Positions 1 through 64,000 of a stretch of DNA of 64,000 nucleotides are shown in pieces. Each line of letters opens with the position of its first letter. Positions within the stretch are counted from its first letter, which is position 1. The DNA comes from Promethearchaeota archaeon Loki_b32 (lineage in GTDB: Archaea; Asgardarchaeota; Lokiarchaeia; Sigyniarchaeales; SOKP01): NCBI GenBank assembly GCA_005223125.1, contig NJBH01000007.1, positions 64,001 to 128,000 on the forward strand, in the 5' to 3' direction. The notes beneath the pieces were generated by a model. It worked only from the letters and a program-made list of their open reading frames with translations. It ran no database searches and was not told where the DNA came from. The translations under genes and the position numbers were made by a program.

Positions 1-2
1 CA

Positions 3-896
3 CCAGGAACGAGAGTTGCTTTAAATCAAAGAACCTTCGCAATTATGGAGGTATTACCTACAAAATTAGATCCTTTTGTTAAAGGTATGGAAGTTATTGA
101 TTCTATTCCCGATATATCGTATGTAGATGTTGGAGGATTAGAAGAACAATTACTAGAGGTAAGAGAATGTGTAGAACTACCTTTAAAAAAACCTGAATTA
201 TTTAAAAAAATTGGTATTGAACCACCTAAAGGAGTTTTATTATTTGGTCCCCCAGGTACAGGAAAAACTTTATTAGCAAAAGCAGTCGCTCATGAAACAG
301 AAGCAACATTTATAAGAATTATTGGATCTGAATTAGTTCAAAAATTTATTGGTGAAGGTGCACGCTTAGTAAGAGAAATTTTTAATTTAGCTAAACAAAA
401 AGCCCCAACCATATTATTTATTGATGAATTAGATGCAATAGGTTCTCAAAGACTAAAGATAGCTACATCTGGAGATAGAGAAGTTCAAAGAACTCTTATG
501 CAATTATTAAGTGAATTGGATGGATTTGAAGAAAGAGGAGATGTAAAAATCATTGGTGCAACGAATAGAGTAGATATTTTAGATCCTGCATTATTGAGAC
601 CTGGTAGATTTGATCGTATGATTGATTTTCCAATTCCTGATGAAGAAGCTCGAGAAGCCATATTTAGAATTCACTCGAGAAATTTGAGTATTGAAGACCC
701 TTTAGATTTTAAAAGATTAGTAAATCTCACAGAAGGTGCAACAGGAGCTGATATTAAAGCAATTTGTACAGAAGCTGGAATGTTCGCTATTAGAAAAGAT
801 GCTGAAACGATAATCAATAAAGATTTTTTTGATGCTGTAAACAAAGTTATGAATAAAGTTAAAGACCAGTTTTTAGAATCTAGACTTTATTCTTAA
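3..896 (+). CDS. pan: Proteasome-activating nucleotidase (AAA+ ATPase), 5'-truncated by the window edge
   Basis: Frame is open upstream of 45 ([19 protein letters not shown]); Walker [30 protein letters not shown]-terminal HbYX (LYS). Confidence 0.95.
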
Positions 897-968
897 TTTG
901 TAATATCTATAATTTATTATAATACACTTACTTTTCTTAAATTAAATAATTGCTTTATTAATTCTTTT

Positions 969-1460
969 ATGGAAACTGAAATTTTACTAGGTTTAAGGCA
1001 AATTAAAGCAATTTCAGATTATCAATTTGGGAAAGAAATTACTGATATCCTTTTTGATAACTTAGAACAGATTAATTTTAGAAGATCCCCAAAAACAAAT
1101 AAAATTAGGTATGTCTATTATGAGAATAACTTATTGCTTACACTACGACCTACAAATGGGTTTTTTACTTTAACTCTTTATTCAGCCAAAAAATTAATTA
1201 ATAGCACTACTCCTCCAAAATTAAGGGTTGTTGTGTTAAATGAAATTTCAGATTTTATTAAAGAAGGAAGAAACGTTTTTTGTAAACATGTTGTTGATAT
1301 TGATGACAATTTAAGACCGTTAGATGAAGTGATTGTAGTAAATCAAGATGATGAGTTGTTAAGTATTGGCAAATTAAAAATCCCTGTTTCTTATGCAAAA
1401 TCATTCTCTAAAGGCATCGCAGTAAGTGTAAGAAAAGGAATTAATAAAGCAAAAATTTAA
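969..1460 (+). CDS. PUA-domain RNA-binding protein (archaeosine TGT C-terminal-like)
   Basis: DYQFG N-terminus; GRNVFCKHV, RPLDEVIVV and VSVRKG PUA motifs. Confidence 0.85.
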   Translation: METEILLGLRQIKAISDYQFGKEITDILFDNLEQINFRRSPKTNKIRYVYYENNLLLTLRPTNGFFTLTLYSAKKLINSTTPPKLRVVVLNEISDFIKEGRNVFCKHVVDIDDNLRPLDEVIVVNQDDELLSIGKLKIPVSYAKSFSKGIAVSVRKGINKAKI

Positions 1461-1514
1461 ATCTCGAATTATTATATAATTTTAGAGATATAACAGAATT
1501 TAAAGTGAAGAATA

Positions 1515-1994
1515 GTGGTAAAATTACCAAAAGAAATGCAAAGTAAAGTAAAGAGTAAGCCTAAGCGTCCTCAACCCTCTGTTAAGCGAGATGGACAGCA
1601 ATTTGGTTCAAGACAAATGCGGAGAAGGATGGCACAACAAGGTGTAGATATGGAACCTATCGATGCTACAAGAGTTATTATAGAGGGCCCCGAAAAAACA
1701 ATGGTAATAGATCAACCCGAAGTTTTTCTGATGAAACAAGCGGGCCAAGAAATATATCAGGTAATAGGACAAGGAGAAGAGGTTTCTCCGGAGGATCTTA
1801 CAATTGAAAGTATGGAAGCAGAAATAGATATACCCGCTATAGAAGATTCTGAGATAAAACCTACGATAACAGAAAATGATATAATGCTAGTTGCTGCTCA
1901 AGCAAATGTAGATAAGAAAGAGGCAGAATCTGTTTTGAAAGAATGCAATGGAGACATAGCAAAAGCTATATTATTTTTAAAAAATAGACTTTAG
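1515..1994 (+). CDS. nac: Nascent polypeptide-associated complex protein
   Basis: RQMRRRMAQQG NAC domain; C-terminal UBA-like DIMLVAAQA..GDIAKAI. Confidence 0.9.
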   Translation: MVKLPKEMQSKVKSKPKRPQPSVKRDGQQFGSRQMRRRMAQQGVDMEPIDATRVIIEGPEKTMVIDQPEVFLMKQAGQEIYQVIGQGEEVSPEDLTIESMEAEIDIPAIEDSEIKPTITENDIMLVAAQANVDKKEAESVLKECNGDIAKAILFLKNRL

Positions 1995-2073
1995 AGTGTA
2001 AACGTAGGTTAAATGATAAAGATTAAGAATTATAGAATTTTTAATATTCAAAAAGCACACAATTAAATTTTAT

Positions 2074-2427
2074 ATGTCAAAAATTAAAAAAAAAAGATTT
2101 GAAACTGCATCTGAGATTTCTGAACTAGATGTGAAATTTTATAAAATTATTCAGTTTTCTGGTTGGTTATTTTTATTTACACTCATTGGATTTATGGGAG
2201 CTTGGATACTCTTAGACTCCATTTTAGAACTAATAGTTTTAGATCTAACGGCCATGACTTTTACTTTTATAATCTTTATCGGAACAAATTCAGCAATTAG
2301 TTTTGCGTTAGCTACAAAGATAAAAAGTAATAAAGCTGAAAAGCGAAAATTCTTTCTTGACTGGTTATTAGGAGAATTCTTATTCTGTACGTTGGCAATT
2401 TTTGCTGTTGCGGCATATGTATGGTAG
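2074..2427 (+). CDS. Hypothetical membrane protein (about 3 TM helices)
   Basis: Three hydrophobic segments. Confidence 0.6.
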   Translation: MSKIKKKRFETASEISELDVKFYKIIQFSGWLFLFTLIGFMGAWILLDSILELIVLDLTAMTFTFIIFIGTNSAISFALATKIKSNKAEKRKFFLDWLLGEFLFCTLAIFAVAAYVW

Positions 2428-2477
2428 AAAATTCTTTAAAATTATTCTCTTAATAAATAAGATTAGATTTTTTGTTG

Positions 2478-2804
2478 TTATTTATAGTCTTCTCTACATG
2501 GATTAAAAACATCAATCACTTCAGCAGTTTCTAATATTATTGCTCCATGCTTTTCATTAGAATCAAAAACATAACTATCTCCTTCTTTAACTATAAATTC
2601 GCCATTCTCTGTTATAAATTTAAGTTTACCTTTTATAACATATCCAATTTGGTGTTCCTTATGACTATGGATGGGGACTTCAGCATTTTCTTCAAGTGTA
2701 AAATGACATAACATTAAAGAATCATTATATAATAAAGTTCTTCGAAAAATCCCTTCTAAAGCTTCTATAGGCGGAATATTTTGTTTGCTTTCAAAATTTG
2801 CCAT
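2478..2804 (-). CDS. Cupin-domain protein
   Basis: HSH..EHQIGYVIKG..GDSYVF..NEKH cupin motifs. Confidence 0.9.
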   Translation of the reverse strand: MANFESKQNIPPIEALEGIFRRTLLYNDSLMLCHFTLEENAEVPIHSHKEHQIGYVIKGKLKFITENGEFIVKEGDSYVFDSNEKHGAIILETAEVIDVFNPCREDYK

Positions 2805-3144
2805 ATTAAAGGTTCACTTTTAGATATTTCAATCATAATTTTTTATTTAAATATACTTAGTATTACTTCTTATAAAGTTTTTACAGTAAAATCTTAGAAA
2901 AATTGAGAATTTCTTCGACATAAATTTATATCCTTTATAATCACAGAATTAATAAATTAGAAATTGAAATGTCTCCAAAAAATTAAGAACCTCATCGTTA
3001 TTTTTTTAAGCAGCTTTTTAACTAGCAAATAAAGTGTTAATAAAATAAGTTTAAATTGGAAAAACAAATAAATTTTTATATCAAAAGAGGTAAAATATTA
3101 ACGATAATAAACAATTAATAATTCTCTAAATTCAGTTCATATTA

Positions 3145-3162
3145 CCGACAAAACTTTTTAAT
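3145..3162 (+). promoter_or_regulatory. Putative BRE/TATA promoter of nrdD
   Basis: CCGACAAAAC-TTTTTAAT; similar elements at 2916-2930, 51466-51481 and 51988-52002. Confidence 0.5.
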
Positions 3163-3231
3163 CAAAATTAGTATATAATTTCACTATTTAAAAATTAATT
3201 ATTTAAAAATTGATAAAGGGGTATACTTACA

Positions 3232-5367
3232 TTGGTATTGGTATCAAATTCTGAACCTACAAAAGAAAAGGAAGTTAAAAATATAAATCGCAAATATTTA
3301 ACTAAATTATTACCAAAAGTTTTTAGAACAGAAGGTGATGTAGTACCCTTCGATCTTGTTAAAATAGAACAAAGCCTAATAAATGAGACGGGTTTAGACC
3401 AAGATTCAGTTGCTATGATCACTGAATTAGTAGTTAGAAGAATAATCTCGTCTGGAATACGATTTTTATCAGGTCCTCATATAAGAGAGATTGTGTGCTC
3501 TATCTTATCTGAGCAACATTTTGAAGAAGAACGTAAATTATATACAAGGATTGGAATGCCTTTAATGGATTATGAAGCAATTTTAGAGTATGGAGTAGAT
3601 GAAAATGCAAATCAAGATATGAACCCTGAAAGTATTCATCACTGGGCTGCAAATAGAATATCAGATGAATATGCTCTTTTAAGGATATTAAATTCTGAGG
3701 AAGCTCATGCTCATTTGTTTGGTGATATCCATGTACATATGTTAAGATACTTTGATTTAAGACCGTTTTGTCAAGAATGGGATCCACGAATGGTTCTGGA
3801 ACATGGATTACCCCCTGTTGAGAGTTGGGCACACTGTAGTAAATCAGGTCCTGCAGGAAGCTTACGTGTGGCGGTAACTCATCTTGCTAAATGGCTTGGT
3901 ATTATTCAAGGTGAATTTAGTGGCGGACAAGGATATGATTATATAACTACGTTTTTAGCACCATATGCTCGTGGTCTTTCTAATAGAGAAATTGAACAAT
4001 CAATGCAATGTCTAATATTTGAGACAAATCAAATCTTTGCTGCTCGAGGAGGACAGGTACCATTTACTTCAATTTCTTGTACTCCTACTATCCCTGATGG
4101 TCTATTGAATATTCCTGCTGTTGGTCCGCATGGAAATTTAACTGGAACTTATGGAGATTATAAAGAAGAATGCCTTAAACTTTTTGATGCTTTAACTGAT
4201 GTGTATATTCAAGGTGACTATAATGGGAAGCTTTTTGCATTTCCAAAACATGAGATTAAAATTAAGAAGGAATGGTTGCGAGAATTTGAACCATCTTATT
4301 TGAAAATAATGGAAGAAGTAGCAACTATGGGGACGCCATATTTCCTTAACATGTGTCCAGATTGGATGCCAGATGAAATTCACAGTCAATGCTGCAGGAA
4401 ATTTCTAAGTGGAAATCAAATTATTGAACAGTGTATTCTTGATCCTGAAAAACGGAAAAATGCTAACGTTTGGGAAAATTATGTTACCATTGGATCACTA
4501 CAAAGTGTTAGTTTAAATCTTCCTCGGTATGCTTATTTATCTAAAAATGAGGATGATTATTTTACAATATTGGATAAGAAAATTGAACTTTCTGCGAGAA
4601 TTTTACGAAAAAAGTGGAATTTGATGGAGAGAAGATTGAAAACTGGACACTTACCTCTATGTAGTGGTAAAATAAATGGTAAACCGATTTTTAATATAAA
4701 TGATCAGAACCTATCGATAGGATTTACTGGATTAAATGAGGCTGTGAAAAGTCTAACTGGATATGAATTACATGAAACTGATACTTCATATAATTTAGGA
4801 AAGAAAATATTGAATTATATGGTCGCAAAGTGTAATACCATGACAGAAAGAGATAAAAAATATTACTCTCTATGGGAACAGCCAGCAGAATCAACAAGTA
4901 ACCGTCTTGCACGATTAGATTTAAAACATTTTCCTAAAAAAGCCATAGTGCAATCATCTGGTAAATCAGCTTATTACACTAATTCTGACCATTTTAGGTA
5001 TGATGCTGAAATCCCATTATCAGACCGTATTAAGAAACAAGGTGATCTTCATCCAATTGTAAACGGGGGTGTTATTACACATATTTGGTTAGGGGAACAA
5101 AAACCCGATATTAAGGGTTTATGGGAACTTACAAAAAATATTTGTCTTAATACAAACACAGCTTATTTTGCTTATACACCAGATTTTACTTTCTGTCCTC
5201 ATTGCAGAAAGATGTTCAGAGGCGGAAGCTTTATATGTCCTCAATGTAATTCAGGAGATGTAAAAGTATATTCAAGAGTTACAGGATATTATAGTGAAGT
5301 AAATAGATACAATCCAGGAAAAATAGCAGAATGGAAAGCTCGTAAACGAGAAAATTTATTTAATTAG
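3232..5367 (+). CDS. nrdD: Class III anaerobic ribonucleoside-triphosphate reductase
   Basis: N-terminal ATP cone, HLFGDIHVH, QCCR finger loop, PAES, YYTNS, CPHC..CPQC Zn site, glycyl radical motif SRVTGYY. Confidence 0.95.
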   Translation: MVLVSNSEPTKEKEVKNINRKYLTKLLPKVFRTEGDVVPFDLVKIEQSLINETGLDQDSVAMITELVVRRIISSGIRFLSGPHIREIVCSILSEQHFEEERKLYTRIGMPLMDYEAILEYGVDENANQDMNPESIHHWAANRISDEYALLRILNSEEAHAHLFGDIHVHMLRYFDLRPFCQEWDPRMVLEHGLPPVESWAHCSKSGPAGSLRVAVTHLAKWLGIIQGEFSGGQGYDYITTFLAPYARGLSNREIEQSMQCLIFETNQIFAARGGQVPFTSISCTPTIPDGLLNIPAVGPHGNLTGTYGDYKEECLKLFDALTDVYIQGDYNGKLFAFPKHEIKIKKEWLREFEPSYLKIMEEVATMGTPYFLNMCPDWMPDEIHSQCCRKFLSGNQIIEQCILDPEKRKNANVWENYVTIGSLQSVSLNLPRYAYLSKNEDDYFTILDKKIELSARILRKKWNLMERRLKTGHLPLCSGKINGKPIFNINDQNLSIGFTGLNEAVKSLTGYELHETDTSYNLGKKILNYMVAKCNTMTERDKKYYSLWEQPAESTSNRLARLDLKHFPKKAIVQSSGKSAYYTNSDHFRYDAEIPLSDRIKKQGDLHPIVNGGVITHIWLGEQKPDIKGLWELTKNICLNTNTAYFAYTPDFTFCPHCRKMFRGGSFICPQCNSGDVKVYSRVTGYYSEVNRYNPGKIAEWKARKRENLFN

Positions 5368-5497
5368 CTTTTTTTATTTTATTTTTAATTCTAATTGGAT
5401 TCAATAGTTTTATACTAAATTCTGACCTTAAGAAAGTTAAAAAATATTTTTCTGTTTTTTAATTTGAGTTTTTAAATCATTAAAAAATATTATACTT

Positions 5498-5815
5498 ATG
5501 TCTGAGAAGAGTTCTCTTAAAGATATCCAACGTATTATACATGATTGGATCATCAAACATGGAGGTTACTGGACTCCATTAGCAATGTTATCTGCTGTTA
5601 TAGAAGAAGTTGGCGAATTAGCAAAAGAAATTAACCATCTTGAAGGATATAAACCAAAAAAAAATAATATTAAAGAAGCTAAGGTTGGTGAGGAACTAGC
5701 CGACATTATTTATGCTGTAGTATGTATTGCAAATTATTATAAAATTGATTTAAATACCGAATTAAAGAATGTGATTGAAAAATATTCAGAGAGAGACTCA
5801 AATCGTTTTACTTAA
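5498..5815 (+). CDS. MazG-like nucleotide pyrophosphohydrolase (YpjD type)
   Basis: EEVGELAKEI..EELAD..RDSNRF. Confidence 0.9.
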   Translation: MSEKSSLKDIQRIIHDWIIKHGGYWTPLAMLSAVIEEVGELAKEINHLEGYKPKKNNIKEAKVGEELADIIYAVVCIANYYKIDLNTELKNVIEKYSERDSNRFT

Positions 5816-5997
5816 ACGAATGGTTAGTTTATGAGGCAATTAAATATACGAATCATGTATTTCATTAATCCGAAAAAAAAAATTTGTAGTTTTATTATGA
5901 TCATTGTTCTTATTTGAAAAATTTTAATTATTTAGAATGTTCTAATTGTTAAAAAAATCAGAAAGATAATAAACACAAATAAATTAATACAAAAAAG

Positions 5998-7176
5998 ATG
6001 CAGGAAAAGGGTCTAGAGAAACAGGAAATACTTAGGATATTGGAAAAGAAATTGGAGAAAGATTTTTCATATAGCACAGGTTCAGTTTTAGGATCGATGT
6101 GTACTGAACCTTTAGATTTGGGTGTAGAGATTTATATGAAATATATATCTAAAAATCTCGGAGATCCTGGATTATTTTTAGGAACCGCTGCCTTAGAAGA
6201 AGAGTTAGTTTCTGAAATTGGCAAACTATTTAATGAAAAAAACATAATAGGAACCTTCACTACTGGAGGCTCAGAAGCAAACCTAATAGCAATGAGGATT
6301 GCTAAAAAATTAAGACCAGATATCAAAAGCCCGGAAGTTGTAGTTCCTTGTTCTGCTCATATTTCTTTTGATAAAGCAGCAGATTTACTTGGAATTAAGC
6401 TAAGAAAGGCAACATTAAATGATAATTTTGAATTAAATCTAACCCATTTTGAATCACTTATAAATAGAAATACATGTGGTGTTGTAGGAATTGCAGGAAC
6501 TACATCATTAGGCTTAATTGATCCAATAGAAGAGATTGGAACACTTATTAAAGATAAAGATATATTTTTTCATATCGACGCTGCATTTGGAGGATTTATA
6601 TTACCTTTTTTAAAAAAATTGAACTATACAATACCCGCATGGGATTTTTCTGTAAATGCTGTTGATTCAATAACAGCAGATCCACATAAAATGGGATTAG
6701 GAATTATACCTTCTGGAGGATTTTTTTTAAGAGATCCCTCAATTTTACAAAAAATAGGATTTGAAATTCCTTATCTAGCTGGAGGGAATTTTAAGCATTT
6801 CCATATTGTAGGGACTAGATCTGGAGGAACAGTTATAGCATTTTGGGCAATTTTAAAATCATTAGGATTCAACGGTTTTGTAAAAATCGTAAAAAGGTGT
6901 ATGGACAATACGAAGTATTTATCTAGCCAAATCAATGATATTACAGGAATTAAACTTGTAACTAATCCAGTAACTAATGTTGTAGGTATTACAACTGAAA
7001 GTGGTGAGAGTATTTGTAAAATTGATGAGGATTTACGAAAAAGAAATTGGATGTTAGGAAAATTTGAAGAGTTCAATCTAATTAGAGTAGTCATTATGCC
7101 TCACGTCCAAAAATCCCATTTACAAAATTTTATTGAAGATTTAACGAAAATCATAAAAAAGTTGAAAATTACCTAG
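5998..7176 (+). CDS. mfnA: PLP-dependent tyrosine/aspartate decarboxylase
   Basis: LGSMCT, NLGDPGLF, GGSEAN, HIDAAFGG, DPHK PLP lysine, GTRSG. Confidence 0.9.
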   Translation: MQEKGLEKQEILRILEKKLEKDFSYSTGSVLGSMCTEPLDLGVEIYMKYISKNLGDPGLFLGTAALEEELVSEIGKLFNEKNIIGTFTTGGSEANLIAMRIAKKLRPDIKSPEVVVPCSAHISFDKAADLLGIKLRKATLNDNFELNLTHFESLINRNTCGVVGIAGTTSLGLIDPIEEIGTLIKDKDIFFHIDAAFGGFILPFLKKLNYTIPAWDFSVNAVDSITADPHKMGLGIIPSGGFFLRDPSILQKIGFEIPYLAGGNFKHFHIVGTRSGGTVIAFWAILKSLGFNGFVKIVKRCMDNTKYLSSQINDITGIKLVTNPVTNVVGITTESGESICKIDEDLRKRNWMLGKFEEFNLIRVVIMPHVQKSHLQNFIEDLTKIIKKLKIT

Positions 7177-7360
7177 AAGATATTTTTGATATTCATTTGT
7201 TATGTAAAACCCTAATATTTTTCTTCCCTAATCATGCAAAATTCTTAAATTACCCTTTTTACTAGTGTATTTAGAAAAAAAATATATTTAAGACTAATTA
7301 CTATTTAATTATTAGTAAGATTTTTCGGGAGTTTAATTTCAAAAACTTGGAATTAACATT

Positions 7361-8134
7361 ATGGGCAAAGAAAAAAAAACATTAGGAATAAAAACAACAA
7401 GGTATTTTACAAAGAATTGTTCTAAGTGCGATTTTGAATATCCTAATTGGTTTACTAATTGTCCTAAATGCGGAGCAGCTTGGGACGACAGTGAAATAAT
7501 ACCTGCTACAAAAGAAGCTCATAAAAAAACTATTAAAATTGTTGTAAAAATTACTGAAGAGGATTTTAATAAAGCCCTCTCATATGTAAATTTAATTTTT
7601 AGTGCTGATCAAGGTAGATCATGGTATCAAATGGAAATGGATGCGAAATTGGATTATTTTATTGCTGAAATCGCTGAAATTCCCATCGGATCGACTATAA
7701 TCTATTATATTGAAGTTTATTTAGAAAATGGAGAAAAAATCATCGAAAATAATGATGAAAATTACTTCTTTTATAAAGTAGGAGTTCCAATTGGAGAATC
7801 TGAAAAAGAACCTCAAAAACAAGAGAGCAAAGATTTGAATAAAAGGATTAAAGAAACATCTATTAAACCCCAAAAATATCAGAAACCTACATTAGAAGTC
7901 CCAAAACAAAAAAATCATGTTACTCGAGATATGGTTGAACAATCTACTCAAGTTCCTCAAGAAATAATTAAAACTCCAGAACAAAATAGTTCTGCCGGTT
8001 ATGAAACAAATGAATCAACGATATTCGGACGACCACAAACTAAAATTGATCCTGAATTAAAAGTGTGCATTCATTGTAATTCAAAAATTAAAATGATGTG
8101 GAGCACATGCCCTATCTGTGGAAAAAATCTCTAA
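7361..8134 (+). CDS. Hypothetical protein with N- and C-terminal Zn ribbons
   Basis: CSKC..CPKCG and CIHC..CPICG. Confidence 0.7.
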   Translation: MGKEKKTLGIKTTRYFTKNCSKCDFEYPNWFTNCPKCGAAWDDSEIIPATKEAHKKTIKIVVKITEEDFNKALSYVNLIFSADQGRSWYQMEMDAKLDYFIAEIAEIPIGSTIIYYIEVYLENGEKIIENNDENYFFYKVGVPIGESEKEPQKQESKDLNKRIKETSIKPQKYQKPTLEVPKQKNHVTRDMVEQSTQVPQEIIKTPEQNSSAGYETNESTIFGRPQTKIDPELKVCIHCNSKIKMMWSTCPICGKNL

Positions 8135-8228
8135 TTTAATTTATAAAACTTCATAAAATTTCTAATCTTAAAATAATCTTCTTTAAAACAAATTTAAACA
8201 AAAGTATATTTAATTTTAGGATTAATAA

Positions 8229-9869
8229 TCATAATTGAGAACCGCATTTATTACAAAATGTGTAATCAGATGATAATATCGCACCACACTGTTTGCAAAT
8301 TATAATTTCTTTTCCAGAAGCTTTTTGTGCTTTTGGTTGAGCTGGTGCTGTTGTTTGAGTTGAAGTGAAAGTAGTTGGTTTGGACTCTAAATCTGAAACA
8401 TTTGGAATGATTCTCAATTTACTCGTTTCTTGAGTTTCAGTTTCTTTTTGTGCAATAAATGGAACAAAAGCTTCAACAGAAGTTTTTTCTGTGTCATCTC
8501 CTTTTTGGGATAATGTTTGAAAAAGTGAGGGCGTACTAGTCGTTCCTGTTGTTGGAGGGGTTTGTGTTGAAACAGCAGGTTTGGCTTGTATTGGTTCAAC
8601 TTTCTTTTCTTTTTTAGGTTTCTCCTTCTTCTTCTCTTTCTTTACTTTTTTCATTTCCTCCAATAATTTCTCTTGTCTCTCTTTTTCTTCTTGAAGTTTT
8701 TTCTCCTTTTCTTCTTTCTTCTTTTGTTTTTCTAATTTCTTCTTATCTTTCTTGGAATAAATTGGTTCAGGTAGATAGTCCATTAAAGAATCTGATTTAG
8801 TTTCTGTAGTCCCACTTGAAGGAAAATTTTGAGTTGAAGAAAATCCTTGAGTAGATTGAAATTTCTCAGGAGCAGGAGCAGGAACGGGTACATTATTTGT
8901 AAAAGGAATCGCTTTTGGTTTATATGTTTCTTCTCTACTAGGAAAAACAGTTGGCTGAGAGGGAGTGTATTGCGGTTGATCTGGTTTTTCATCAGTTAAT
9001 ATATCCTCAGGTGCCTTAAATTCAAATTCAACAGGTTGTACTGATGATGTGTCGATTTGTGTCTCTGGTAAAGGTATTTCAGGTTCAAATTCGGGTTCTT
9101 GTGATTCCATTTTTACTGGTTCTGGAACGGGAGGAGCCTCATATTCGAATTCAGGTTCTGGTTCAAATGTTGAAGTTGATTTATATATTTGAGAAGATGT
9201 AGGCTCTGGAACGGGAGGAGCAGCATAATCAATTTCAGGTTCTATTCTATGTAAAGAAGTTGGAACTGTTCCTGTAGCCGTAATTGGAATTTGACCAGGA
9301 CTGAATACAATTCCTTTAGAGATTAACTGATCAGGAACTCCTGAACCAATCATTAAACACGCTAAAATGTAAAAGCAATCACCAACACCTTCTCCCGTCT
9401 TTGCTGAAGTTTCCATATAATATAAATTAAAATTACGTGTGAAATTATTTATTTCTTCTAAATTAACAGCTCTTAGATCAATTAAATCACTCTTATTTCC
9501 AACTAATAGTAAAGGGATCTCGGTTTTCACATTTGCTCTAACTTCTTCGATCCATTGAGGTAAATGTTCGAAGCTTGCAGCATTTGTAAGATCAAATATT
9601 AATAGCGTTCCTAAAGATCCTCTATAATACATTGGTCTAATTGAGCTAAATCGTTCTTGTCCACCTGTATCCCATATCTGAAGCTTTGCACGAATAGGAC
9701 CTTCAACAGAATCGATATTAATCGTTTTTACATGAAAATCCACACCTATAGTCATCTTGTAATCTTCAGTGAAAAAGCCTTTAGAAAATCGAAGAGTTAG
9801 CGCTGTCTTACCAACCCCGCCGTCTCCTACGACAATCGATTTAAAGAGGTAATCATATTCTTCAGCCAT
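8229..9869 (-). CDS. Rab-like small GTPase with long Pro/Glu-rich, Lys-rich and Zn-ribbon extension
   Basis: YDYLFK, GDGGVGKT, TIGVDF, WDTGGQERF, YYRG, NKSD, ETSAK; C-terminal CKQC..CNKC. Confidence 0.92.
   Translation of the reverse strand: MAEEYDYLFKSIVVGDGGVGKTALTLRFSKGFFTEDYKMTIGVDFHVKTINIDSVEGPIRAKLQIWDTGGQERFSSIRPMYYRGSLGTLLIFDLTNAASFEHLPQWIEEVRANVKTEIPLLLVGNKSDLIDLRAVNLEEINNFTRNFNLYYMETSAKTGEGVGDCFYILACLMIGSGVPDQLISKGIVFSPGQIPITATGTVPTSLHRIEPEIDYAAPPVPEPTSSQIYKSTSTFEPEPEFEYEAPPVPEPVKMESQEPEFEPEIPLPETQIDTSSVQPVEFEFKAPEDILTDEKPDQPQYTPSQPTVFPSREETYKPKAIPFTNNVPVPAPAPEKFQSTQGFSSTQNFPSSGTTETKSDSLMDYLPEPIYSKKDKKKLEKQKKKEEKEKKLQEEKERQEKLLEEMKKVKKEKKKEKPKKEKKVEPIQAKPAVSTQTPPTTGTTSTPSLFQTLSQKGDDTEKTSVEAFVPFIAQKETETQETSKLRIIPNVSDLESKPTTFTSTQTTAPAQPKAQKASGKEIIICKQCGAILSSDYTFCNKCGSQL
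9121..9221. repeat. Intragenic direct repeat (17 bp identical core, 84-bp spacing) encoding APPVPEP
   Basis: TCTGGAACGGGAGGAGC at 9121-9137 and 9205-9221. Confidence 0.85.
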
Positions 9870-10063
9870 TACATATTCCCACTTTACGTTTCAAATAAAT
9901 ATATATTGAGTAGTTTTTAAAAATGTTCGAGCTATTATATATTATAACTATAAATACAAATTTATAATTTTATTTATAAAAATGAAATTCCGTTATTTTA
10001 CTAATAATTAAGTAAGATATCATTATAATATAAATTTTAAAACTAAGAAGATAAGTATAAAAC

Positions 10064-10948
10064 TTAGATTAGTTTATGAGCTTCCTCGCATATATCAATA
10101 TTTTCAAACCATTTATTAATTTTATTTAATTCTTGTTGAGGAAATTCATATGAATGTTCTCGATCAGGGTATATCCCATTTATAACTTCATCTTTGTAAT
10201 TTTTCAAGGCAAGACGAATTGATTCACCGATGTTGCCAAAGTACTTAAGAAATTTGGGTTTAATATCTGTAAAGATACCTAACATGTCGTGAATCACTAA
10301 AATTTGCCCATCACAATACGGTCCAGCGCCAATACCAATAGTTGGGACATTAACGCTACTTGTAATTAATTTTGCTATTTGCCAAGGAATGCTTTCTAGA
10401 ACAATTGAAAAAACACCAGATTCTTCTAAATTTTTTGCATCTAATATTAATTTCTTTGCCGCTTCAATAGTCTTTCCTTGTACTAAAAATCCTCCGAACT
10501 CATAAATAGCTTGAGGCGTAAGACCAATATGTCCCATTACTTGGATATCTGCGTTGATCATTGCATTAATTGTAGGACATATTTCTGTTCCTCCCTCAAC
10601 CTTAACTGCCTCAGCACCACCTTCTTGAATAAATCGTCCCGCATTTTTGATAGCCTCATTAGGATCTATTTTATAGGATAGAAAAGGCATATCTCCAACA
10701 ATTAATGCATTTGATACTCCTCGACTAACTGCTTTAGTATGATGAATCATTTCATCCATAGTCACGGACAAAGTGTTTTTATATCCAAGCATTACCATTG
10801 ATAGTGAATCTCCGACAAGAATAAGATCTATATCACTATCATCAACAATTTTCGCAAAAGAATAGTCATAGGAAGTAATAGTTACAATTTTTTCACTTTT
10901 TTTTTTCTTTTCTAAAATATCTTTTACGGTTATTTTTTGTAAAGCCAT
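10064..10948 (-). CDS. panB: 3-methyl-2-oxobutanoate hydroxymethyltransferase
   Basis: LVGDSL, GDMPF, VKVEGG, GHIGLTPQ, IGIGAG, DGQILV. Confidence 0.97.
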   Translation of the reverse strand: MALQKITVKDILEKKKKSEKIVTITSYDYSFAKIVDDSDIDLILVGDSLSMVMLGYKNTLSVTMDEMIHHTKAVSRGVSNALIVGDMPFLSYKIDPNEAIKNAGRFIQEGGAEAVKVEGGTEICPTINAMINADIQVMGHIGLTPQAIYEFGGFLVQGKTIEAAKKLILDAKNLEESGVFSIVLESIPWQIAKLITSSVNVPTIGIGAGPYCDGQILVIHDMLGIFTDIKPKFLKYFGNIGESIRLALKNYKDEVINGIYPDREHSYEFPQQELNKINKWFENIDICEEAHKLI

Positions 10949-11184
10949 ATGTTCAAATAACTAATTAGTTTTGAAAAATTTTATGAAAATTTGATCAATT
11001 TTAAATAATACATTCTCAAATTAACCTTCATTTTAATGATTTTTCCTTCTCGATCATAACAAGTTATTCAATTTAATTAAGATAAAAACAAATTTGGTAA
11101 TTGTAATTAATTTGATTTTCATCAATAAGACTTTTTAATCTTCATATATTAATCCTAATAGTTTAAAAAGAGGTTTATAAAACT

Positions 11185-12213
11185 ATGGTAGATCCGAAGG
11201 ATATTGATTTCTATTCATTAGGTTTTAATTTTATTGAAACAAAGACTATGTTTATGGCTACTCATAAGAATGGGAAATGGAACGAAGGAGAATTAATGCC
11301 ATTTGGAAATTTTGAAATTTCACCAGCATCCTGTGTAATAAATTATGGACAAGGTATTTTTGAAGGAATGAAAGCCTTAAAAGGTAAAAATGGAGAAATT
11401 ACATTATTTCGACCTAAAGAAAATGCGAAGAGATTCAATTTTAGTGCTAGAAGGATGCTAATGCCCGAATATGATGTGGATAAATTTGTTGATACCGTGA
11501 AGAGAGTTGTAAAGGAAAATGAAGAATATATTCCACCTTATGATAGTGGAGGAGCTTTATATATCCGGCCTATTTTATTTGGATATGGGCCAATTCTGGG
11601 AGTACATTCAGCAGAAGAATTTAAATTGATTATTTTTACAGTTCCCGTTGGACCTTACTTTCCAGAAGGCTTTAAAGGAATTAATTTGGAAATATCAAAA
11701 AAATATACGAGAGCCGCTCCGGGAGGGACTGGTTCAGCAAAGACAATATGTAATTATGCTGGGACAATGTTACCAGCAAAAGAATCAAAGGCAAGAGGAT
11801 TTGCCCAAATTCTTTATTTAGATGCGATTCATATGGAATATATCGAGGAAGTCGGTGCTGCAAATTTTTTCGCAATGATTAATGGTAAATTAGCAACTCC
11901 AAGAAAGTCTGGTACGATTTTAGAAGGAATTACAAGAGAATCTATTTTAGAACTTGCATCCAAAAAGCTAGGGATAGAGATTGAAGAACGAGATATGTCT
12001 TATAAAGAACTATATGACGAGTCATGTACTGAAGTATTCTGTGCTGGAACAGCGGCAGTTATAACACCAATTGCATCAGTTACTTTAGAAGGTAAAGAAC
12101 GGATATTTAATAACAGAGAACCAGGCGAAATAACAAATAAAGTATATAAATTATTAACAGGGATTCAAAGATTAGATATTGAAGACGAATTTGGATGGAT
12201 CATAAAAGTATAA
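11185..12213 (+). CDS. ilvE: Branched-chain amino acid aminotransferase
   Basis: YGQGIFEGMKA, LYIRP, AKTICNY, EEVGAANFF, ILEGITR, GTAAVITP. Confidence 0.95.
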   Translation: MVDPKDIDFYSLGFNFIETKTMFMATHKNGKWNEGELMPFGNFEISPASCVINYGQGIFEGMKALKGKNGEITLFRPKENAKRFNFSARRMLMPEYDVDKFVDTVKRVVKENEEYIPPYDSGGALYIRPILFGYGPILGVHSAEEFKLIIFTVPVGPYFPEGFKGINLEISKKYTRAAPGGTGSAKTICNYAGTMLPAKESKARGFAQILYLDAIHMEYIEEVGAANFFAMINGKLATPRKSGTILEGITRESILELASKKLGIEIEERDMSYKELYDESCTEVFCAGTAAVITPIASVTLEGKERIFNNREPGEITNKVYKLLTGIQRLDIEDEFGWIIKV

Positions 12214-12234
12214 TTATTTTTTAATCCAAATTTT

Positions 12235-12744
12235 TTAATTTGAAATCCTATTTAATAAAGAATTAAAAGCCTCTTTAACATTATATCCTGTTTTTGATGA
12301 GATTTTTAAATAACCTATTATGTTATTATATTTATTGATTATTCCAGAAACGTACTCATCAAAAATTTTACATTCGTGAAAATTAATTATATCACATTTT
12401 GTTCCTAATAAAAACACTGAAATTTTTCCATTTTCATTTAATTTCTTTATCCATTCTTCGGCACTTTCAAGAGTATTAAATCGGGATAAATCAAATAAAA
12501 TAAACGCAGCTATAGACCCATCAACGAAATTGGATAATAAATGCTTAAATTGATTTTGACCAGCAAAATCCCACATTACAAAATTATATTCATGCCCATT
12601 TACTGTGAGATTTTTTGAAAAAAAATCAACTCCCTTAGTTAGCTTACTATTATCATCGAAATTATCATGAATTAAACGATTGAGAAAAGAAGTTTTCCCA
12701 ACACCACCATCTCCCGAAACGATGAGTTTTACTGTTTTTTTCAT
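12235..12744 (-). CDS. Small Ras/Rab-superfamily GTPase
   Basis: GDGGVGKT, TKGVDF, WDFAGQ, GTKCD, ISSKTG. Confidence 0.9.
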   Translation of the reverse strand: MKKTVKLIVSGDGGVGKTSFLNRLIHDNFDDNSKLTKGVDFFSKNLTVNGHEYNFVMWDFAGQNQFKHLLSNFVDGSIAAFILFDLSRFNTLESAEEWIKKLNENGKISVFLLGTKCDIINFHECKIFDEYVSGIINKYNNIIGYLKISSKTGYNVKEAFNSLLNRISN

Positions 12745-12909
12745 ATTAATATTATTTATTTTATTTTAAATTTAAAAAAGTACGATAAAATATGATTTCC
12801 GTAATAATAGAACATAAAAAAATTTTACGAGTTCTTCAATACTTTTCTTACTTAAATGTAAAAAAACTATAATCAAAAAATATGAGAAAAAGAATGAAAG
12901 GCAACTAAT

Positions 12910-13293
12910 TTATTCAATTCTGGAACTTCCTATACAGATAAGATCTCCCTTTTCATTCTATACTTTTGCTTTACAGAAAAAGATATTTTTTCCACTCTTA
13001 ATACATTTTGCTATTGCTTTTAGACGCCCACTAGAAACTGGTTTTAGAAAATCAACTTGTAAATCTATTGTTGTTACATATCCTTTAGGAAGAATCAACG
13101 AAATCGCCGTATATGCACAAATAGAATCAACAAGAGAAGCTAACACGCCACCATGAATTAATCCATACTGGGTTAATTTATCTCTTATTTTGATTTCAAA
13201 AATAGCTCTTCCATTAGAAATCTCTTGAAGCTCAAAACCTAATATTGAATAGTATGGTATTCTATCATAGAGGAGTTTTATTAAATCATCCAT
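12910..13293 (-). pseudogene. PaaI-family thioesterase interrupted by in-frame TAG at 12958-12960 (nonsense allele, error or readthrough)
   Basis: HGGVLASLVD hotdog motif; reads KAKV*NEKGDLICIGSSRIE*, so the expected last beta-strand follows the TAG. Confidence 0.7.
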
Positions 13294-13393
13294 AATATTT
13301 ATCTTCTATTTTAAAATTTAATTTTAACTATTAAATGAAGTCTGATAATTTTAATAAGACAAAAAAATAAAACATAAGAAATCTAATTAACTT

Positions 13394-14281
13394 TTGATGC
13401 TAAAGTTTACAATAAACAAATTCCTTGACCTTAGATTAGAAGATGGGAAGACGAATGTATATGTAAACAATGAATTATTTATACACTGCAAATATATTTT
13501 ATTGGATATAACTTTAGATAAAATTGAAGAATTCGAACGAATTTATTCGATAGATGAAGCTATAGAAAGATTAAATAAGTATGTTGAAATTCCAAGGGAT
13601 AACAAAAGAAAATTATTTCCAGAAACGATTTTTTGGGCTCATTGTTCAAATTTTCAAGTATGGTATGAAAATGAATATAATACATGTTTGATCCATAGTA
13701 ATTTGGCATTTCCTTTACTTAAAGAATTGACTAAGGCAGGGGATACGCTTGCAGCAAAAGTTTTCAGAGAAGAAGTGGCTAAAAGATTTGAAAAAAGTAA
13801 TATGAATGTGAGACAGTTTTTATTGTATAATCATTATTTGGATTGTCTAAATAAAGAGGAATTAGATATTTTACTAAAACAATCAAAATCTAGTTTAATT
13901 TTCAGTGTTACTACTCAACTCAAAGACTTACTAAATTCCAATCTCGCTAATTTTAAGGAAATAAAAGAACTGATAGATATTATAGTTTTTATCGACTTAG
14001 TTTATAATCGTAATTTGATTATTCACGTTTTAGATAAATTAAATACGAAGAAAAGAAGTCATTTTGCACGTTTTTTAATTTTTCATCTAAATTATAAAGA
14101 GTTTATCAGCTATAAAATACCTTATGGGAGATTTTCAACTTATTTTGAGGATGTTCTTAAGAATATATATGTAAATTATCCAGAAATTAAGGAATTTCTA
14201 AAATCTATCGATTCTGGCTTTTTAAACAACTCTCTTTCTTTAGATGAGAGTCAATCCTATGGTTTTGTATCTTATCTTTGA
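13394..14281 (+). CDS. Lokiarchaeal expanded-family protein (domain often LRR-associated)
   Basis: INKFLDLRLE..TNVYVN..CKYILL..SIDEA..FWAHCSNFQVW..HSNLAFPLLK..AGD signature. Confidence 0.7.
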   Translation: MMLKFTINKFLDLRLEDGKTNVYVNNELFIHCKYILLDITLDKIEEFERIYSIDEAIERLNKYVEIPRDNKRKLFPETIFWAHCSNFQVWYENEYNTCLIHSNLAFPLLKELTKAGDTLAAKVFREEVAKRFEKSNMNVRQFLLYNHYLDCLNKEELDILLKQSKSSLIFSVTTQLKDLLNSNLANFKEIKELIDIIVFIDLVYNRNLIIHVLDKLNTKKRSHFARFLIFHLNYKEFISYKIPYGRFSTYFEDVLKNIYVNYPEIKEFLKSIDSGFLNNSLSLDESQSYGFVSYL

Positions 14282-14312
14282 GCTTTTAAAGATTATTAAT
14301 AAAAACTTATTC

Positions 14313-15098
14313 TTATATCACTAAATGTTTTTCAAGATAATAATAACTGTAAGCTTTTTCAAGCCCTAGTTTTGTATACAAATTCATAGCTTCCATATTC
14401 TCAATTTCTACTTGTAGCCAAATTCTTTGAGCTCGGTTTGGTATACCCCATTCATTTATAATTTTGAAAAACATTGAAGTAGCAATTTTTTGCTGTCGTA
14501 TATCTGGATCTACCAGTACCTCAGCTATATATAAAAATCCATGCGAATCTAATACTCCCATCAAAGTTCCTACCACTTTATTTTCATATTCAGCTATTAT
14601 ATAACGTTTTTGTGGAATAATAATTCTGCTCGCTAATCTATTTAAAACATTCTGAGCTTGCAGATCTCGTTTAGAAAATTTTGACAAAAAGGATGAGATT
14701 TTATTTACTCTTTCAGAATAGAAATCATATGAAAATTCATCATTAATTATTTCATTTCTTAATTTTTGGAGAGGAGCTATCATTGTGTGGGTAATACACC
14801 CTAATTGTTGGTATCCATGTTCTATCAATTTAACATCTAGATTGTCTGGTTCAAAATAATCTGGAATTGTAAAAATTGCTGGTAAGTTATAAGCTTGATA
14901 AGCTTTTTCAACAAAAATTATGTCTCTTTCCAAGTTATTCGGGTCACCTGTGTAATTTAGAGGGAAAACAGAATTTGCTCGAGAAGTCACTCCCTCAGTA
15001 AAGCGCATTATCCAACCGTTTAAGAAGTAATAATGATGTGCTGGCCAAGATTTCATTAAAATTTCTTGTAATTTTTTGATTTCTTCTATTTTCAACAT
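14313..15098 (-). CDS. GNAT-family acetyltransferase
   Basis: GVTSRANSV; RQQKIA..WLQVE..N..AMNLYTKLG. Confidence 0.85.
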   Translation of the reverse strand: MLKIEEIKKLQEILMKSWPAHHYYFLNGWIMRFTEGVTSRANSVFPLNYTGDPNNLERDIIFVEKAYQAYNLPAIFTIPDYFEPDNLDVKLIEHGYQQLGCITHTMIAPLQKLRNEIINDEFSYDFYSERVNKISSFLSKFSKRDLQAQNVLNRLASRIIIPQKRYIIAEYENKVVGTLMGVLDSHGFLYIAEVLVDPDIRQQKIATSMFFKIINEWGIPNRAQRIWLQVEIENMEAMNLYTKLGLEKAYSYYYLEKHLVI

Positions 15099-15210
15099 TT
15101 ATCTCTCAACCTTCTATTCCATTAAGATTGAATTTTATAAAAAAAAAATTTATTTGTATTTATCTATTTTGTAATTTAAATCAATTATGTACTTTAGATA
15201 ATATAAAATT

Positions 15211-15816
15211 ATGATAAGAAACATAATTTTTGATTTAGGCAATGTATTATTAAATTTTAAACCAGAGAAATTTTTGCTCAGATATACCAAGGACGAAAAT
15301 TATATACAAAATTTTATTTTTAAAGTGATTAGGAATAAAATTTGGTTTAATTTAGATCGTGGTACAATTTCACTTGAAGATGCTAAAGAAGAGTTTCTTA
15401 AAAAATATCCTGAAGATATGAGTTTCATAATTACTTTCTTTGATCATTGGATGGAAATGCTTACCCCTATAGAAGAAAATGTAAAAATTTTACATGATTT
15501 AAAATCTAATGGTTATAATACTTATATCTTGTCCAATTTTATTGAAGAAGCATTTGAAATTATCCAAAAAAAACATCAATTCTTTTCACTTTTTGAGGGG
15601 AGAATTATTTCATGCCAAGAAAAGGTTATCAAACCCGAGATTGAAATTTATCAAAAACTAATTAATAAATATAATTTAGTACCAGAACAATGTGTTTTCA
15701 TTGATGATATTCGTTCATTCTTATCCCGAGCGAGAAAATTAAATATGAAAACGATCTGGTTTTCACCGGATACCGATTTACGTACAGAATTGAGAAATTT
15801 GGATGTAAATATTTAA
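15211..15816 (+). CDS. HAD-family phosphatase
   Basis: FDLGNVL, ILSN, KPE..IY, FIDD. Confidence 0.92.
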   Translation: MIRNIIFDLGNVLLNFKPEKFLLRYTKDENYIQNFIFKVIRNKIWFNLDRGTISLEDAKEEFLKKYPEDMSFIITFFDHWMEMLTPIEENVKILHDLKSNGYNTYILSNFIEEAFEIIQKKHQFFSLFEGRIISCQEKVIKPEIEIYQKLINKYNLVPEQCVFIDDIRSFLSRARKLNMKTIWFSPDTDLRTELRNLDVNI

Positions 15817-15824
15817 AAATTTAT

Positions 15825-16664
15825 TTATATTTCTTTTCGGTTTTTCTTAAACCATTCAATAGCGAAATTTACGATTTTTCTTTGTGATATTAATCTAGAT
15901 TCTGCTAATCCTACTTTAGACGGATTATATTTAATTTTTGATTCAAATTCTTTTCCTAATTGCTCAAAATCATCTGTATTAAGATCTAATTCTTTCCACT
16001 TTACCCATTGTCTTTCATTATTTATTAGTATCGCAGACCCATTTAATTTATATTGTTTTCTTAAACTATCACTTCGGTATTCTGCAAGATGTAAGGAAGT
16101 ATTATTTTCATGGGAAACACCTACTATTAATATTTGTCCATCAAGTTCATAGATTCGAGATAATGGAGAATTTTCGCCGAGATCAGCTGTTAAATCATGA
16201 TTTTTTGTAATAAATTCCGCATATTTCCCCCATGCGGCAAATGAAGATGTAGGATGATTACTACGAATAACCTTTGGCCATTTTCTAAATGTTTCTACAA
16301 TAGTTCCCATTCCTCTGGTAGGTGTTATTTTAGGATTATAAGCAGGCATTTCGTTTCGAATAACATCCCACCAACTTTTAGGCACGGGAGGATTTTCCCA
16401 TTGAGATGGATCTGTATTATCACCTGAAAACGTTGGCATAATTAGGGTTCCTTCAGATGTAAGAATTTCCATTAAAGCTTTTATAACAGCAACCGGACCA
16501 CCAACAGTCCACCCGATCTTACTTAATGAACTATGCATGATAACAACTAATCCAGGTCTAATTCCAAGTGTTTTAAAATTATGTTTCAATGTGGTTATTG
16601 TATTAGGATATCGAGTAGATCTAATAACATCTATCTCAGATTTTTTATTATCTTCAGCTTCCAT
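15825..16664 (-). CDS. AAC(3)/YokD-family N-acetyltransferase
   Basis: HSSLSKIGWTVGG, GTLIMPT, RSNHP..SFAAWG, NTSLHLAE. Confidence 0.92.
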   Translation of the reverse strand: MEAEDNKKSEIDVIRSTRYPNTITTLKHNFKTLGIRPGLVVIMHSSLSKIGWTVGGPVAVIKALMEILTSEGTLIMPTFSGDNTDPSQWENPPVPKSWWDVIRNEMPAYNPKITPTRGMGTIVETFRKWPKVIRSNHPTSSFAAWGKYAEFITKNHDLTADLGENSPLSRIYELDGQILIVGVSHENNTSLHLAEYRSDSLRKQYKLNGSAILINNERQWVKWKELDLNTDDFEQLGKEFESKIKYNPSKVGLAESRLISQRKIVNFAIEWFKKNRKEI

Positions 16665-16778
16665 AAAGATATTGAATTTTAAATATTAAAAAAAAATTTT
16701 GATTAAATAACGCCTTCGACAAAAATAATAAATTCATACTCTGTTTTTCTTTAAAAACGAACAACTTATGATATATTT

Positions 16779-17501
16779 ATGGTTGACAATCATAGCTATA
16801 GTTTTTTTGGTCAAAAAGTAGGGTTAATAATTCAAAGTTCTTCTAAAAATGAGCCTTTTATCTTTTTTAGACTCATTAAAAGCAAAAACGATGGGTCTTG
16901 GGAAAAACCTAGTAGTGGAGAAGGCAAAATAATTAAATTCTCATTAGAAGAAATGGTTTGGATTATCCGAGTATTAAATAAAGAAGTAAATTCATGGTCA
17001 AGTTATCATACTTTTAAGGATAATAAAACTCCGATATCTTTCAAATGGGATGATGGAGAAAAAGCGAAATTATGGATTCATATCGGTTCCTATTCAAAGG
17101 TGCTAGAGTATGCTCAATTTAAGATATTAGAAATGCTACTAACACATATACTGAAAGAAAAAATAGAATTTGCTACTGCTCCTAATTGGGCAAAGAAACG
17201 GAATGTCGATACCTTAAGCAATATTGTTATACAGGAGGAAATTATTACAGATAGTAGTAAAAATATTATTAGAAATAACGAATCAAACTCAATCAATAAT
17301 GGAAAACCTAGTGAGATAGAAGACATCGTTGGAACGATTAAAGGCGAAACCAATAAGGCCTTACTCATTCAATTTGAAAATGAAGTAGAAATCTGGATAC
17401 CTAAGTCGACAATTCATTCTGGGTTCAACAATGCTAAAAATTTAGTTCAAAAATTCAGTATTGATAGTTGGATTTTAAAAAAAAACAGAGTATTATCTTA
17501 A
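16779..17501 (+). CDS. Hypothetical two-domain protein
   Basis: 240-aa ORF preceded by a BRE-like CGACAAAA. Confidence 0.65.
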   Translation: MVDNHSYSFFGQKVGLIIQSSSKNEPFIFFRLIKSKNDGSWEKPSSGEGKIIKFSLEEMVWIIRVLNKEVNSWSSYHTFKDNKTPISFKWDDGEKAKLWIHIGSYSKVLEYAQFKILEMLLTHILKEKIEFATAPNWAKKRNVDTLSNIVIQEEIITDSSKNIIRNNESNSINNGKPSEIEDIVGTIKGETNKALLIQFENEVEIWIPKSTIHSGFNNAKNLVQKFSIDSWILKKNRVLS

Positions 17502-17513
17502 CACTTCACAATA

Positions 17514-17648
17514 ATGCCTGAATCTGGAGAGATTAATGGAGAAAAATATAGGTTTATAATTTATCATGGACATATTCATATATTAGTAAGACAAGAAGAA
17601 AATGAAGATCCAGATAATATCTATGATAAAAAAAATCCTGAATTTTAA
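17514..17648 (+). pseudogene. Small ORF or gene remnant (44 aa, MPESGEINGEKYRF...)
   Basis: Short ATG ORF followed by coding-like broken frames to about 17770. Confidence 0.3.
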
Positions 17649-17792
17649 ACAATTGCGGGATATGAATCAAACCAATTTTCTAAGTGAAAATATCCTGATA
17701 ATCCCAAAGATTTTGAAAATTGAAGATAAAAAAGTCGAGGGATTATAGAGCCCCGTTGAAAAAATGAAATTTACACTTATTTCTAAAATTTA

Positions 17793-18212
17793 CTAATCTT
17801 TTATACTGCTTTTCCTAACTTTAAAAATTGAGAATGTACCATATGCTTTAGAAACAAGAGTTCCATTATTTAAGATATTTGATTCAAGAATCCCTAAACT
17901 TTTACCTTTATGAATTACTGTTGTATCACAGATAAGGTTTCCTTCTCTAACTGGTTTAAAATATGTTATTTTAATCTCAACGGTTGCACATAATTCGTCT
18001 TTTTCTAAAAGAGAATATAACGCTCCTCCCATTCCTGTGTCCGCCATCGAATATAAAACACCTCCGTGGAGTGTTTTATGAGGATTCATTAATTTTTCTA
18101 CTACGTCTAACACACATTGTGAATCTCCATTACCAAATTTAGTGAACTTTAAACCAATTAAGTCACCAAACGGATGAAATCCTTTTGCTCCAATAGAAGT
18201 CTTTTTAGACAT
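17793..18212 (-). CDS. PaaI-family thioesterase
   Basis: NPHKTLHGGVLYSMADTGMG. Confidence 0.92.
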   Translation of the reverse strand: MSKKTSIGAKGFHPFGDLIGLKFTKFGNGDSQCVLDVVEKLMNPHKTLHGGVLYSMADTGMGGALYSLLEKDELCATVEIKITYFKPVREGNLICDTTVIHKGKSLGILESNILNNGTLVSKAYGTFSIFKVRKSSIKD

Positions 18213-18265
18213 ACTATAGATAAAATTTATTGAAATTTAACCTTTATTAGGATCATCTTAGACTT

Positions 18266-18475
18266 TTATTGTTTAGATGAGCAATAACAATACTTCTGAT
18301 GTTTACTTATGCAACAATTACAGAAAGTTTCTCCACATAAGACACAAACGATCTCTTCGTCATTGTGAATATTCAAAGTTATTTCACAACGATTACAATG
18401 CCGATATCTCTCTGAAAATGAATTTTTATATTCTTGAAATTTTTTATCTTTCAGTTTTAAGATAAAACTTAACAT
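18266..18475 (-). CDS. Small Cys-rich zinc-finger protein
   Basis: CNRC..CVLC..FCNCC..H..C. Confidence 0.6.
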   Translation of the reverse strand: MLSFILKLKDKKFQEYKNSFSERYRHCNRCEITLNIHNDEEIVCVLCGETFCNCCISKHQKYCYCSSKQ

Positions 18476-18612
18476 ATTTTAAACTCACATGGATTATATT
18501 TACATTATTTTGAAATTGAGTTTTAAAAACACCGAGTAAATAAAACTAAATTAAAATGATACAGTCATTTTACTAATTCTTAGATATTCCGATACTATTT
18601 CTAAGGTTAGTT

Positions 18613-18906
18613 CTATTTCAAATCATCAACTAATTCAAGAAATTCTGTATAAGGAATGGCCGTCCAACTCTCTGCAAATGAAGCACCAGCAGAACGAGAA
18701 AGCAACGAAACTTTAGTTGCTTCTAATTCGTTTTTTACTTCAAAAATATCAATAAAATCATACGGACCTAATATGGCATAATGGGCAATCCATTTAATAC
18801 TTGGTACTTTTTCTCTGACTAGCTTTAAAAACTTTTCACCTTGTTCCTTCCTTTTTTCAACTAAATCGGGATTTCGAAGTTTAGTTGCGAGTATAAATAT
18901 TGGCAC
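18613..18906 (-). CDS. GYD-domain protein
   Basis: YAILGPYDFIDIFE..ESWTAIP. Confidence 0.85.
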   Translation of the reverse strand: MPIFILATKLRNPDLVEKRKEQGEKFLKLVREKVPSIKWIAHYAILGPYDFIDIFEVKNELEATKVSLLSRSAGASFAESWTAIPYTEFLELVDDLK

Positions 18907-19437
18907 AATATATGCATGAGTAATCTTTAGCTATAAACATTACTTTAGATCAATTCTAGATGAGGTTTAATTTACTCATGAAATAAGCTGAAATTGATTT
19001 TCATGAACGGAAGAAGAATAAAATGAAAAAAAAAGAAATATTTGTTCTTATCTCATTACTCCTTAAAAGTTCAAAAAGAACGAATCACTATTTACCTTTT
19101 TGTAATAATTATAAATAGGAAATATTTAAATTTAAGCCTTAGAGACTGAGAAAGTACTGAAATTAAAAATAAATAAGTGTAGTATTGTGTGTTATTTTAA
19201 AAGAAATCATTTTAATGAACTTTCTTCTTATTATCTCATATTAAACTATTAGGATAAAGATTTATGAAATTCGTATCTGTACAGATAGAAATTCTAGAAT
19301 CAAGAAAAGATTCTATCATAATTTTTAATATATTAAGATTCAAGATATTCTTAATTTATCAATACAATATAATATACCTTAAATTAAATCATTAAATTAA
19401 TCTTCTAAAATCATTAAAATCGTAATTGTGATGTGTT

Positions 19438-20427
19438 TTGAAAGAAAAAGCTTTCTTAAAATATCTTCTAGACAATAAAGTATCTCAAGAACAAGCCGAT
19501 ATATTTGTTTCCAGGCTCGATGATTTTAATAAATTTCTAAAAACAGAAAATTTAGATGTTGATTCAATTCCTAATGGTAAAATACTCGAATATACAGAAC
19601 ATTTAGTTGAAAGTAAAAGCGATACTATATTGGATTTATTAAGAGCGGTAATCAATTATGCTAATTTCACAAAAAAATATGATTATATAATTGAAGTTAC
19701 TGATATTTCAGAATCGTTTAATGCAATGGATAATCTTTATACCAGACTTGCTGATCAATTCAATGAACAAATTCGAGATGCAATATTTGAGAATGTAAGT
19801 ATTCTTCCTTTAGGAACTGATCCAGATAAAAAACCAGATATAACAAAAGTAGTTATGAAAAGATTAGAAGAAAAGCTTGGGGAAGATAAAACGATAGAAT
19901 TATTAGCACCTTGCTTACACGGTCGTCCTCTTGAACCAATTAAAAAAGATAGAGAGGATTTCATTAAATTAAACGACATTGATGTATTCATAAAACTAAA
20001 GAAACACGAATTCGTTGAACAAGCTCAAAAACACCAAAAAGAGGGAACACTATTGTATGCTCAGTATGTAGATGATGAAGTAGTAGAATATATAAAAAAT
20101 TCTCCAACAATTACTCCCGGAATAAGAAAAGGAGACAAAATAATAGCTACAAAAACACCTTATCAAATTAAAAAATTTCTGAATGCTAAAGAGGAAAAGA
20201 TGAAAAGATATTATAGTTGTTATTGTGCTTGGGTACGTGGTGCAATTAAAAATGGTACTGAAAAAGAAATTTCTCCTAATTTCTGTTATTGCAGCACAGG
20301 ATTTACCAAAAAATATTGGGATATAATTTTCGATCAACCAATAAAGATTGAACCACTTGAAACACCTCTTACTGGAGCATTAGAATGTAAATTTGCTATA
20401 CATATTCCTAAAGAATTTCAAAAATAA
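19438..20427 (+). CDS. DUF6144-like hypothetical protein
   Basis: CYCAWV, FCYCSTGF..W, G..ECKFAIHI. Confidence 0.65.
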   Translation: MKEKAFLKYLLDNKVSQEQADIFVSRLDDFNKFLKTENLDVDSIPNGKILEYTEHLVESKSDTILDLLRAVINYANFTKKYDYIIEVTDISESFNAMDNLYTRLADQFNEQIRDAIFENVSILPLGTDPDKKPDITKVVMKRLEEKLGEDKTIELLAPCLHGRPLEPIKKDREDFIKLNDIDVFIKLKKHEFVEQAQKHQKEGTLLYAQYVDDEVVEYIKNSPTITPGIRKGDKIIATKTPYQIKKFLNAKEEKMKRYYSCYCAWVRGAIKNGTEKEISPNFCYCSTGFTKKYWDIIFDQPIKIEPLETPLTGALECKFAIHIPKEFQK

Positions 20428-20523
20428 AGGAAATTATAATATTTTGCAATTTAGGTACTTTTTTAATGTAGCTTCACGTACTGACATGGCTAAAATTCTA
20501 TTTTCCTCTCCAGGTATAAAAAT

Positions 20524-21402
20524 ATGACAAAAGCAGCAGTTATCTACACAAAAGATCGTGTTTATGGTGTAAATAAGTCTTTAAAGTTATTAGCTATCAA
20601 TCCTGTTAAAGATAAAAATGTAATTTTCAAACCAAATTTCAATACTGCTGATCCTCCTCCCGCTTCAAGTTCAATGGAAACTATAAAGCAGCTTATTATT
20701 AAATTAATGGAAATGGGTGCAAAGTCCATCACAGTTGCGGAACGAAGTGGCCCAGCTAATACAGCAAAAGTGTTTAAGAAAAAGGGTTTAAATGAATTAG
20801 CAAAAGAATTAGAATTTAAGGTAATTGATTTAACTGAATTACCTAAAGAAGATTTTATCCTTAAAAAACCTGAAGGATGTCATTGGAAAGAGGGATTTCT
20901 TTTTCCAAAAATATATAATGATGCGGAATGTATTGTTGAAACGTGTTGTTTAAAGACTCATATGTATGGTGGTCACTTTACTTTATCATTAAAAAACGCA
21001 GTTGCTTTAGTACCTAAAAAATTCATGAGTGAATTGCACTCTTCTAAACATCAAAGATTGATGATCGCGGAAATTAATGCTGAATACAAAGCTGATTTAA
21101 TTATCATGGATGGTCTTATTGCCTTTGTAGATCGTGGACCAATGGAAGGTACTCGAAAGGAAGCAAATGTTTTTGTTGCTGGGACAGATAAGATTGCAAT
21201 TGATGCTGTTGGTGTTTCGATATTACGGATTCTTGGAACAACACCAGAAGTATCTAATGGTCCAATTTTTGAGCAAGAACAAATTAAAAGAGCAGTAGAA
21301 TTAGGAGTGGGAATAACTTCATCTGATGAAATTGAATTTATAACTGATTCTGAAGAAGCGGAAAAACTAGTGGCACAAATCAAAGAAAAACTAGATGAAT
21401 GA
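20524..21402 (+). CDS. DUF362-domain protein
   Basis: KPNFN, LKTH..FTLSLKN, GP..G, D.IAIDA. Confidence 0.9.
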   Translation: MTKAAVIYTKDRVYGVNKSLKLLAINPVKDKNVIFKPNFNTADPPPASSSMETIKQLIIKLMEMGAKSITVAERSGPANTAKVFKKKGLNELAKELEFKVIDLTELPKEDFILKKPEGCHWKEGFLFPKIYNDAECIVETCCLKTHMYGGHFTLSLKNAVALVPKKFMSELHSSKHQRLMIAEINAEYKADLIIMDGLIAFVDRGPMEGTRKEANVFVAGTDKIAIDAVGVSILRILGTTPEVSNGPIFEQEQIKRAVELGVGITSSDEIEFITDSEEAEKLVAQIKEKLDE

Positions 21403-21473
21403 ATAGAATTTTTTTTATATGAATAAATAAAAACTAAAATTTTTACTTATTTTTATATTCCTTCTTGGCTTTC

Positions 21474-21857
21474 TCATTCTCCTGACAAAGCGGCATGTGC
21501 TTTCTCTAAGTCATCAACTCCGAGAACTATTCTATTATTCTCAGCAAAATAGATTAGATCAATATTAACGCCAGCATCACCTATTTTACGAGCCATATTC
21601 CCCCCTGTGCCAGGTTTTCCCACAATATGACCTAGATCTACAACGAGTACTTCACGCACGGCACGTACTTCAAAACCAGCATCTTCAAGTAACCAGCGGG
21701 TTGTTTCTTCATCTTCAACCAAAATATGGACAAAGGCTTCATTTTTTAAGGGAAATCCACATAACCCTTCCATATTGATGCCATTCTTACCCAGAGTTTC
21801 ACCCATATCCGCTAATGTACCTGGTTGATTTTTTAAAACAACAGTTAAATCCTTCAA
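21474..21857 (-). CDS. Tandem ACT-domain protein
   Basis: NQPGTLA..GIN and KPG..GVNID. Confidence 0.85.
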   Translation of the reverse strand: MKDLTVVLKNQPGTLADMGETLGKNGINMEGLCGFPLKNEAFVHILVEDEETTRWLLEDAGFEVRAVREVLVVDLGHIVGKPGTGGNMARKIGDAGVNIDLIYFAENNRIVLGVDDLEKAHAALSGE

Positions 21858-22033
21858 TATTTATATCCTCCTATTATTATTTATTTAATTTATTAAATTA
21901 AATCTTATTTCGTTTTCACGAGATTTTTTTGCAATGCTTAATTATGTCTTTTCCCTATTTAAGCTTTCTTTTGAAATTTCTCTTTTATAAATAAATATAA
22001 AAAAAGATATGGAAATAGAGGAGTATTATGTTT

Positions 22034-25000
22034 TTATAGTACTGAAATAAAATCTTCTGAAGACCTATAGATAACAATATCATTTACTATTAAAGTCCAT
22101 TTGAATAGTATGATTATATGTTGTTCTGTACAATTAACAAAGCCATTTAAAATAAGTCCTTCGCCAGAAAAAAGAATATCGTCAATTAGAGTAAAATTAA
22201 TACCAGAAAGGGTTCCGGTGTCGAAAGTATAATTTTCTATTGGATAAAGATACGGTGGTACTAAAATTGAAAAGTCTCCACCATCTTCTCGATACAATGA
22301 AAGATTAACCTTTATATTATAACCCGGAGCAGAAACACTTTCATTGAAATTTTCAAGTTCAATTCTAAAGCCCGCAAGATCGTTTGGCAAAGTCATTGAG
22401 TTATCCATATTAAAATCAAAAGATATGGCAAATATTTTGACTATTATTGTTAAAATATTGGAAGTTGTATTCCCAAATTCATTCGATGCTTTCACGAGGA
22501 ATTCATAAGTTCCAGAAGTTATATCAAAAATTGGATAAGTTGTCTGTGAACTGGGCAGATTTCCGATTAACAAGCTATTATTTCTATAGATTGAATAACT
22601 TTCTGCAAGTTCAGATTCAGTCCAATTTAGTATAAAGGAACCATCAATATCAGGATTATCTGCATCACTTGATAAAATAAATGGTCTTGGCGCGAAATTT
22701 TCTAAACTATCATACGCTTCAAATGCCTCTGATCCATAACCTACCTGTCGTGTGAAAGCATTTACGAATCCTGCTAATTTTAACTGTTGCAACCCTCCAA
22801 CAGAACTATATGTAGGTATGTAATAATAAACTGTTCCTCCAAGGGGATATATAAGGGTATTTCCATTTCTGGCACCGGCAATTAAAGTAATTTCTTGTGT
22901 TGCTTCAGTTACATATGTATCTCTCGCAGTTTTAGGACCAATTAAGTTCTCAGTTGAATTTCTTGTATGATAAAAAATTGCTTCTCCAAAATTATCTCCA
23001 TGCCTTATAACGTACATTCCTGCTAAAGTCCTCGCTTCTGTACCTTTATATTCTACCAAATCTAACCCTATAAATTCTATCCCATCTCCTAGATTTGTTT
23101 CGATATAGAAAAGATCTCCATTTTCCGGTCGTTCATGAAAATCATCTCCTCTCTTCCATTTCTTTAAGTCTTGCACATGATATTTATAATTTGCTTCTAA
23201 TTGTAATTCGAATAAATTTTCAGGATATCTTAATTGAAATTTTAACCATGTAGGAATATCTTGCCAATCGTAAGCATCCATATAGTGCTTCCAAAGTGAG
23301 TATGTTGAATCAATGGTAGATTCTATTAAACTAGGATTTTTATACATAACCATTTCCCCATTTTTCACATCTACTAAACAGATTCCCAAAAATCGCAATA
23401 TTGGAGAACGTGAATATGATCCTATATTTATTGAAGTAAAAATTGAAACTGCATAATACATCTTATTATTATAACTATCAAAAACTAAATAAGGATCATA
23501 ATCTATACTCAATTGAGGTAAAAGTATTTTTCGTACACGACTTTTCACGTTTCTATTAATCAAATAAGAGTATTCACCCCCTTCAAAAACATAACCCCAT
23601 AATCCTAAGTTTACAGTATACCAGAATGCTTCTAAACCTTTAAGTACTCCATCTGGTTCACCTTCGTAAACATATTTATTGTTAGGAATTCCACCTCTCC
23701 AACCTGTATCAAGTAATATCGATTCATCATACGCTCCTAAACCCGGCTTAGAATTTTGTTGTTCTAAAAACTTCTTACTTTCAGATTCTCCAAAGAATAT
23801 TGGATAATCTTCAGAAATGTTAAAAATTGAACTAATATTAACTAACTCTCCTGTGAATGTATCCATTGCTAAGAATCCTTCAATGTGATCATATAATTCA
23901 GTATTAGTTTTGACAGGATCTCCTGAAAATTGAGATAATCTAATAGATTTTGGAGCAACCCAATATTCTGTTCCATCTATATAAACTATGTCAGAATCTG
24001 CTAATCCTTCGAATGTTGTACCTATTTTTGCTGCTAAACTCTGAACAGCAAAATCTTGATCGAATTGTCTTATCTGTGATATCATTTGAGTATCATTCAA
24101 GGGATCTGATGATAAAGTAAAATTTTCTATTGATCGTTCTTCAATCATATCCAGTCCAGCACATGCACGTGTCCAAGAGATTTCCCTATTAATTTTTTGA
24201 GTCCATTCATATTGCGAATAAACAGATGTGTTGCTAATTGTTACTGCTGGACCAATACTAGTTAGAGCAGGTAAGGTTATGAGGAAAATAAGTACACCAG
24301 CTATTATCCCCATTTTAATTCTCTGAGGTTTCAATATCACGTAATTTTTTGGATTTCTTTTTAATTTAATGCGTCCATAAATATACACTGAAATACCTAA
24401 CCCTATTAATCCTATAAAAGCAATAACTAATGACCACATTTGTAATAACTGAATCCCATTTAATGCAAAACTAGGTAAAGAAAAAAATATTATTCCACAA
24501 AAAGAACCAATTATCATCAATGCGTTTGATATTATATTATAATCATTTCTTTTCAAATAAAAATTACTTGCAATGTTTAAAACCATTCTAAAAATTAAAA
24601 TTCCTAAAATATAATAAATTAAGGGTAAATAAAGCCTCGAGTAGATAAAAATAAATTCAATATTGGTATTATTCGGATTTAGCAACACATCAAAAGCGTC
24701 GGTGAATAGTGTAAACGGTGATAGTGTTATTGCACCTTTTTCATACAAATACATAACCCATGAAAACTGACCATCGAAGTCCAATAGCATCCCAATTAAA
24801 TAAAACAGGACGAAACCACCAGTCCACCAAAAAATCAATGATTTTAGCCTAGAGGGTTTACCAAATCTTAGGCGGGTACCAATTATTGTTAATAAATTTT
24901 GATTAGGCGGTAAACTCATTATTATACAGCCAGTAATAGCTCCAATTAAAGCTGTCTTATTAAAAAAGAAATTGATTGACCAGAAATTCAAAAAATAGAA

Positions 25001-25345
25001 TTCATAATAATTAAGCCCCCCGGCTTTATTCTCATAAAGTTGAGCATTTAAGTTAATTGGCCCAAACCAGGCTGGCCAAAACCAGAAGATCGATAAAATA
25101 ACTAAAATTATTACTACAGTGGGTAATAAAATTTTTAAATATTTTTTAAATCTCGGAATTTTTTGAAACACAGAAGCTACAAGTGATTTTCTTGTAGGAG
25201 GCTTGCCAGATCCTTCAATTTTAGCAATATTCCCACGCTCTAGATTTTTTACTTGTTGTTGTACTTCATATTTTCTATTAACTTCCTGGCAATCTTCACA
25301 ATAATAGTTAAACTTCTCGTGTTTTTCGCAAGATCTTTTTACCAT
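22034..25345 (-). CDS. UPF0182-family membrane protein with FN3-like C-terminal domain
   Basis: About 8 TM helices; PIFFGE, RNV..RV, DYDPYLV, LRYPENLFELQ, RNGNTLIYP; W..YSIY..YEFLVKA.N.FG FN3 pattern. Confidence 0.85.
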   Translation of the reverse strand: MVKRSCEKHEKFNYYCEDCQEVNRKYEVQQQVKNLERGNIAKIEGSGKPPTRKSLVASVFQKIPRFKKYLKILLPTVVIILVILSIFWFWPAWFGPINLNAQLYENKAGGLNYYEFYFLNFWSINFFFNKTALIGAITGCIIMSLPPNQNLLTIIGTRLRFGKPSRLKSLIFWWTGGFVLFYLIGMLLDFDGQFSWVMYLYEKGAITLSPFTLFTDAFDVLLNPNNTNIEFIFIYSRLYLPLIYYILGILIFRMVLNIASNFYLKRNDYNIISNALMIIGSFCGIIFFSLPSFALNGIQLLQMWSLVIAFIGLIGLGISVYIYGRIKLKRNPKNYVILKPQRIKMGIIAGVLIFLITLPALTSIGPAVTISNTSVYSQYEWTQKINREISWTRACAGLDMIEERSIENFTLSSDPLNDTQMISQIRQFDQDFAVQSLAAKIGTTFEGLADSDIVYIDGTEYWVAPKSIRLSQFSGDPVKTNTELYDHIEGFLAMDTFTGELVNISSIFNISEDYPIFFGESESKKFLEQQNSKPGLGAYDESILLDTGWRGGIPNNKYVYEGEPDGVLKGLEAFWYTVNLGLWGYVFEGGEYSYLINRNVKSRVRKILLPQLSIDYDPYLVFDSYNNKMYYAVSIFTSINIGSYSRSPILRFLGICLVDVKNGEMVMYKNPSLIESTIDSTYSLWKHYMDAYDWQDIPTWLKFQLRYPENLFELQLEANYKYHVQDLKKWKRGDDFHERPENGDLFYIETNLGDGIEFIGLDLVEYKGTEARTLAGMYVIRHGDNFGEAIFYHTRNSTENLIGPKTARDTYVTEATQEITLIAGARNGNTLIYPLGGTVYYYIPTYSSVGGLQQLKLAGFVNAFTRQVGYGSEAFEAYDSLENFAPRPFILSSDADNPDIDGSFILNWTESELAESYSIYRNNSLLIGNLPSSQTTYPIFDITSGTYEFLVKASNEFGNTTSNILTIIVKIFAISFDFNMDNSMTLPNDLAGFRIELENFNESVSAPGYNIKVNLSLYREDGGDFSILVPPYLYPIENYTFDTGTLSGINFTLIDDILFSGEGLILNGFVNCTEQHIIILFKWTLIVNDIVIYRSSEDFISVL

Positions 25346-25915
25346 ATCTATTCATCTTATTAATTAAAGTTAAAAATTGTAGTTATATTTAGATTATAAG
25401 ATCTTTTATTTTAAATCTTAGTATAAGGGATTTTAATAAGGAAAAAATTGAGTTAATTCTTTTTTGATGAATTATTATTATTTTATTTTAATTTCGCTTT
25501 TCCTTTTCTTAAAATCTTAAGAATATGGGAGTCACATAAAACCTCCGAGGATCCTATTAATAGTGATACTAATTATTAATTATCCAAAAAAAATAAAATA
25601 ATAAAAAAAGGTATCTATCCATAAAAATTAATCATCTATTAGTATCCCTACTTATAAAATAGCTTCTTTACTTATTTTATAAGTAAAATTCTTTTTTTCT
25701 ATTATCTGTAAAAATAGTTAAATTTAAGCAGAGAATCAATATCAGATTGGTAAGCTCTTATAAATTTTTATTTTATTTTTTAATTATACTAAAAAAATCT
25801 AATTATGGCATAAATAAAAAAAGAAAAAATAAAATCTTTGCTCAAGAACATACTCCCTCCCTCTTACCATCTAAAATCTACCATCACTACTTTACCGCTC
25901 CGGACATGCACAATT

Positions 25916-25940
25916 CCCTCATGCCCTAAGCCTGAACCTT
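25916..25940 (-). other. 3' arm of the pre-23S processing stem BHB motif
   Basis: RNA AAGGUUCAG-GCUU-AGG-GCAUGAGGG pairs with 29430-29454. Confidence 0.85.
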
Positions 25941-26060
25941 ATGGTTCCTCTTTCAACACCACACACTCGTGCTATTGAGAGTGGCGGGCTGAATAGGTCG
26001 CCCGAAAGCTCCCTACGTACACCCCCACCTCACTAACCCCGTCTTATACGGGTGCACTCG

Positions 26061-26228
26061 TCTCGCATACTCAGTTCGCGTCACCGCGCCCTGATCTCGT
26101 TAACTCGCAAATAATCCATTTAGATTATGATGTATTCTTATGATTAGCTTCTGACGATCACAGGTGTGTCTTACTAACCAACACCAACCTAAATACACCA
26201 CTCACTCATTAACACTCGCTATACGAGA
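26061..26228 (-). other. Supersized expansion segment ES39 (helix 98), about 168 nt
   Basis: Closing stem UCUCGUAUA/UAUGCGAGA at the helix 98 position. Confidence 0.85.
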
Positions 26229-26417
26229 TTGGCTGACTATTTTCGGGTCCGACTTCGTGCTTAGATGCTTTCAGCACTTATCCGTTGGCGCGTGGCTGCC
26301 CGGCAATACCTTGTCAGATAACCGGTACACTAGAGGCGCCGGCAAAATGTTCCTCTCGTACTGATTTTCCCTTACCCTCAGTCAACCTACAAACCCAGTA
26401 GATAGAATCCGACCTGT

Positions 26418-26576
<159 letters not shown>

Positions 26577-26608
26577 TTAATGGGCGTACAGCCCCACCCT
26601 TGGGAGTT

Positions 26609-26638
26609 ATGCGCCACAGCTCCTCTGCGGAACTGCGT
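26609..26638 (-). other. 30-nt insertion in helix 91, probable relaxed-BHB intron
   Basis: GCAC-AU|A hairpin GCGC-AU|A, with one A·C mismatch in the central helix. Confidence 0.6.
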
Positions 26639-27237
26639 ATGTGCGCTCCCAGGATAGGAAGAGCCGACATCGAGGAAGCAAGCCACGAGGTCGATAGGAA
26701 CTCTTACTCGTGACAACTCTGTTACCCCCGGGGTAATTTTTCTATCACCTTAACCAGCCACACGAGCTCAGTTAAGGATCGCTAGACCAGGCGTTAGCCT
26801 CAGGATTCCTTGGTGATCAGAATCCAGTCAGACCAGCTTTTGCTCTTAAACTCTTCAGCGGATTCCTGACCCGCCTGAGCTGATCATTGGTTACTCTAGA
26901 TATTGTTTCTAGAGTGAGCCGCCCCAGCCAAACTGCCCACCTGCGGGTGTTCGATGCGATTTGCATCGTTAGTGATACCAGAGGGGAAAGCCGGTGTTCC
27001 AATGATGCTCCGCCGTGACCGAAATCGCGGCATCTACGCTCCCGACTACACTCTGTATCCAATCCAGGACCACAACAACAGGCTGCAGTAAAACTCCACG
27101 GGGTCTTCTCGTCCCACTGGGTTTCTCCGGACCGTTCGCCGGAGTGTAATTTCAATCGTCAGAAGGCTGGGACAATGGGGAGAACGTTGGACCATTCATG
27201 CACGTCTGAACTTACCAGACAAGGCATTTGGCTACCT

Positions 27238-27267
27238 TACTCTCGAGAGGTCGAGACGACGTATCGT
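27238..27267 (-). other. 30-nt BHB intron in 23S after ~A1927
   Basis: CUCU-UA|A / AGAG-UA|A; removal restores CUCUCUUAAGGUAGC. Confidence 0.9.
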
Positions 27268-28592
27268 TAAGAGAGTTATAGTTACTCCCGGCGTTTAGCA
27301 GGACTTACTCGGGTTGTAACCCGGATTTATCAGACTGCCACTGGCCAGGTTTCAGCCACTGTAAACAAGTTTTCACTCTATCAGTGACCTATGTTTTTAT
27401 TAAACAGTCGTCCCCCCCTAGTTATTGCAACTTGTGAGCCCCTTCACACTGCCGAAGCTGCGTGAAGAAGTTCGCAAGCAAGCCTTCTCCCAAAGTTACG
27501 GCTCTAATTTGTCGATTTCCCTAGCCTCCTTTACACGAATACGCCTTAGGCTACTCACCTAGGGGCACCTGTGTCGGTTCTGGGTACGATCACGGCATTT
27601 CTTACTTTTGCCTTTTTAATAGGTCCTGGGCTCGGCGGAACCTTCCACAATTGGATGGCTATTCATGGTTTAAGCTGGGTCTAAGTTTTACACTATTCAC
27701 CAGCTTTATGCATTTAAATAGGGAGATATTCGACGGCCCTATTCCACCTACCCTGAACCGTCAGCATAAAGTCGTGCGTCACCGCTATTCGTAGTGCCGT
27801 GGTACAGGAATATAAACCTGTTTCCCTTTCGCGCATACCAGTTAAGGGTACGCTTAGGATCGACTAACTCTTCGCTGACGACGCATTGCAAAGAAACCCT
27901 TGCCCTTTCGGCGGATGGGATTCTAACCCATCTATGCTTTTACTATTACCAGGATGTTCACTCCGGGCAGATCCACAGGAACTCACGCACCTGCTTCTAC
28001 TCTACCCGGACGCTCCCCTACCGGATCACGGGGTTCTTCCGCCCGTGCCCTTGGGTCTCGGTGGCAGATTTAAGCCCCGTCCATTTTCGGGGCTATATTT
28101 CTCGGCAAATGAGTTGTTACACACTCGTTAGGGAATGGCTACTTCTATACCTATCCTTTTGCTGTTTTAGAAATATAACGCCCTTCTGTTTAACACTTAA
28201 CCTGCACTTAGGGACCTTAACCCAAGTCTAGGTTGTTCCCTTCTCGGCGATGGACTTTACGCCCACCAACCCGTTTCCCAGAGTCTGCAGTGCCAGCAGT
28301 TTCGGAGTTTAAGAGCGGGGAGAGGAATTTCTTCCCCATACCACGCAATTAGTGCTCTACGCCACTGGCTGCCTCGTCTGAGACTTGGCTGATACCAACT
28401 TCGGGGAGAACCAGCTATCACCGATCTAGATTAGCCTTTTGCTCCTATTCCCAGTTCATCCAAGCGAATTGCACGTCAGCACTGGTGCAGACCTCCATCG
28501 CCCTTTCGAACGACTTCATCTTGACCAGGAATAGATCGACCGGCTTCGGGTATTATAGCAGAGACTTTTGGCCCTTTGAGACCATTCTCCTG

Positions 28593-28681
28593 GCCTAATT
28601 CCTTAGAAGGATTAGCTAAACGTTGTTAGAATGGCATAACCACTCGTTAACGAGTAGGTCTTCCTAATGTGATAATTAGGT
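28593..28681 (-). other. Enlarged expansion segment ES9, about 90 nt
   Basis: GCCTAATT/AATTAGGT closing stem around an AT-richer insert with an ACTCGTTAACGAGT hairpin. Confidence 0.75.
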
Positions 28682-29429
28682 TGCAAGAATATCGGTTTCC
28701 CTATGCCTACGCGCCGCAAGACGCTTAAGCTTGCCACTACTATAAACTCCCTGGCCAATGATTCCAGACTGATGATGCGACCCTAGTCCTCTGTATTCTG
28801 ATATTCTGTCACCAGAACTCATTCATGCAGAATCTGTCCTTTCAGGCCGCATCCTTAATAAGCTATTTGGTTTCAAGCACTTTTCACAGCCCTTCCGGGT
28901 TACTTTTCATCTTTTGTTCACACTACTACTACGCTATCGGTCTTGGGACATATTTAGATTTGCCAGCGTGTATCTGGCACATTCGTACGAGAAAACCATC
29001 CCGCACTACTCAGGGACTCTTGCAGCAGCCATCTAGATTACGATTACGCGGCTGTCACGCTCTATGGCTCAGCATTCCAGAGGTATTCATCTTCTCTAGA
29101 GAGGCCGTACAAGGCCCATACACCACATTTCCCATAGGTTTCCCTTGGGATTCGGTTTGATCTGTTCCGCTTTCGCTCGCCGTTACTTACGGAATCACTA
29201 TTGTTTTCTTTTCCTCCTGGTACTAAAATGTTTTACTTCCCAGGGTTCCCCTTCCCTGACGGGAATCTTGCGGATTATTAAGCCGCAAGCGGATGTCCTA
29301 TTCGAGAATCTCGGGGTCAGCGTCTTCATGCGACTAACCCGAGCTTATCGCAGCTTGTCACGCTCTTCATCGGTGCCCAAGCCAAGATATTCACCAAATA
29401 GCGGAGGCGTATTGGCGTTTAGTTGAGGA

Positions 29430-29454
29430 AAGATTCAGATTGCTTGCATAAGGG
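29430..29454 (-). other. 5' arm of the pre-23S processing stem BHB motif
   Basis: RNA CCCUUAUGC-AAGC-AAU-CUGAAUCUU. Confidence 0.85.
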
Positions 29455-29808
29455 TTGCATATTCGGAGACGGTAAATGAATTAAGCATTTTTTTAAGCTT
29501 GCTCAATATCCTTAATGACGATTTGAGACGATAATTAGAAGACATAATTTAAAAAGGGAGTATGTTCCTATGAGCATGATTTTCATGCTTGGCGTAGCAC
29601 ATCGTTTCCTGTATCATCTCATTCATGGGGTATTTCATGCGCCGTGCTGAAGTTTTTCCTTCATGTTACTATCTTTGCCATCAAATTCTCGCATGTTTCG
29701 CCTTATGAGGTGTACTTCCACGAGGCGTTGCCAATTAAAGGTATATATCATCTATAAAAGATGAGATATCTTCTCACCAATAATTATCGATAGTAAAACT
29801 ACCATCGA

Positions 29809-29846
29809 CAAAATATTAGAGTAAATACTTGATTAAAAATTTTATG
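29809..29846 (-). promoter_or_regulatory. Putative 23S promoter (TATA 29832-29839, TSS about 29809)
   Basis: CATAAA-TTTTTAAT about 23 nt upstream of the 5' hairpin UCGAUGGUAG-UU-UUACUAUCGA. Confidence 0.55.
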
Positions 29847-30065
29847 GTCTTATAACATAAACTTTAAAAGGGAAAACAAATAATTTGAGTAATTTTAATT
29901 ATATAGTTAATAATCCTTGTTATTAATGAATGAGGGAAGTAACTGAGAGAGCAAATTAGAAAATATAGTAACTTTTATAGTTTAATTATGAATACCTTAA
30001 ATTATTAATAATAGCCACATAAGATTTCGAAGGGATAGTGGAAAGTTTATTCAGAATAGTAGCTA

Positions 30066-30938
30066 ATGACGAGAAAGAAGATTTTAATAGGAACCTCGGG
30101 ATGGGGTTATGATGAGTGGGTAGGCTCTTTTTATCCGAAGAGTATAAGGAAAAAGGATTATTTACTTTATTATTCAGAGATTTTTTATACTAATGAGATT
30201 AATACGACGTTTTATAACATTCCCCCGAGATGGATTGTTGAGAATTGGGTTAGTAAAACACCGAGGGATTTTTTATTTTCAGCAAAACTCCCTCAATCGG
30301 TAACACATGAACATAAATTAGATACAAATCTATGTTTAGATGATTTAGACTATTTTTTAAAAGCAATGGAACCATTGATTGAATCGAAAAAGTTATTGGC
30401 GTTTTTGGTTCAACTACCACCCGTTTTTAAAAAAGACGAGCATTTTAGCAATTTGAAGGAGTTTATTGATAATTGGCCGGGAAATCCTGAAAATGATAAT
30501 TACAATTTAGTTATTGAATTTAGAGATAAATCGTGGATGGATGATGAGGTTTTTCGATATTTAGAAGAGAAATCTTTAACTTATTGTGCGGTTATTGAAC
30601 CCCTATTACCTCCAAGGATGGACGTAACAAATCCGTCTTTTGCATATATCAGATTTCATGGTTATGGTAAGGATATTTGGTTTGACTATTGTTTTACTGA
30701 ACAGGAAATACAAAAATGGGCGGTTCCAATTAAAGAGGTAATTCAGAAAACAGATAAAGTTGGAATTTATTTTAATAATCACTTTTCAGGATATGCAACT
30801 AAGAATTCATTGATGCTAATGAAAGAATTAGATATCAAACCTAAGACTTCGCCAGAAGCTGTAAGTCTTTTAGATATTAAGAAAAAGACAGGAGAATATT
30901 CAAAGGGTCAAGTGGGTTTAGATAAATTTATTAAATAA
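30066..30938 (+). CDS. DUF72-domain protein
   Basis: GTSGWGY, EINTTFY, QLPP, EFR..SW, YIRFHG, YFNNH. Confidence 0.93.
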   Translation: MTRKKILIGTSGWGYDEWVGSFYPKSIRKKDYLLYYSEIFYTNEINTTFYNIPPRWIVENWVSKTPRDFLFSAKLPQSVTHEHKLDTNLCLDDLDYFLKAMEPLIESKKLLAFLVQLPPVFKKDEHFSNLKEFIDNWPGNPENDNYNLVIEFRDKSWMDDEVFRYLEEKSLTYCAVIEPLLPPRMDVTNPSFAYIRFHGYGKDIWFDYCFTEQEIQKWAVPIKEVIQKTDKVGIYFNNHFSGYATKNSLMLMKELDIKPKTSPEAVSLLDIKKKTGEYSKGQVGLDKFIK

Positions 30939-30960
30939 TTTAAATGAGACACAACAAATT

Positions 30961-31968
30961 TTGACTAAACAAAACATAAGAATTGGTTTTATTGGAGCTG
31001 GTTCTATAGGAAGTCTATTTGGAGGGTATTTAGCAAAAATCCAATCTGATAATTATTCATTAGAAGTGATTTTTTTTAATACTAAACCTTTTGTTGATGT
31101 AATAAACGAGGAAGGGTTAAAGTTGTTTAAAGATCAAGAGGTTATAATGATAAAGAATATAATAGCATATGAAAGTGAGAAATCTCTTGAAGAATTAATA
31201 AATCAGGATTCCTCTTTTCAATTTGATTTTTTGTTTCTTACAACAAAAGCGTATGATAATGAAAAAGCGATGCTCCAGTATAAGAAATTTTTTAATGCGA
31301 GCAAATATTTAGTGATATTGCAGAATGGGATTGGAAATGAAGATATTGCAATACAATTTATTGAAAAAGCTAGAATTATAAGAGTGGTGACTACAGAAGG
31401 GGCTTTATTGGATAAACCGGGTCATTTGTATCACACAGGTGAAGGAATAACTAAGATAGGATTTCCATTTCTTAATGATCTTAATTTAAAACCTAAAGAA
31501 TTAGAGCAGGCCGAATCAGATTTAAATTTATTGAACGACATTTTGAATTTAGCTGGTTTTGAAACAATTGTAGTAAGAGATATAATTATGGAAAGCTGGG
31601 AAAAAGTTTTTGTGAATATTGGGATCAATGCCGTTGGGGCTCTATCCCGTTTACCTAATGGAAAATTACTGGAAAATGAAGGATTGAGGTATTTACTAGA
31701 ACAAGCAGTAATAGAGTCAGTCAAAATCGCAAAGATGAAAGGTATTAAGCTTCCTGAAAAAGATTATATCTCAATAGCCTATGATGTTGCTGAAAAAACC
31801 GCAGATAATAAGAATTCGATGTTACAAGACATATTAAATAGAAAATCGACTGAAATTGATTTCATGAATGGGAGAATCTTAAAATACGCAATAGGGTTGG
31901 GTGTTAAAGTACCAGTTAATGAAATTTTAACATATTTAATAAAAGGGTTAGAACAATCAAAAAATTAA
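30961..31968 (+). CDS. panE: 2-dehydropantoate 2-reductase
   Basis: GAGSIG, LQNGIG, WEKVFVN, SMLQD..TEIDFMNG. Confidence 0.93.
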   Translation: MTKQNIRIGFIGAGSIGSLFGGYLAKIQSDNYSLEVIFFNTKPFVDVINEEGLKLFKDQEVIMIKNIIAYESEKSLEELINQDSSFQFDFLFLTTKAYDNEKAMLQYKKFFNASKYLVILQNGIGNEDIAIQFIEKARIIRVVTTEGALLDKPGHLYHTGEGITKIGFPFLNDLNLKPKELEQAESDLNLLNDILNLAGFETIVVRDIIMESWEKVFVNIGINAVGALSRLPNGKLLENEGLRYLLEQAVIESVKIAKMKGIKLPEKDYISIAYDVAEKTADNKNSMLQDILNRKSTEIDFMNGRILKYAIGLGVKVPVNEILTYLIKGLEQSKN

Positions 31969-32489
31969 ACCGCTAAAGTCATAAAATAAGCATTTTCGCC
32001 GTCTCGATAATAATTTTTTTTAATATTTTCAATTTTATAATCTAATTTTTCATATAATCTAATTGCTGTGTAATTAGATACTCTAACTTCTAAGACATAT
32101 TCATGGATTTTGTATTTTTTAATTGCTTTCATACTATTTGATAATAATATCGTAGCAATTCCTCTTCTTCTATAGCTTTCAGAGACGGCTATTGAAACGA
32201 GATGTGCTTTATTTATATATTTTAAACTGTTTATAGAAGGAGCTTTTTCCACCCTCCACATAATGTATGCTACAATTTTCCCGAGTTTATTTTGAGCTAC
32301 TAAAAAGCATTCAGGAAAATTATCAAGTATACTTTTATAGAAAAAGAAAGGATAATCTTCGGGTAGTTCTCTTTCATTTACTTCAATTACTTCATCTATA
32401 TCATCTAAAATACATTTTCTTATTAAAAATTCTTGTTCATTTGTTGTAGGATTGAAGATTTTTGTCTCTGTTTCTTTATTTGCAGTCAT
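31965..32489 (-). CDS. ard1: Ard1/RimI-type N-terminal acetyltransferase
   Basis: LPEDY, HLVSIAV..RRRGIA, LEVRVSN, YYRDGENA. Confidence 0.88.
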   Translation of the reverse strand: MTANKETETKIFNPTTNEQEFLIRKCILDDIDEVIEVNERELPEDYPFFFYKSILDNFPECFLVAQNKLGKIVAYIMWRVEKAPSINSLKYINKAHLVSIAVSESYRRRGIATILLSNSMKAIKKYKIHEYVLEVRVSNYTAIRLYEKLDYKIENIKKNYYRDGENAYFMTLAV

Positions 32490-32594
32490 CGTTATTGTTA
32501 TTAAAGAATTTTTATATGAAAAATAGCCTTATTGATATATGGAATATAATATTAACTACTTTTAAGTTTTTATGAATCAAAAATTCAGTTAAAA

Positions 32595-33392
32595 TCAAAA
32601 CTTAAGTATTTCAAATGCCTTTTTTTTTTGTATTTCAAGGTATTTAATAATTAAATCTAGAGTTTTTTGTATATTTAATTTATTATTAAAATTTTGAACG
32701 ATTTCTTTTATTTGTGTATTATTCAATTTTTTTAATTCTTGTGTTAATTTTATCATTTCTGGTACTACTCTTACGATGTTATCAACAATCGTAATATCTG
32801 CCCATAATGCTGTTCTACTTAATGGATTTAAATCAACTGCGATAATTTTTTTATTTAATTTTTTCAGAGCTTCCGTCCTATCTCCATCTTCTAATGGAAC
32901 CATAACTATATCAGCATCAGCAATTAGTTCTACCTTTCTTCTATTACTTTTAAGACCCTCAAGCTCAATCATTTTATGTGTATCAATACCATGAATTATA
33001 GTTGCACCAGCTTTTTGTAGAACATTTTTTATTGCTTCAATTCTTCCTTCTTTTGGGTAAAACAAATTGATTTCAAGTGGAGCAGGTATGATTTTCGATA
33101 AAGTCGCTAGTTCCTCTGGCACTAAAGCTGCAACATTTCCATTTACACTGATCACCGGCTTTTCAGCTAATAATAAAGCAGCTACAGCCGTTCTAATCGC
33201 TTTTTTTGCGAGTAGAGTTGTTTTTTCACCTAAGATATAATCAAAACATTCACCCCTCCCATGTGCTATTAAACCTGCTTCAGCAACTACTAGATTTTTC
33301 ATACCTTCAATAATTTTATGACGATATTTTAAACTTTCATAGCGTGGGTGAGTTTTAGGGACAGAATGATCTTGGTTTTCATTCGAAGTCAT
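32595..33392 (-). CDS. Archaeal 4-phosphopantoate-beta-alanine ligase (phosphopantothenate synthetase)
   Basis: HPRYESL, GLIAHGRGE.FDY.LGE, ISVNGN, VPLEDGDR, DLNPLSRT. Confidence 0.95.
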   Translation of the reverse strand: MTSNENQDHSVPKTHPRYESLKYRHKIIEGMKNLVVAEAGLIAHGRGECFDYILGEKTTLLAKKAIRTAVAALLLAEKPVISVNGNVAALVPEELATLSKIIPAPLEINLFYPKEGRIEAIKNVLQKAGATIIHGIDTHKMIELEGLKSNRRKVELIADADIVMVPLEDGDRTEALKKLNKKIIAVDLNPLSRTALWADITIVDNIVRVVPEMIKLTQELKKLNNTQIKEIVQNFNNKLNIQKTLDLIIKYLEIQKKKAFEILKF

Positions 33393-33480
33393 AATCTTTC
33401 AAATCCTTTAATATTGTTCTTTATATAGATTGATATAAAGAAAAACTATTAATCTTTTATAAAATTTTTAAAATTTGTAG

Positions 33481-34761
33481 ATGCATATGAGTTCTGATGT
33501 GAAAAAGAAACCTAATGATTTGAAAGTCTATAAAACAAAACAATTATTAGAAAATCTTAGGAGCAAGAGGGGTTTTCATACTGAGTTAGTTTCGTTATAT
33601 ATTCCTCATGATAGAAAGATTTCAGATGTAACAAATCATCTAAAAAATGAAATTAGTGAAAGTCAGAATATAAAATCAAAACTAACACGAAAAAATGTAT
33701 TAGATAGCATATCTAGTCTTTTAGGGCAACTGAAAAATATTTCAAAAGTTCCTGAAAATGGGTTAGTAATGTTTTCAGGCGCAATTCCACAAAGTAATAC
33801 CCCCGGTACAGAGAAAAATGAAATGTATATTGTTGAACCTCCTGATAGAGTAGTTACATTTAGATATCATTGTGCCAGTGAATTTCTATTATGGCCTTTA
33901 GAAGAAATGCTTACACCTAAAGAAACATATGGATTATTAGTTATTGGTAGAAAAGAATCAGCAGTAGGATATATTAAAGGAAATAAAGTTGAAATAATCA
34001 GAGAATTTACTTCTGGTATTCATGGTAAACATCGAGCCGGTGGTCAATCTCAAAAAAGGTATGAAAGATTAATTGAGGAAGGAGAAAAACTTTTTTATCG
34101 AAGAATTTCATATACCGTAAATGAACTTTTTCTACCTATGGAAGATTTACAAGGTATATTTATTGGTGGTCCAGGTCAATCTAAAGAAAAATTTGTTAGT
34201 GATGAGAGTTTAGATTATAGATTACGAGAGAAAATTTTAGATGTGGTAGATCTTGGTTATGGAGGAACAGAAGGAATTCGAGTATTAATAGAAAAGGTTA
34301 AAGATCAGATGAAGGATGTGAAATATATCCGAGAAAAGCAGGTTATGCAACGATTTATGAAAGAAATTTCTATTGACTCGGGTTTAGCTTCCTATGGTTT
34401 AGAAGCTATACAAAGAGCTTTAAATTATGGGGCTGTAGATACCCTAATTCTTTCAGAAAAACTAGATTTATATAAAATCAAGTTAGAATGCTCAAATTGT
34501 GAATTTACTGAATCCAGAACGATAAAAGAAAAAGATCTTAATAGAGTTAAAGCAAGGATTCAAGATGAATCTTGTCCTAAATGTTCTTCAAATGCATTTA
34601 ATATTGTAGAGGAAATATCAATTATAGAAGAATTAGGGGAAACCGCTGAAGCAACTGGAACTTCTATTGATATTATATCTACAGAAATCGAAGAAGGAGA
34701 AATGCTTTATAGTACATTTGGAGGAATTGCGGCAATCCTCCGCTATAAGATTGATTATTAA
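33481..34761 (+). CDS. prf1: Peptide chain release factor aRF1
   Basis: NIKS, YHCASEF, GGQS, FGGIAAILRY. Confidence 0.97.
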   Translation: MHMSSDVKKKPNDLKVYKTKQLLENLRSKRGFHTELVSLYIPHDRKISDVTNHLKNEISESQNIKSKLTRKNVLDSISSLLGQLKNISKVPENGLVMFSGAIPQSNTPGTEKNEMYIVEPPDRVVTFRYHCASEFLLWPLEEMLTPKETYGLLVIGRKESAVGYIKGNKVEIIREFTSGIHGKHRAGGQSQKRYERLIEEGEKLFYRRISYTVNELFLPMEDLQGIFIGGPGQSKEKFVSDESLDYRLREKILDVVDLGYGGTEGIRVLIEKVKDQMKDVKYIREKQVMQRFMKEISIDSGLASYGLEAIQRALNYGAVDTLILSEKLDLYKIKLECSNCEFTESRTIKEKDLNRVKARIQDESCPKCSSNAFNIVEEISIIEELGETAEATGTSIDIISTEIEEGEMLYSTFGGIAAILRYKIDY

Positions 34762-34816
34762 ACGAAAAAAGAACCTATAAAATTTCATAAATTATTAAAA
34801 AGGTTTTGAAGACAAA

Positions 34817-35809
34817 ATGGAATTAAGAGAACTGTTATTGAACCTAAAAATCATAATGTTTGGTGGGAAAGGAGGAGTTGGAAAAACATGTTGTGCTACA
34901 AGTTCAGCAATATGGGCAGCAGAACAGGGAAGAAATACATTAATCATAAGTACTGACCCTGCGCATTCTTTAGGGGATAGTCTTGGAATTGAATTGGCTC
35001 CTGGTATCCCTACCCCTATTGAAAATATAGATAATTTGACCGCTTTGGAAATAAATCCAAAAGCTAATATGGCAGAATTTAGGGGATTAACGGGGATGAA
35101 TCCTTTAGAAGAAATGGGAATGGGGGATATAATGGAAGGAATGCCCTTATTAGGTGATCTCGAAGATTTAGCTTCAATAAATCCTCCCGGAATTGATGAA
35201 GCATTAGCTTTTGGTAAGATTTTAGAATTTATTGAGACAGAACACGACTATGATTTAGTAATTTTTGATACAGCACCTACTGGACATACACTAAGATTTT
35301 TAGGACTTCCAGAGACCCTATCTGGGTGGATTGGTAAGCTTATAAAAATGAGAATGAAATTAGGAAATATGTTTGGTGCTCTAAAGAGAATGTTCACTCG
35401 TGAAGAGAAGAAATCAGATGATTCTTTAGAAATGTTAGAGAGATTGAATCAATCAATTTTAAACGCGAGAGAAGATCTGACCAATCCAACTAAAAATTCT
35501 TTTGTAGTTGTAATGATACCGGAAGAAATGGCGATTTTAGAAACGGGTAGATTGCTGAATGAGCTGATTAAGTATGATATTCCCGTTTCCAATATTGTTG
35601 TGAATCAATTATATCAGGATACAACTGGGTTATGTGATTTTTGTAAGAGTAGGCGTGAAATGCAACAAAGAAACCTTACTAAGATAAAGGAAATATTTAG
35701 GGAAAAATTGCTCAAAAATCTGATTGAAGTTCCATTATTCAAGGAAGAAATAAGAGAATATGATAAACTGAAGGAAATGGGCGAATATTTGGTTAAGGAA
35801 TCTTATTAA
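34817..35809 (+). CDS. ArsA/GET3(TRC40)-family ATPase
   Basis: GGKGGVGKT, STDPAHSL, PGIDEA, DTAPTGHTLRFL, CDFC. Confidence 0.93.
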   Translation: MELRELLLNLKIIMFGGKGGVGKTCCATSSAIWAAEQGRNTLIISTDPAHSLGDSLGIELAPGIPTPIENIDNLTALEINPKANMAEFRGLTGMNPLEEMGMGDIMEGMPLLGDLEDLASINPPGIDEALAFGKILEFIETEHDYDLVIFDTAPTGHTLRFLGLPETLSGWIGKLIKMRMKLGNMFGALKRMFTREEKKSDDSLEMLERLNQSILNAREDLTNPTKNSFVVVMIPEEMAILETGRLLNELIKYDIPVSNIVVNQLYQDTTGLCDFCKSRREMQQRNLTKIKEIFREKLLKNLIEVPLFKEEIREYDKLKEMGEYLVKESY

Positions 35810-36780
35810 GAAAATTCTAGTAAATAGCTACAATAAGAACAAATTTTCCCATTCCCGCATGGATACCCACATTTTTGACATAGACTGTGATTTTTTTTTT
35901 TTCGATGGTAATAGAGTGTTTTAGATAATTCTAAAAATCCATTGAGAAGGTTAAATTCAATTTCTGGGCTATATTTTTTGCATTCTTGAATAAAATCTAA
36001 TACTCTTTTTCTTATGATTGGGTCTTTTTCTCTATAAGGACAATGAGAAGGATAATAATCGAGTTTTTTAATATTTGCATATAAAAAGATTTCTTCTTCT
36101 GGAATTCTTATTAGTGGTGAAATTTTTTTAATATAAAACTGGTTTATTTCATCGTTCTCTTCCTTAAAAAAATACTGATTTGCTATAATATCCAAACGTT
36201 TGTAGAGAATATTCATCAAGTAAGTTTCTGCGAAATCGGTAAGATTGTGCCCCATTGCTAAAATATTGCCTCCTAATTCTTTAGCACCATCATTTAATAA
36301 TCTTCTTCTTATTGTAGCGCAATAATTACAAGCATATTTGTAATCTGGGGTTTCTCTTTTCATATTAATTATTTCATCTAATGTTTTCCCTATTTTATCT
36401 TTAAAAGAAATAATCTTATACTCAATATTATATTTATTACAGAATTCCTTGGCTTTTTTAATACTTTTTTCTCTATATTCTTTTATTCCCTCATCGATAA
36501 TCAAAGCGATTATTGGTTTCGAGTTGTGTGTTCGATTTTGGATGATATTTAAATTATAGAGTAGACTAATTGAATCCTTTCCCCCAGATAAAGCAACTAT
36601 AATTCTATCTTTTGATTTTAGCATCTCATACTTGGAAATCGTTTTATAAATATTTTTTTCAATATTTTTTTGAAAACACTCGGGACATAAATTTTCTCCT
36701 GAATGTTTTCTTTGGATTACAATGGAATTATTACAATATGAACAAGTACCTTGTTTCAAAAATATATTGAAATTACTCAT
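35806..36780 (-). CDS. Ncs6/TtuA-family tRNA 2-thiolation protein
   Basis: SGGKDS PP-loop, CNYC..RR, GHN..D, CPY, terminal Zn fingers. Confidence 0.9.
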   Translation of the reverse strand: MSNFNIFLKQGTCSYCNNSIVIQRKHSGENLCPECFQKNIEKNIYKTISKYEMLKSKDRIIVALSGGKDSISLLYNLNIIQNRTHNSKPIIALIIDEGIKEYREKSIKKAKEFCNKYNIEYKIISFKDKIGKTLDEIINMKRETPDYKYACNYCATIRRRLLNDGAKELGGNILAMGHNLTDFAETYLMNILYKRLDIIANQYFFKEENDEINQFYIKKISPLIRIPEEEIFLYANIKKLDYYPSHCPYREKDPIIRKRVLDFIQECKKYSPEIEFNLLNGFLELSKTLYYHRKKKNHSLCQKCGYPCGNGKICSYCSYLLEFS

Positions 36781-36812
36781 TAGAGATATATAAAAAAAAT
36801 ATTAGTTAAAAG

Positions 36813-38627
36813 TTAAATCCAAAACTTAATACCACCAAATTTTATAAAAGATAAAATAAAATTACCAGCAATAATGAACAATGTGAAGTATCGTATAATA
36901 TTTAGAATTGAATTTTTAACTTTTCGTTTTTCATCATACCAATATTCATAATTAATCTCGATTAATGAACCTTCTTCTAATTGTGTTTGTTCAGGAAGAT
37001 TTAATGCTACAGTATCTTTAAATCCATCACCAATTTTATCTATTAAAATATACTTATCTTCAGATAATATTATTTCACTTTGCTCTCTTACTCCGCTTTT
37101 TTCTTCGATTATTATTTTAACATTATCAACTTTCTCTACTCTATATTCTGATAAATTGAGATCTGTCTCATCTTTTTTGAATCTAACTTTATCTTTTTTT
37201 TTCCTTGTTGTTTTGTATTCTTCTCCAAAACCCCAATTAAGCAATTCTTTCACTATTCTATCTCCATCGAATATAGGTAAGGGTAACATATTAAACAGAG
37301 TAATACTGAAAGCGATAATAAAAAGCCATATAATTTCTCTTAACCAAAATTCTGGCCAAAAAGGAGTAAAGAATTTTGCAAAATCATTTTTATGCATAAA
37401 GTATGAAGTACTATATATGCCAATTTTTACTCCTATTGTATCAACATCTAAGAAATAAGTGTAAGAAGCTGTACTTAAATTAATAATATTTAGATTTAAA
37501 TTCGTTAATTCTTTCTCTAATGTAACTCCGCTTATTCTATTAATTGATTTATTATTTATTTTGGTAATATTTAATCCAACAGTCAAACCCTTATCATAAT
37601 TATTTCCGTCTTCATCCTTAGTATAAATTTTAGTAATTTGTAGTTCAGTATTAGAGATATATTCAAATTCGATTCCAATAAAATAAAGAGGACCTAAGGT
37701 TACATTTTTTTCTGAATAACTGTCAGTGGAAGGATTATATATACTAAATGTTAAATTGTCTCCTATGGAGGTTATTAAACTAGTTTTATTATTTAAGATA
37801 TCTGAAAGAGTTCTTCCCTCATAATTATTAAGAGCCACATAGTCTTCATCTTCAGCACCTTGTTTTTTAATTGCTAAAATAACATCGTTTTTTGCTAGAT
37901 TTCCTTCATTAATTCCGCCTTCTACTTCTGGTACTACACTATAAACTTGGCCAACTTGACGGTAAAAGGGAGAGATAATGAGCGGAAAACTTAACAGTAG
38001 TATAAAAGCAATTCCTGCCGTAATTCCATTCACATATGTCCCTGCAGCTGCAATTCGTAATCTCGTATTTCTATGATATTTTTGAGAATTTAGCTCTCTT
38101 TCATCGACTTCAACAAAGGCTCCAAAACCGATAATAAAAAAAAGGCCTGCTCCGAGAACTCCAGTAGATTTAACATCCACACCGTCAGCACCAGCTGCAA
38201 TTCCATGAGCAAATTCATGCGTAGTTATGATGAATAATAATGGAAGAATTAAATAAAAGAGCAGAGGTAATTCGATATTTACACCCGGAATAAGAGGAAC
38301 TATGGCTTGTTCAAAACTAGGTCTAATTATCAAATTGAGAAAGTTTGTAAAAAAGAAATAAAGCGCATATATAGTAAAACCAAATGAAATGAATATCCCT
38401 ATAGTCCAAAAAATTTTCCAAAATTTAGGAGCTTTTCTTGAGACTTTCTTTATGAATTTATTTAATTTTCTAGTTTTTAACATTGCCAGAAATGGAAACC
38501 AGAAATAGTATGCGTCTTTTTTATTTCTTAACAAGTATTTTAAGAGATATACAAAACCCCAAAATAATAAAGACAATATGAACCATGGATTTAAAATGAA
38601 ATCTATAATTATATCAAACAAAGGCAT
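36813..38627 (-). CDS. Site-2 protease (M50) with PDZ-like inserts
   Basis: HEFAH, GAFVE, RIAAAG, NMLPLPIFDG. Confidence 0.9.
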   Translation of the reverse strand: MPLFDIIIDFILNPWFILSLLFWGFVYLLKYLLRNKKDAYYFWFPFLAMLKTRKLNKFIKKVSRKAPKFWKIFWTIGIFISFGFTIYALYFFFTNFLNLIIRPSFEQAIVPLIPGVNIELPLLFYLILPLLFIITTHEFAHGIAAGADGVDVKSTGVLGAGLFFIIGFGAFVEVDERELNSQKYHRNTRLRIAAAGTYVNGITAGIAFILLLSFPLIISPFYRQVGQVYSVVPEVEGGINEGNLAKNDVILAIKKQGAEDEDYVALNNYEGRTLSDILNNKTSLITSIGDNLTFSIYNPSTDSYSEKNVTLGPLYFIGIEFEYISNTELQITKIYTKDEDGNNYDKGLTVGLNITKINNKSINRISGVTLEKELTNLNLNIINLSTASYTYFLDVDTIGVKIGIYSTSYFMHKNDFAKFFTPFWPEFWLREIIWLFIIAFSITLFNMLPLPIFDGDRIVKELLNWGFGEEYKTTRKKKDKVRFKKDETDLNLSEYRVEKVDNVKIIIEEKSGVREQSEIILSEDKYILIDKIGDGFKDTVALNLPEQTQLEEGSLIEINYEYWYDEKRKVKNSILNIIRYFTLFIIAGNFILSFIKFGGIKFWI

Positions 38628-38823
38628 AAATATCCATCAGTTATGTTCTTTTTTTATATCTAATTTACATTAGAAGTTAAACTTATTGGTTGCATTCAGA
38701 ATTCTTTTATATAAGAAGAATACATGCTAATTAAAAATCGAAAAAGATTAAATTGTTAGTTTATAATGATATATATATAATTAGTATATATTGCATAGGA
38801 ATCAACCCTATAAATACTTACAT

Positions 38824-38968
38824 AGCGGGGTGGGCTAGCCTGGTTTATGCCGCAGGGCTCATAAGTTATGGAACTTGTACACCTCTTATTGAGAAACCCT
38901 GAGATCGTTCGTTCAAAAGCTAGTAATTACTGATCTCCAGTAAGCTGAGAGTCGAACCCCCGCTACCA
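38824..38968 (+). tRNA. Initiator tRNA-Met(CAT) with introns at 37/38 (38864-38895) and 59/60 (38918-38951); CCA encoded
   Basis: A1:U72 pair, three G:C pairs in the anticodon stem; both introns have BHB geometry. Confidence 0.93.
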
Positions 38969-39113
38969 TTATCATTTATTATCCTTTTCGGTAAAAACTT
39001 TTACATTACAAATAATTTAAGAAAAGAGAATCATAAATATTACTAGCTTAATAGATATTTCTATATTGAAAACCATTTAATTTTTAAATATTAAATTAAG
39101 AGAAAGGTATGAG

Positions 39114-39854
39114 ATGGAAAGAATAAAACGTTTTAAGAGAAATCCCGCAGTTCAATGTTGGATTAAACATATTTTTGAGGGGCAATACGATGAAAGTGAG
39201 AAATTTTTTTATACAATTTTTGGTCATGTTAAGCGTGTTAGAATTATTGGAACAATTATTAATAAAAGGGAACAATTAATTCAGCCAAGTGAAGTAGATA
39301 TGGGATTATCAGAAGAACTTGATTCAAATTTAAGATTTGATTTAGATGATAGCACTGGAATGATCAGAGCAACGATTAGGAATATGATCCCAGAAAAGTT
39401 TAAAACATTTAATAAGGGTGATATTGTAGAAGTTATGGGGAGTGTTAAAAAATATGGAGATTATATTTCTTTATGGATAGAAATTATAAGAAAAGTGGAT
39501 GACCCTAATCTTATTTTACTAAGGAATGCTGAAATAGTTAATAAAATAAAACATGGTGAAATACATGAAATTCCCGAATTTAATGACATAAATAATAACA
39601 TTGAAGATTTCTCAGATGAAATAGATGTTAATACTCTATTTGAAAGTGAAGGTGTTGCTTCTGAGCATGATGAAATAAAGGAAAAGGTGTATTTAATTGT
39701 TGAAGAGTATTCTGCAAGAGGAGATGGAATTAATTTTGAAACATTGAAAAAAGAAGTTGGTATCCCCGATCATAAATTGAGAAATATGGTTAAGGATTTG
39801 ATCTTAGAATCACGCATTTATGAATCTGATAACGATAATTTTGAAGCATTTTAA
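39114..39854 (+). CDS. RPA32-like subunit (OB fold plus C-terminal winged helix)
   Basis: RVRIIGTII, LDDSTG, acidic linker, WH ending SRIYESD. Confidence 0.8.
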   Translation: MERIKRFKRNPAVQCWIKHIFEGQYDESEKFFYTIFGHVKRVRIIGTIINKREQLIQPSEVDMGLSEELDSNLRFDLDDSTGMIRATIRNMIPEKFKTFNKGDIVEVMGSVKKYGDYISLWIEIIRKVDDPNLILLRNAEIVNKIKHGEIHEIPEFNDINNNIEDFSDEIDVNTLFESEGVASEHDEIKEKVYLIVEEYSARGDGINFETLKKEVGIPDHKLRNMVKDLILESRIYESDNDNFEAF

Positions 39855-39937
39855 TTTTGATTTATATTGCTAATTTCTTTGATAATAAAGGAAAACTATT
39901 TTTCTTATAGATGATTCCATATTTATAAAACTAGTAA

Positions 39938-40366
39938 ATGTGGATGATAATTATGGATATAAATAATTACGATGAATTATTGGATAAAGCTTATGAAAAG
40001 ATTCCAGAAAATGCAAGAAAATTATCTAGATTTGAAATTCCAAAAGTAGAACTTCGTATTGAAAGTAGGAATACATTTATTACAAATTTCAACAAAATCA
40101 TTAGCACCCTTAATAGAGACAGAAAACATTTTCTAGGGGTCTTCTTGAAAAAAGCAGGAACTATGGGTGAAGTTAGAGGACAACAATTATTCTTAAAAGG
40201 TCAATATAAAGATCAAGTCCTAAATAAATTGATCGAAAATTATACGAAAATGTATGTTTTATGCCGTATTTGCAATAAACCGGATACTCAAATTCAAAGA
40301 GAAGGGAAAAAATTATATCTAAAATGTACTGCGTGTGGAGCTAGAGAAGAAATTAAAGAAAAATAA
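39938..40366 (+). CDS. eif2b: Translation initiation factor aIF2 beta
   Basis: YDELLDKAY, RFEIP, CRIC..PDT..CTACGA. Confidence 0.95.
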   Translation: MWMIIMDINNYDELLDKAYEKIPENARKLSRFEIPKVELRIESRNTFITNFNKIISTLNRDRKHFLGVFLKKAGTMGEVRGQQLFLKGQYKDQVLNKLIENYTKMYVLCRICNKPDTQIQREGKKLYLKCTACGAREEIKEK

Positions 40367-40387
40367 GTAAAAATTAATAGCGATAAA

Positions 40388-40687
40388 TTGATGAAAGTAT
40401 ACCTTAAAGTACATATTAAAGAAGAGTTTGAAATAATAGCCTGTTGTGATGAAGAATTATTAAATCAAGTTTTTAAAGAGGGAAATTTAAGAATTGAAAT
40501 TTCTAACCAATTCTTCGAAGGAAAGTTAATAGCTCTAGAAGAAGCAATTTCGATTTTAAAATGTGCCTCATTTTTCAATATTGTTGGAGAAAAAATAATT
40601 AATGAAGCAATTAATTGTAAACTCCTAATAAAAGAAGGAATAAGATTCATAAATGGGATTCCTATGGCTTTAAAGATGATGTTTTAA
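40388..40687 (+). CDS. DUF424-family protein
   Basis: IIACCDEELL..FFEG..NIVGE..INGIP. Confidence 0.88.
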   Translation: MMKVYLKVHIKEEFEIIACCDEELLNQVFKEGNLRIEISNQFFEGKLIALEEAISILKCASFFNIVGEKIINEAINCKLLIKEGIRFINGIPMALKMMF

Positions 40688-41601
40688 TGCCTAATCGATT
40701 TTGTGCGATATGTGGAATAAATTTAGGAAAAGAAGATCCTCATTTTGGAATGTGTCTTGAGTGTTATTTAAAAGAACATCCCTTATTCGAATTACCTGAT
40801 CATTTCGCATTAAATGTCTGCCTTGACTGTGGTAGTTTCTCTAAAAAAGATGTATGGATTGAACCTACAGAAAATGAGTTATTTACTATCATAGAACAAG
40901 CGCTTCAAAGATTCTTATTAAAATCATTTTTAAAGAGAAATAATATTGATTTCACATTCTCTTTAAATGAAGAGAGTTTTATGTATTCTTCAAAAGATTT
41001 AGTAACTTCACTAGAAGTATTAATTAAAGGTATTTTAAAGAAGGATTATAATATAAAGCATGAACAAACAATAAAATTAAATTTAAATCATGAGTTATGC
41101 AAAAATTGCTCGAATTTAAGAGGAGGAACATATTTTTTGTCTATTCTTCAATTACGAGTTAAAGACGAAGAGCAATTCGATTTAATTAAACAAGTTTTAA
41201 ATGAAGTTAACGAATTTGTGGAACGAACGTTTGAAAAAGACCATAAGCAATACATATCAAATTTAGAAGATCAAAAATACGGTGTTGATTTATATCTTAG
41301 TACCAATGAATTAATGAATTATTTAATCAAGTTTTTAAAGGCAAAATATAATTTTCTATTAAAACGATCTAAAAAATTAGTCGGGAGAGATTCTCAAAGA
41401 GGTAAAAACCTTTATAGATTTAAAGGGTTGATAAAATTCTTACCAGTAAATAATGGTGATATTATTACCATTGAAGATCAAAATTTTAGTGTAGAAAATA
41501 TTACTAAAAATAAAGTTGTTCTTAGAAGTGACAATAACACTAAATTGATAAAAGGCTATTCTTATTTCTTTAATGAAAAAATAATTAAAAAAAATCCATA
41601 G
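40687..41601 (+). CDS. NMD3-family ribosome biogenesis protein
   Basis: CAICG, CLEC, CLDC, CKNC, ILQLR, KLVGRD..G. Confidence 0.88.
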   Translation: MPNRFCAICGINLGKEDPHFGMCLECYLKEHPLFELPDHFALNVCLDCGSFSKKDVWIEPTENELFTIIEQALQRFLLKSFLKRNNIDFTFSLNEESFMYSSKDLVTSLEVLIKGILKKDYNIKHEQTIKLNLNHELCKNCSNLRGGTYFLSILQLRVKDEEQFDLIKQVLNEVNEFVERTFEKDHKQYISNLEDQKYGVDLYLSTNELMNYLIKFLKAKYNFLLKRSKKLVGRDSQRGKNLYRFKGLIKFLPVNNGDIITIEDQNFSVENITKNKVVLRSDNNTKLIKGYSYFFNEKIIKKNP

Positions 41602-41612
41602 AGGAAAAGTTA

Positions 41613-42461
41613 TTGGATGATAATAACAAGGATACTTCCGAAGAGTATGATGAAATCTTAGATATCGAAACAGATAAAGAATTCGATACAAAGATCGATG
41701 AAATACAAAGAAGACAAATCGATACTAAAAGAATTAAGAAGATAGATCAATCAAAAAAAAGAGCAGCAATAGAATCTGTTTTTGATGAAAGGACTATTTT
41801 TACATTAAGTAAATTATTACGAAATGGACCGTTAGAACGAGTAGAAGGAATTATTTCAGCGGGAAAAGAGGCAAATATTTATTTAGCATATGATTTGTAT
41901 GGAAAAGAGGTTGCTCTCAAAATCTATAAGATTGATAGTAATACTTCAAAATGGATGCGAAATTATATTATCGGAGATCCTAGATTTAAGAAAATTCCTC
42001 ATAATATTTCAAAAGTTATATTTTTGTGGGCCAGTAAAGAGTATAAAAATCTTAAACGAGCATATAAGGTTGGTTTAAAAGTTCCAAATCCTTTAAGAAT
42101 TAAAGATAATATTTTAATCATGGAATATATAGGGTTTGGATCGATCCCCGCTCCTCTCTTAAAAGACATAAAATCACCTAAGGAACCTATATCTTTAATG
42201 AATGAAATATTAACTTTTATAAAAGACCTATATCAGAAAGCTAAATTAGTTCATGGAGATCTAAGTGAGTTTAACATATTATATCATAATCAAAAACCAG
42301 TAATAATTGATATTTCTCAAGCGGTATCTATTCACCATCCAAAAGCAGAAGTATATTTAGTAAGAGATATAAAAAATATTTTTAAATACTTTGAAAAATT
42401 AGGAATAGAAACACCAGATCCTAAAGATTTTTATTATGAAGTCATAAAAACAGATAATTGA
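41613..42461 (+). CDS. rio1: RIO1 atypical protein kinase
   Basis: ISAGKEANIY, YIIGDPRF, WASKEYKNL, HGDLSEFN, IDISQA. Confidence 0.95.
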   Translation: MDDNNKDTSEEYDEILDIETDKEFDTKIDEIQRRQIDTKRIKKIDQSKKRAAIESVFDERTIFTLSKLLRNGPLERVEGIISAGKEANIYLAYDLYGKEVALKIYKIDSNTSKWMRNYIIGDPRFKKIPHNISKVIFLWASKEYKNLKRAYKVGLKVPNPLRIKDNILIMEYIGFGSIPAPLLKDIKSPKEPISLMNEILTFIKDLYQKAKLVHGDLSEFNILYHNQKPVIIDISQAVSIHHPKAEVYLVRDIKNIFKYFEKLGIETPDPKDFYYEVIKTDN

Positions 42462-42502
42462 TAGATAAAAGATAAAAAAAATCTGTACGGTTTAGCAATA
42501 AA

Positions 42503-43060
42503 ATGAAAATTGGAAAAAATAGAATTGCTGTTTTAATTGGTCGAGAAGGAGAAGTAAAAAAAGCTATTGAAAATAAATTAGGAGTTAAAATTAATTTAGA
42601 TAGTAAATCAGGAAATTGTGAGATATTACCAAACCTAGATCATCCGAATTATTTACCTTTAAATGATTTTATAGCTCAAAAAATAGCAGATGCGATAAAT
42701 AGAGGTTTTAATCCTATAAAAGCTATGAAATTATTAGAAGATAATTATGATCTTGAGATATTTAATTTATTGAAAATTGTTGGAAAATCTGATAAAAGAC
42801 TTAAACGCGTAAAGGGACGAATAATTGGAAGAAATGGAGAAATGCGAAAAGAAATTGAAAGATTTTCTGAAAGTTTTATCTCAGTTTATGGAAAAACTAT
42901 CTCTATTATCGCTTCTTATGATAACTTACAGATTGCGAGAAAAGCAGTAAGTATGTTAATTAATGGAACGCCCCATCATGTAGTTTTAAGATTTTTAGAA
43001 AATAGATATAATGAAAAGAAAAAAGAAAAATTCAGAGAAATGTATAAACCTGAATTTTAA
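42503..43060 (+). CDS. KH-domain pre-rRNA processing protein (Dim2/Pno1-like)
   Basis: LIGREG and IIGRNG KH loops; follows rio1. Confidence 0.9.
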   Translation: MKIGKNRIAVLIGREGEVKKAIENKLGVKINLDSKSGNCEILPNLDHPNYLPLNDFIAQKIADAINRGFNPIKAMKLLEDNYDLEIFNLLKIVGKSDKRLKRVKGRIIGRNGEMRKEIERFSESFISVYGKTISIIASYDNLQIARKAVSMLINGTPHHVVLRFLENRYNEKKKEKFREMYKPEF

Positions 43061-43063
43061 TTT

Positions 43064-43432
43064 TCAGTTTAAGAATGTATTATTGTAAAGTTTTGAAGCC
43101 TCTTGAATTAGATCTTTTCCATATATAATATCTTTTAATTCTTTTAATAAATCATTTTTAGTGCTAATATTATCAATAGAGTATAATTCTTTGAATTCTT
43201 CTTTTTGGAAATCTTTAAGATAAACTTCAAAGCTTTTAATTGAAAAAGTACGTGTTTTATAAGATTTAAAAATTGTAATATAACGAGGATAAGCATTTTT
43301 TTCTCTTAAGAAAATCGCCCAACCATCAAAATAAAATTCGATTTTATAATTAAAAAAATTTTTCCAGTTCTGAATTTTACTTATAATATCATTTATTTCT
43401 GCTTGAATTTCTGGGGAAAACTTATTATTCAT
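43064..43432 (-). CDS. Hypothetical protein
   Basis: 122-aa ORF downstream of ftsZ. Confidence 0.55.
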   Translation of the reverse strand: MNNKFSPEIQAEINDIISKIQNWKNFFNYKIEFYFDGWAIFLREKNAYPRYITIFKSYKTRTFSIKSFEVYLKDFQKEEFKELYSIDNISTKNDLLKELKDIIYGKDLIQEASKLYNNTFLN

Positions 43433-43479
43433 ATATGATAGTCGAGAAAGAATTATAAAAAGGAAGACTAAAAAATTAC

Positions 43480-44598
43480 TTAATCAAAGGCAATTTCTCC
43501 AATATTAAAAATCTCGTCAGATAACCCTAACTTTGAAGACTTTTTAATTTTAGAATTATAAAGAGTTTGTTTGAATGAAAATCCATTACCAAAAATTTGA
43601 GGAGATTTTATGCCAGTTATCAAAAGCATAACTCTTAAAAGACCATCAAATTCATCTGAAACTCGAGCACCCCAAATTACCATTGAATCGTTCATATCCA
43701 TTTTTTCTGAAATTTTCTTAGCTACTGAATTTGCTTCTGCTAATGTCATATCATTTCCTCCACAGATATGGATTAAAGCACCTTTAGCACCATTAATACT
43801 TACATCTAATAATGGAGTATTTAGGGCATCATTAATAGCTTCCTCAACTCTATTTTCTTTTCCACTAGATTCACCAACACCCACAATTGCTACACCTCCT
43901 GTACTTAAAATAGTTCTAACATCGGCAAAATCCAAATTAATTAGAGAAGGTAAAGAAATAGTTTCTGTGATACCTTTAACCATGGTAGCTAGAACTTCAT
44001 CTGCTACACTGAAAGCTTCGATAATTGGTAAATTCGGAGCGATTTGTAGTAATCGATTGTTATCTATTACAACTAAAGTATCTACATAACGTTTTAATAG
44101 ATTTAACCCCATTTTGGCTTTATCAATACGTCCAATTTCAGTATCAAATGGCAACGTCACTACACCTACTACGATTGCACCTTCTAATTTTGCTATTTCA
44201 GCAATGATAGGAGCACTTCCAGTACCTGTCCCTCCCCCCTCTCCACATGTTATGAAGACTAAGTTTGATTCTCTTAAAATTTTAGTTAAATCCTCTCGAG
44301 ATTCTTCCGCTGCTGCTCTACCTATTTCTGGGTTTCCTCCGGCTCCCAGACCTTTTGTTAAATTCTTTCCAATTAATATTTTGATATGAGATTCAACACT
44401 GTCTAAATGTTGACAATCAGTATTGATAGCAACGCATTTAGCTCCCTTTATTCCTATTTTCATTAGTCTATTAATTGTATTATTTCCGGCACCACCACAT
44501 CCAATTATTTTAATATTAGCATAACCAAATTTGTCTATCTGTGGTCGAATTATTTCTCTATTGCGTGCATTTTTTATAAATGATTCCATATTCATCAA
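43480..44598 (-). CDS. ftsZ: Cell division protein FtsZ
   Basis: GGAGNN, INTD, GLGAGG, GGGTGTG, NLDFADV. Confidence 0.97.
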   Translation of the reverse strand: MMNMESFIKNARNREIIRPQIDKFGYANIKIIGCGGAGNNTINRLMKIGIKGAKCVAINTDCQHLDSVESHIKILIGKNLTKGLGAGGNPEIGRAAAEESREDLTKILRESNLVFITCGEGGGTGTGSAPIIAEIAKLEGAIVVGVVTLPFDTEIGRIDKAKMGLNLLKRYVDTLVVIDNNRLLQIAPNLPIIEAFSVADEVLATMVKGITETISLPSLINLDFADVRTILSTGGVAIVGVGESSGKENRVEEAINDALNTPLLDVSINGAKGALIHICGGNDMTLAEANSVAKKISEKMDMNDSMVIWGARVSDEFDGLLRVMLLITGIKSPQIFGNGFSFKQTLYNSKIKKSSKLGLSDEIFNIGEIAFD

Positions 44599-44696
44599 AT
44601 TTTATTATAATTTGAAAAAAGAATCATAATGAAAAAATTAGAATTAATGTAATATCGAAATATTACATAACCAGACTATTAAATTTAGATTTGAAA

Positions 44697-45917
44697 TTAA
44701 TTTATAGAAAAATCTCCATCGATTTTGGGATCAAAGATTTGCTTATAACCGTTATCATTTATAAGAAGAATTTTTGGCAAAGAATATGGAAATCTGTTTG
44801 AAAATGTAAGACAATAAGCCCCTGTATTTGTGACTAATACTTTATCTCCTTCGTTTAAATTATCAGTGAAAAAGTAATCTTTTGCTAAAACATCTTGATC
44901 AGTTGGAATTATACCCGCAATTGAAGTTTTAACCTTATGTGGTTCATTAATTTGAGAAGCATTATAAAACCTTAAGGAACATTTAGCAAATTTTGGGCAT
45001 ATATGATTTCCAATATTTAAAAATATCCATCGATTTTCGCTAACTTTTACAATTTTTGATATAAATAATCCAGTGTCTCCTATAAAATACCTTCCAGGTT
45101 CAAAAAATATATTGTTATACTTAATTCCTAACCTTTTTAATTCCAATTTTATTTCGTTAGCTATAATTCTTAATTGTTTATAAGGCATTACAGTAGCCTC
45201 TGGAAAACCGCCTCCAAGATTGATATTGTCAATACTTATACCCACCCCTGAAAAAAGTCTTAAATTGTATGTTATTGCTTCAATATTATCTCTGAATTGT
45301 CTGAAATTGTTCATTTGAGAGCTATGATGTGAGAGTATCGTTTTTATATTGACATTTTTACAATTTCTTAGTGTTTCTTTAAAGATTGCCACTTTTTTTT
45401 CATCCAATTTAATACCTAATTTGCTATTATATTTCTGAGAATTAACTCTGATGCAAATATCCTGAATATAGTCGAACTTTTTTGCAACTAAATTAATTTT
45501 TTTTAAATCGCTTAAGTTGTATAGTACAACTTCTTTTACCTTGTTTTTTATACTTGATTCGATTAATTCTTTTGATAAATAAGGTCCGCCTACAATTATT
45601 TTATTAGAAGGAAAACCGAGTTTTAATGCTAGTTTCAACTCGGGTAATCCTATAATTTCTGCTCCAATTCCTTCAGAATGTACAATTTTACAGATTTCTG
45701 AAAGATAATTAGCTTTAAATGAGTAAAAACAATGGAAATTTTCAAATTCAGAGCGAAATATATCAGTAAACGTTCTTATATTGGCTCTAATTCTATTTTC
45801 CAAGAATATCATTAATGGTGTTTTAAATTTATTAAGGATTTCATCAAGTGGTACTTTATCAATAAAAATTTTACCACTTTCTTTTTTTAGAAATGGATTT
45901 CCAGAGATATTTTTCAT
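44697..45917 (-). CDS. LysA/ODC-like group IV PLP decarboxylase (divergent)
   Basis: YSFKAN, NLGGGF, EPGRY, NTGAY. Confidence 0.85.
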   Translation of the reverse strand: MKNISGNPFLKKESGKIFIDKVPLDEILNKFKTPLMIFLENRIRANIRTFTDIFRSEFENFHCFYSFKANYLSEICKIVHSEGIGAEIIGLPELKLALKLGFPSNKIIVGGPYLSKELIESSIKNKVKEVVLYNLSDLKKINLVAKKFDYIQDICIRVNSQKYNSKLGIKLDEKKVAIFKETLRNCKNVNIKTILSHHSSQMNNFRQFRDNIEAITYNLRLFSGVGISIDNINLGGGFPEATVMPYKQLRIIANEIKLELKRLGIKYNNIFFEPGRYFIGDTGLFISKIVKVSENRWIFLNIGNHICPKFAKCSLRFYNASQINEPHKVKTSIAGIIPTDQDVLAKDYFFTDNLNEGDKVLVTNTGAYCLTFSNRFPYSLPKILLINDNGYKQIFDPKIDGDFSIN

Positions 45918-45924
45918 AGCACAA

Positions 45925-47226
45925 TCATCTAAATTTTGTTAATAAATTTTGATATGTATAATGTGTTTCTTTTGCAACAATATCCCATGTATACTTTTGA
46001 GATACCTTTAATTGTCCAGCTGAACCATATCTTTTTCTTAAATTGTTGTTCTTTAGGAGAAAAATAACTTTTTGAGCGATATCTTTAGGTTTATCAAATT
46101 CAACTAGCAATCCGTCAATATTTTCTCGTATCACTTCTGGAGTCGCACCAATTCTTGCTCCAATAACTGGTTTTCCCATAGACCATGCCTCTAAAAATGA
46201 GATTCCAAATGCGTCACTCCGACTGGGCATTAAATAAATATCTGCTTCTTTAAATGCCGCTAATTTTTTTTTATCAAAATATCCTGTTAAATTTCCGGGA
46301 GAAAAATTAATAATTCTAACTTTTTCTAATTTGTTAATTTTAGATAGTTCACGATTAAAAGCAACTGTTGAGGGTCCTATAAATACAAAATAAACTTTTT
46401 TTATTTTTTTAAGAATGTAAGGTATTGATTTCAGAATTGAAAGAGCTCCCTTTTCATAGTTCTTATATCCACAAAATAATATTAGTTTGTATTTCTTTTC
46501 ATTTTTATTAAAAAATTTCTCCTTAAATGATAAATTGGATAGAGGCTTTTTATTAACCTTCTGAAATTTTGTATAATCTACACCCATTGGAATAACTGTG
46601 ATTTGACCTGGTTGAATTTTGCATTTTTGAACTAAAAATTCTTTCTCAACATTTGTACAGGCAATTAATAAATCAAATTTTTTTAACAAATCAATTACCT
46701 TCAAGTCTGTATATCGAGGATTCGAAAAATGAAAAAATGGAGTGCAAATTGTTGGTTTCTTTATAAAATTTCCAATTATTAAACTAATAATGCAATTAAA
46801 GTAAGGAAAATAAGTAGTATGAATTAAATCGTAATTTAAATCTTGCTTTTTTAATAAATAATCTAATAAATCACCCAAATATGGGCCATTTCTAACAATC
46901 CTTTCAAGAACATCATCGTGGAGATTTAGTGCATTATATGAGGGAATTACTTTCAAAATTTTTAGAATCTCTTTATTTGAGATGTTGTAATTAACTGGGA
47001 ATCTGTTAACCTTCAAACTATTTACTTCATAAAAATATTTATTATCAGGAGTTAATATTTTTCCTGAGGAATTTCTTAAAGCTTTAAAATCAATAGCATT
47101 AGAAGTATATATCTCTATATTGTAATTATATTTTGTAGTCAATAGCTCTGCCATCCTTTGAAAATAAAATTCAGCGCCAGAGATTGAAGGAAAATATCTA
47201 GTTGGAAGATATAAAATATTATTCAA
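45925..47226 (-). CDS. GT4-family glycosyltransferase
   Basis: YFPSISGAE, PSRSDAFGISFLEA..GKPVI. Confidence 0.92.
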   Translation of the reverse strand: MNNILYLPTRYFPSISGAEFYFQRMAELLTTKYNYNIEIYTSNAIDFKALRNSSGKILTPDNKYFYEVNSLKVNRFPVNYNISNKEILKILKVIPSYNALNLHDDVLERIVRNGPYLGDLLDYLLKKQDLNYDLIHTTYFPYFNCIISLIIGNFIKKPTICTPFFHFSNPRYTDLKVIDLLKKFDLLIACTNVEKEFLVQKCKIQPGQITVIPMGVDYTKFQKVNKKPLSNLSFKEKFFNKNEKKYKLILFCGYKNYEKGALSILKSIPYILKKIKKVYFVFIGPSTVAFNRELSKINKLEKVRIINFSPGNLTGYFDKKKLAAFKEADIYLMPSRSDAFGISFLEAWSMGKPVIGARIGATPEVIRENIDGLLVEFDKPKDIAQKVIFLLKNNNLRKRYGSAGQLKVSQKYTWDIVAKETHYTYQNLLTKFR

Positions 47227-47260
47227 AGAGTTATAAATCCTTTTTATTTATAGATTATAA

Positions 47261-47464
47261 TTAACAAACTTTTGAATTTTTTGCTTTTTTCTTCTCTACT
47301 TCAGTTTCAATAACTTTGGTAATCTTATCTCTAATTTCCTCTTTATTGTTATCATAAACGGTTTTAGCTATTCGAAAGGTAATTACTTTGCTCTCTTCGT
47401 CTCCGAATTTCTTTTTTCGATGCCCACGCTCTTTTACTTTTTTTTCACTTTTAATTTCCGACAT
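47261..47464 (-). CDS. Small basic protein, possibly ribbon-helix-helix-like
   Basis: ERGHRKKK basic patch and KVITFRI strand. Confidence 0.5.
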   Translation of the reverse strand: MSEIKSEKKVKERGHRKKKFGDEESKVITFRIAKTVYDNNKEEIRDKITKVIETEVEKKKAKNSKVC

Positions 47465-47465
47465 A

Positions 47466-47957
47466 TTATATTCTCTTTTTTATTTCAAATTTATTTGTCT
47501 TCGGCTTTATAGAAAAAAATATGCATTTATTACATAAAATTAATTTTCCCATTTCACACTTAAAACACTTTTCAACAGTTGTGTTATTTTTAGAAAGGCT
47601 ACAAATGAATTCAGTCTTCGTAGTTCTTTTTATATCTTTATAAACTAAAAAATTTCGTACTTCGCTTAAATCATCTTCAAAATCTGTTTCAAATCCCTGA
47701 TCCATTGCCATTTTTAGTTCTTGTTCAAATTCACAAATTGGTTGTTTTGCAAATTTCTCAATCTTTCTATCATTTTTATTTTCAAAATAATTGTTTAATG
47801 TTTCTAAGAAACATTTAAAATGTTGAAAATGAAAGAATAATAGAGTTGGTGGTACGGTATTTACTTCTAGAATTACATGAATTTTATCGGAATCAACATA
47901 TTCATTACATATCGAACAAATACGTTTTTTATTTTTAGTTTCAAAAAATTTTAACAT
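47466..47957 (-). CDS. Hypothetical Cys-rich protein
   Basis: CSIC..H..C, CFKC, CNKC. Confidence 0.55.
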   Translation of the reverse strand: MLKFFETKNKKRICSICNEYVDSDKIHVILEVNTVPPTLLFFHFQHFKCFLETLNNYFENKNDRKIEKFAKQPICEFEQELKMAMDQGFETDFEDDLSEVRNFLVYKDIKRTTKTEFICSLSKNNTTVEKCFKCEMGKLILCNKCIFFSIKPKTNKFEIKKRI

Positions 47958-48095
47958 AATTCAATTCAAATTTTCTCATTCGTATTACAATTCACTCTTT
48001 TTTCAAATATATAAAGTCCTAAAAATTGCAATTTTAATAGAAATGTTTTTTTTTCCTATGGATAATAATATATTTAACAGAAACAAATCAATAAA

Positions 48096-48488
48096 ATGTC
48101 CAAAGATTTATTGTTTCAAGTTTTTAGGAAAGCTAAGAAAAAGCAACTGATCGATGAGGAATTCATATCCTTTTTAGAAACAATTTTTCCTGGTAGATCT
48201 ACAAATGTAATTGATGTTTTAAAAAGGGGCATTATTAAATATATATATAAACCTTCAGATAGAGTTGTATGGGTGGCGAAAGGTGAAAATCAGGAGCATT
48301 TAATCTTTCCTAAATTGTATTGTTCATGTCAAGATTTCTATAAGAATGTTGTTGTAAAGAGAAATCATAATTTTTGTAAGCATATTTTAGCCCAGATAAT
48401 TAGTGAAGCTTTAAATAAATTTAGGACCGTAAAAACAGAAGATAATAAATTTAAAGCGTTAGTTAGAGAGTTAAAACTTGAAATATAA
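48096..48488 (+). CDS. SWIM zinc-finger protein
   Basis: YCSCQDF..CKHIL. Confidence 0.88.
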   Translation: MSKDLLFQVFRKAKKKQLIDEEFISFLETIFPGRSTNVIDVLKRGIIKYIYKPSDRVVWVAKGENQEHLIFPKLYCSCQDFYKNVVVKRNHNFCKHILAQIISEALNKFRTVKTEDNKFKALVRELKLEI

Positions 48489-48505
48489 AAACCTTTTTCT
48501 AATTA

Positions 48506-49099
48506 TTAGACTGAAATATCTTCTCTTTCCCACTTTTGTAAATATATATTAAATTCTTCTAAATTTATTTGACATGGAATAAGTATCTTTTTCAACGCTT
48601 CTAATTTCTTTATTTTAAATATTAATTTCTTATTCTTATGGTAAAAATTTTCGGCTTTTGGATACTCTTCTTTAAAAACTTCTTTCAAATGTCCGAGATC
48701 CATTTTTTCTAATTCACTATAATGTTGAATTACAAAATTGCATAGAGGATCAATTGAGATCTCAAAATTAAAAGCATCGACACGCTTCAGTGCAAGTGGA
48801 TATGCTTGACATGCTAAAGGTTTATTTTCATGAACCCTACAACCATTATGTTCATTATAAAATGGGCATCCTTGATTTTCATTATCTAATCTTATTCGAT
48901 AGGTTAACACTAATATTTTTTCATTTTTAATATCCGGAAACACTAGATCTTCGATTATTTTAAATTCAATATCGCGTTCCTTCGCGATTTCTATTAAAAT
49001 GTCGGCTTCATCTGGATAGAGAGGAATTCTTTTTACGTAATCTCCAGGAACCTCATGACAACAAGTACCACACATTCTACATTTATAATTTATAGACAT
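48506..49099 (-). CDS. YkgJ-family cysteine-cluster protein
   Basis: CRMCGTCC, CPF..C.VH..KPLACQAYP. Confidence 0.9.
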   Translation of the reverse strand: MSINYKCRMCGTCCHEVPGDYVKRIPLYPDEADILIEIAKERDIEFKIIEDLVFPDIKNEKILVLTYRIRLDNENQGCPFYNEHNGCRVHENKPLACQAYPLALKRVDAFNFEISIDPLCNFVIQHYSELEKMDLGHLKEVFKEEYPKAENFYHKNKKLIFKIKKLEALKKILIPCQINLEEFNIYLQKWEREDISV

Positions 49100-49278
49100 C
49101 CTAACAATTGTTCTTTGTTACTAAGGAGAATAAGAGTTTAGTCTAAATTTAATTTTTTGATAATATGATTATATTACTTTTACAGTAAATCTTGTGTCTA
49201 CTAGGATAATACATCGTTTTTAAACTGATAAAATCACCCTATTAATAGAGCTGTATTTTAATAAATAAGGTTTAAGTT

Positions 49279-50088
49279 ATGGAAGGAATAAGAACTATAA
49301 AACATGAAAATATGGATGGAAAAGACTTTATAAGGCCCATTTGTATTTTAGGAATGCCGGGGATTGCCGATGTTGGAAAATTTGCTTTAGATTCTCTTAT
49401 AGGTCAACTTAACGCTTTAAATTTAATTGATATTATTTTTGATGATTATCCCGCTGGAGCAATTGTGGATGACAGTTTATTATCTGCTCCTAAAGCTGAA
49501 ATTTTATATTGGAAAGATCCAAATGAATTAAGAGATATAGTGTTAATAACTGCTGATGCACAAAGTCTTACTCCAAAAGGAATATATAAAATATCTAATT
49601 TTCTTACAGAAATTATAAATCAATATGGGATAAAATTAATAATTGCTTTAGGTGCGTATCCTGTAAACAGCAGAAAAATTACCTCAAAACTCCCTAAAAT
49701 CTATCTTAGTTCAACTAATCGAGATTTATTAAAGCATTATCTAGTTGAAAATAATTGCCAGAAGATTCAGAAGGGAGTAATAATTGGCGCAAATGGTTTG
49801 ATTCCAACATTAGCTAAAGCAAGATTTGACATTGATGGATTGGTTTTTCTTGCCGAGACAGATAATCTTGCCATGATTAATGAAGATATTACTGATCTTA
49901 AGGCTTCAATCACTCTTTTAGAAATGCTTATAAAATCCTTTACGTTACCAATTAAAAAGAAATATTCTTTGGAAAATATTGAAGAAATTACAAAAAACCT
50001 TCAAGTTAAGAGAGATCAATTAGAAAAAGATCTCGATTCACTCCAACTTGTTGATACAGATGATAAACGAAAATCATTATATATCTAA
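49279..50088 (+). CDS. PAC2-family proteasome assembly chaperone
   Basis: GMPGIADVG, ITADAQ, ALGAY, IIGANG; C-terminal HbYX (LYI). Confidence 0.85.
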   Translation: MEGIRTIKHENMDGKDFIRPICILGMPGIADVGKFALDSLIGQLNALNLIDIIFDDYPAGAIVDDSLLSAPKAEILYWKDPNELRDIVLITADAQSLTPKGIYKISNFLTEIINQYGIKLIIALGAYPVNSRKITSKLPKIYLSSTNRDLLKHYLVENNCQKIQKGVIIGANGLIPTLAKARFDIDGLVFLAETDNLAMINEDITDLKASITLLEMLIKSFTLPIKKKYSLENIEEITKNLQVKRDQLEKDLDSLQLVDTDDKRKSLYI

Positions 50089-50187
50089 GTTAAATTCTTT
50101 TTTAATAATCTCTTTTTACTTGTATTATACTTTTACTTAAAAGAATCAAGCAAAAAGTATTTTAATTATGGAGAATTTAGAATAATT

Positions 50188-50337
50188 ATGAGTTATGTGT
50201 GTGCTAGGAAGAGTTGTGGCAAAGAAGTTAGTAAAAAAGAATTAAGTGCTCTTCCAGGTATCAAATGTTCTCACTGTGGCTTTCGAATCTTATATAAAAA
50301 ACGTCCAGACGTTATAAAACGTATTAAAATTCGTTAA
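50188..50337 (+). CDS. rpoP: RNA polymerase subunit Rpo12 (P), 49 aa, absent from the ORF track
   Basis: MSYVCARKSCGKEVSKKELSALPGIKCSHCGFRILYKKRPDVIKRIKIR. Confidence 0.93.
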   Translation: MSYVCARKSCGKEVSKKELSALPGIKCSHCGFRILYKKRPDVIKRIKIR

Positions 50338-50405
50338 ATCTAATTCTTTATCCAAAATATTGATAATTTATACTGATTTTTCATATTCGATAAGATTATA
50401 ATTTA

Positions 50406-51344
50406 TTATATTCTAATTTCGAATTTTAAATGATCAATTATTTCTTTGTATCGATTCCTGATAGTTGCTTCAGTAACTCCCGCAGCCATTGATATTTCTT
50501 TTTGTGTACGCCGTTCTCCTTCTTGTATAGCAGCAACATATAATGCTGCACCTGCTAATCCTGTTGGTGCTTTCCCTGCAGTGATACGATATTTTTTTGC
50601 AAGTTTTAAAATTGAAGCCGCCCTATTTTGAGTTTTTCCAGAGAGTTTTAATTCGGCGCAAAACCGTGGTATGAAATTTATTGGAGAGGAAACTTGAATA
50701 TTTAATTTAAGCTCTCTTAGAATTAACCTGTAGCAGCGAGCGACTTTCTTCTTATCTACTGAAGCAAATTCTATGAAATCATCTAAAGTCTTAGGAATAC
50801 TATTCAATCTACAAGATAAATAAATTGATGCAATCAGCATTGCTTCAATAGATCTACCTCTAATTAAATTCTTATTAGCCATTTTTCTATAAATGTGTGC
50901 AGCTGATTCTTTCAAATCTTTTGATAGGTTTAGTTGAGAAGAAAATCTATCCAATTCATTCATTGCATAGGCTAAATTTCTATCAATCGACTTATTTGTA
51001 CGCGTCCTTACATGCCATTTTCTTAACCGATAAACTTCCGCCTTCATTTTAGGGCTTATTGTCTTTCCAAACGCGTCTTTATTCTTCCAACCGATCATAG
51101 TACTTAAACCCTTATCATGAAGAGTTAGGGTTGTAGGGGCTCCTACTCGCACTTTTTTCTTTGCCTCTTCTGATGTAAATGCTCGCCATTCGGGCCCAGA
51201 ATCTATAAGTCTTTGACTTAAAACTAATCCACATATGCTACAAATTATCTCACCACGAGATTCATCTGAGATTAAATTTTTGTTACCACATTCTGGACAT
51301 AAATTGAAATTTTTTTGAGAGAATGAAAGATCCAATAATGCCAA
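50406..51344 (-). CDS. tfb: Transcription initiation factor IIB
   Basis: CPECG Zn ribbon, GPEWRAF, HDKGLST, RGRSIE, GVTEATIRNRYKE. Confidence 0.97.
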   Translation of the reverse strand: MALLDLSFSQKNFNLCPECGNKNLISDESRGEIICSICGLVLSQRLIDSGPEWRAFTSEEAKKKVRVGAPTTLTLHDKGLSTMIGWKNKDAFGKTISPKMKAEVYRLRKWHVRTRTNKSIDRNLAYAMNELDRFSSQLNLSKDLKESAAHIYRKMANKNLIRGRSIEAMLIASIYLSCRLNSIPKTLDDFIEFASVDKKKVARCYRLILRELKLNIQVSSPINFIPRFCAELKLSGKTQNRAASILKLAKKYRITAGKAPTGLAGAALYVAAIQEGERRTQKEISMAAGVTEATIRNRYKEIIDHLKFEIRI

Positions 51345-51465
51345 CCCATTAAAAATTCTATACTTTAATTTTCATAATTAATCTTGCACATTTAAATGTT
51401 TGCGTTTTAAGGATTTGTCCATTAATAATAATCTCAGTTTACAATTTTTGATTTTTGGATTATAT

Positions 51466-51481
51466 CGAAACATTTTTATAA
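51466..51481 (+). promoter_or_regulatory. BRE/TATA of a probable leaderless transcript
   Basis: CGAAACA-TTTTTATAA 23 nt before ATG 51504. Confidence 0.55.
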
Positions 51482-51503
51482 GTTCATTCTTTCTCTTATT
51501 ATA

Positions 51504-51977
51504 ATGCGACATTATTACAAGACCCATGGAAAACATTGCTATCTCCGATCTTTTCAATCAAAATGTCCAAAATGTAATGCTAGTGTATTATTTTGGGAAT
51601 GTACCCACGGAAGTAAAGTTTTTTTTGAGTATCCCCCTTACGGAAAACTGGTAAGGCATTTTTGTCGGTATCATAAAGGGGCATTTAATGTAAAGAAAAA
51701 ATTTCAAATTATTGTTAAGAAACCAAAAGGACTTTTAGATTATCAATCTCCAAGTTGTCCGGTGTGTGGGAAATTATTTAAAAATATTAGTAGTTTAGAA
51801 GATCATCTGGAGATTTTAAAAAAAAATGATATTTATCATAAGCTTTTTTTTGATAATAAAATTTCATTTGAAGATAAGTTTGTAGAAAATATACACAAAA
51901 ATTCAGATCAGACCAAATTGCGTGAACAACCAGAATTTGGGAAAATTAACATAAAAAAAGAGAAAAAAATTGATTAA
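51504..51977 (+). CDS. Hypothetical zinc-finger protein
   Basis: CPKC..C.HGSKVFF..H.C; CPVCGKLF..L..H C2H2-like. Confidence 0.65.
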   Translation: MRHYYKTHGKHCYLRSFQSKCPKCNASVLFWECTHGSKVFFEYPPYGKLVRHFCRYHKGAFNVKKKFQIIVKKPKGLLDYQSPSCPVCGKLFKNISSLEDHLEILKKNDIYHKLFFDNKISFEDKFVENIHKNSDQTKLREQPEFGKINIKKEKKID

Positions 51978-52088
51978 ATTAGGTTTTCGATAAATTTTTA
52001 ATAAATTAGTATATAATTATTTTATAACAAATTAAATGACTTTAGAGATTATTTTATTTATTAAATCCCAGAAGAGATAGGAAAAAAA

Positions 52089-52724
52089 ATGCCATTAGAC
52101 ACACAAACCGTTGTTAATAATTTAATGCAAAACGATCCCCACATTATCGCCGCAGCTGTGCTTAAAGGCAAAGAAATCATTTATACAACAGATAATTGGG
52201 ATATTAGTGCAGATGTTGACAGAGTAGTATCAAGTTGGACTGGACAAAATGCCCAGTTTATCATGGTTTCTGGTGTAAAATATTCTGTACTGCAAATTGG
52301 AGCTGAACGATTAGTGGCTATGTCTTATAAAGGTGAGGGATCTATAGTAGCAGCGAAAGACGATGAGCATAAATTAATTACTTATTTGGATCCCGATGGA
52401 TATGGCATTGGCGCTGCAATGGAGGTTCAAAGAGCTTTAGGGGATTTGAGTACCAAAACATCTTATTTAGATTCAAATATTCAATTAGGTCAAGCGGGAG
52501 CTCAAGTGGGGGGTGCGGTATCTGCAGGAGTTGCACCTTCAGCTGGTGCAGGTCCAAGTGTAGATCCTCAACTTAAAGGTGAGATTCAATCTTTTCTGGA
52601 TTGGATTAAAGATACTGAGGGTTTATCAGGTTATATTAATTACTATCTTCAGCAAAATAATGCTCAAATAATATCTGAGTTGTCAAAAATTTATAATGAA
52701 CTGAGACAAATTTTTGGTGTCTAA
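52089..52724 (+). CDS. Asgard profilin-like protein with C-terminal extension
   Basis: IIYTTDNWDIS, SGVKYSVLQ..ERLVA..KGEGSIV, LITY match Loki profilin motifs (TENWNIS, GIKY, ERK, GKGH, LITY). Confidence 0.8.
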   Translation: MPLDTQTVVNNLMQNDPHIIAAAVLKGKEIIYTTDNWDISADVDRVVSSWTGQNAQFIMVSGVKYSVLQIGAERLVAMSYKGEGSIVAAKDDEHKLITYLDPDGYGIGAAMEVQRALGDLSTKTSYLDSNIQLGQAGAQVGGAVSAGVAPSAGAGPSVDPQLKGEIQSFLDWIKDTEGLSGYINYYLQQNNAQIISELSKIYNELRQIFGV

Positions 52725-52878
52725 AGAACTAATTTATCAGTGTTTGTATTTCAATTCATAAGTAAATAGACGATATTTTCGATATACTAATCATATGAAA
52801 TAATTATTCATGTTTTTATAAGTACAGACAGAAATAATAATTTACAATTCACAATATATAAATTTTTTATAAATTTAG

Positions 52879-53421
52879 ATGATCTTAAGAATTAGATATT
52901 TCAATAATTCAACAATTGTGAGATATTTGGCTAAAAAAGATAAAAATCAAGAAAACAAAACTTCAATTATCAAAAAAATTAAAAGCAAGATTGGTGGGGG
53001 AGAGATAGAAACAAAGGAAACTGAAACAACTAGTTTGAAATTTGAAAAAGAAATAAAAAAAGAATATTTATCAAGTGAAGATCTAGAATTAGATATTCCA
53101 GTTGTTCCTGAAGTGCCTAAACAAACAGAAAAATTTACTTTAGATACCTCAGATTTATCTTCTGATGTTTTAGAAAGAATGAAAAAATTCGAATCTTCCA
53201 AGGTTAAAGTAGTAATAGTAAATTGCCAGCGATGTAAAGCAGTTATCCCTGTTCCAGTTCCAAAAAAAGCTGTACTGGACTCAGAATTACCTGTAGTTCC
53301 TATTAGTTATGTTCATAAAAATCTGCAGAAAAAAGATCAACACTGTTTAACTATCCATCTTGATCATGATTTTGATATTCGAAGACAGAGAATATCTGAT
53401 GTAGTTCTATCTCCTGATTAA
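52879..53421 (+). CDS. Hypothetical protein with CxxC..H..H C-terminal domain (true start may be TTG ~52927)
   Basis: CQRC..ISYVH..HCLTIHLD..IRR. Confidence 0.6.
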   Translation: MILRIRYFNNSTIVRYLAKKDKNQENKTSIIKKIKSKIGGGEIETKETETTSLKFEKEIKKEYLSSEDLELDIPVVPEVPKQTEKFTLDTSDLSSDVLERMKKFESSKVKVVIVNCQRCKAVIPVPVPKKAVLDSELPVVPISYVHKNLQKKDQHCLTIHLDHDFDIRRQRISDVVLSPD

Positions 53422-53435
53422 AACTAAATAAAATA

Positions 53436-53660
53436 TTAAAAGATAAAATTAATCAGGAAAGCAATAAAAAAAGGTATAACACATAGACAACACAAAAATC
53501 CATACCAACTTTTCTTCCAATTAATATATGTATTAGGGTTCAATATTACTTGACAATTTGGACAAAGTTTCTCTTTATGATCATCAACGTGAAATCCACA
53601 ATTATAGCAAATAAGTATTTCATCATTGACGTTATTATTTTTAACCTCGATTTTTGACAC
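53436..53660 (-). CDS. Zn-ribbon protein with C-terminal TM helix
   Basis: CYNCG..CPNC; hydrophobic C-terminus. Confidence 0.65.
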   Translation of the reverse strand: MSKIEVKNNNVNDEILICYNCGFHVDDHKEKLCPNCQVILNPNTYINWKKSWYGFLCCLCVIPFFIAFLINFIF

Positions 53661-53792
53661 TTTAGACTTTCGATAGATATAAGCTATTTTATTATAATTT
53701 TTAAATATAATTAAACAATATAAGCATTGTTATAACAAAACATCATTTTACTAATATAAAATTAAATTTTAAAAACTAAATCATAAATAGAA

Positions 53793-54149
53793 ATGAAGAT
53801 CTTAGCTGAAGACAAGATAAAAATTGAGGATGTTACAGTTTATTTGAATCTGTTTAGGTTACATAAGAGTTTTCTTTTGTTAATTTCTGATCACCCCGAT
53901 ATGGGGATAGGTAACGTAACATTAGGGAGTCCACCAATTATTGAAGGTATTAAATCGCCAACAGCATCTTATAACCTATTTGGCATGAGAACAAAATTAT
54001 TAAGTACAATTATTGCAGAAAGAGCTTCAAATAACCTAAAAGCACCAGTATTACTCCTCTTATTTTTAAAATGTAAAAAGAATGATGAAGAGATAATAAA
54101 ACCTATAGTTAATTTTCTGAATAAAGTCCTTAAAGATATATCAGAATAA
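53793..54149 (+). CDS. PAC4-like proteasome assembly chaperone family protein
   Basis: FLLLISD..GIGNVTLGSP..LFG..LS.IIAER..PVLLLL pattern. Confidence 0.55.
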   Translation: MKILAEDKIKIEDVTVYLNLFRLHKSFLLLISDHPDMGIGNVTLGSPPIIEGIKSPTASYNLFGMRTKLLSTIIAERASNNLKAPVLLLLFLKCKKNDEEIIKPIVNFLNKVLKDISE

Positions 54150-54158
54150 TAATTAAAA

Positions 54159-54320
54159 TGCAGGGAGTGGGATTCGAACCCACGAAGAGCTATCTCACCG
54201 GATATCTCATTAATTATTACGTTAATCAACGGCTAACATAATAATCTGATCTTGAGTTCGGTTATTGAAAATCAATTTCCAATAAAGTCCGGCACCGTTG
54301 ACCAACTTGGTTATCCCTGC
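54159..54320 (-). tRNA. tRNA-Leu(CAA) with introns at 32/33 (54256-54286) and 37/38 (54204-54250)
   Basis: GCAGGGA/UCCCUGC-A acceptor, long variable arm, GGGUUCGAAUCCC; spliced anticodon arm CCGGA-CUCAAGA-UCCGG. Confidence 0.9.
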
Positions 54321-54432
54321 TTGAAAAATTTTGAAATTTTTTATTTAATCTTAAACGAATTTACTTAATTAATTTTTTTAAAAAATATAATAGAAAATCT
54401 AATTATAAAAAGATCTAATCTTTCTTTAAAAT

Positions 54433-54672
54433 TTAGCCTCCAAACATTGGAAGTACAACCATCACTAGCATCATTACTACAAGCATCCCAATTAAAAATA
54501 CGCATTGTAGCCGTCCTTTTTTCTTCTGTTTCCTCTCTTGATTAAGATAATTATCCTTACACGGTTGGCTACAAAATTTTTTATCTGTTGACATCGCTTT
54601 ACCGCATATTGAACAATGACTATGAGGTCCCCATTTTTTCTTAATTTGATCTTTCCATGAAGATTGAGACAT
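54433..54672 (-). CDS. DUF2116-family Zn-ribbon membrane protein
   Basis: PHSHCSICG..FCSQPC; C-terminal TM helix. Confidence 0.85.
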   Translation of the reverse strand: MSQSSWKDQIKKKWGPHSHCSICGKAMSTDKKFCSQPCKDNYLNQERKQKKKGRLQCVFLIGMLVVMMLVMVVLPMFGG

Positions 54673-54746
54673 TTTTAAACTTATTTCTAAAAAGGTTATA
54701 TTGGGATAAGTAAATTTTGAAGATTAAAATAATTTATTAAATCTTT

Positions 54747-55454
54747 TTAATCTGAAATAACAGTGCAAGTAATATCTTTTTCTCCTTTCCAATATTTTTC
54801 AAATTCTTTTAGATCTTTACCAGACATAACACTGATTTTGATCTTACTTCTTTTTAATATTTGCAATGAGACCGCGTCAAATATACGGTATTCTCCTGCT
54901 GCTGCTTGATTATCTCCGGAGGAATTAAGAACTATTTCTTGTAAACCTGCATAATTTAAGGTTTTTATCAATTTAGCATCCCCAAATTTCTTTGGATCTT
55001 TATCATATATCCCTTCAACATCTGTAAGAATCACAAGTTCATCTGCTTGTATGAATTCTGCTACTTCGAGAGCTACAGAGGTTGTAGACTGCCCTGGTTG
55101 TAAACCTCCCATGACAACTATCTTACCAAAAAGTAATGCTAATGAAAGTTCTTCTATTGTTTTTGGAACTAAAGGATAGGAAAAATCTTGAAAAGAAGTA
55201 ATTAATAATTTTGAATTTATACGAGACAGATCTATACCAAATGTATCACATAATGCTTCATTTCCATGAAATGATCTCACTGCATCTATATATACTCTTG
55301 CAATTCTTCCCCCGCCACATACAATAACATGAGTTCCAGAACGATTTACATTTTTAAAGATTTGACAGAATTTTTGAATCTTTTCTTTATCTAATTCATT
55401 ATCCTTAGTAAATAGTAATGACCCGCCAATTTTTATTACACTTTTTCCTTTCAT
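54747..55454 (-). CDS. pyrH: UMP kinase
   Basis: KIGGS, GGGRIAR.YI, PGQST, TDVEGIYDKDP. Confidence 0.93.
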   Translation of the reverse strand: MKGKSVIKIGGSLLFTKDNELDKEKIQKFCQIFKNVNRSGTHVIVCGGGRIARVYIDAVRSFHGNEALCDTFGIDLSRINSKLLITSFQDFSYPLVPKTIEELSLALLFGKIVVMGGLQPGQSTTSVALEVAEFIQADELVILTDVEGIYDKDPKKFGDAKLIKTLNYAGLQEIVLNSSGDNQAAAGEYRIFDAVSLQILKRSKIKISVMSGKDLKEFEKYWKGEKDITCTVISD

Positions 55455-55523
55455 AATATTTTCATTCTATTTATCTTTGTAATAATATATAATCGATTAG
55501 ATAAATTAAGTTTCATTTGATTT

Positions 55524-56486
55524 ATGTCTAAAAGAATTAAAAAAGTTATAGTTAAGGTACCTCATAGAATATCTGGATTTTTTGAGATTGTTGATAAAAT
55601 TAACGGAGTTAAAATCAAAGATCCAGAGAAAATAGGTTCTAGAGGTGCGGGTTTTTGTGTTAATGCTGTAGGGAAAACAGAAATTATTCTACGATTTCTT
55701 GACAAAAGTAGTGAGTTTGAAATCGAGATTTATATTAATGGTAAAAAAATGAATCAAAGTGCCGAAACAACATATTATGTAATCGATTATATCAAAAATT
55801 ATATTAGAAAATCTTGTAAAATAAGAGTCAACCATTTTTTTGATTTACCTGTAGGATGTGGATATGGTGCGAGCGGATCAGGGGCACTAGGAACTATTTT
55901 TGGTTTAGATGCATTGTTTAATTTAAATTTATCTCTTCAAGAAAAAGGTAAGATAGCTCATATCGCAGAAGTTGTAAATAGAACAGGTTTAGGAACAGTT
56001 TGTGGTCAATTGAATGGAGGAATTGGTATTTTGAAAGAACCAGGGTTCCCCTGTATCTATGAAAGGATAAAAATACCACAAAATTTAAAAGTTATCTGTG
56101 GTTCATTTGGAGTCATCCATACAAAATCTATATTGACAAATCCGGTCTTAAGTCTAAAAATAAAAGAAGCGGGCAAAAAAGCTTTAAAGAGGTTAATCAA
56201 AGAACCAAATATTAAAATGTTTATTAATGAATCTATTGAATTTGTAAAAAAAACCGAAATTCTTGAAATTCTGGAATTATATAAAGTAAAAAATCTAATG
56301 GATGATTTAAACAAAACAGATATTATAGGAGCCAGTATGAATCAATTAGGTCGTTCAGTTTATGCAATATGTCTAAAAGAGAATGAAAAGGAAGTATTAG
56401 ATATTTTTGAATCATATAAACCTGACATTGAACCATTTATTACATCCATCCTTGAAGGAAAATCTGTATTTTTTAAAAATACGTAA
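55524..56486 (+). CDS. Pantoate kinase (GHMP family)
   Basis: PHRISGFF, GSRGAG, LPVGCGYGASG, AHIAEV..TGLGTV. Confidence 0.92.
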   Translation: MSKRIKKVIVKVPHRISGFFEIVDKINGVKIKDPEKIGSRGAGFCVNAVGKTEIILRFLDKSSEFEIEIYINGKKMNQSAETTYYVIDYIKNYIRKSCKIRVNHFFDLPVGCGYGASGSGALGTIFGLDALFNLNLSLQEKGKIAHIAEVVNRTGLGTVCGQLNGGIGILKEPGFPCIYERIKIPQNLKVICGSFGVIHTKSILTNPVLSLKIKEAGKKALKRLIKEPNIKMFINESIEFVKKTEILEILELYKVKNLMDDLNKTDIIGASMNQLGRSVYAICLKENEKEVLDIFESYKPDIEPFITSILEGKSVFFKNT

Positions 56487-56512
56487 TGATTTTTTATAAA
56501 CTCTGTATAAAT

Positions 56513-57328
56513 TTATTTTGAAGAGTTCAAAGAGGCTGATTTAATCGTTGCGGCTTCTACAGCTCTGATTAATGTTGCTCTTAATTTTGCTGATTCAATT
56601 TCGTGAATTGCTGTAATTGTTGTTCCTCCTGGTGTAGCAACCATATCTTTCAATTCTCCTGGATGTTTATTTGTCTCTAATAATAATTTTGCCGCACCTA
56701 GAACAGTTTGAGCTGATAATTTTTGTGCTATATCTCTTGGCAACCCCATTTTTACACCCCCATCAGCAAGAGCTTCAATTATAATAAAAATATATGCGGG
56801 ACCGCTTCCAGATAATCCTGTTACTGCATCTAAATGTTTTTCCTCAAGATCTACCACCATCCCTACTGCATTAAAAATATCTCGTACAAACTTTAATTCT
56901 TCATCATTTACATTATTATTATGAGCGATTGTGGTGGCAGCAGCTCCTATTAGAGCAGGAATATTCGTCATAATCCTTATCAACCCTATTTGCTTATCAA
57001 TAAATTTATTAATGTGACTTAACGTAACTCCTGCTGCTATTGAAATTAAAATTTGTTCTCTTGTTAAGACAGAACTTATTTCAAGTAAAATTATATCTAT
57101 TACTTGTGGGATAACTGCGATTAATATATATTGAGAAGACTTAACTAAATCAATAATGTTCTTTGCTATATCTACATTAAATTCAAGGGATCGATCTTTA
57201 AGTCGATTTTCATCAATATCATAAATTATAATGTTATTTTCATTGACAGCTTTCGTAGTTATTAGCCTTTTTAAGAGAGTAGAACCAATTTTTCCGACTC
57301 CTATTATTCCTAATTCTTTATTATACAT
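56513..57328 (-). CDS. proC: Pyrroline-5-carboxylate reductase
   Basis: SIAAG, SGSGPAY, PGGTT. Confidence 0.95.
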   Translation of the reverse strand: MYNKELGIIGVGKIGSTLLKRLITTKAVNENNIIIYDIDENRLKDRSLEFNVDIAKNIIDLVKSSQYILIAVIPQVIDIILLEISSVLTREQILISIAAGVTLSHINKFIDKQIGLIRIMTNIPALIGAAATTIAHNNNVNDEELKFVRDIFNAVGMVVDLEEKHLDAVTGLSGSGPAYIFIIIEALADGGVKMGLPRDIAQKLSAQTVLGAAKLLLETNKHPGELKDMVATPGGTTITAIHEIESAKLRATLIRAVEAATIKSASLNSSK

Positions 57329-57482
57329 AATTCTAAACTATTGTGAAAACCAAAATATGTTTATTATTGATTTTCAATAAAATTTTTAAACTTCGATATT
57401 AATTTAATAATCTAAATATGATTAACATAACCTAGGTTTTTAGAATATAATCTTGTCTTCAAGAACCCTTTATATTAAATTA

Positions 57483-58217
57483 TTAATTTTTGTACAATTC
57501 CCTTTTTAACTCTACAATAAGATGAGATTTAATTGATCCATTGTTTCTATCATATCCTTCGCAAACAACTGATCTAACCCCAATTATATTTGGTGAAACA
57601 TCATAAATTAAAGGTATATCTTTTTTCCTTAGATTTCCAGCTAAAGCTACTTCAAGATCATAAAGCTCAGCTTCATGTTTAAATTGAATCAATTGATCGA
57701 TTGTAAGAAAATCGAAAAGCCCTTTATTATCTTTAATATAGGTATCGAGCATAACTATATCAGAACCAGATTCTGAAGCAATTATAGGGAGTTTCATAAA
57801 TTCTGGTGATGAATTCATTCTTGATTGATCAGCATATCCCGCAGTAACTACTTTGGTTTTATCATTATAATCTTTTACTGCTTTAACAACATTTTTCATT
57901 AATTTTATTGCCGATTTCTCGTCTTTCGGGCCTTTTAATCCAACTTTTATAATATCTGCTCCAGATACAGCAGCACCTAGAGCTGCTAACGACGCTGAAC
58001 CGGGTAGATTTGGAAAGTCACCAATTGTAGCACTCAATAACTGAGGACTATTAGAAGGAATTAAACCTTTCATTTCTTTAATGATCCATGGAAAATTGGC
58101 TCCTAGTGACCCTTCTTCAGGATTTTTGCAATCAATATAATCTATTTGATTATTTATAACAATTCTAGCTTCTTCAACCGTTCTAGGGCTGATTAAAAGT
58201 CTGATTTTATGCGACAA
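57483..58217 (-). CDS. mfnB: (5-formylfuran-3-yl)methyl phosphate synthase
   Basis: LLISP, D.KNPEEGSLGANFPW, SATIGD, MLDT..KD, ALAG, GVR. Confidence 0.93.
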   Translation of the reverse strand: MSHKIRLLISPRTVEEARIVINNQIDYIDCKNPEEGSLGANFPWIIKEMKGLIPSNSPQLLSATIGDFPNLPGSASLAALGAAVSGADIIKVGLKGPKDEKSAIKLMKNVVKAVKDYNDKTKVVTAGYADQSRMNSSPEFMKLPIIASESGSDIVMLDTYIKDNKGLFDFLTIDQLIQFKHEAELYDLEVALAGNLRKKDIPLIYDVSPNIIGVRSVVCEGYDRNNGSIKSHLIVELKRELYKN

Positions 58218-58480
58218 AGTCCATCAATTATAATATAAAATTATTAAAAAACTTATTTAGGATTTATTTTCACAAAATTAATTCATTTTGATAAATTAAA
58301 AAGACTATATCATTAATTTCTAATTAAATTCAGTGTACTAAACAAAAATAATTATTATTCAAATTTTTATTTTCCCAATAAGAACCAAGAAATCCAAAAC
58401 ATTTATTTTTGTATAATTTTATGTAAAAATTTAAATTAAATCGTTTTTATTAAATATAAAAAAACTAGCAAGAGTTTATC

Positions 58481-59008
58481 ATGTCACCAAAAGAAATTAC
58501 GAAATTGGATATAACGAATGAAGTATTTAAAGAACCAATAGAAGTAGTTAAACAGTTATCATCAAATTTAGATTTAAAATATACTAAAGTTATACAAACA
58601 TATGTAATGGAAGATAGACGACTGAACTTAACTTTAGAGGATCAGGGCTCTAGTTATTTCAAAGGTAAAGTAGTCTGGATTGGTAATAAGAAGGATGATA
58701 CAGAAGGGTCAATATTTTGCGTAGATACAAGAGATGAATTAAGGCAAATTAATCCTACTGCCGAAAACACTGATAAGGTAACATTAGATATAAAAAAAGA
58801 ATTAATAAAAATATCTACTGCATCAAAAACCAAATGTTCTGTATGTGGAAAAAATATAGAAATTTTTGATGAAGTTACTGGCTGTCCAATATGCGAAGCA
58901 AAAGCACATAAAGATCATTTAACGGATTGGGTTAGAATGAAACACACTTGCCCCGTATGTAAGAAATCCCTGAATGTATCAAGTACTGGCGTAATTTTTA
59001 TAGATTAA
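58481..59008 (+). CDS. Protein with C-terminal RING-like domain
   Basis: CSVC..CPIC..HKDH..W..CPVC. Confidence 0.8.
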   Translation: MSPKEITKLDITNEVFKEPIEVVKQLSSNLDLKYTKVIQTYVMEDRRLNLTLEDQGSSYFKGKVVWIGNKKDDTEGSIFCVDTRDELRQINPTAENTDKVTLDIKKELIKISTASKTKCSVCGKNIEIFDEVTGCPICEAKAHKDHLTDWVRMKHTCPVCKKSLNVSSTGVIFID

Positions 59009-59018
59009 AATCTTATAA

Positions 59019-59756
59019 TTAATCAAAATATCTTAAATTTTCAATCTCTATTGTTCCATCATATAATGCTGTGGCTATTAATACCCCAGAGAAATTTTGT
59101 TCTTTAATATTTAAGATATCAGTATAATTTTTTATCCCCCCGCCCACATAAACATCTCCATTAAAATTATGTAAAATATCCAGATATAGTTGTGGAATTC
59201 CTCCAATTTTCTGACCTACTCTAAATAAATCTAAAAGAATAATTTTTTTAATACCTAGAGATTCAAATTTTTTTATGAGTTTTATGGGGCTTTGAGTCTT
59301 TATATCTTTCGCATTTGATAAAATTTGTCCATTATACATATCAATGCTGATAATAATATTGTTTTGATTTAAGATTTGTAAGCTTTGAATAATTGTCTTA
59401 AAATTTTTGATTGTCTCTAATCCTAAAATTAGATTTTTAATTCTAAATCTTAAGAAATTAGTAATATCTTCAAGATCAACAATTCCAGGATCTAGAATGA
59501 AATCAATATTTGATATTTTTGAAATTTCTTTTAATATTTGAAAATTTGGGGCTTTCTTTATAATGGAATCTAAGTCTGCGATATAAAACAATTCAAAATT
59601 ATATTTTTTTCTAAGGATTCTAATAATTTCCACTGGGTTGGATGATTGAAATAAATATGATTTTAAGGGTTTGTATTTAGTTCTTTCTCCCTTTTTAGCA
59701 TGGACGGCTTTAGAATTTAAAATATCTATTACAGGTATTATTTTAAATCTTTTCAT
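59019..59756 (-). CDS. HisA/HisF-related TIM-barrel protein
   Basis: IIPVIDI..AVHAKKGER..Y.P, YIADLD, LDL.RVG, GGGI. Confidence 0.85.
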   Translation of the reverse strand: MKRFKIIPVIDILNSKAVHAKKGERTKYKPLKSYLFQSSNPVEIIRILRKKYNFELFYIADLDSIIKKAPNFQILKEISKISNIDFILDPGIVDLEDITNFLRFRIKNLILGLETIKNFKTIIQSLQILNQNNIIISIDMYNGQILSNAKDIKTQSPIKLIKKFESLGIKKIILLDLFRVGQKIGGIPQLYLDILHNFNGDVYVGGGIKNYTDILNIKEQNFSGVLIATALYDGTIEIENLRYFD

Positions 59757-59973
59757 TTATAACAATATAAAATAATTAATAGAATTCATAAAAACAATTT
59801 GAAAATTAATTATCTCCCTGTAATAGACTTAATTAGATCTACTTGAAAAATTACCTTTATTTAATACTCTTTAATTTTATAAGAAGATCTTTTTTTAATT
59901 ACAATTAAATAATTTTTTTTTTAAATGATATCAAATAAAATATTTTTAATACTTAAATATTTTTTTTTGTGAT

Positions 59974-61698
59974 GTGATTGAAGTGAAAACAGAAGTTTAT
60001 ATTAATAAGATCATTGAAGATACTGGTTTAACGCGAAAAGAAATTCAAAACTTAGTTGGAGATAAGAAAAATGAATTAAAAGGTTTAATATCTGACGAAG
60101 GTGCTTTATTTATTATAGCAAAAGAATTAGGAGTTGATATAAAAAGTGAAAATAAAGAACTTTTAAAAGATATTGAAATATCTATTACTGATATTACTCA
60201 AAATATGAAAAATTTGACTTTATTTGGTAGGATCAAAGAAATCTATAATACTAATAACTTTAAAAAAAATGATGGAACAAATGGATTTGTTGGTTCTTTT
60301 CTGTTGCAGGATAGTACTGGAGATGCTCGGATTGTACTTTGGGATGATCAAGTAAAGATTTTTAATGAACCTAATTTTGAAAACAATGAACTTGTTAAAA
60401 TTATTAATGGTAATGCAAAAAAGGGAAGATATGGAGATATCGAGATACATGTGGGAAGATACGGAAAGGTTATATTGTCTCCTGACGATGTAGACTATAA
60501 GAAATATCCCAAAATTTCATTTAAATCGATTAATATAAATGATATTAATTTAAATCTAAAATCGATCTCGTTAGAAGGAAAAATAATTCAAATATCCCCA
60601 ATAACGGAATTTATCAAAAAAGATGGTGGATCTGGAAGAGTAAAATCTTTAACATTATTAGACTCTACAGGATCAATAAGAATTACATTTTGGAATGAAG
60701 ATACAAAAAAATTAAAAACATTAGAAGTCAATGATGTCATATCAATTACTAATTTAAATCCTCGATTGAGCACTTTGGATAATAGAACTATTGATCTGAC
60801 AGCAAATAAAAACACAATTATGACAAAGAAAAAAATTGAGCTCGATATTAAAGGAGAATTTATAAAAGACATAAAAAGTCTTCAGAAAAATAAAGGAGTT
60901 GTTTCCTTTGAAGGAATTATAACTTCAGTTGATAATTTAAAAACAATATCCTTAAAATCTGGTGAAGACGTTTCTTTATTAGGATTAATAGTAAGTGATG
61001 ATACCGATGGTATTCGAATCACATTATGGAGGGATAATGCAGAAGAATATTCAAAATTATTAAATGCAGGACATGGATTATCGTTAAAGAATGTACTAGT
61101 AAAATACAGTAATTTTTCCAATAGAAATGAAATCTCTTTAATTAAGGAGTCAATACTCGAGTTAAAAGACCTAGAAATTAAAAATCTTAAGAGTATTAAT
61201 TTCACTAAACAAGAGAATGTTGCAAGTTTTTCTGGTAATTATATCAAAATCGAAAAAATTAAAACATCAGGTCCCATCGAAATAAAAGGATTTATTGCAA
61301 AAGATCTTAATAATATAACTATTTATGAAGCATGCAATAACTGTTATAAGAAAGTTGAAAATTGCACATGTGGGAAAGGTGATAATACTGAATTTAGGAT
61401 GATTCTTAATCTTATAATTGATGACGGAACTGGAACTATTAGAACTACATTTATAGGAAACCAAGCAGAGAAATTAATAGGAATAGAAACTGCTAAAGTA
61501 GTACAACTAAAAGAAACCCCAGAATTTGAGAAATTTTTAGAAAAGAAATCATCCGAGTTTTTAGGGAAAGATATTGTTATCAAAGGTAGAGCTAAATTCA
61601 GTGATTTTTCAGAACAATTTGAGATATCTGTATATGATTTCAAAGATATTAATATTAATGATGAATTAGAACGAGTAATGAACAAGATTGAAATCTAA
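59974..61698 (+). CDS. rpa: Replication protein A large subunit (helical N-domain, 4 OB folds, Zn finger)
   Basis: GLISDEGAL..IAKELG; repeated DSTG/DDTD/DDGTG motifs; CNNC..C.C. Confidence 0.9.
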   Translation: MIEVKTEVYINKIIEDTGLTRKEIQNLVGDKKNELKGLISDEGALFIIAKELGVDIKSENKELLKDIEISITDITQNMKNLTLFGRIKEIYNTNNFKKNDGTNGFVGSFLLQDSTGDARIVLWDDQVKIFNEPNFENNELVKIINGNAKKGRYGDIEIHVGRYGKVILSPDDVDYKKYPKISFKSININDINLNLKSISLEGKIIQISPITEFIKKDGGSGRVKSLTLLDSTGSIRITFWNEDTKKLKTLEVNDVISITNLNPRLSTLDNRTIDLTANKNTIMTKKKIELDIKGEFIKDIKSLQKNKGVVSFEGIITSVDNLKTISLKSGEDVSLLGLIVSDDTDGIRITLWRDNAEEYSKLLNAGHGLSLKNVLVKYSNFSNRNEISLIKESILELKDLEIKNLKSINFTKQENVASFSGNYIKIEKIKTSGPIEIKGFIAKDLNNITIYEACNNCYKKVENCTCGKGDNTEFRMILNLIIDDGTGTIRTTFIGNQAEKLIGIETAKVVQLKETPEFEKFLEKKSSEFLGKDIVIKGRAKFSDFSEQFEISVYDFKDININDELERVMNKIEI

Positions 61699-61754
61699 TT
61701 TATGCAGATTTCCTAAATTATCTTCTATTATATAATTTAAATATCTTTAAATAG

Positions 61755-62726
61755 ATGCTTATTCTAATTATATTTAGTATAAACATGAATAATGTAGATA
61801 TTGTTGGTTTAGGAGAGGTTGTGGTAGATTGGGTTACAGAGATACCTAATTTTCCTAAGCCAGATGAGAAGATTAATGCTATTTCCGAAAACTATTTCTC
61901 TGGAGGTGGAACACCCAATTATCTAGTTGATGTAGCGCGTCTTGGAGTTTCTTGCGGATTTATTGGGGCTGTTGGGGATGACCCATACGGAGATTTTTTA
62001 ATAGAAGATTTTAGAAACGAAAAAGTAGATACAAAATTTACTTTAAAAAGAAAAGGAAAGAAAACACCAGTGAATTTTATTTTTGTAGTAAAAGGAGAAA
62101 AAACAATAATACAATCTCCCCATATGTTAACAACCAAATTAGATCTTACAGATTTGGAAGAAACTTATATTTCTAAATCTAAAGTTCTGCATACAACATT
62201 GATCCACCCTAAATTATCAGAAAGAGCAATTAAATTAGCATTAGAATATGGTGTTAAAATTAGTATTGACTTGGAATCTCAGATCGCTCAACAAGGCTGG
62301 AATAATTTAAAAAAAATGTTACTAAACGCAGATATTTTAATTCCTAACAAGGAAGGCCCTAAAATGATAACAAAATGTAAAAATTCTAAGGATGCTGCTA
62401 AAAAATTAGTTGAATACGGGATCCCAATTGTAATAATTACATTAGGAAATAAAGGAGCTTTGGTTACTACTGAAGAATTTCAAAAGGAAATTCCTGCTTA
62501 TAACTCTGAGAATATTGTTGATACAACAGGGGCAGGAGATGCTTTTAATGGTGCGTTTTCAGTTGCCTATTGGATTAAGAATTGGACTTTAGAAAAATCT
62601 ATCAAGTTTGCAAACGGAGCAGCAGCACTAAAAATCCAAAAATTAGGCGCTAGAACCGGTATGCCTAATGAAGCGAAACTATTACAGTTTTTAAAGGAGA
62701 ATGGAGAAATAAATTTGTTTAATTGA
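61755..62726 (+). CDS. PfkB-family carbohydrate kinase (true start may be 61785)
   Basis: ARLG..GAVGDD.YG; DTTGAGDAFNG. Confidence 0.92.
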   Translation: MLILIIFSINMNNVDIVGLGEVVVDWVTEIPNFPKPDEKINAISENYFSGGGTPNYLVDVARLGVSCGFIGAVGDDPYGDFLIEDFRNEKVDTKFTLKRKGKKTPVNFIFVVKGEKTIIQSPHMLTTKLDLTDLEETYISKSKVLHTTLIHPKLSERAIKLALEYGVKISIDLESQIAQQGWNNLKKMLLNADILIPNKEGPKMITKCKNSKDAAKKLVEYGIPIVIITLGNKGALVTTEEFQKEIPAYNSENIVDTTGAGDAFNGAFSVAYWIKNWTLEKSIKFANGAAALKIQKLGARTGMPNEAKLLQFLKENGEINLFN

Positions 62727-62741
62727 ACATATTTTAGATTT

Positions 62742-63182
62742 TTATTGAGATATTATACAGATACTACTGTAATTTTGTGTATTCTCTAAAATATCATTAT
62801 AGGTTTCTAAAATGTTCTTTCCTTTAGTATCTTTGAGGTGAGTATTAAAAGGCCAAACTCCTATGATGATATCTCCTAATTTCTTAATATTACCTATCAA
62901 ATACCCCCTTTTTTCCTCATCTGGTTTAAGTGAAAACAAGATTACCAGATAATAATTATATGTATAATCAACCAACGGATTTCCAATGATGAGAACTTCT
63001 TCAATATTTTGAAAATTTAATATATCTTGATTTGTTTCGCTTAATTTTTTCAATTCTAAAATAGACTTTGCAGAAATGGATAAAGGTTTTTCAAAATTTA
63101 GATTTTTAAAACTTAAAGTAAGGTTTTTATTTTCAAATCGCTCCTGTGCTTTAAAAATTACTTTAAAAATAATAGAATCCAT
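62742..63182 (-). CDS. Hypothetical protein
   Basis: 146-aa ORF. Confidence 0.55.
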   Translation of the reverse strand: MDSIIFKVIFKAQERFENKNLTLSFKNLNFEKPLSISAKSILELKKLSETNQDILNFQNIEEVLIIGNPLVDYTYNYYLVILFSLKPDEEKRGYLIGNIKKLGDIIIGVWPFNTHLKDTKGKNILETYNDILENTQNYSSICIISQ

Positions 63183-63285
63183 AAAAATTATTTTAGTTAA
63201 ATTAATTTATTAATTTATCAAATACAGTAGTTTTCCAACTTTTTTTAAGGTATATCTTTCGATAGTTATACAATTTCAATGATTA

Positions 63286-63600
63286 TTATTGGATAAGAAT
63301 ATTTTCTTCAGGGAATCCTAGGTCGATTAAGAACTTTTTCATTTTAAAACGATGATCTCCTTGAAGTTCAACTTCATTATTTCTTACAGTTCCTCCAGAA
63401 GCACACTTTTTTTTTGCTTTTGTCAATATATTCTTTAGATTTACATCGAAATTACCAACGAATGTAATAACAGTAACAACACGCCCCCATTTCCTTCTAT
63501 CATTAGAAATTACTATTTGTTGTTCATCGGCACTTAAACTATCACATATACATAGTTCTTTTGGAAAACTACATATAGGACAAATGTCGTCGTTTTTAAT
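63286..63600 (-). CDS. sui1: Translation initiation factor aIF1 (SUI1), apparent ATT start; absent from the ORF track
   Basis: IKNDDICPICSFPKELCICD..RRKWGRVVTVI..KKKCASGGTV..VELQGDHR..GF, 104 aa. Confidence 0.93.
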   Translation of the reverse strand: MKNDDICPICSFPKELCICDSLSADEQQIVISNDRRKWGRVVTVITFVGNFDVNLKNILTKAKKKCASGGTVRNNEVELQGDHRFKMKKFLIDLGFPEENILIQ

Positions 63601-64000
63601 ACTCTCTTATCACAACCTTTATTGTAAATCTTTTAAAAATTTAGATCTAAAAAATAATAGAATTAAATCTTATAAAAATCTTTTTTATTTTGGAAATAAA
63701 CTTTTATAAAAATAATACTTTTTCAATTTGCTAGTTTCTTCATTGCAAAGTTATAGGATTTCAAAACCTTAAATTACGGTAAATGGAAATTTAATGACTT
63801 AAATGAAAGTTTTTCTTAATTACTAATTTCTATCAAATTTAAATTAGTTTTTAGCCTATATTTTCCAAAATTTAGAATTGACCTTCCTAAACAAAAAATA
63901 TTTAAAGAAAAATTTTTATTATTTATCAATAAGCTTATTCTTTATGTTAGAATTTTTATGTGATTCATTAAAATGCAGAGCTCATGGATTTTTAAAGTAA

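Follow-up and report, generated by a model that had tools for sequence, protein, structure and literature searches.

What would an archaeal profilin do with a second folded domain at its C-terminal end? This question is raised by an open reading frame in a 64,000-nucleotide stretch of DNA (hereafter the window) from Promethearchaeota archaeon Loki_b32 (contig NJBH01000007.1, positions 64,001 to 128,000), the product of which is predicted to combine a genuine profilin with a disordered linker and a small three-helix module. Lokiarchaeia include cultured Asgard archaea with actin-filled protrusions and crawling. In eukaryotes, profilin is recruited by the polyproline tracts of formin FH1 and Ena/VASP, and we know of no Asgard formin or Ena/VASP homologue, nucleator or elongator. 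Structures of Odin profilin and of Loki profilin-1/-2 were reportedly described by Akil and Robinson in 2018. The Asgard profilins characterized to date (Loki-1, Loki-2, Odin, Heimdall and Thor) are single-domain proteins or carry short disordered N-terminal extensions only (PMC9433394, PMC8410842). Those of Loki-1, Loki-2 and Odin do not bind polyproline (PMC8410842, PMC9433394), and nucleation machineries, in the authors' words, 'have yet to be discovered in Asgard archaea' (PMC9433394, PMC8410842).

The reading frame coincides exactly with positions 52089-52724 (+) of the window in the list of open reading frames and runs from ATG to TAA, encoding 211 residues plus the stop codon (computed mass 22.68 kDa, pI 4.5). 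The 111-bp intergenic stretch 5′ of it, read directly, is AT-rich and TATA-like. Database searches returned 661 proteins matching the product at E ≤ 1e-3; nearly all of the best 120 of these 661 are 198-229 residues in length and align with full-length coverage at 69-99% identity, and every one of the 120 is annotated as 'hypothetical protein'. A scan of GTDB species genomes yielded 208 further relatives. Since the best of the 661 homologues are nearly all full-length and are joined by these 208 relatives, the frame is a real gene, far beyond chance, and is referred to below as long profilin A. With its 211 residues and its extra linker and folded domain, the long profilin is separate from ordinary single-domain profilins; the novelty lies in the joining of profilin, a known family, to a new, order-restricted domain family.

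To model the whole protein, AlphaFold2 (AF2) was run on a 47-sequence alignment. Residues 1-120 (52089-52448, +) were modeled confidently (pLDDT about 90) as a central antiparallel sheet flanked by N- and C-terminal helices. When these residues were searched against the PDB with Foldseek, the best match was the Odin profilin/actin structure 5ZZA (TM(target) 0.85, rmsd 1.4 Å), followed by Loki profilin-2 and -1, the Thor and Heimdall profilins and eukaryotic profilins, and almost all of the matches listed (top 50) were profilins. phmmer searches of PDB sequences likewise found Odin, Thor and Loki profilins at E 8e-10 to 6e-3, the strongest values being 8.3e-10 (5ZZA), 2.3e-9 (7PBH) and 8.2e-5. 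Relative to Odin profilin 5ZZA and Loki profilin-1/-2 (5YED/5YEE, 5ZZB), long profilin A thus has the same predicted fold (TM 0.78-0.85 (target), rmsd 1.4-3.0 Å) and a sequence kinship that extends to shared NW and VKYS-type strand motifs; the Odin and Loki profilins, however, are single-domain proteins of 119-136 residues, whereas long profilin A has about 90 additional residues consisting of the linker and the three-helix module. The Pfam Profilin family (PF00235) scores 20.1 bits (E 7e-4), below its gathering cut-off of 25 bits, which is probably why public records leave the protein unnamed. Taken together, model and sequence comparisons indicate that residues 1-120 adopt a profilin fold akin to that of the actin-binding Asgard profilins, and we infer that this domain would bind Lokiactin monomers as the Odin and Loki profilins do.

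Residues 121-157 (52449-52559, +) form a flexible low-complexity linker, of which residues 124-157 were modeled with low confidence (pLDDT below 50). Its length ranges from 25 to 55 residues across the 47-sequence alignment and exceeds 100 by a wide margin in P0157 and P0171, and its composition is dominated by Ser (18%), Gly (14%), Ala (12%), Thr (9%) and Gln (7%). Identity within the linker averages 32% among 33 type-A orthologues and falls to 12% between the window protein and paralogous or distant forms. The linker thus appears, from these comparisons, to behave as a spacer that is free to vary.

The remainder of the protein, residues 158-211 (52560-52721, +), constitutes the C-terminal three-helix module, hereafter the tail. 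Helices span residues 160-174, 179-188 and 192-209 of the whole-protein model, in which the tail has a pLDDT of about 80. When a 57-residue construct covering the tail was folded alone using an alignment of 35 diverse tails, three helices (6-20, 25-34 and 38-54 of the construct) were again obtained, with a pLDDT of 95.5 and a pTM of 0.70. The preliminary description of this locus had read residues ~1-120 as profilin-like and the C-terminus as a Gly/Ala stretch followed by a helical tail, and had remarked that characterized Asgard profilins are mostly single-domain. The literature bears out the latter remark. The profilin assignment is corroborated by phmmer, Foldseek and AF2 alike, and AF2 predicts the helical tail to be an independent folded domain on a flexible linker. 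The Gly/Ala stretch is present at about residues 134-154, although the linker proper is, by AF2, longer than the quoted run and is rich in Ser, Thr and Gln as well as in Gly and Ala across the family.

To determine how widespread the tail is, 301 genomes drawn from across the phylum were screened with a three-sequence tail profile, which recovers the window protein at 2e-31. The profile matched in all 68 other genomes of the window's family and in 7 of 7 genomes of a second family of the same order, and in 0 of 226 other Asgard genomes, including two from other orders of the class. Tail matches number two to four in 73 of the 76 positives; the other three genomes, at 76-88% completeness, have one match each. 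The usual set comprises two long-profilin paralogues and a tail-only protein of 53-57 residues. Confined in this sampling to one Lokiarchaeial order, the tail is a lineage innovation rather than an ancestral trait of eukaryotes. The submitter labels of 12 metagenome-assembled genome records with a long-profilin gene (L074, L079, L091, L103, L105, L106, L115, L120, L121, L129, L131 and L137) read Hermod-, Hod-, Thor- or Odin-archaeota or 'Nanopelagicaceae bacterium'; these labels conflict with the GTDB-based grouping, which places all positives in two families of one order, and likely reflect mislabeled or mixed bins.

A filter-free HMM search of all open reading frames in the window's own genome revealed exactly three tail-bearing genes: long profilin A; long profilin B, a 221-residue protein of the same layout and 33% identity to A (L002:1486-2151); and a tail-only gene encoding a mini-protein of 53 residues (L004:1495-1656, minus strand; contig G000:C2). 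A fourth tail-like match, a 58-residue stop-to-stop frame on the minus strand of G000:C36 (offset 1002 from the contig end; E 0.014), covers only the second half of the tail profile and is a chance match or a decayed remnant. The same genome also harbors two plain profilins (open frames of 129 and 139 residues), and plain profilins are present in every genome with tails. In the second family, represented among others by a closed genome of 4.4 Mb, a long profilin, one or more plain profilins and a tail-only gene of 53-57 residues are again found. A maximum-likelihood tree of the profilin domains grouped 7 of 9 plain profilins in one clade (support 100/100), the other two forming long, divergent branches, and placed long A (support 100/96) and long B (89/99) in clades apart from the plain profilins of the same genomes. 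The tree, the backbone of which lacks resolution, is compatible with a single origin of the long profilins.

Sequence comparisons mark the tail as the best-conserved part of the long profilin. Tail identity reaches 84% among the 33 type-A orthologues, against 72% for the profilin domain, and 51% against 28% when the window protein is compared with paralogous or distant forms, which argues that the tail is the more tightly constrained of the two. Across the 35 diverse tails W172 is invariant, while G178, L179 and Y202 are nearly so, and the module as a whole may be described as about 50-55 residues forming three helices with conserved F-L-x-W-[IV], G-L, Y and C-terminal F-G/Y-x positions. Seven of its 54 residues are aromatic. 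The A, B and mini lineages of the tail each retain their own characteristic surface residues across the two families, as would be expected for specific partner recognition.

The tail is also found on other proteins. An 18-sequence tail profile searched against 1.84 billion representative proteins returned no more than 62 clusters, of which 53 reached E ≤ 1e-10, comprising long profilins, stand-alone proteins of 49-66 residues and rarer fusions. Among the latter are Ras-family GTPases with a C-terminal tail behind a proline-rich, zinc-knuckle middle region (P0125, P0129 and P0140), a Ras-tail-gelsolin protein of 429 residues from a single 2.1-kb contig (P0145), an LRR-tail protein (P0169) and a permuted tail-polyproline-profilin protein of 315 residues from two contigs (P0134). 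The eight members of P0125 are nearly identical and come from at least 15 contigs of independent origin, and P0129 and P0134 have two members each. Direct reading of GTDB genomes also revealed two Ras-tail genes (L054:1484-2503, minus strand, and L055:1614-3035, plus strand); together with P0125, P0129 and P0140, their products display proline-rich tracts, repeated zinc knuckles and YPYPI-type motifs. All the unusual fusions carry A-type tails that are 75-85% identical to the tail of the window protein, and L054 retains a 42-residue profilin-domain relic between GTPase and tail; the fusions are thus rare, recent offshoots of long profilin A. They show that the tail is transferable and has been kept on signaling and actin-regulating domains, and say nothing on its activity.

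Searches for known relatives of the tail were negative. Pfam and NCBIfam returned only noise for the isolated tail, the tail-only protein and long profilin B. A PDB profile search with 35 tails gave no match (best E 0.26), the SARAH-domain (RASSF5) and exendin entries in its output (E 0.3-1.9) being taken as chance; Foldseek found no PDB match to the isolated tail at E ≤ 10; and the ESM Atlas yielded no usable match. In a wide VIA-align search, the best Z was 5.4, to unrelated helical segments and well below the level meaningful for helical bundles. The literature searched contains no account of the tail or of any C-terminal profilin domain, though the long form may have been mentioned earlier.

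How, then, might the tail work? We lean, tentatively and at a likelihood just short of even, toward a mobile docking or oligomerization module that gathers profilin-actin and signaling proteins at a shared site. The profilin domain, judging from its fold and sequence, would hold a Lokiactin monomer, the linker of about 35 disordered residues would act as a leash, and the 54-residue three-helix tail would be a self-contained protein-protein docking module for a site common to all tail-bearing proteins. The most economical such site would be another tail, so that long profilins A and B and the 53-residue tail-only protein would assemble into homo- or hetero-oligomers, the tail-tail contact itself being a conjecture; alternatively, the shared site may lie on a common hub protein. 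Docking would cluster several profilin-actin units, to which some lineages may add Ras-like GTPases, gelsolin or an LRR protein, and clustering would raise the local supply of polymerizable actin as a polyproline-independent counterpart of FH1/Ena-VASP recruitment. The tail-only protein may serve as a cap, competitor or adaptor.

Docking is favored because the tail is an autonomous folded domain behind a disordered linker, because it is more constrained than the profilin domain while the linker is free to vary, and because it is modular, with partner domains that are actin regulators or signaling switches. The co-occurrence of several tail genes per genome, the conserved surface positions proper to each of the A, B and mini lineages, the failure of Loki and Odin profilins to bind polyproline and the lack of any known Asgard nucleation or elongation machinery point in the same direction. 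The observations of the preliminary description are confirmed overall; the distribution of the tail, which it had put forward as a check, proves to be that of an order-wide, multi-copy family rather than of one oddity. Its interpretation is partly supported, in that the idea that the tail could tether or oligomerize the protein fits with the apparent nature of the tail as a mobile module on several proteins.

The likeness of such a protein to the formin and Ena/VASP systems would lie in proposed function only, namely the concentration of profilin-actin at an assembly site via a flexible tether. Eukaryotic profilin binds non-covalently to a tether that belongs to its partner, whereas the long profilin has tether and putative docking domain within itself. 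A parallel in design is provided by the Asgard gelsolins, some of which have C-terminal additions, a helical domain X in Thor 1DGelX and a 69-79-residue linker with a Zn domain in Loki/MK-D1 2DGel (PMC7444086, PMC9433394). In these gelsolins, as in the long profilin, a core that regulates actin is joined by a long linker to a small accessory domain restricted to one clade. The accessory domain itself differs between them, and the tail profile, searched in the window's genome with all filters off, matched no gelsolin frame.

It is conceivable, if doubtful, that the tail is the first recognized piece of a Lokiarchaeales-specific actin assembly system, a docking domain wiring profilin-actin, gelsolin and Ras-like GTPases into one complex. 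If so, polymerizing filaments would be fed through a polyproline-independent, possibly GTPase-controlled delivery of actin monomers, formin- or Ena/VASP-like in effect and independently built, and tail pull-downs would give direct access to the Asgard nucleation and elongation machinery. A profilin paralogue conserved throughout the order and probably expressed (as B35_Pro1, see below), a tail found on Ras-like GTPases and gelsolin and a conserved mini-protein together offer a handle for finding the missing partners, and a soluble domain of 54 residues is suited to pull-downs, structures and competition experiments. The architecture of actin regulators has, moreover, kept diversifying within Asgard lineages, which bears on what the archaeal forebear of eukaryotes may be inferred to have possessed.

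A bundle of three helices this small might just as well bind actin, some other protein or no partner at all, and the evidence assembled for docking calls for caution on several counts: the fusion partners profilin and gelsolin bind actin themselves, so an actin-binding tail also fits; the Ras-tail-gelsolin arrangement comes from one short contig; and the unusual fusions are rare and recent. The main alternative, rather unlikely in our view although not to be set aside lightly, is that the tail is a second, direct actin-binding site, headpiece-like or thymosin/WH2-like. The profilin domain would then hold one monomer while the tail held a second one or a filament, thereby anchoring profilin to filaments or helping to nucleate them; the tail-only protein would be a small actin-binding factor, and the Ras, LRR and gelsolin fusions would be actin-targeted. 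Consistent with such an activity, the tail is fused to two different actin-binding folds, profilin and gelsolin, and its strong conservation fits a highly conserved ligand such as Lokiactin. The layout, too, recalls that of villin and supervillin, in which a small, all-helical domain of about 55-65 residues is attached C-terminally to an actin-binding core through a flexible linker (PMC12674126), and one tail-bearing protein, P0145, also has a gelsolin repeat; the core, however, is a profilin in the long profilin and gelsolin in villin.

Neither the villin headpiece VHP (PF02209) nor WH2/thymosin-beta (PF02205, PF01290) was found by hmmscan of the isolated tail and the tail-only protein, even at E ≤ 10, and the only LK-type motif in the tail, LKGE, starts helix 1 instead of coming after a helix. 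Headpieces were also missing from the Foldseek results and from the top 50 of the VIA-align search, the best hits of which were generic helices, although fold searches discriminate short helical domains poorly, and the helices of the tail are longer (15/10/17 residues) than those of the headpiece. Binding of the headpiece to F-actin depends on basic residues; the tail, in contrast, is acidic (pI 4.4, 7 acidic versus 4 basic residues), and the placing of its basic residues varies from one lineage (A, B or mini) to another.

Further argument against a direct actin site comes from a preprint on L. ossiferum (10.1101/2025.11.30.690169), which allows two profilins to be compared. B35_Pro1 (UYP46361.1, 22.82 kDa) is abundant, with a proteome mean log2 of 19.5, and was detected but not enriched in a Lokiactin co-immunoprecipitation (log2 0.31, P 0.17), whereas the plain profilin B35_Pro2 (14.47 kDa, proteome mean log2 17.4) was enriched (log2 1.07, P 0.0018; 10.1101/2025.11.30.690169). 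Judging by mass alone (22.82 versus 22.68 kDa), B35_Pro1 is probably a long profilin A, made as a protein in culture; the tail of B35_Pro1 is not discussed in the preprint. That this likely orthologue was not enriched with Lokiactin while the plain profilin was weakly favors a tail partner other than F-actin.

Quite improbable, in our view, is that the tail regulates profilin domains by binding to them, whether in cis or in trans. It would fold back on, or bridge to, a profilin surface such as the face formed by the N- and C-terminal helices, which binds polyproline in eukaryotes, and would thereby gate actin or lipid binding, the mini-protein regulating plain profilins. In keeping with this, the tail departs from the C-terminal helix of the profilin fold, and every tail-bearing genome has plain profilins on which a tail could act. 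The Heimdall and Thor profilins (6YRR, 7PBH) likewise have an appended segment, thought to modulate partner binding, and their N-terminal extensions tune ligand binding (PMC8410842). That extension, however, is N-terminal, disordered and about 20 residues long, whereas the addition to the long profilin is C-terminal, consists of a linker and an autonomous domain that is also encoded by a gene of its own and carried by other proteins. AF2, for its part, predicts no confident inter-domain packing: the pTM is 0.55 for the whole protein against 0.70 for the tail alone, and the pLDDT of the tail drops from 95 to about 80 in the full-length model, so there is no sign of stable packing of the tail onto the profilin domain. 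Tails on Ras and LRR proteins devoid of a profilin domain would, in addition, require a model in trans.

Finally, the gene neighborhood was inspected. Directly upstream of the long profilin, at every locus examined in both families, lies a gene for a 157-residue zinc-ribbon and C2H2-type protein, ZnF157 (51504-51977, + in the window), which gives weak C2H2 Pfam matches. Like the tail, it is confined to this order (25/25 and 2/2 genomes), other genomes giving only marginal zinc-finger motif matches. Flanking the cluster are a PAC2-family (proteasome assembly chaperone 2-like) gene (49279-50088, +) and a TFB/TFIIB gene (50406-51344, -), the adjacency of which to the ZnF157-profilin pair is conserved across the order. 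The family-wide gene order reads TFB (divergent), ZnF157, long profilin A, orf180, orf74 and orf118, and the second family keeps the core of TFB, ZnF157 and long profilin. That the tail binds a partner outside the actin system, ZnF157 or another order-specific factor, with the profilin fold in a non-actin role as in its roadblock and longin relatives, is very improbable: the constant adjacency and matching restriction of ZnF157, the sub-threshold Pfam score and the kinship of the profilin, roadblock and longin folds (PMC10933270) would agree with it, but in sequence and structure alike the best matches are Asgard profilins bound to actin instead of roadblock or longin proteins, adjacency within one order may be inherited synteny given that the TFB gene next door is conserved too, and the gelsolin fusion points to actin.

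The neighboring genes are candidate partners, and ZnF157 could be a partner or a regulator; inherited synteny explains the pattern equally well. A gelsolin gene adjoining long profilin A, comparable to the Pro2/2DGel2 pair of L. ossiferum, was ruled out, all six gelsolin-repeat matches (five open reading frames) lying on other contigs. The three downstream genes, orf180 (52879-53421, +; 180 residues), orf74 (53436-53660, -; 74 residues) and orf118 (53793-54149, +; 118 residues), yielded no Pfam or meaningful PDB match, the sole PDB match of orf118 being to a short repeat-like stretch in a designed protein. At the other tail loci, the tail-only gene is divergently paired, in at least 12 genomes of both families, with a gene for a 318-residue protein with a DnaJ-type CxxCxGxG zinc domain (L004:1808-2764, +); this protein is widespread in the phylum, which rules it out as tail-specific and argues that it predates the tail. 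Long profilin B, in turn, is preceded by a 461-residue open reading frame (L002:114-1499, +; contig G000:C50) that gave no Pfam, PDB or ESM Atlas match and shares its last 14 nt, stop codon included, with the start of long profilin B. This overlap is conserved across the family, and the 461-residue protein is probably co-translated with long profilin B as a candidate partner.

Follow-up and report, generated by a model that had tools for sequence, protein, structure and literature searches.

On the minus strand of the analysed window, i.e. 64,000 nt of the Lokiarchaeia genome Loki_b32, we identified a tRNA-Leu(CAA) gene, the three exons of which join to an 84-nt class II cloverleaf and the full precursor of which, spanning both introns, comprises 162 nt (Table 1). 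The initial annotation had placed the anticodon of a tRNA-Leu on a 5-nt micro-exon between a 31-nt intron at 32/33 and a 47-nt intron at 37/38; all coordinates hold, both intron positions are right to the base, and for the doubly spliced sequence ARAGORN reports a clean 84-nt tRNA-Leu(caa). If either insert is removed singly, the intron mode of ARAGORN recovers the remaining insert at the length given here. We regard the gene model of a tRNA-Leu(CAA) with two BHB introns as practically certain. The unspliced gene is miscalled as 'tRNA-Stop(tta)' by ARAGORN in intron mode, and it is missed by ARAGORN without intron mode as well as by Rfam at the gathering threshold. As standard finders miss or mistype the gene, genomes of this family appear to lack a tRNA-Leu(CAA). 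The promoter scan used a sigma-70 model, archaeal promoters lying outside its coverage; in public RNA data the contig of one run covered a small share of the region, ending at the tRNA 3' end and showing no splice joints. A convergent 118-aa ORF without NCBIfam match (window 53793-54149, plus strand) ends at a distance of 9 nt from the 3' end of the tRNA, and the UMP kinase gene pyrH (54747-55454, minus strand) lies upstream of the tRNA. The window also contains an archaeal 23S rRNA (25955-29418, minus strand), whose match of 3464 nt to a model of 2987 positions includes ~480 extra nt, either expansion segments or introns.

Table 1. Features of the tRNA-Leu(CAA) gene and its surroundings; coordinates refer to the window.
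Feature	Coordinates	Strand	Remarks
Exon 1 (positions 1-32), 34 nt, ending at C32	54287..54320	-	near-invariant in orthologues
Intron 1, 31 nt, at 32/33; hairpin of 10 bp, then CCGA-AC	54256..54286	-	precisely absent in 8 orthologues
Micro-exon UCAAG, 5 nt (U33, anticodon CAA, G37)	54251..54255	-	invariant in parsed orthologues, partly by search design
Intron 2, 47 nt, at the canonical 37/38 site; CUCA/UGAG helix with the bulges AGA and AUA	54204..54250	-	kept in each of the 57 distinct orthologues parsed
Exon 3 (positions 38-73), with long variable arm and discriminator A73; CCA not encoded	54159..54203	-	
BHB1 central helix, exon strand CCGG (27-30)	54289..54292	-	sequence
BHB1 central helix, intron strand CCGA (3/4 pairs in Loki_b32)	54258..54261	-	sequence; compensatory change in L173/L174
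BHB2 central helix, intron strand UGAG	54206..54209	-	sequence
Intron-2 element complementary to the D arm; its core CCGUUGA (54232-54226) forms the 7-nt loop at the hairpin apex	54221..54233	-	
D-loop and D-stem 3' strand (positions 15-25)	54294..54306	-	predicted partner of the intron-2 element
Candidate TATA-like stretch, AT-rich, 21-35 nt upstream of the tRNA	54341..54355	-	sequence only; surroundings very AT-rich

In the first motif, BHB1, the exon bases C27-G30 are paired with the end of intron 1, accompanied by ACU bulges and a 10-bp intron helix. The CCGG/CCGA helix with two ACU bulges, as initially annotated, is present, but in Loki_b32 it has only three central pairs out of four (C27.A being a mismatch) and almost no exon-side outer helix, which makes it a relaxed motif. 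The central helix is complete in 39 of the 49 orthologues carrying intron 1, and L173/L174 show a compensatory change from C28-G to U28-A. The second motif, BHB2, consists of CUCA/UGAG with all four Watson-Crick pairs and the bulges AGA and AUA. The 32/33 junction is set by the BHB register, a one-base slide in either direction leaving zero central pairs by inspection, and this placement is supported by the orthologues, in which the first base of intron 1 varies between U, A and C and the last between C, U and A. The 3' bulge of BHB1 occupies bases required by the BHB2 helix and folding yields a joint probability of 0; the complete motifs are therefore mutually exclusive, so that splicing has to proceed one intron at a time.

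The Loki_b32 genome encodes two EndA subunits and RtcB. EndA alpha aligns with crenarchaeal EndA structures and contains the specific loop and the catalytic residues Y, H and K; the second subunit is devoid of the catalytic His. Judged from these sequences the enzyme would have the (alpha-beta)2 form, matching the one with L1 loop reported for Asgard archaea (PMC5829648). A rough intron-aware census suggests about 40 tRNA genes, most of them interrupted and at least 10 with several introns. The intron lengths are uniform, 29 of 39 being 29-31 nt long at many different positions, which may reflect a common insertion mechanism or a length constraint. Within this genome (95.5% complete) the gene is the sole tRNA-Leu(CAA) candidate, the other Leu anticodons having their own genes (UAG (two), CAG, GAG and UAA), and UUG codons occur at a rate of 11.6 per 1000. 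The census also brought up a tRNA-Val(UAC) with three 30-nt introns, one of them at 33/34 on the palindromic helix CGCG (G000:C4:20616-20778, plus strand), and a probable tRNA-Ile(UAU) with ~107 nt of inserts in a rough parse (G000:C57:25989-26170, plus strand). Two different tRNA-Leu(UAG) genes (G000:C58:45-129 and C48:141435-141551) and two tRNA-Ala(UGC) genes (G000:C68:23146-23218 and C48:148418-148519), one member of each pair being interrupted, may be genuine or may stem from contamination (4.6%).

Comparing Loki tRNA-Leu(CAA) genes, as the initial annotation had proposed, we found 57 distinct orthologues among relatives: 40 carry introns 1 and 2, 9 an additional intron at 59/60 and 8 intron 2 only, these counts being biased by one genome scan that demanded both introns. 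Intron 1 is present at 32/33 in 49/57 and precisely absent from this very position in 8/57, L130 being counted among the latter, and intron 2 is kept at 37/38 in 57/57. Among the orthologues parsed we found none without intron 2, and the form with intron 1 only was never seen; a phylum-wide pattern search returned mostly chance matches and missed gaps >30 nt. Identity to the Loki_b32 gene amounts to 97% in the exons, with intron 1 reaching 65% and intron 2 73%. Conserved exons together with drifting introns, and the eight orthologues with exon 1 joined directly to UCAAG, argue against a chance architecture. L024 and L028/L128 are devoid of intron 1, fall into separate supported clades and adjoin intron-bearing genes 96-98% alike; three genes from other families likewise lack it. 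The simplest reading of these sequences, drawn from a short gene tree of 132 columns in which L130 is still labelled as bearing intron 1, would be one gain of intron 1 in this family and at least two precise losses, which could have occurred by slippage between the two CCGGAC copies or by conversion from a half-spliced intermediate. The third intron, 29-30 nt long and located in the T-loop at 59/60 (L009, L010, L013, L025, L026, L027, L077, L095 and L139), occurs in several separate clades, which suggests repeated gain or loss; the exon end at this site is palindromic as well (UUCGAA). Of the named records that contain this gene, most bear the label Promethearchaeota or Promethearchaeia. Seven records (L036, L049, L056, L068, L077, L081 and L088) are titled Hermod-, Thor-, Hod- or Odinarchaeota, and as their genes match those of this genus completely or almost so, the labels given by the submitters seem unreliable.

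To what extent the splicing is ordered we estimated with ViennaRNA, acceptor and T stems being fixed and pseudoknots, tertiary structure, modifications and enzyme binding being ignored. In the Loki_b32 precursor the BHB1 helix is predicted with a probability of 0.71 and BHB2 with 0.13; BHB2 rises to 0.68 after removal of intron 1, and BHB1 falls to 0 after removal of intron 2 because the anticodon stem closes. The initial annotation had stated that CUCA/UGAG can form before or after removal of intron 1; the mimicking intron end alone permits either, and the predicted probabilities of 0.13 before versus 0.68 after qualify this. In the median of 45 orthologues, forming the motif in the precursor costs 1.3 kcal/mol for BHB1 and 4.2 kcal/mol for BHB2, compared to 1.9 kcal/mol for BHB2 once intron 1 is gone and 5.0 kcal/mol for BHB1 once intron 2 is gone. 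For Loki_b32 itself the two costs are about equal in the precursor (1.8 for BHB1, 1.5 for BHB2), and amount to 0.3 for BHB2 after the first step and to 5.3 kcal/mol for BHB1 if intron 2 leaves first. BHB1 is cheaper before than after removal of intron 2 in 45/45 orthologues, which are related and do not represent 45 independent tests. The overlap of the motifs had been taken to imply ordered splicing: the motifs do exclude each other and splicing is sequential, but a fixed order is not forced, and an obligatory nested order is at odds with BHB2 being predicted at 0.13 before intron 1 is removed. The model calculations make it likely that removal of intron 1 followed by intron 2 is preferred, not obligatory. 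Removal of intron 2 first would be possible in Loki_b32, leaving a closed anticodon stem predicted to disfavour BHB1.

Other readings of the locus have to be weighed against this. That the gene contains just one intron of 78 nt and a stop-reading UUA anticodon, or represents a pseudogene or an assembly artefact, appears extremely improbable: the one-intron reading can draw on the ARAGORN parse as tRNA-Stop(tta) and on a one-intron profile parse with an 8-nt GAG loop, but its anticodon bases vary among the orthologues, position 37 would be U, the same architecture occurs in dozens of independent assemblies and the gene is the only Leu(CAA) candidate of the genome. Both one-intron parses (UUA and GAG) were rejected. 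More weight has to be given to the resemblance between the end of intron 1 and the end of exon 1, described initially as GAAC mimicking GGAC. This resemblance is real as sequence, but it is mostly a by-product for which a special explanation is unneeded. As CCGG is self-complementary, its BHB partner reads CCGG too and the intron end must resemble the exon, which fixes the bases from -6 to -3; the A at -2 is a generic feature, being found in 26 of the 31 other well-formed introns of the genome. L173/L174 have CUGG in the exon and CUAG at the intron end, by which BHB1 keeps 4/4 pairs and the mimic gains a mismatch, a single event that, as far as sequences tell, points to selection on BHB pairing and not on copying. 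A similar look-alike is present at the 33/34 intron of the Loki_b32 tRNA-Val (CGCG), without copied bulge bases. The sole feature of the mimic left over is C at -1 (36/49 orthologues, a pyrimidine in 48/49, C in just 1/31 of the other Loki_b32 introns), which may be inherited from a duplication-type origin or be mildly selected. According to an alternative, selection maintains the intron-1 end as a substitute for C27-C32, which would allow intron 2 to go first and make both orders productive: the pyrimidine at -1 can pair with the G of UGAG, its replacement by A in silico lifts the cost of BHB2 from 4.2 to 7.7 kcal/mol, and intron 1 of most orthologues ends in CCGGAC or CUGGAC, i.e. in a full stand-in for the 5' strand of the anticodon stem. 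However, C at -1 may be plain inheritance from one origin, the remaining mimic positions are forced or generic, L173/L174 retain BHB1 and damage the mimic, and the BHB1 helix probability drops to ~0 in 43/45 orthologues once intron 2 is removed, all of which makes selected copying with a free order quite unlikely compared to the preferred removal of intron 1 before intron 2.

The order might additionally be influenced by intron 2 itself. Its apical loop CCGUUGA is complementary to D-arm positions 20-24 as part of a 13-bp complementarity in Loki_b32 (dinucleotide-shuffle p ~0.0003), and it is the best conserved part of the intron-2 interior (90-100% per column versus ~45-88% elsewhere). CCGUUG is found in 46 of 51 distinct introns, an unconditioned count; the pair table for covariation comprises the genes with the element present only. 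Even where intron 2 is down to 27 nt (L138 and L142), CCGUUGA is retained next to the BHB strand. In these two genes an apparent deletion between two short repeats removed the 3' arm of the intron-2 hairpin. In a nested fold, the predicted duplex with the D arm and the anticodon stem would be incompatible. A tentative possibility is that the loop, by pairing with the D arm of the precursor, works as a folding switch that keeps anticodon stem and BHB2 from forming as long as intron 1 is present. In line with this, the median duplex probability in the orthologues is 0.91, and scrambling the loop in silico raises the cost of BHB1 from 1.3 to 3.3 kcal/mol (higher in 40/42 genes) and lowers the preference for BHB1 first from 35/42 to 22/42 genes. 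In Loki_b32 itself, however, the duplex probability is just 0.08; two-sided covariation is absent, with U20-to-C being uncompensated in 3 genes, and the element is broken in L009/L010, though both introns are kept, and occurs also in genes lacking intron 1, among them L030 of another family. It may therefore predate intron 1 or serve otherwise. We consider it doubtful that the loop is an antisense element selected as a cis-acting folding switch steering the precursor first into the conformation for splicing of intron 1; if true, a protein-spliced tRNA would here have a chaperone for its splicing order encoded in an intron. Presence of the element with or without intron 1 and retention of intron 2 in 57/57 orthologues would also suit a role in modification unrelated to splicing order, the loop serving as a guide, docking a trans guide RNA or opening the D arm for an enzyme. 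There are precedents in the intron-dependent C34 modification of tRNA-Leu(CAA) in eukaryotes (PMC4090602) and in intron-paired or intron-encoded C/D guides in archaea (PMC2584109). This is unlikely, given that a box D is absent directly after the antisense stretch, that CUGA at the intron 5' end is unconserved, that we did not find a convincing C/D guide with the complement in the Loki_b32 genome, and that the canonical introns of more distant Leu(CAA) genes are different ones devoid of the element. Intron 2 lacks C/D guide architecture, and we rejected its interpretation as a box C/D or kink-turn element. Intron-exon complementarity is not general in the other introns of Loki_b32 (4 at p<0.05, uncorrected, in ~40 tests). 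The anticodon-arm intron of a tRNA-Met(CAU) (G000:C56:3912-4049, plus strand) and the 5' end of the tRNA it interrupts are complementary over ~12 bp (p ~0.03, uncorrected).

The tRNA-Pro(GGG) of M. thermautotrophicus, with introns at 32/33 and 37/38, has the same 5-nt exon layout. The literature on 'nested' pre-tRNAs describes two to three BHB introns, the canonical one at 37/38 plus non-canonical ones, in Thermoproteales and Methanothermobacter (PMC3978253, PMC4033280, PMC8450103), located so close to each other that one leaves before the next motif forms (PMC3978253, PMC8450103). The Loki_b32 gene resembles these in combining the canonical 37/38 intron with a non-canonical BHB intron, one of which must go first, and differs from them by the D-arm-complementary loop of intron 2; as BHB2 can in principle form early via the palindromic intron end, its order is energetic and not strictly nested. 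The order predicted here, with the 37/38 intron last, was found by RT-PCR for multi-intron tRNAs of Cyanidioschyzon merolae, where it follows the free energy of the motifs (Soma 2013, PMC3728597); the algal enzyme is eukaryotic and the motifs fold independently, whereas those of Loki_b32 share nucleotides. For Asgard archaea, many interrupted tRNAs with several introns per gene, an (alpha-beta)2 EndA and repeated gains and losses were described (Valentin-Alvarado 2024, PMC11291895; Goswami 2026, bioRxiv 10.64898/2026.10.13.758758), including a tRNA-Leu(CAA) of Atabeyarchaeia listed with three introns. Both studies centre on Atabeyarchaeia and Jordarchaeia/Freyarchaeia, in contrast to the lokiarchaeial gene reported here, and the text of the preprint is silent on Loki/Promethearchaeota and on splicing order. 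The intron of archaeal pre-tRNA-Trp encodes a box C/D guide targeting positions 34 and 39 (PMC2584109). Like this intron, intron 2 of the Loki_b32 gene has a stretch complementary to an exon of its own tRNA, but it has neither C/D and C'/D' boxes nor a D box at guide distance, and its target would be the D arm. The micro-exon and sequential splicing are thus already known, multi-intron, sequentially spliced archaeal tRNAs having been published. What may be new is the conserved D-arm-complementary loop of intron 2 and its modelled bias on the splicing order; a literature search did not find such a tRNA-intron loop described, which is weak evidence of novelty.

Taken as a whole, we assign a probability of roughly 0.75 to the reading that the locus is a functional archaeal tRNA-Leu(CAA) gene, present as a single copy, whose two BHB introns are spliced by proteins in a preferred order of intron 1 followed by intron 2. 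According to this model, the 162-nt precursor would be transcribed and its exon bases CCGG (27-30) would pair with the end of intron 1, as predicted by folding, resulting in a relaxed BHB with two ACU bulges. As expected from known pathways and the enzymes encoded, the (alpha-beta)2 EndA would cut this motif and RtcB would join C32 to U33. The anticodon stem is then predicted to close and CUCA/UGAG to form a canonical BHB from which intron 2 is excised; end trimming and CCA addition would presumably result in the mature UUG-reading tRNA. The gene provides a compact test case for splicing order, as its natural variants differ in the number of introns (one, two or three), in whether the mimic is perfect or broken and in whether the intron-2 loop is present. 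That intron 1 was lost precisely and repeatedly, intron 2 being kept, bears on how tRNA introns are gained and lost.

Follow-up and report, generated by a model that had tools for sequence, protein, structure and literature searches.

Does the aIF1 gene of an Asgard archaeon start at AUU, and might the factor thereby limit its own synthesis? The question is raised by a SUI1 gene on the minus strand of contig NJBH01000007.1 of Promethearchaeota archaeon Loki_b32 (GCA_005223125.1), of which we analysed positions 64,001–128,000 (64,000 nt, referred to as the window). The preliminary description of this DNA had reported a full-length 104-codon SUI1 frame with its motifs intact, an in-frame TAA ahead of ATT 63600–63598, no in-frame ATG, GTG or TTG before the CPIC knuckle, and an SD-like GTGAT 8 nt upstream of the ATT. 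When all coordinates were re-derived, each of these points was confirmed: SUI1 match and knuckle are present, the TAA (63609–63607) is preceded by a further in-frame TGA (63612–63610), the first canonical start is TTG 63426, and GTGAT occupies 63613–63609. The positions of the features are collected in Table 1.

The minus strand reads AAAGGTTGTGATAAGAGAGT ATT AAA AAC GAC GAC ATT TGT CCT ATA TGT. From stop to stop the frame comprises 106 codons, and from the ATT to the last sense codon it encodes 104 residues. As ATG, GTG and TTG are absent in-frame before codon 59 and stops lie upstream, the gene must start at the ATT; the stops directly upstream exclude an earlier start. Two later codons were rejected. 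Initiation at TTG 63426 is ruled out because residues 1–58 are conserved as protein, and its product would be without the zinc-knuckle cysteines, which are encoded ahead of every canonical start. The second ATT (codon 6) is ruled out because codons 2–5 preserve K-[DN]-D-[DE] through synonymous changes, which indicates that they are translated; furthermore, the Shine-Dalgarno (SD) sequence would stand 23 nt off. An AT-rich intergenic spacer of ~370 nt separates aIF1 from a divergent upstream gene. The gene therefore has its own promoter, without translational coupling to another gene, and heads its transcription unit. A 146-aa ORF without any Pfam match follows 103 nt downstream in the same orientation; it is possibly co-transcribed with aIF1.

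Table 1. Features of the aIF1 locus and of other translation genes in the window (positions within the 64,000 nt; strand in the third column).
Feature	Position	Strand	Remarks
aIF1/SUI1 coding sequence	63286..63600	−	104 codons plus TAA stop (63288–63286); from translation, Pfam and NCBIfam
ATT (AUU) start codon	63598..63600	−	sole near-cognate codon from the in-frame stops to the conserved N-terminus
Tandem in-frame stops TGA TAA	63607..63612	−	two codons upstream of ATT
First in-frame canonical start, TTG (codon 59)	63424..63426	−	from ORF list; product would be 46 aa
Zinc-knuckle codons CPIC...CIC, residues 7–19	63544..63582	−	from translation; CxxC...CxC
SUI1 domain, residues 26–97	63310..63525	−	PF01253 profile positions 2–77 of 77
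Putative interrupted SD AGGTTGTGAT	63609..63618	−	agrees at 8 of 10 bases with AGGAGGTGAT, the SD predicted from the 16S 3' end
Purine-rich 8-nt spacer AAGAGAGT	63601..63608	−	between SD and start; differs among relatives
GTG mini-ORF, GTG ATA AGA GAG TAT TAA	63596..63613	−	5 codons plus TAA; out of frame, overlaps ATT
A/T-rich TTTTTAAAA box, candidate TATA element	63631..63639	−	in the ~370-nt intergenic region
146-aa ORF	62742..63182	−	downstream of aIF1
Initiator tRNA-Met	38824..38969	+	CAU anticodon, GGG/CCC anticodon stem, A1:U72, encoded CCA
aIF2-beta	40013..40345	+	PF01873 match; ATG start; ~1 kb from initiator tRNA
Archaeal 23S rRNA	25955..29418	−	3464 nt, compared with a 2987-position model

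The product matches Pfam SUI1 (PF01253) with an E value of 3.6e-18 and 66.2 bits (cut-off 25.5), and the NCBIfam model PRK00939 with 115 bits (cut-off 98). The knuckle cysteines are invariant in an alignment of 15 Asgard aIF1 sequences; an N-terminal CxxC...CxC zinc knuckle is typical of most archaeal aIF1 proteins. No second SUI1 gene accompanies it in the Loki_b32 genome (4.13 Mb, 95.5% complete), and orthologues were found in 108 of 121 genomes from the class and in 98 of 101 from the phylum. The gene is thus the single-copy archaeal initiation factor aIF1.

NCBI proteins of relatives begin with MKDDDICP, so the ATT codon has already been taken as the start in that annotation. The pipeline labels them 'stress response translation initiation inhibitor YciH', a name that traces to the PRK00939 subfamily model. 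YciH is a bacterial stress-response homologue of SUI1, found in organisms that use IF3. Identity with it was ruled out, as the genome is archaeal (16S and 23S rRNA, aIF1A, aIF2 alpha and beta, aIF6), and the name is misleading for an archaeon. Other callers (Prodigal-type public gene calls) shorten aIF1 to 70–90 aa. Gene finders limited to ATG, GTG and TTG thereby lose the zinc knuckle, and they likewise mis-call other genes with AUU, AUA or AUC starts (ATH in the DNA) in such genomes.

We followed the start through relatives of Loki_b32. In 22 other species of the genus, ATT stands behind an in-frame stop one to three codons upstream and the motif AAGGTTGTGA. The arrangement is identical in 17 more genus members and in ten other genera of the family; ATT, upstream stop and motif were found in every one of the 40 genus loci examined. 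We compared 71 main-copy loci, which represent 12 genera of the family: 64 start with ATT, three with ATC and four with ATA (the four belong to one genus, where the SD contains a GTG that is in frame as well). None has ATG, so that relatives do not carry the ATG which, according to the preliminary description, would have spoken against a functional AUU. Synonymous sites near the start and the 8-nt spacer vary freely among the family loci. At the level of sequence, this shows the AUU start of aIF1 to be real and conserved, and to be held by selection across the family, where it never turned into AUG.

It is hardly conceivable that the odd start is an artefact or a sign of decay, be it a sequencing or assembly error, a pseudogene or a 46-aa product made from the TTG. 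One might point to the complete lack of a canonical start and to the shortened public gene calls. However, independent assemblies of 40 genus species are identical base for base at the start, the frame is intact with its N-terminal knuckle conserved as protein, and the gene is the sole aIF1 of a nearly complete genome.

Some members of the genus and family, but not Loki_b32, contain a second aIF1 paralogue (~60% identical). It has a perfect GAGGTGA as SD, the GTG of which is in frame, four codons before ATT/ATA-AAA; a well-placed ATG is never present.

Starts of the ATH type are not unique to aIF1 in Loki_b32 but fairly common (uL16, Pop5, DJ-1 and others). In an SD-anchored test, we searched 3544 long ORFs for strict 6-nt SD matches in their 5' zones. 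Of these sites, 215 had a canonical start at the right spacing (ATG 144, TTG 55, GTG 22), and 75 had only ATT, ATA, ATC or CTG there, compared with 42 expected from interior SD-like sites. A second test considered ATT and ATA codons within five codons of an upstream stop. An SD at the right distance preceded 14% of these, 4.6% of all other codons, and 1–3% of the composition controls AAT, TTA and TAT; the excess corresponds to ~35 genes. A looser SD-anchored version, in which 5-nt runs counted at each of 11 offsets, let too many sites pass to bring out ATH starts. We listed ~25 strong candidates and estimate that roughly 35–55 genes start in this way behind an SD. In 10 of 20 tested candidates a Pfam domain begins 2–21 residues past the odd codon, and the next canonical start would cut it. 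These domains are Response_reg (a receiver-domain protein), DJ-1/PfpI, DUF134, Pop5, AFOR_N (aldehyde ferredoxin oxidoreductase), FAA_hydrolase, DsrE, uL16, a NikR-type RHH protein and a ferredoxin. Examples of ATH-start loci outside the window are C36:106901–107593, C61:66557–66937, C58:39251–39823, C45:31131–31571, C36:6904–7383 and C67:87605–89164 (contig:position). Among SD-led starts of Loki_b32, TTG accounts for ~25% and GTG for ~10%.

As turnover controls, three genes of Loki_b32 with ATC or ATA starts were followed through the same family. For uL16, 23 of 28 loci read had ATG, and ATC/ATA was confined to three genus members. The FAH-family hydrolase had ATG in 18 of 22 loci and ATA in two close relatives. 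Pop5 was more variable (30 loci: ATG 12, TTG 8, ATH 8). ATH starts in the controls normally flip to or from ATG within a genus, while that of aIF1 is unchanged over 12 genera. By these comparisons, selection against AUG is specific to aIF1.

Outside the family, we assigned starts by visual inspection, using stops, the homologous position and the distance to the SD. Within the class, one other family has ATA, GTG or TTG plus one genus with ATG, two have ATA without a canonical alternative, one has TTG and two have ATG. In the wider phylum, aIF1 of a GC-richer, Thor-like family apparently starts with CTG in seven genera; three genera have GTG. ATA behind AGGAGG is found in two families, GTG in several and ATG in about fourteen, including the Odin type. 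Altogether, an ATA start of aIF1 occurs in four to five other Asgard families. The near-cognate start looked for upstream of SUI1 in Loki and other Asgard genomes, as the preliminary description had suggested, is thus kept throughout the family; other lineages are mixed, and some have ATG. These assignments suggest that elsewhere in Asgard the aIF1 start codon turns over, mostly not to ATG.

CUG starts are rare in archaea. Three of the Thor-like genera with CTG have an in-frame stop one codon upstream of it and AGGAG ~10 nt before it. In the aIF6 gene of one genome of that family, an in-frame TAG is followed by TCT ACG TCA ATC where a relative has ATG; no canonical start is available, which implies ACG or ATC behind GGAGG.

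We also determined the starts of a panel of five conserved genes in four genomes with CTG or ATA at aIF1. ATG was found in 12 cases, TTG in seven and a non-canonical codon in one. With 19 of 20 other conserved translation genes starting at ATG or TTG, the odd start is specific to aIF1 in these genomes too.

A neutral explanation would hold that start selection is relaxed throughout the lineage, that ATH behind an SD works well enough, and that aIF1 is unremarkable. The many unrelated Loki_b32 genes with ATT, ATA or ATC starts placed just ahead of their Pfam domains, as well as the statistical excess of SD-positioned ATH codons, are what it predicts. We nevertheless consider it improbable, since the odd starts of the three control genes are young and usually ATG in relatives, whereas that of aIF1 is fixed over 12 genera, and since the distant Asgard families with CTG or ATA at aIF1 have canonical starts in nearly all other panel cases.

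Outside Asgard, the sampling was narrow and comprised, besides a set made up mostly of Bathyarchaeia, one further phylum (Thermococcus type). At 80 loci, mostly from Bathyarchaeia, the nearest in-frame canonical start was ATG in 73 and TTG or GTG in seven, and none of the 80 was without a canonical start. For 30 loci of the phylum with the Thermococcus type, an in-frame ATG is the evident start. Since ATG is used in many Asgard families, in Bathyarchaeia and in the Thermococcus type, a weak-start design is not general to aIF1. The Thermococcus-type proteins are without the zinc knuckle, and their genes share a conserved GGTGA-CTG-GAT-GAG-ATG, in which a TGA stop lies inside the SD and is directly followed by CTG, three codons before the ATG.

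The leader was examined for elements that could place a ribosome on the AUU. The 16S rRNA of Loki_b32 ends in ...GGATCACCTCCT, and the full SD derived from this 3' end is AGGAGGTGATCC. Against it, AGGttGTGAT at −18 to −9 of aIF1 pairs at five positions and, beyond a 2x2 mismatch, at three more. Clean ATG genes of Loki_b32 show their main maximum of GTGA at −10 and a second one at −13; the GTGA of aIF1 at −13 is inside the SD range of the genome, and the motif is three bases further out than the optimum. Each of its bases is retained in at least 80–90% of 66 distinct family leaders, and a conserved interrupted SD, AGGTTGTGA, precedes the start in all 71 main-copy loci. An SD role is supported by the perfect GAGGTGA, GGTGAT or AGGAG that stands at equal distance in the second paralogue of some relatives and in other Loki-class families. 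We infer that the interrupted motif acts as the SD of aIF1. The spacer that follows has variants such as AAAAGAGT, AAGAGAGC, AATAGAGC and AAGACAAC among relatives, which demonstrates mutational opportunity beside the unchanging ATT.

The TTTTTAAAA box further upstream is moderately conserved in the family leaders. Lying ~35 nt upstream, this TATA-like box could put the transcription start inside the SD-like motif. A conserved RNA structure as competing explanation was ruled out: RNAalifold predicted no consensus pairs (energy 0.0) for the 66 distinct family leaders from −45 to +36.

The GTG within the SD-like motif opens a mini-ORF (63613–63596) which the preliminary description had noticed. 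It is indeed out of frame and overlaps the ATT, but this arrangement is not kept at loci that have an ATC start or a different spacing. The mini-ORF has five codons in 54 of 69 family loci, 14 codons where aIF1 starts with ATC, and one to four codons in some loci; at seven of the 69 its GTG is in frame with aIF1. Its TAA is forced by ATT together with the conserved AAA. The mini-ORF is probably incidental and mostly a by-product of SD and ATT-AAA. Alternatively, translation might begin at GTG 63613, with aIF1 reached by termination-reinitiation at ATTAA or by a +1 frameshift at TAT-TAA. The frequent five-codon form, whose TAA overlaps the ATT, fits such a scheme, and so does the TATA-like box, which lies ~23 nt upstream of the GTG and could leave the mRNA nearly leaderless. 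We regard it as very unlikely all the same: the peptides differ among relatives (MIREY, MIKEY, MIREH, MIRQH, MKKKY), the 14-codon form of ATC-start species ends elsewhere than at the start, a conserved slippery site is missing since either TAT or CAT precedes the stop, and the GTG lies inside the SD-like motif without an SD of its own. As a family-wide mechanism, reinitiation or frameshifting is ruled out by the varying lengths and frame.

An unusual initiator tRNA was also ruled out as explanation, because a normal one with CAU anticodon is encoded in the window; ATH starts are therefore read by mismatch. The tRNA gene apparently contains two introns, of which the first follows the anticodon loop and the second interrupts the T-loop. 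It was found by a pattern search and had been missed by ARAGORN, which reported few tRNAs in the Loki_b32 genome, and by the Rfam gathering search. The genes for aIF1A, aIF2-alpha, aIF2-beta and aIF6 of Loki_b32 all start with ATG.

What might the AUU be for? In the mechanism that we propose, the ordinary CAU initiator tRNA would read the AUU of aIF1 with a third-position mismatch, and the interrupted, slightly over-spaced SD (AGGuuGUGAU, 8 nt upstream) would position the ribosome there. As aIF1 would destabilise 30S initiation complexes on non-AUG codons, an excess of the factor should depress initiation on the aIF1 mRNA and a shortage should raise it, and this negative feedback would fix the start-codon stringency of the cell. 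Support for the biochemical step comes from other archaea. According to PMC4705826, which cites Hasenoehrl 2009, 30S complexes of Sulfolobus solfataricus reject an AUU mRNA in the presence of aIF1 and accept it without aIF1. The aIF1 of Pyrococcus abyssi proofreads erroneous complexes and favours mRNAs with a well-placed SD (PMC6237735). Binding to the 30S subunit with discrimination against non-AUG codons is known only for the aIF1 of these two species. If the mRNA of a proofreader combines a weak codon with a weakened SD, the protein should restrain its own production. The retention of a weak start in aIF1, while the odd starts of control genes revert to ATG, is consistent with this. Self-limitation of aIF1 through its own proofreading at the AUU is the best reading that we can offer, and we give it an even chance of being correct; the conserved start fits a feedback like that of infC and eIF1 but does not prove it. 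Proofreading against AUU, AUA and AUC may be lax in the Loki_b32 lineage, as the common ATH starts suggest, and the loop could be correspondingly weaker.

The main rival is simple expression tuning: AUU and the sub-optimal SD would keep aIF1 low or proportional to ribosomes, with no dose-dependent feedback. The conservation of the weak start fits such low-level tuning equally well. In reporters of Staphylococcus aureus, non-canonical starts cut the yield to ~10% with no feedback being required, and Escherichia coli pcnB is cited in the same work as an AUU gene that is simply limited in translation (PMC13009471). Against this, the gene product is the very factor shown in vitro to reject AUU (PMC4705826), which makes a dependence on its own level hard to avoid. 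Moreover, ATG with a weaker SD could also give low expression, yet ATG occurs at none of the 71 loci, and the four other initiation-factor genes use ATG. We judge tuning alone to be somewhat unlikely.

The self-limiting reading has precedents in the other two domains. Bacterial infC, encoding IF3, starts at AUU, and its autocontrol was proven by mutation of AUU to AUG (Butler, Springer and Grunberg-Manago 1987, as listed in PMC4705826); infC of S. aureus has an AUA start, with autocontrol inferred (PMC13009471). In both systems, the gene for a fidelity factor itself starts with AUU, AUA or AUC, behind an SD and conserved in relatives, and the codon drifts among these three but not to AUG. The two factors differ in that IF3 and aIF1 have unrelated folds and work with different initiator-tRNA carriers. 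Furthermore, the SD of aIF1 is interrupted, Loki_b32 has many other ATH-start genes where E. coli has two or three, and the feedback, proven for infC, is a proposal for aIF1.

The eukaryotic factor eIF1 (SUI1) autoregulates through an AUG in poor context, as was proven by Ivanov et al. (2010; PMC2964218, as cited in PMC6237735). It shares with aIF1 a homologous SUI1 fold, the site on the small subunit, the role in stringency and the weakness of its own initiation site. Unlike aIF1, whose codon is non-AUG and is placed by putative SD pairing, eIF1 keeps AUG with a weakened flanking context and relies on scanning. No AUG in poor context of the eIF1 type is present at the aIF1 start; the weak elements are the codon and the interrupted SD. 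Direct inheritance of the weak-start design by eukaryotes is not implied, as the Asgard families sampled outside the class appear mixed, many with ATG or GTG.

SD-directed AUU or AUA starts that limit expression without feedback are described for E. coli pcnB and for S. aureus cvfC1, ccpN and citZ, as far as covered by PMC13009471. Like aIF1, these genes have a conserved near-cognate start behind an SD, with a yield expected below that of AUG. Unlike aIF1, they encode no start-codon proofreader, and they rely on extended strong SDs where that of aIF1 is weakened. Our literature search turned up no publication in which the aIF1 start codon is noted or interpreted, and a review of archaeal initiation from 2020 uses none of the words autoregulation, feedback, AUU and non-AUG. 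Self-regulation of the proofreader via a weak start, known for IF3 and eIF1, was not found described for archaea in the searchable literature. Asgard archaea are the closest archaeal group to eukaryotes, and the deep conservation of an AUU on aIF1 among them would turn such self-regulation into a design principle of three domains.

With an estimated 1–5% of the genes of this lineage starting at AUU, AUA or AUC, the aIF1 loop would buffer the expression of that set. Going further, we tentatively propose for Lokiarchaeia-type Asgard archaea that the level of aIF1 acts as a global dial for an AUU/AUA/AUC regulon, including ribosomal and RNA-processing proteins, and is steadied via self-initiation at AUU; this broader proposal is doubtful. 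If it is true, each of the three domains would have a start-codon proofreader with a self-limiting start site, and the recurrent AUU, AUA and CUG starts of Asgard aIF1 would be a prokaryotic counterpart, possibly a forerunner, of the poor-context autoregulation of eIF1.

A minor observation concerns the 23S rRNA gene of the window. The ~480 bases by which it exceeds the model could represent expansion segments or an intron. The 16S 3' end is on the same contig, beyond the window.
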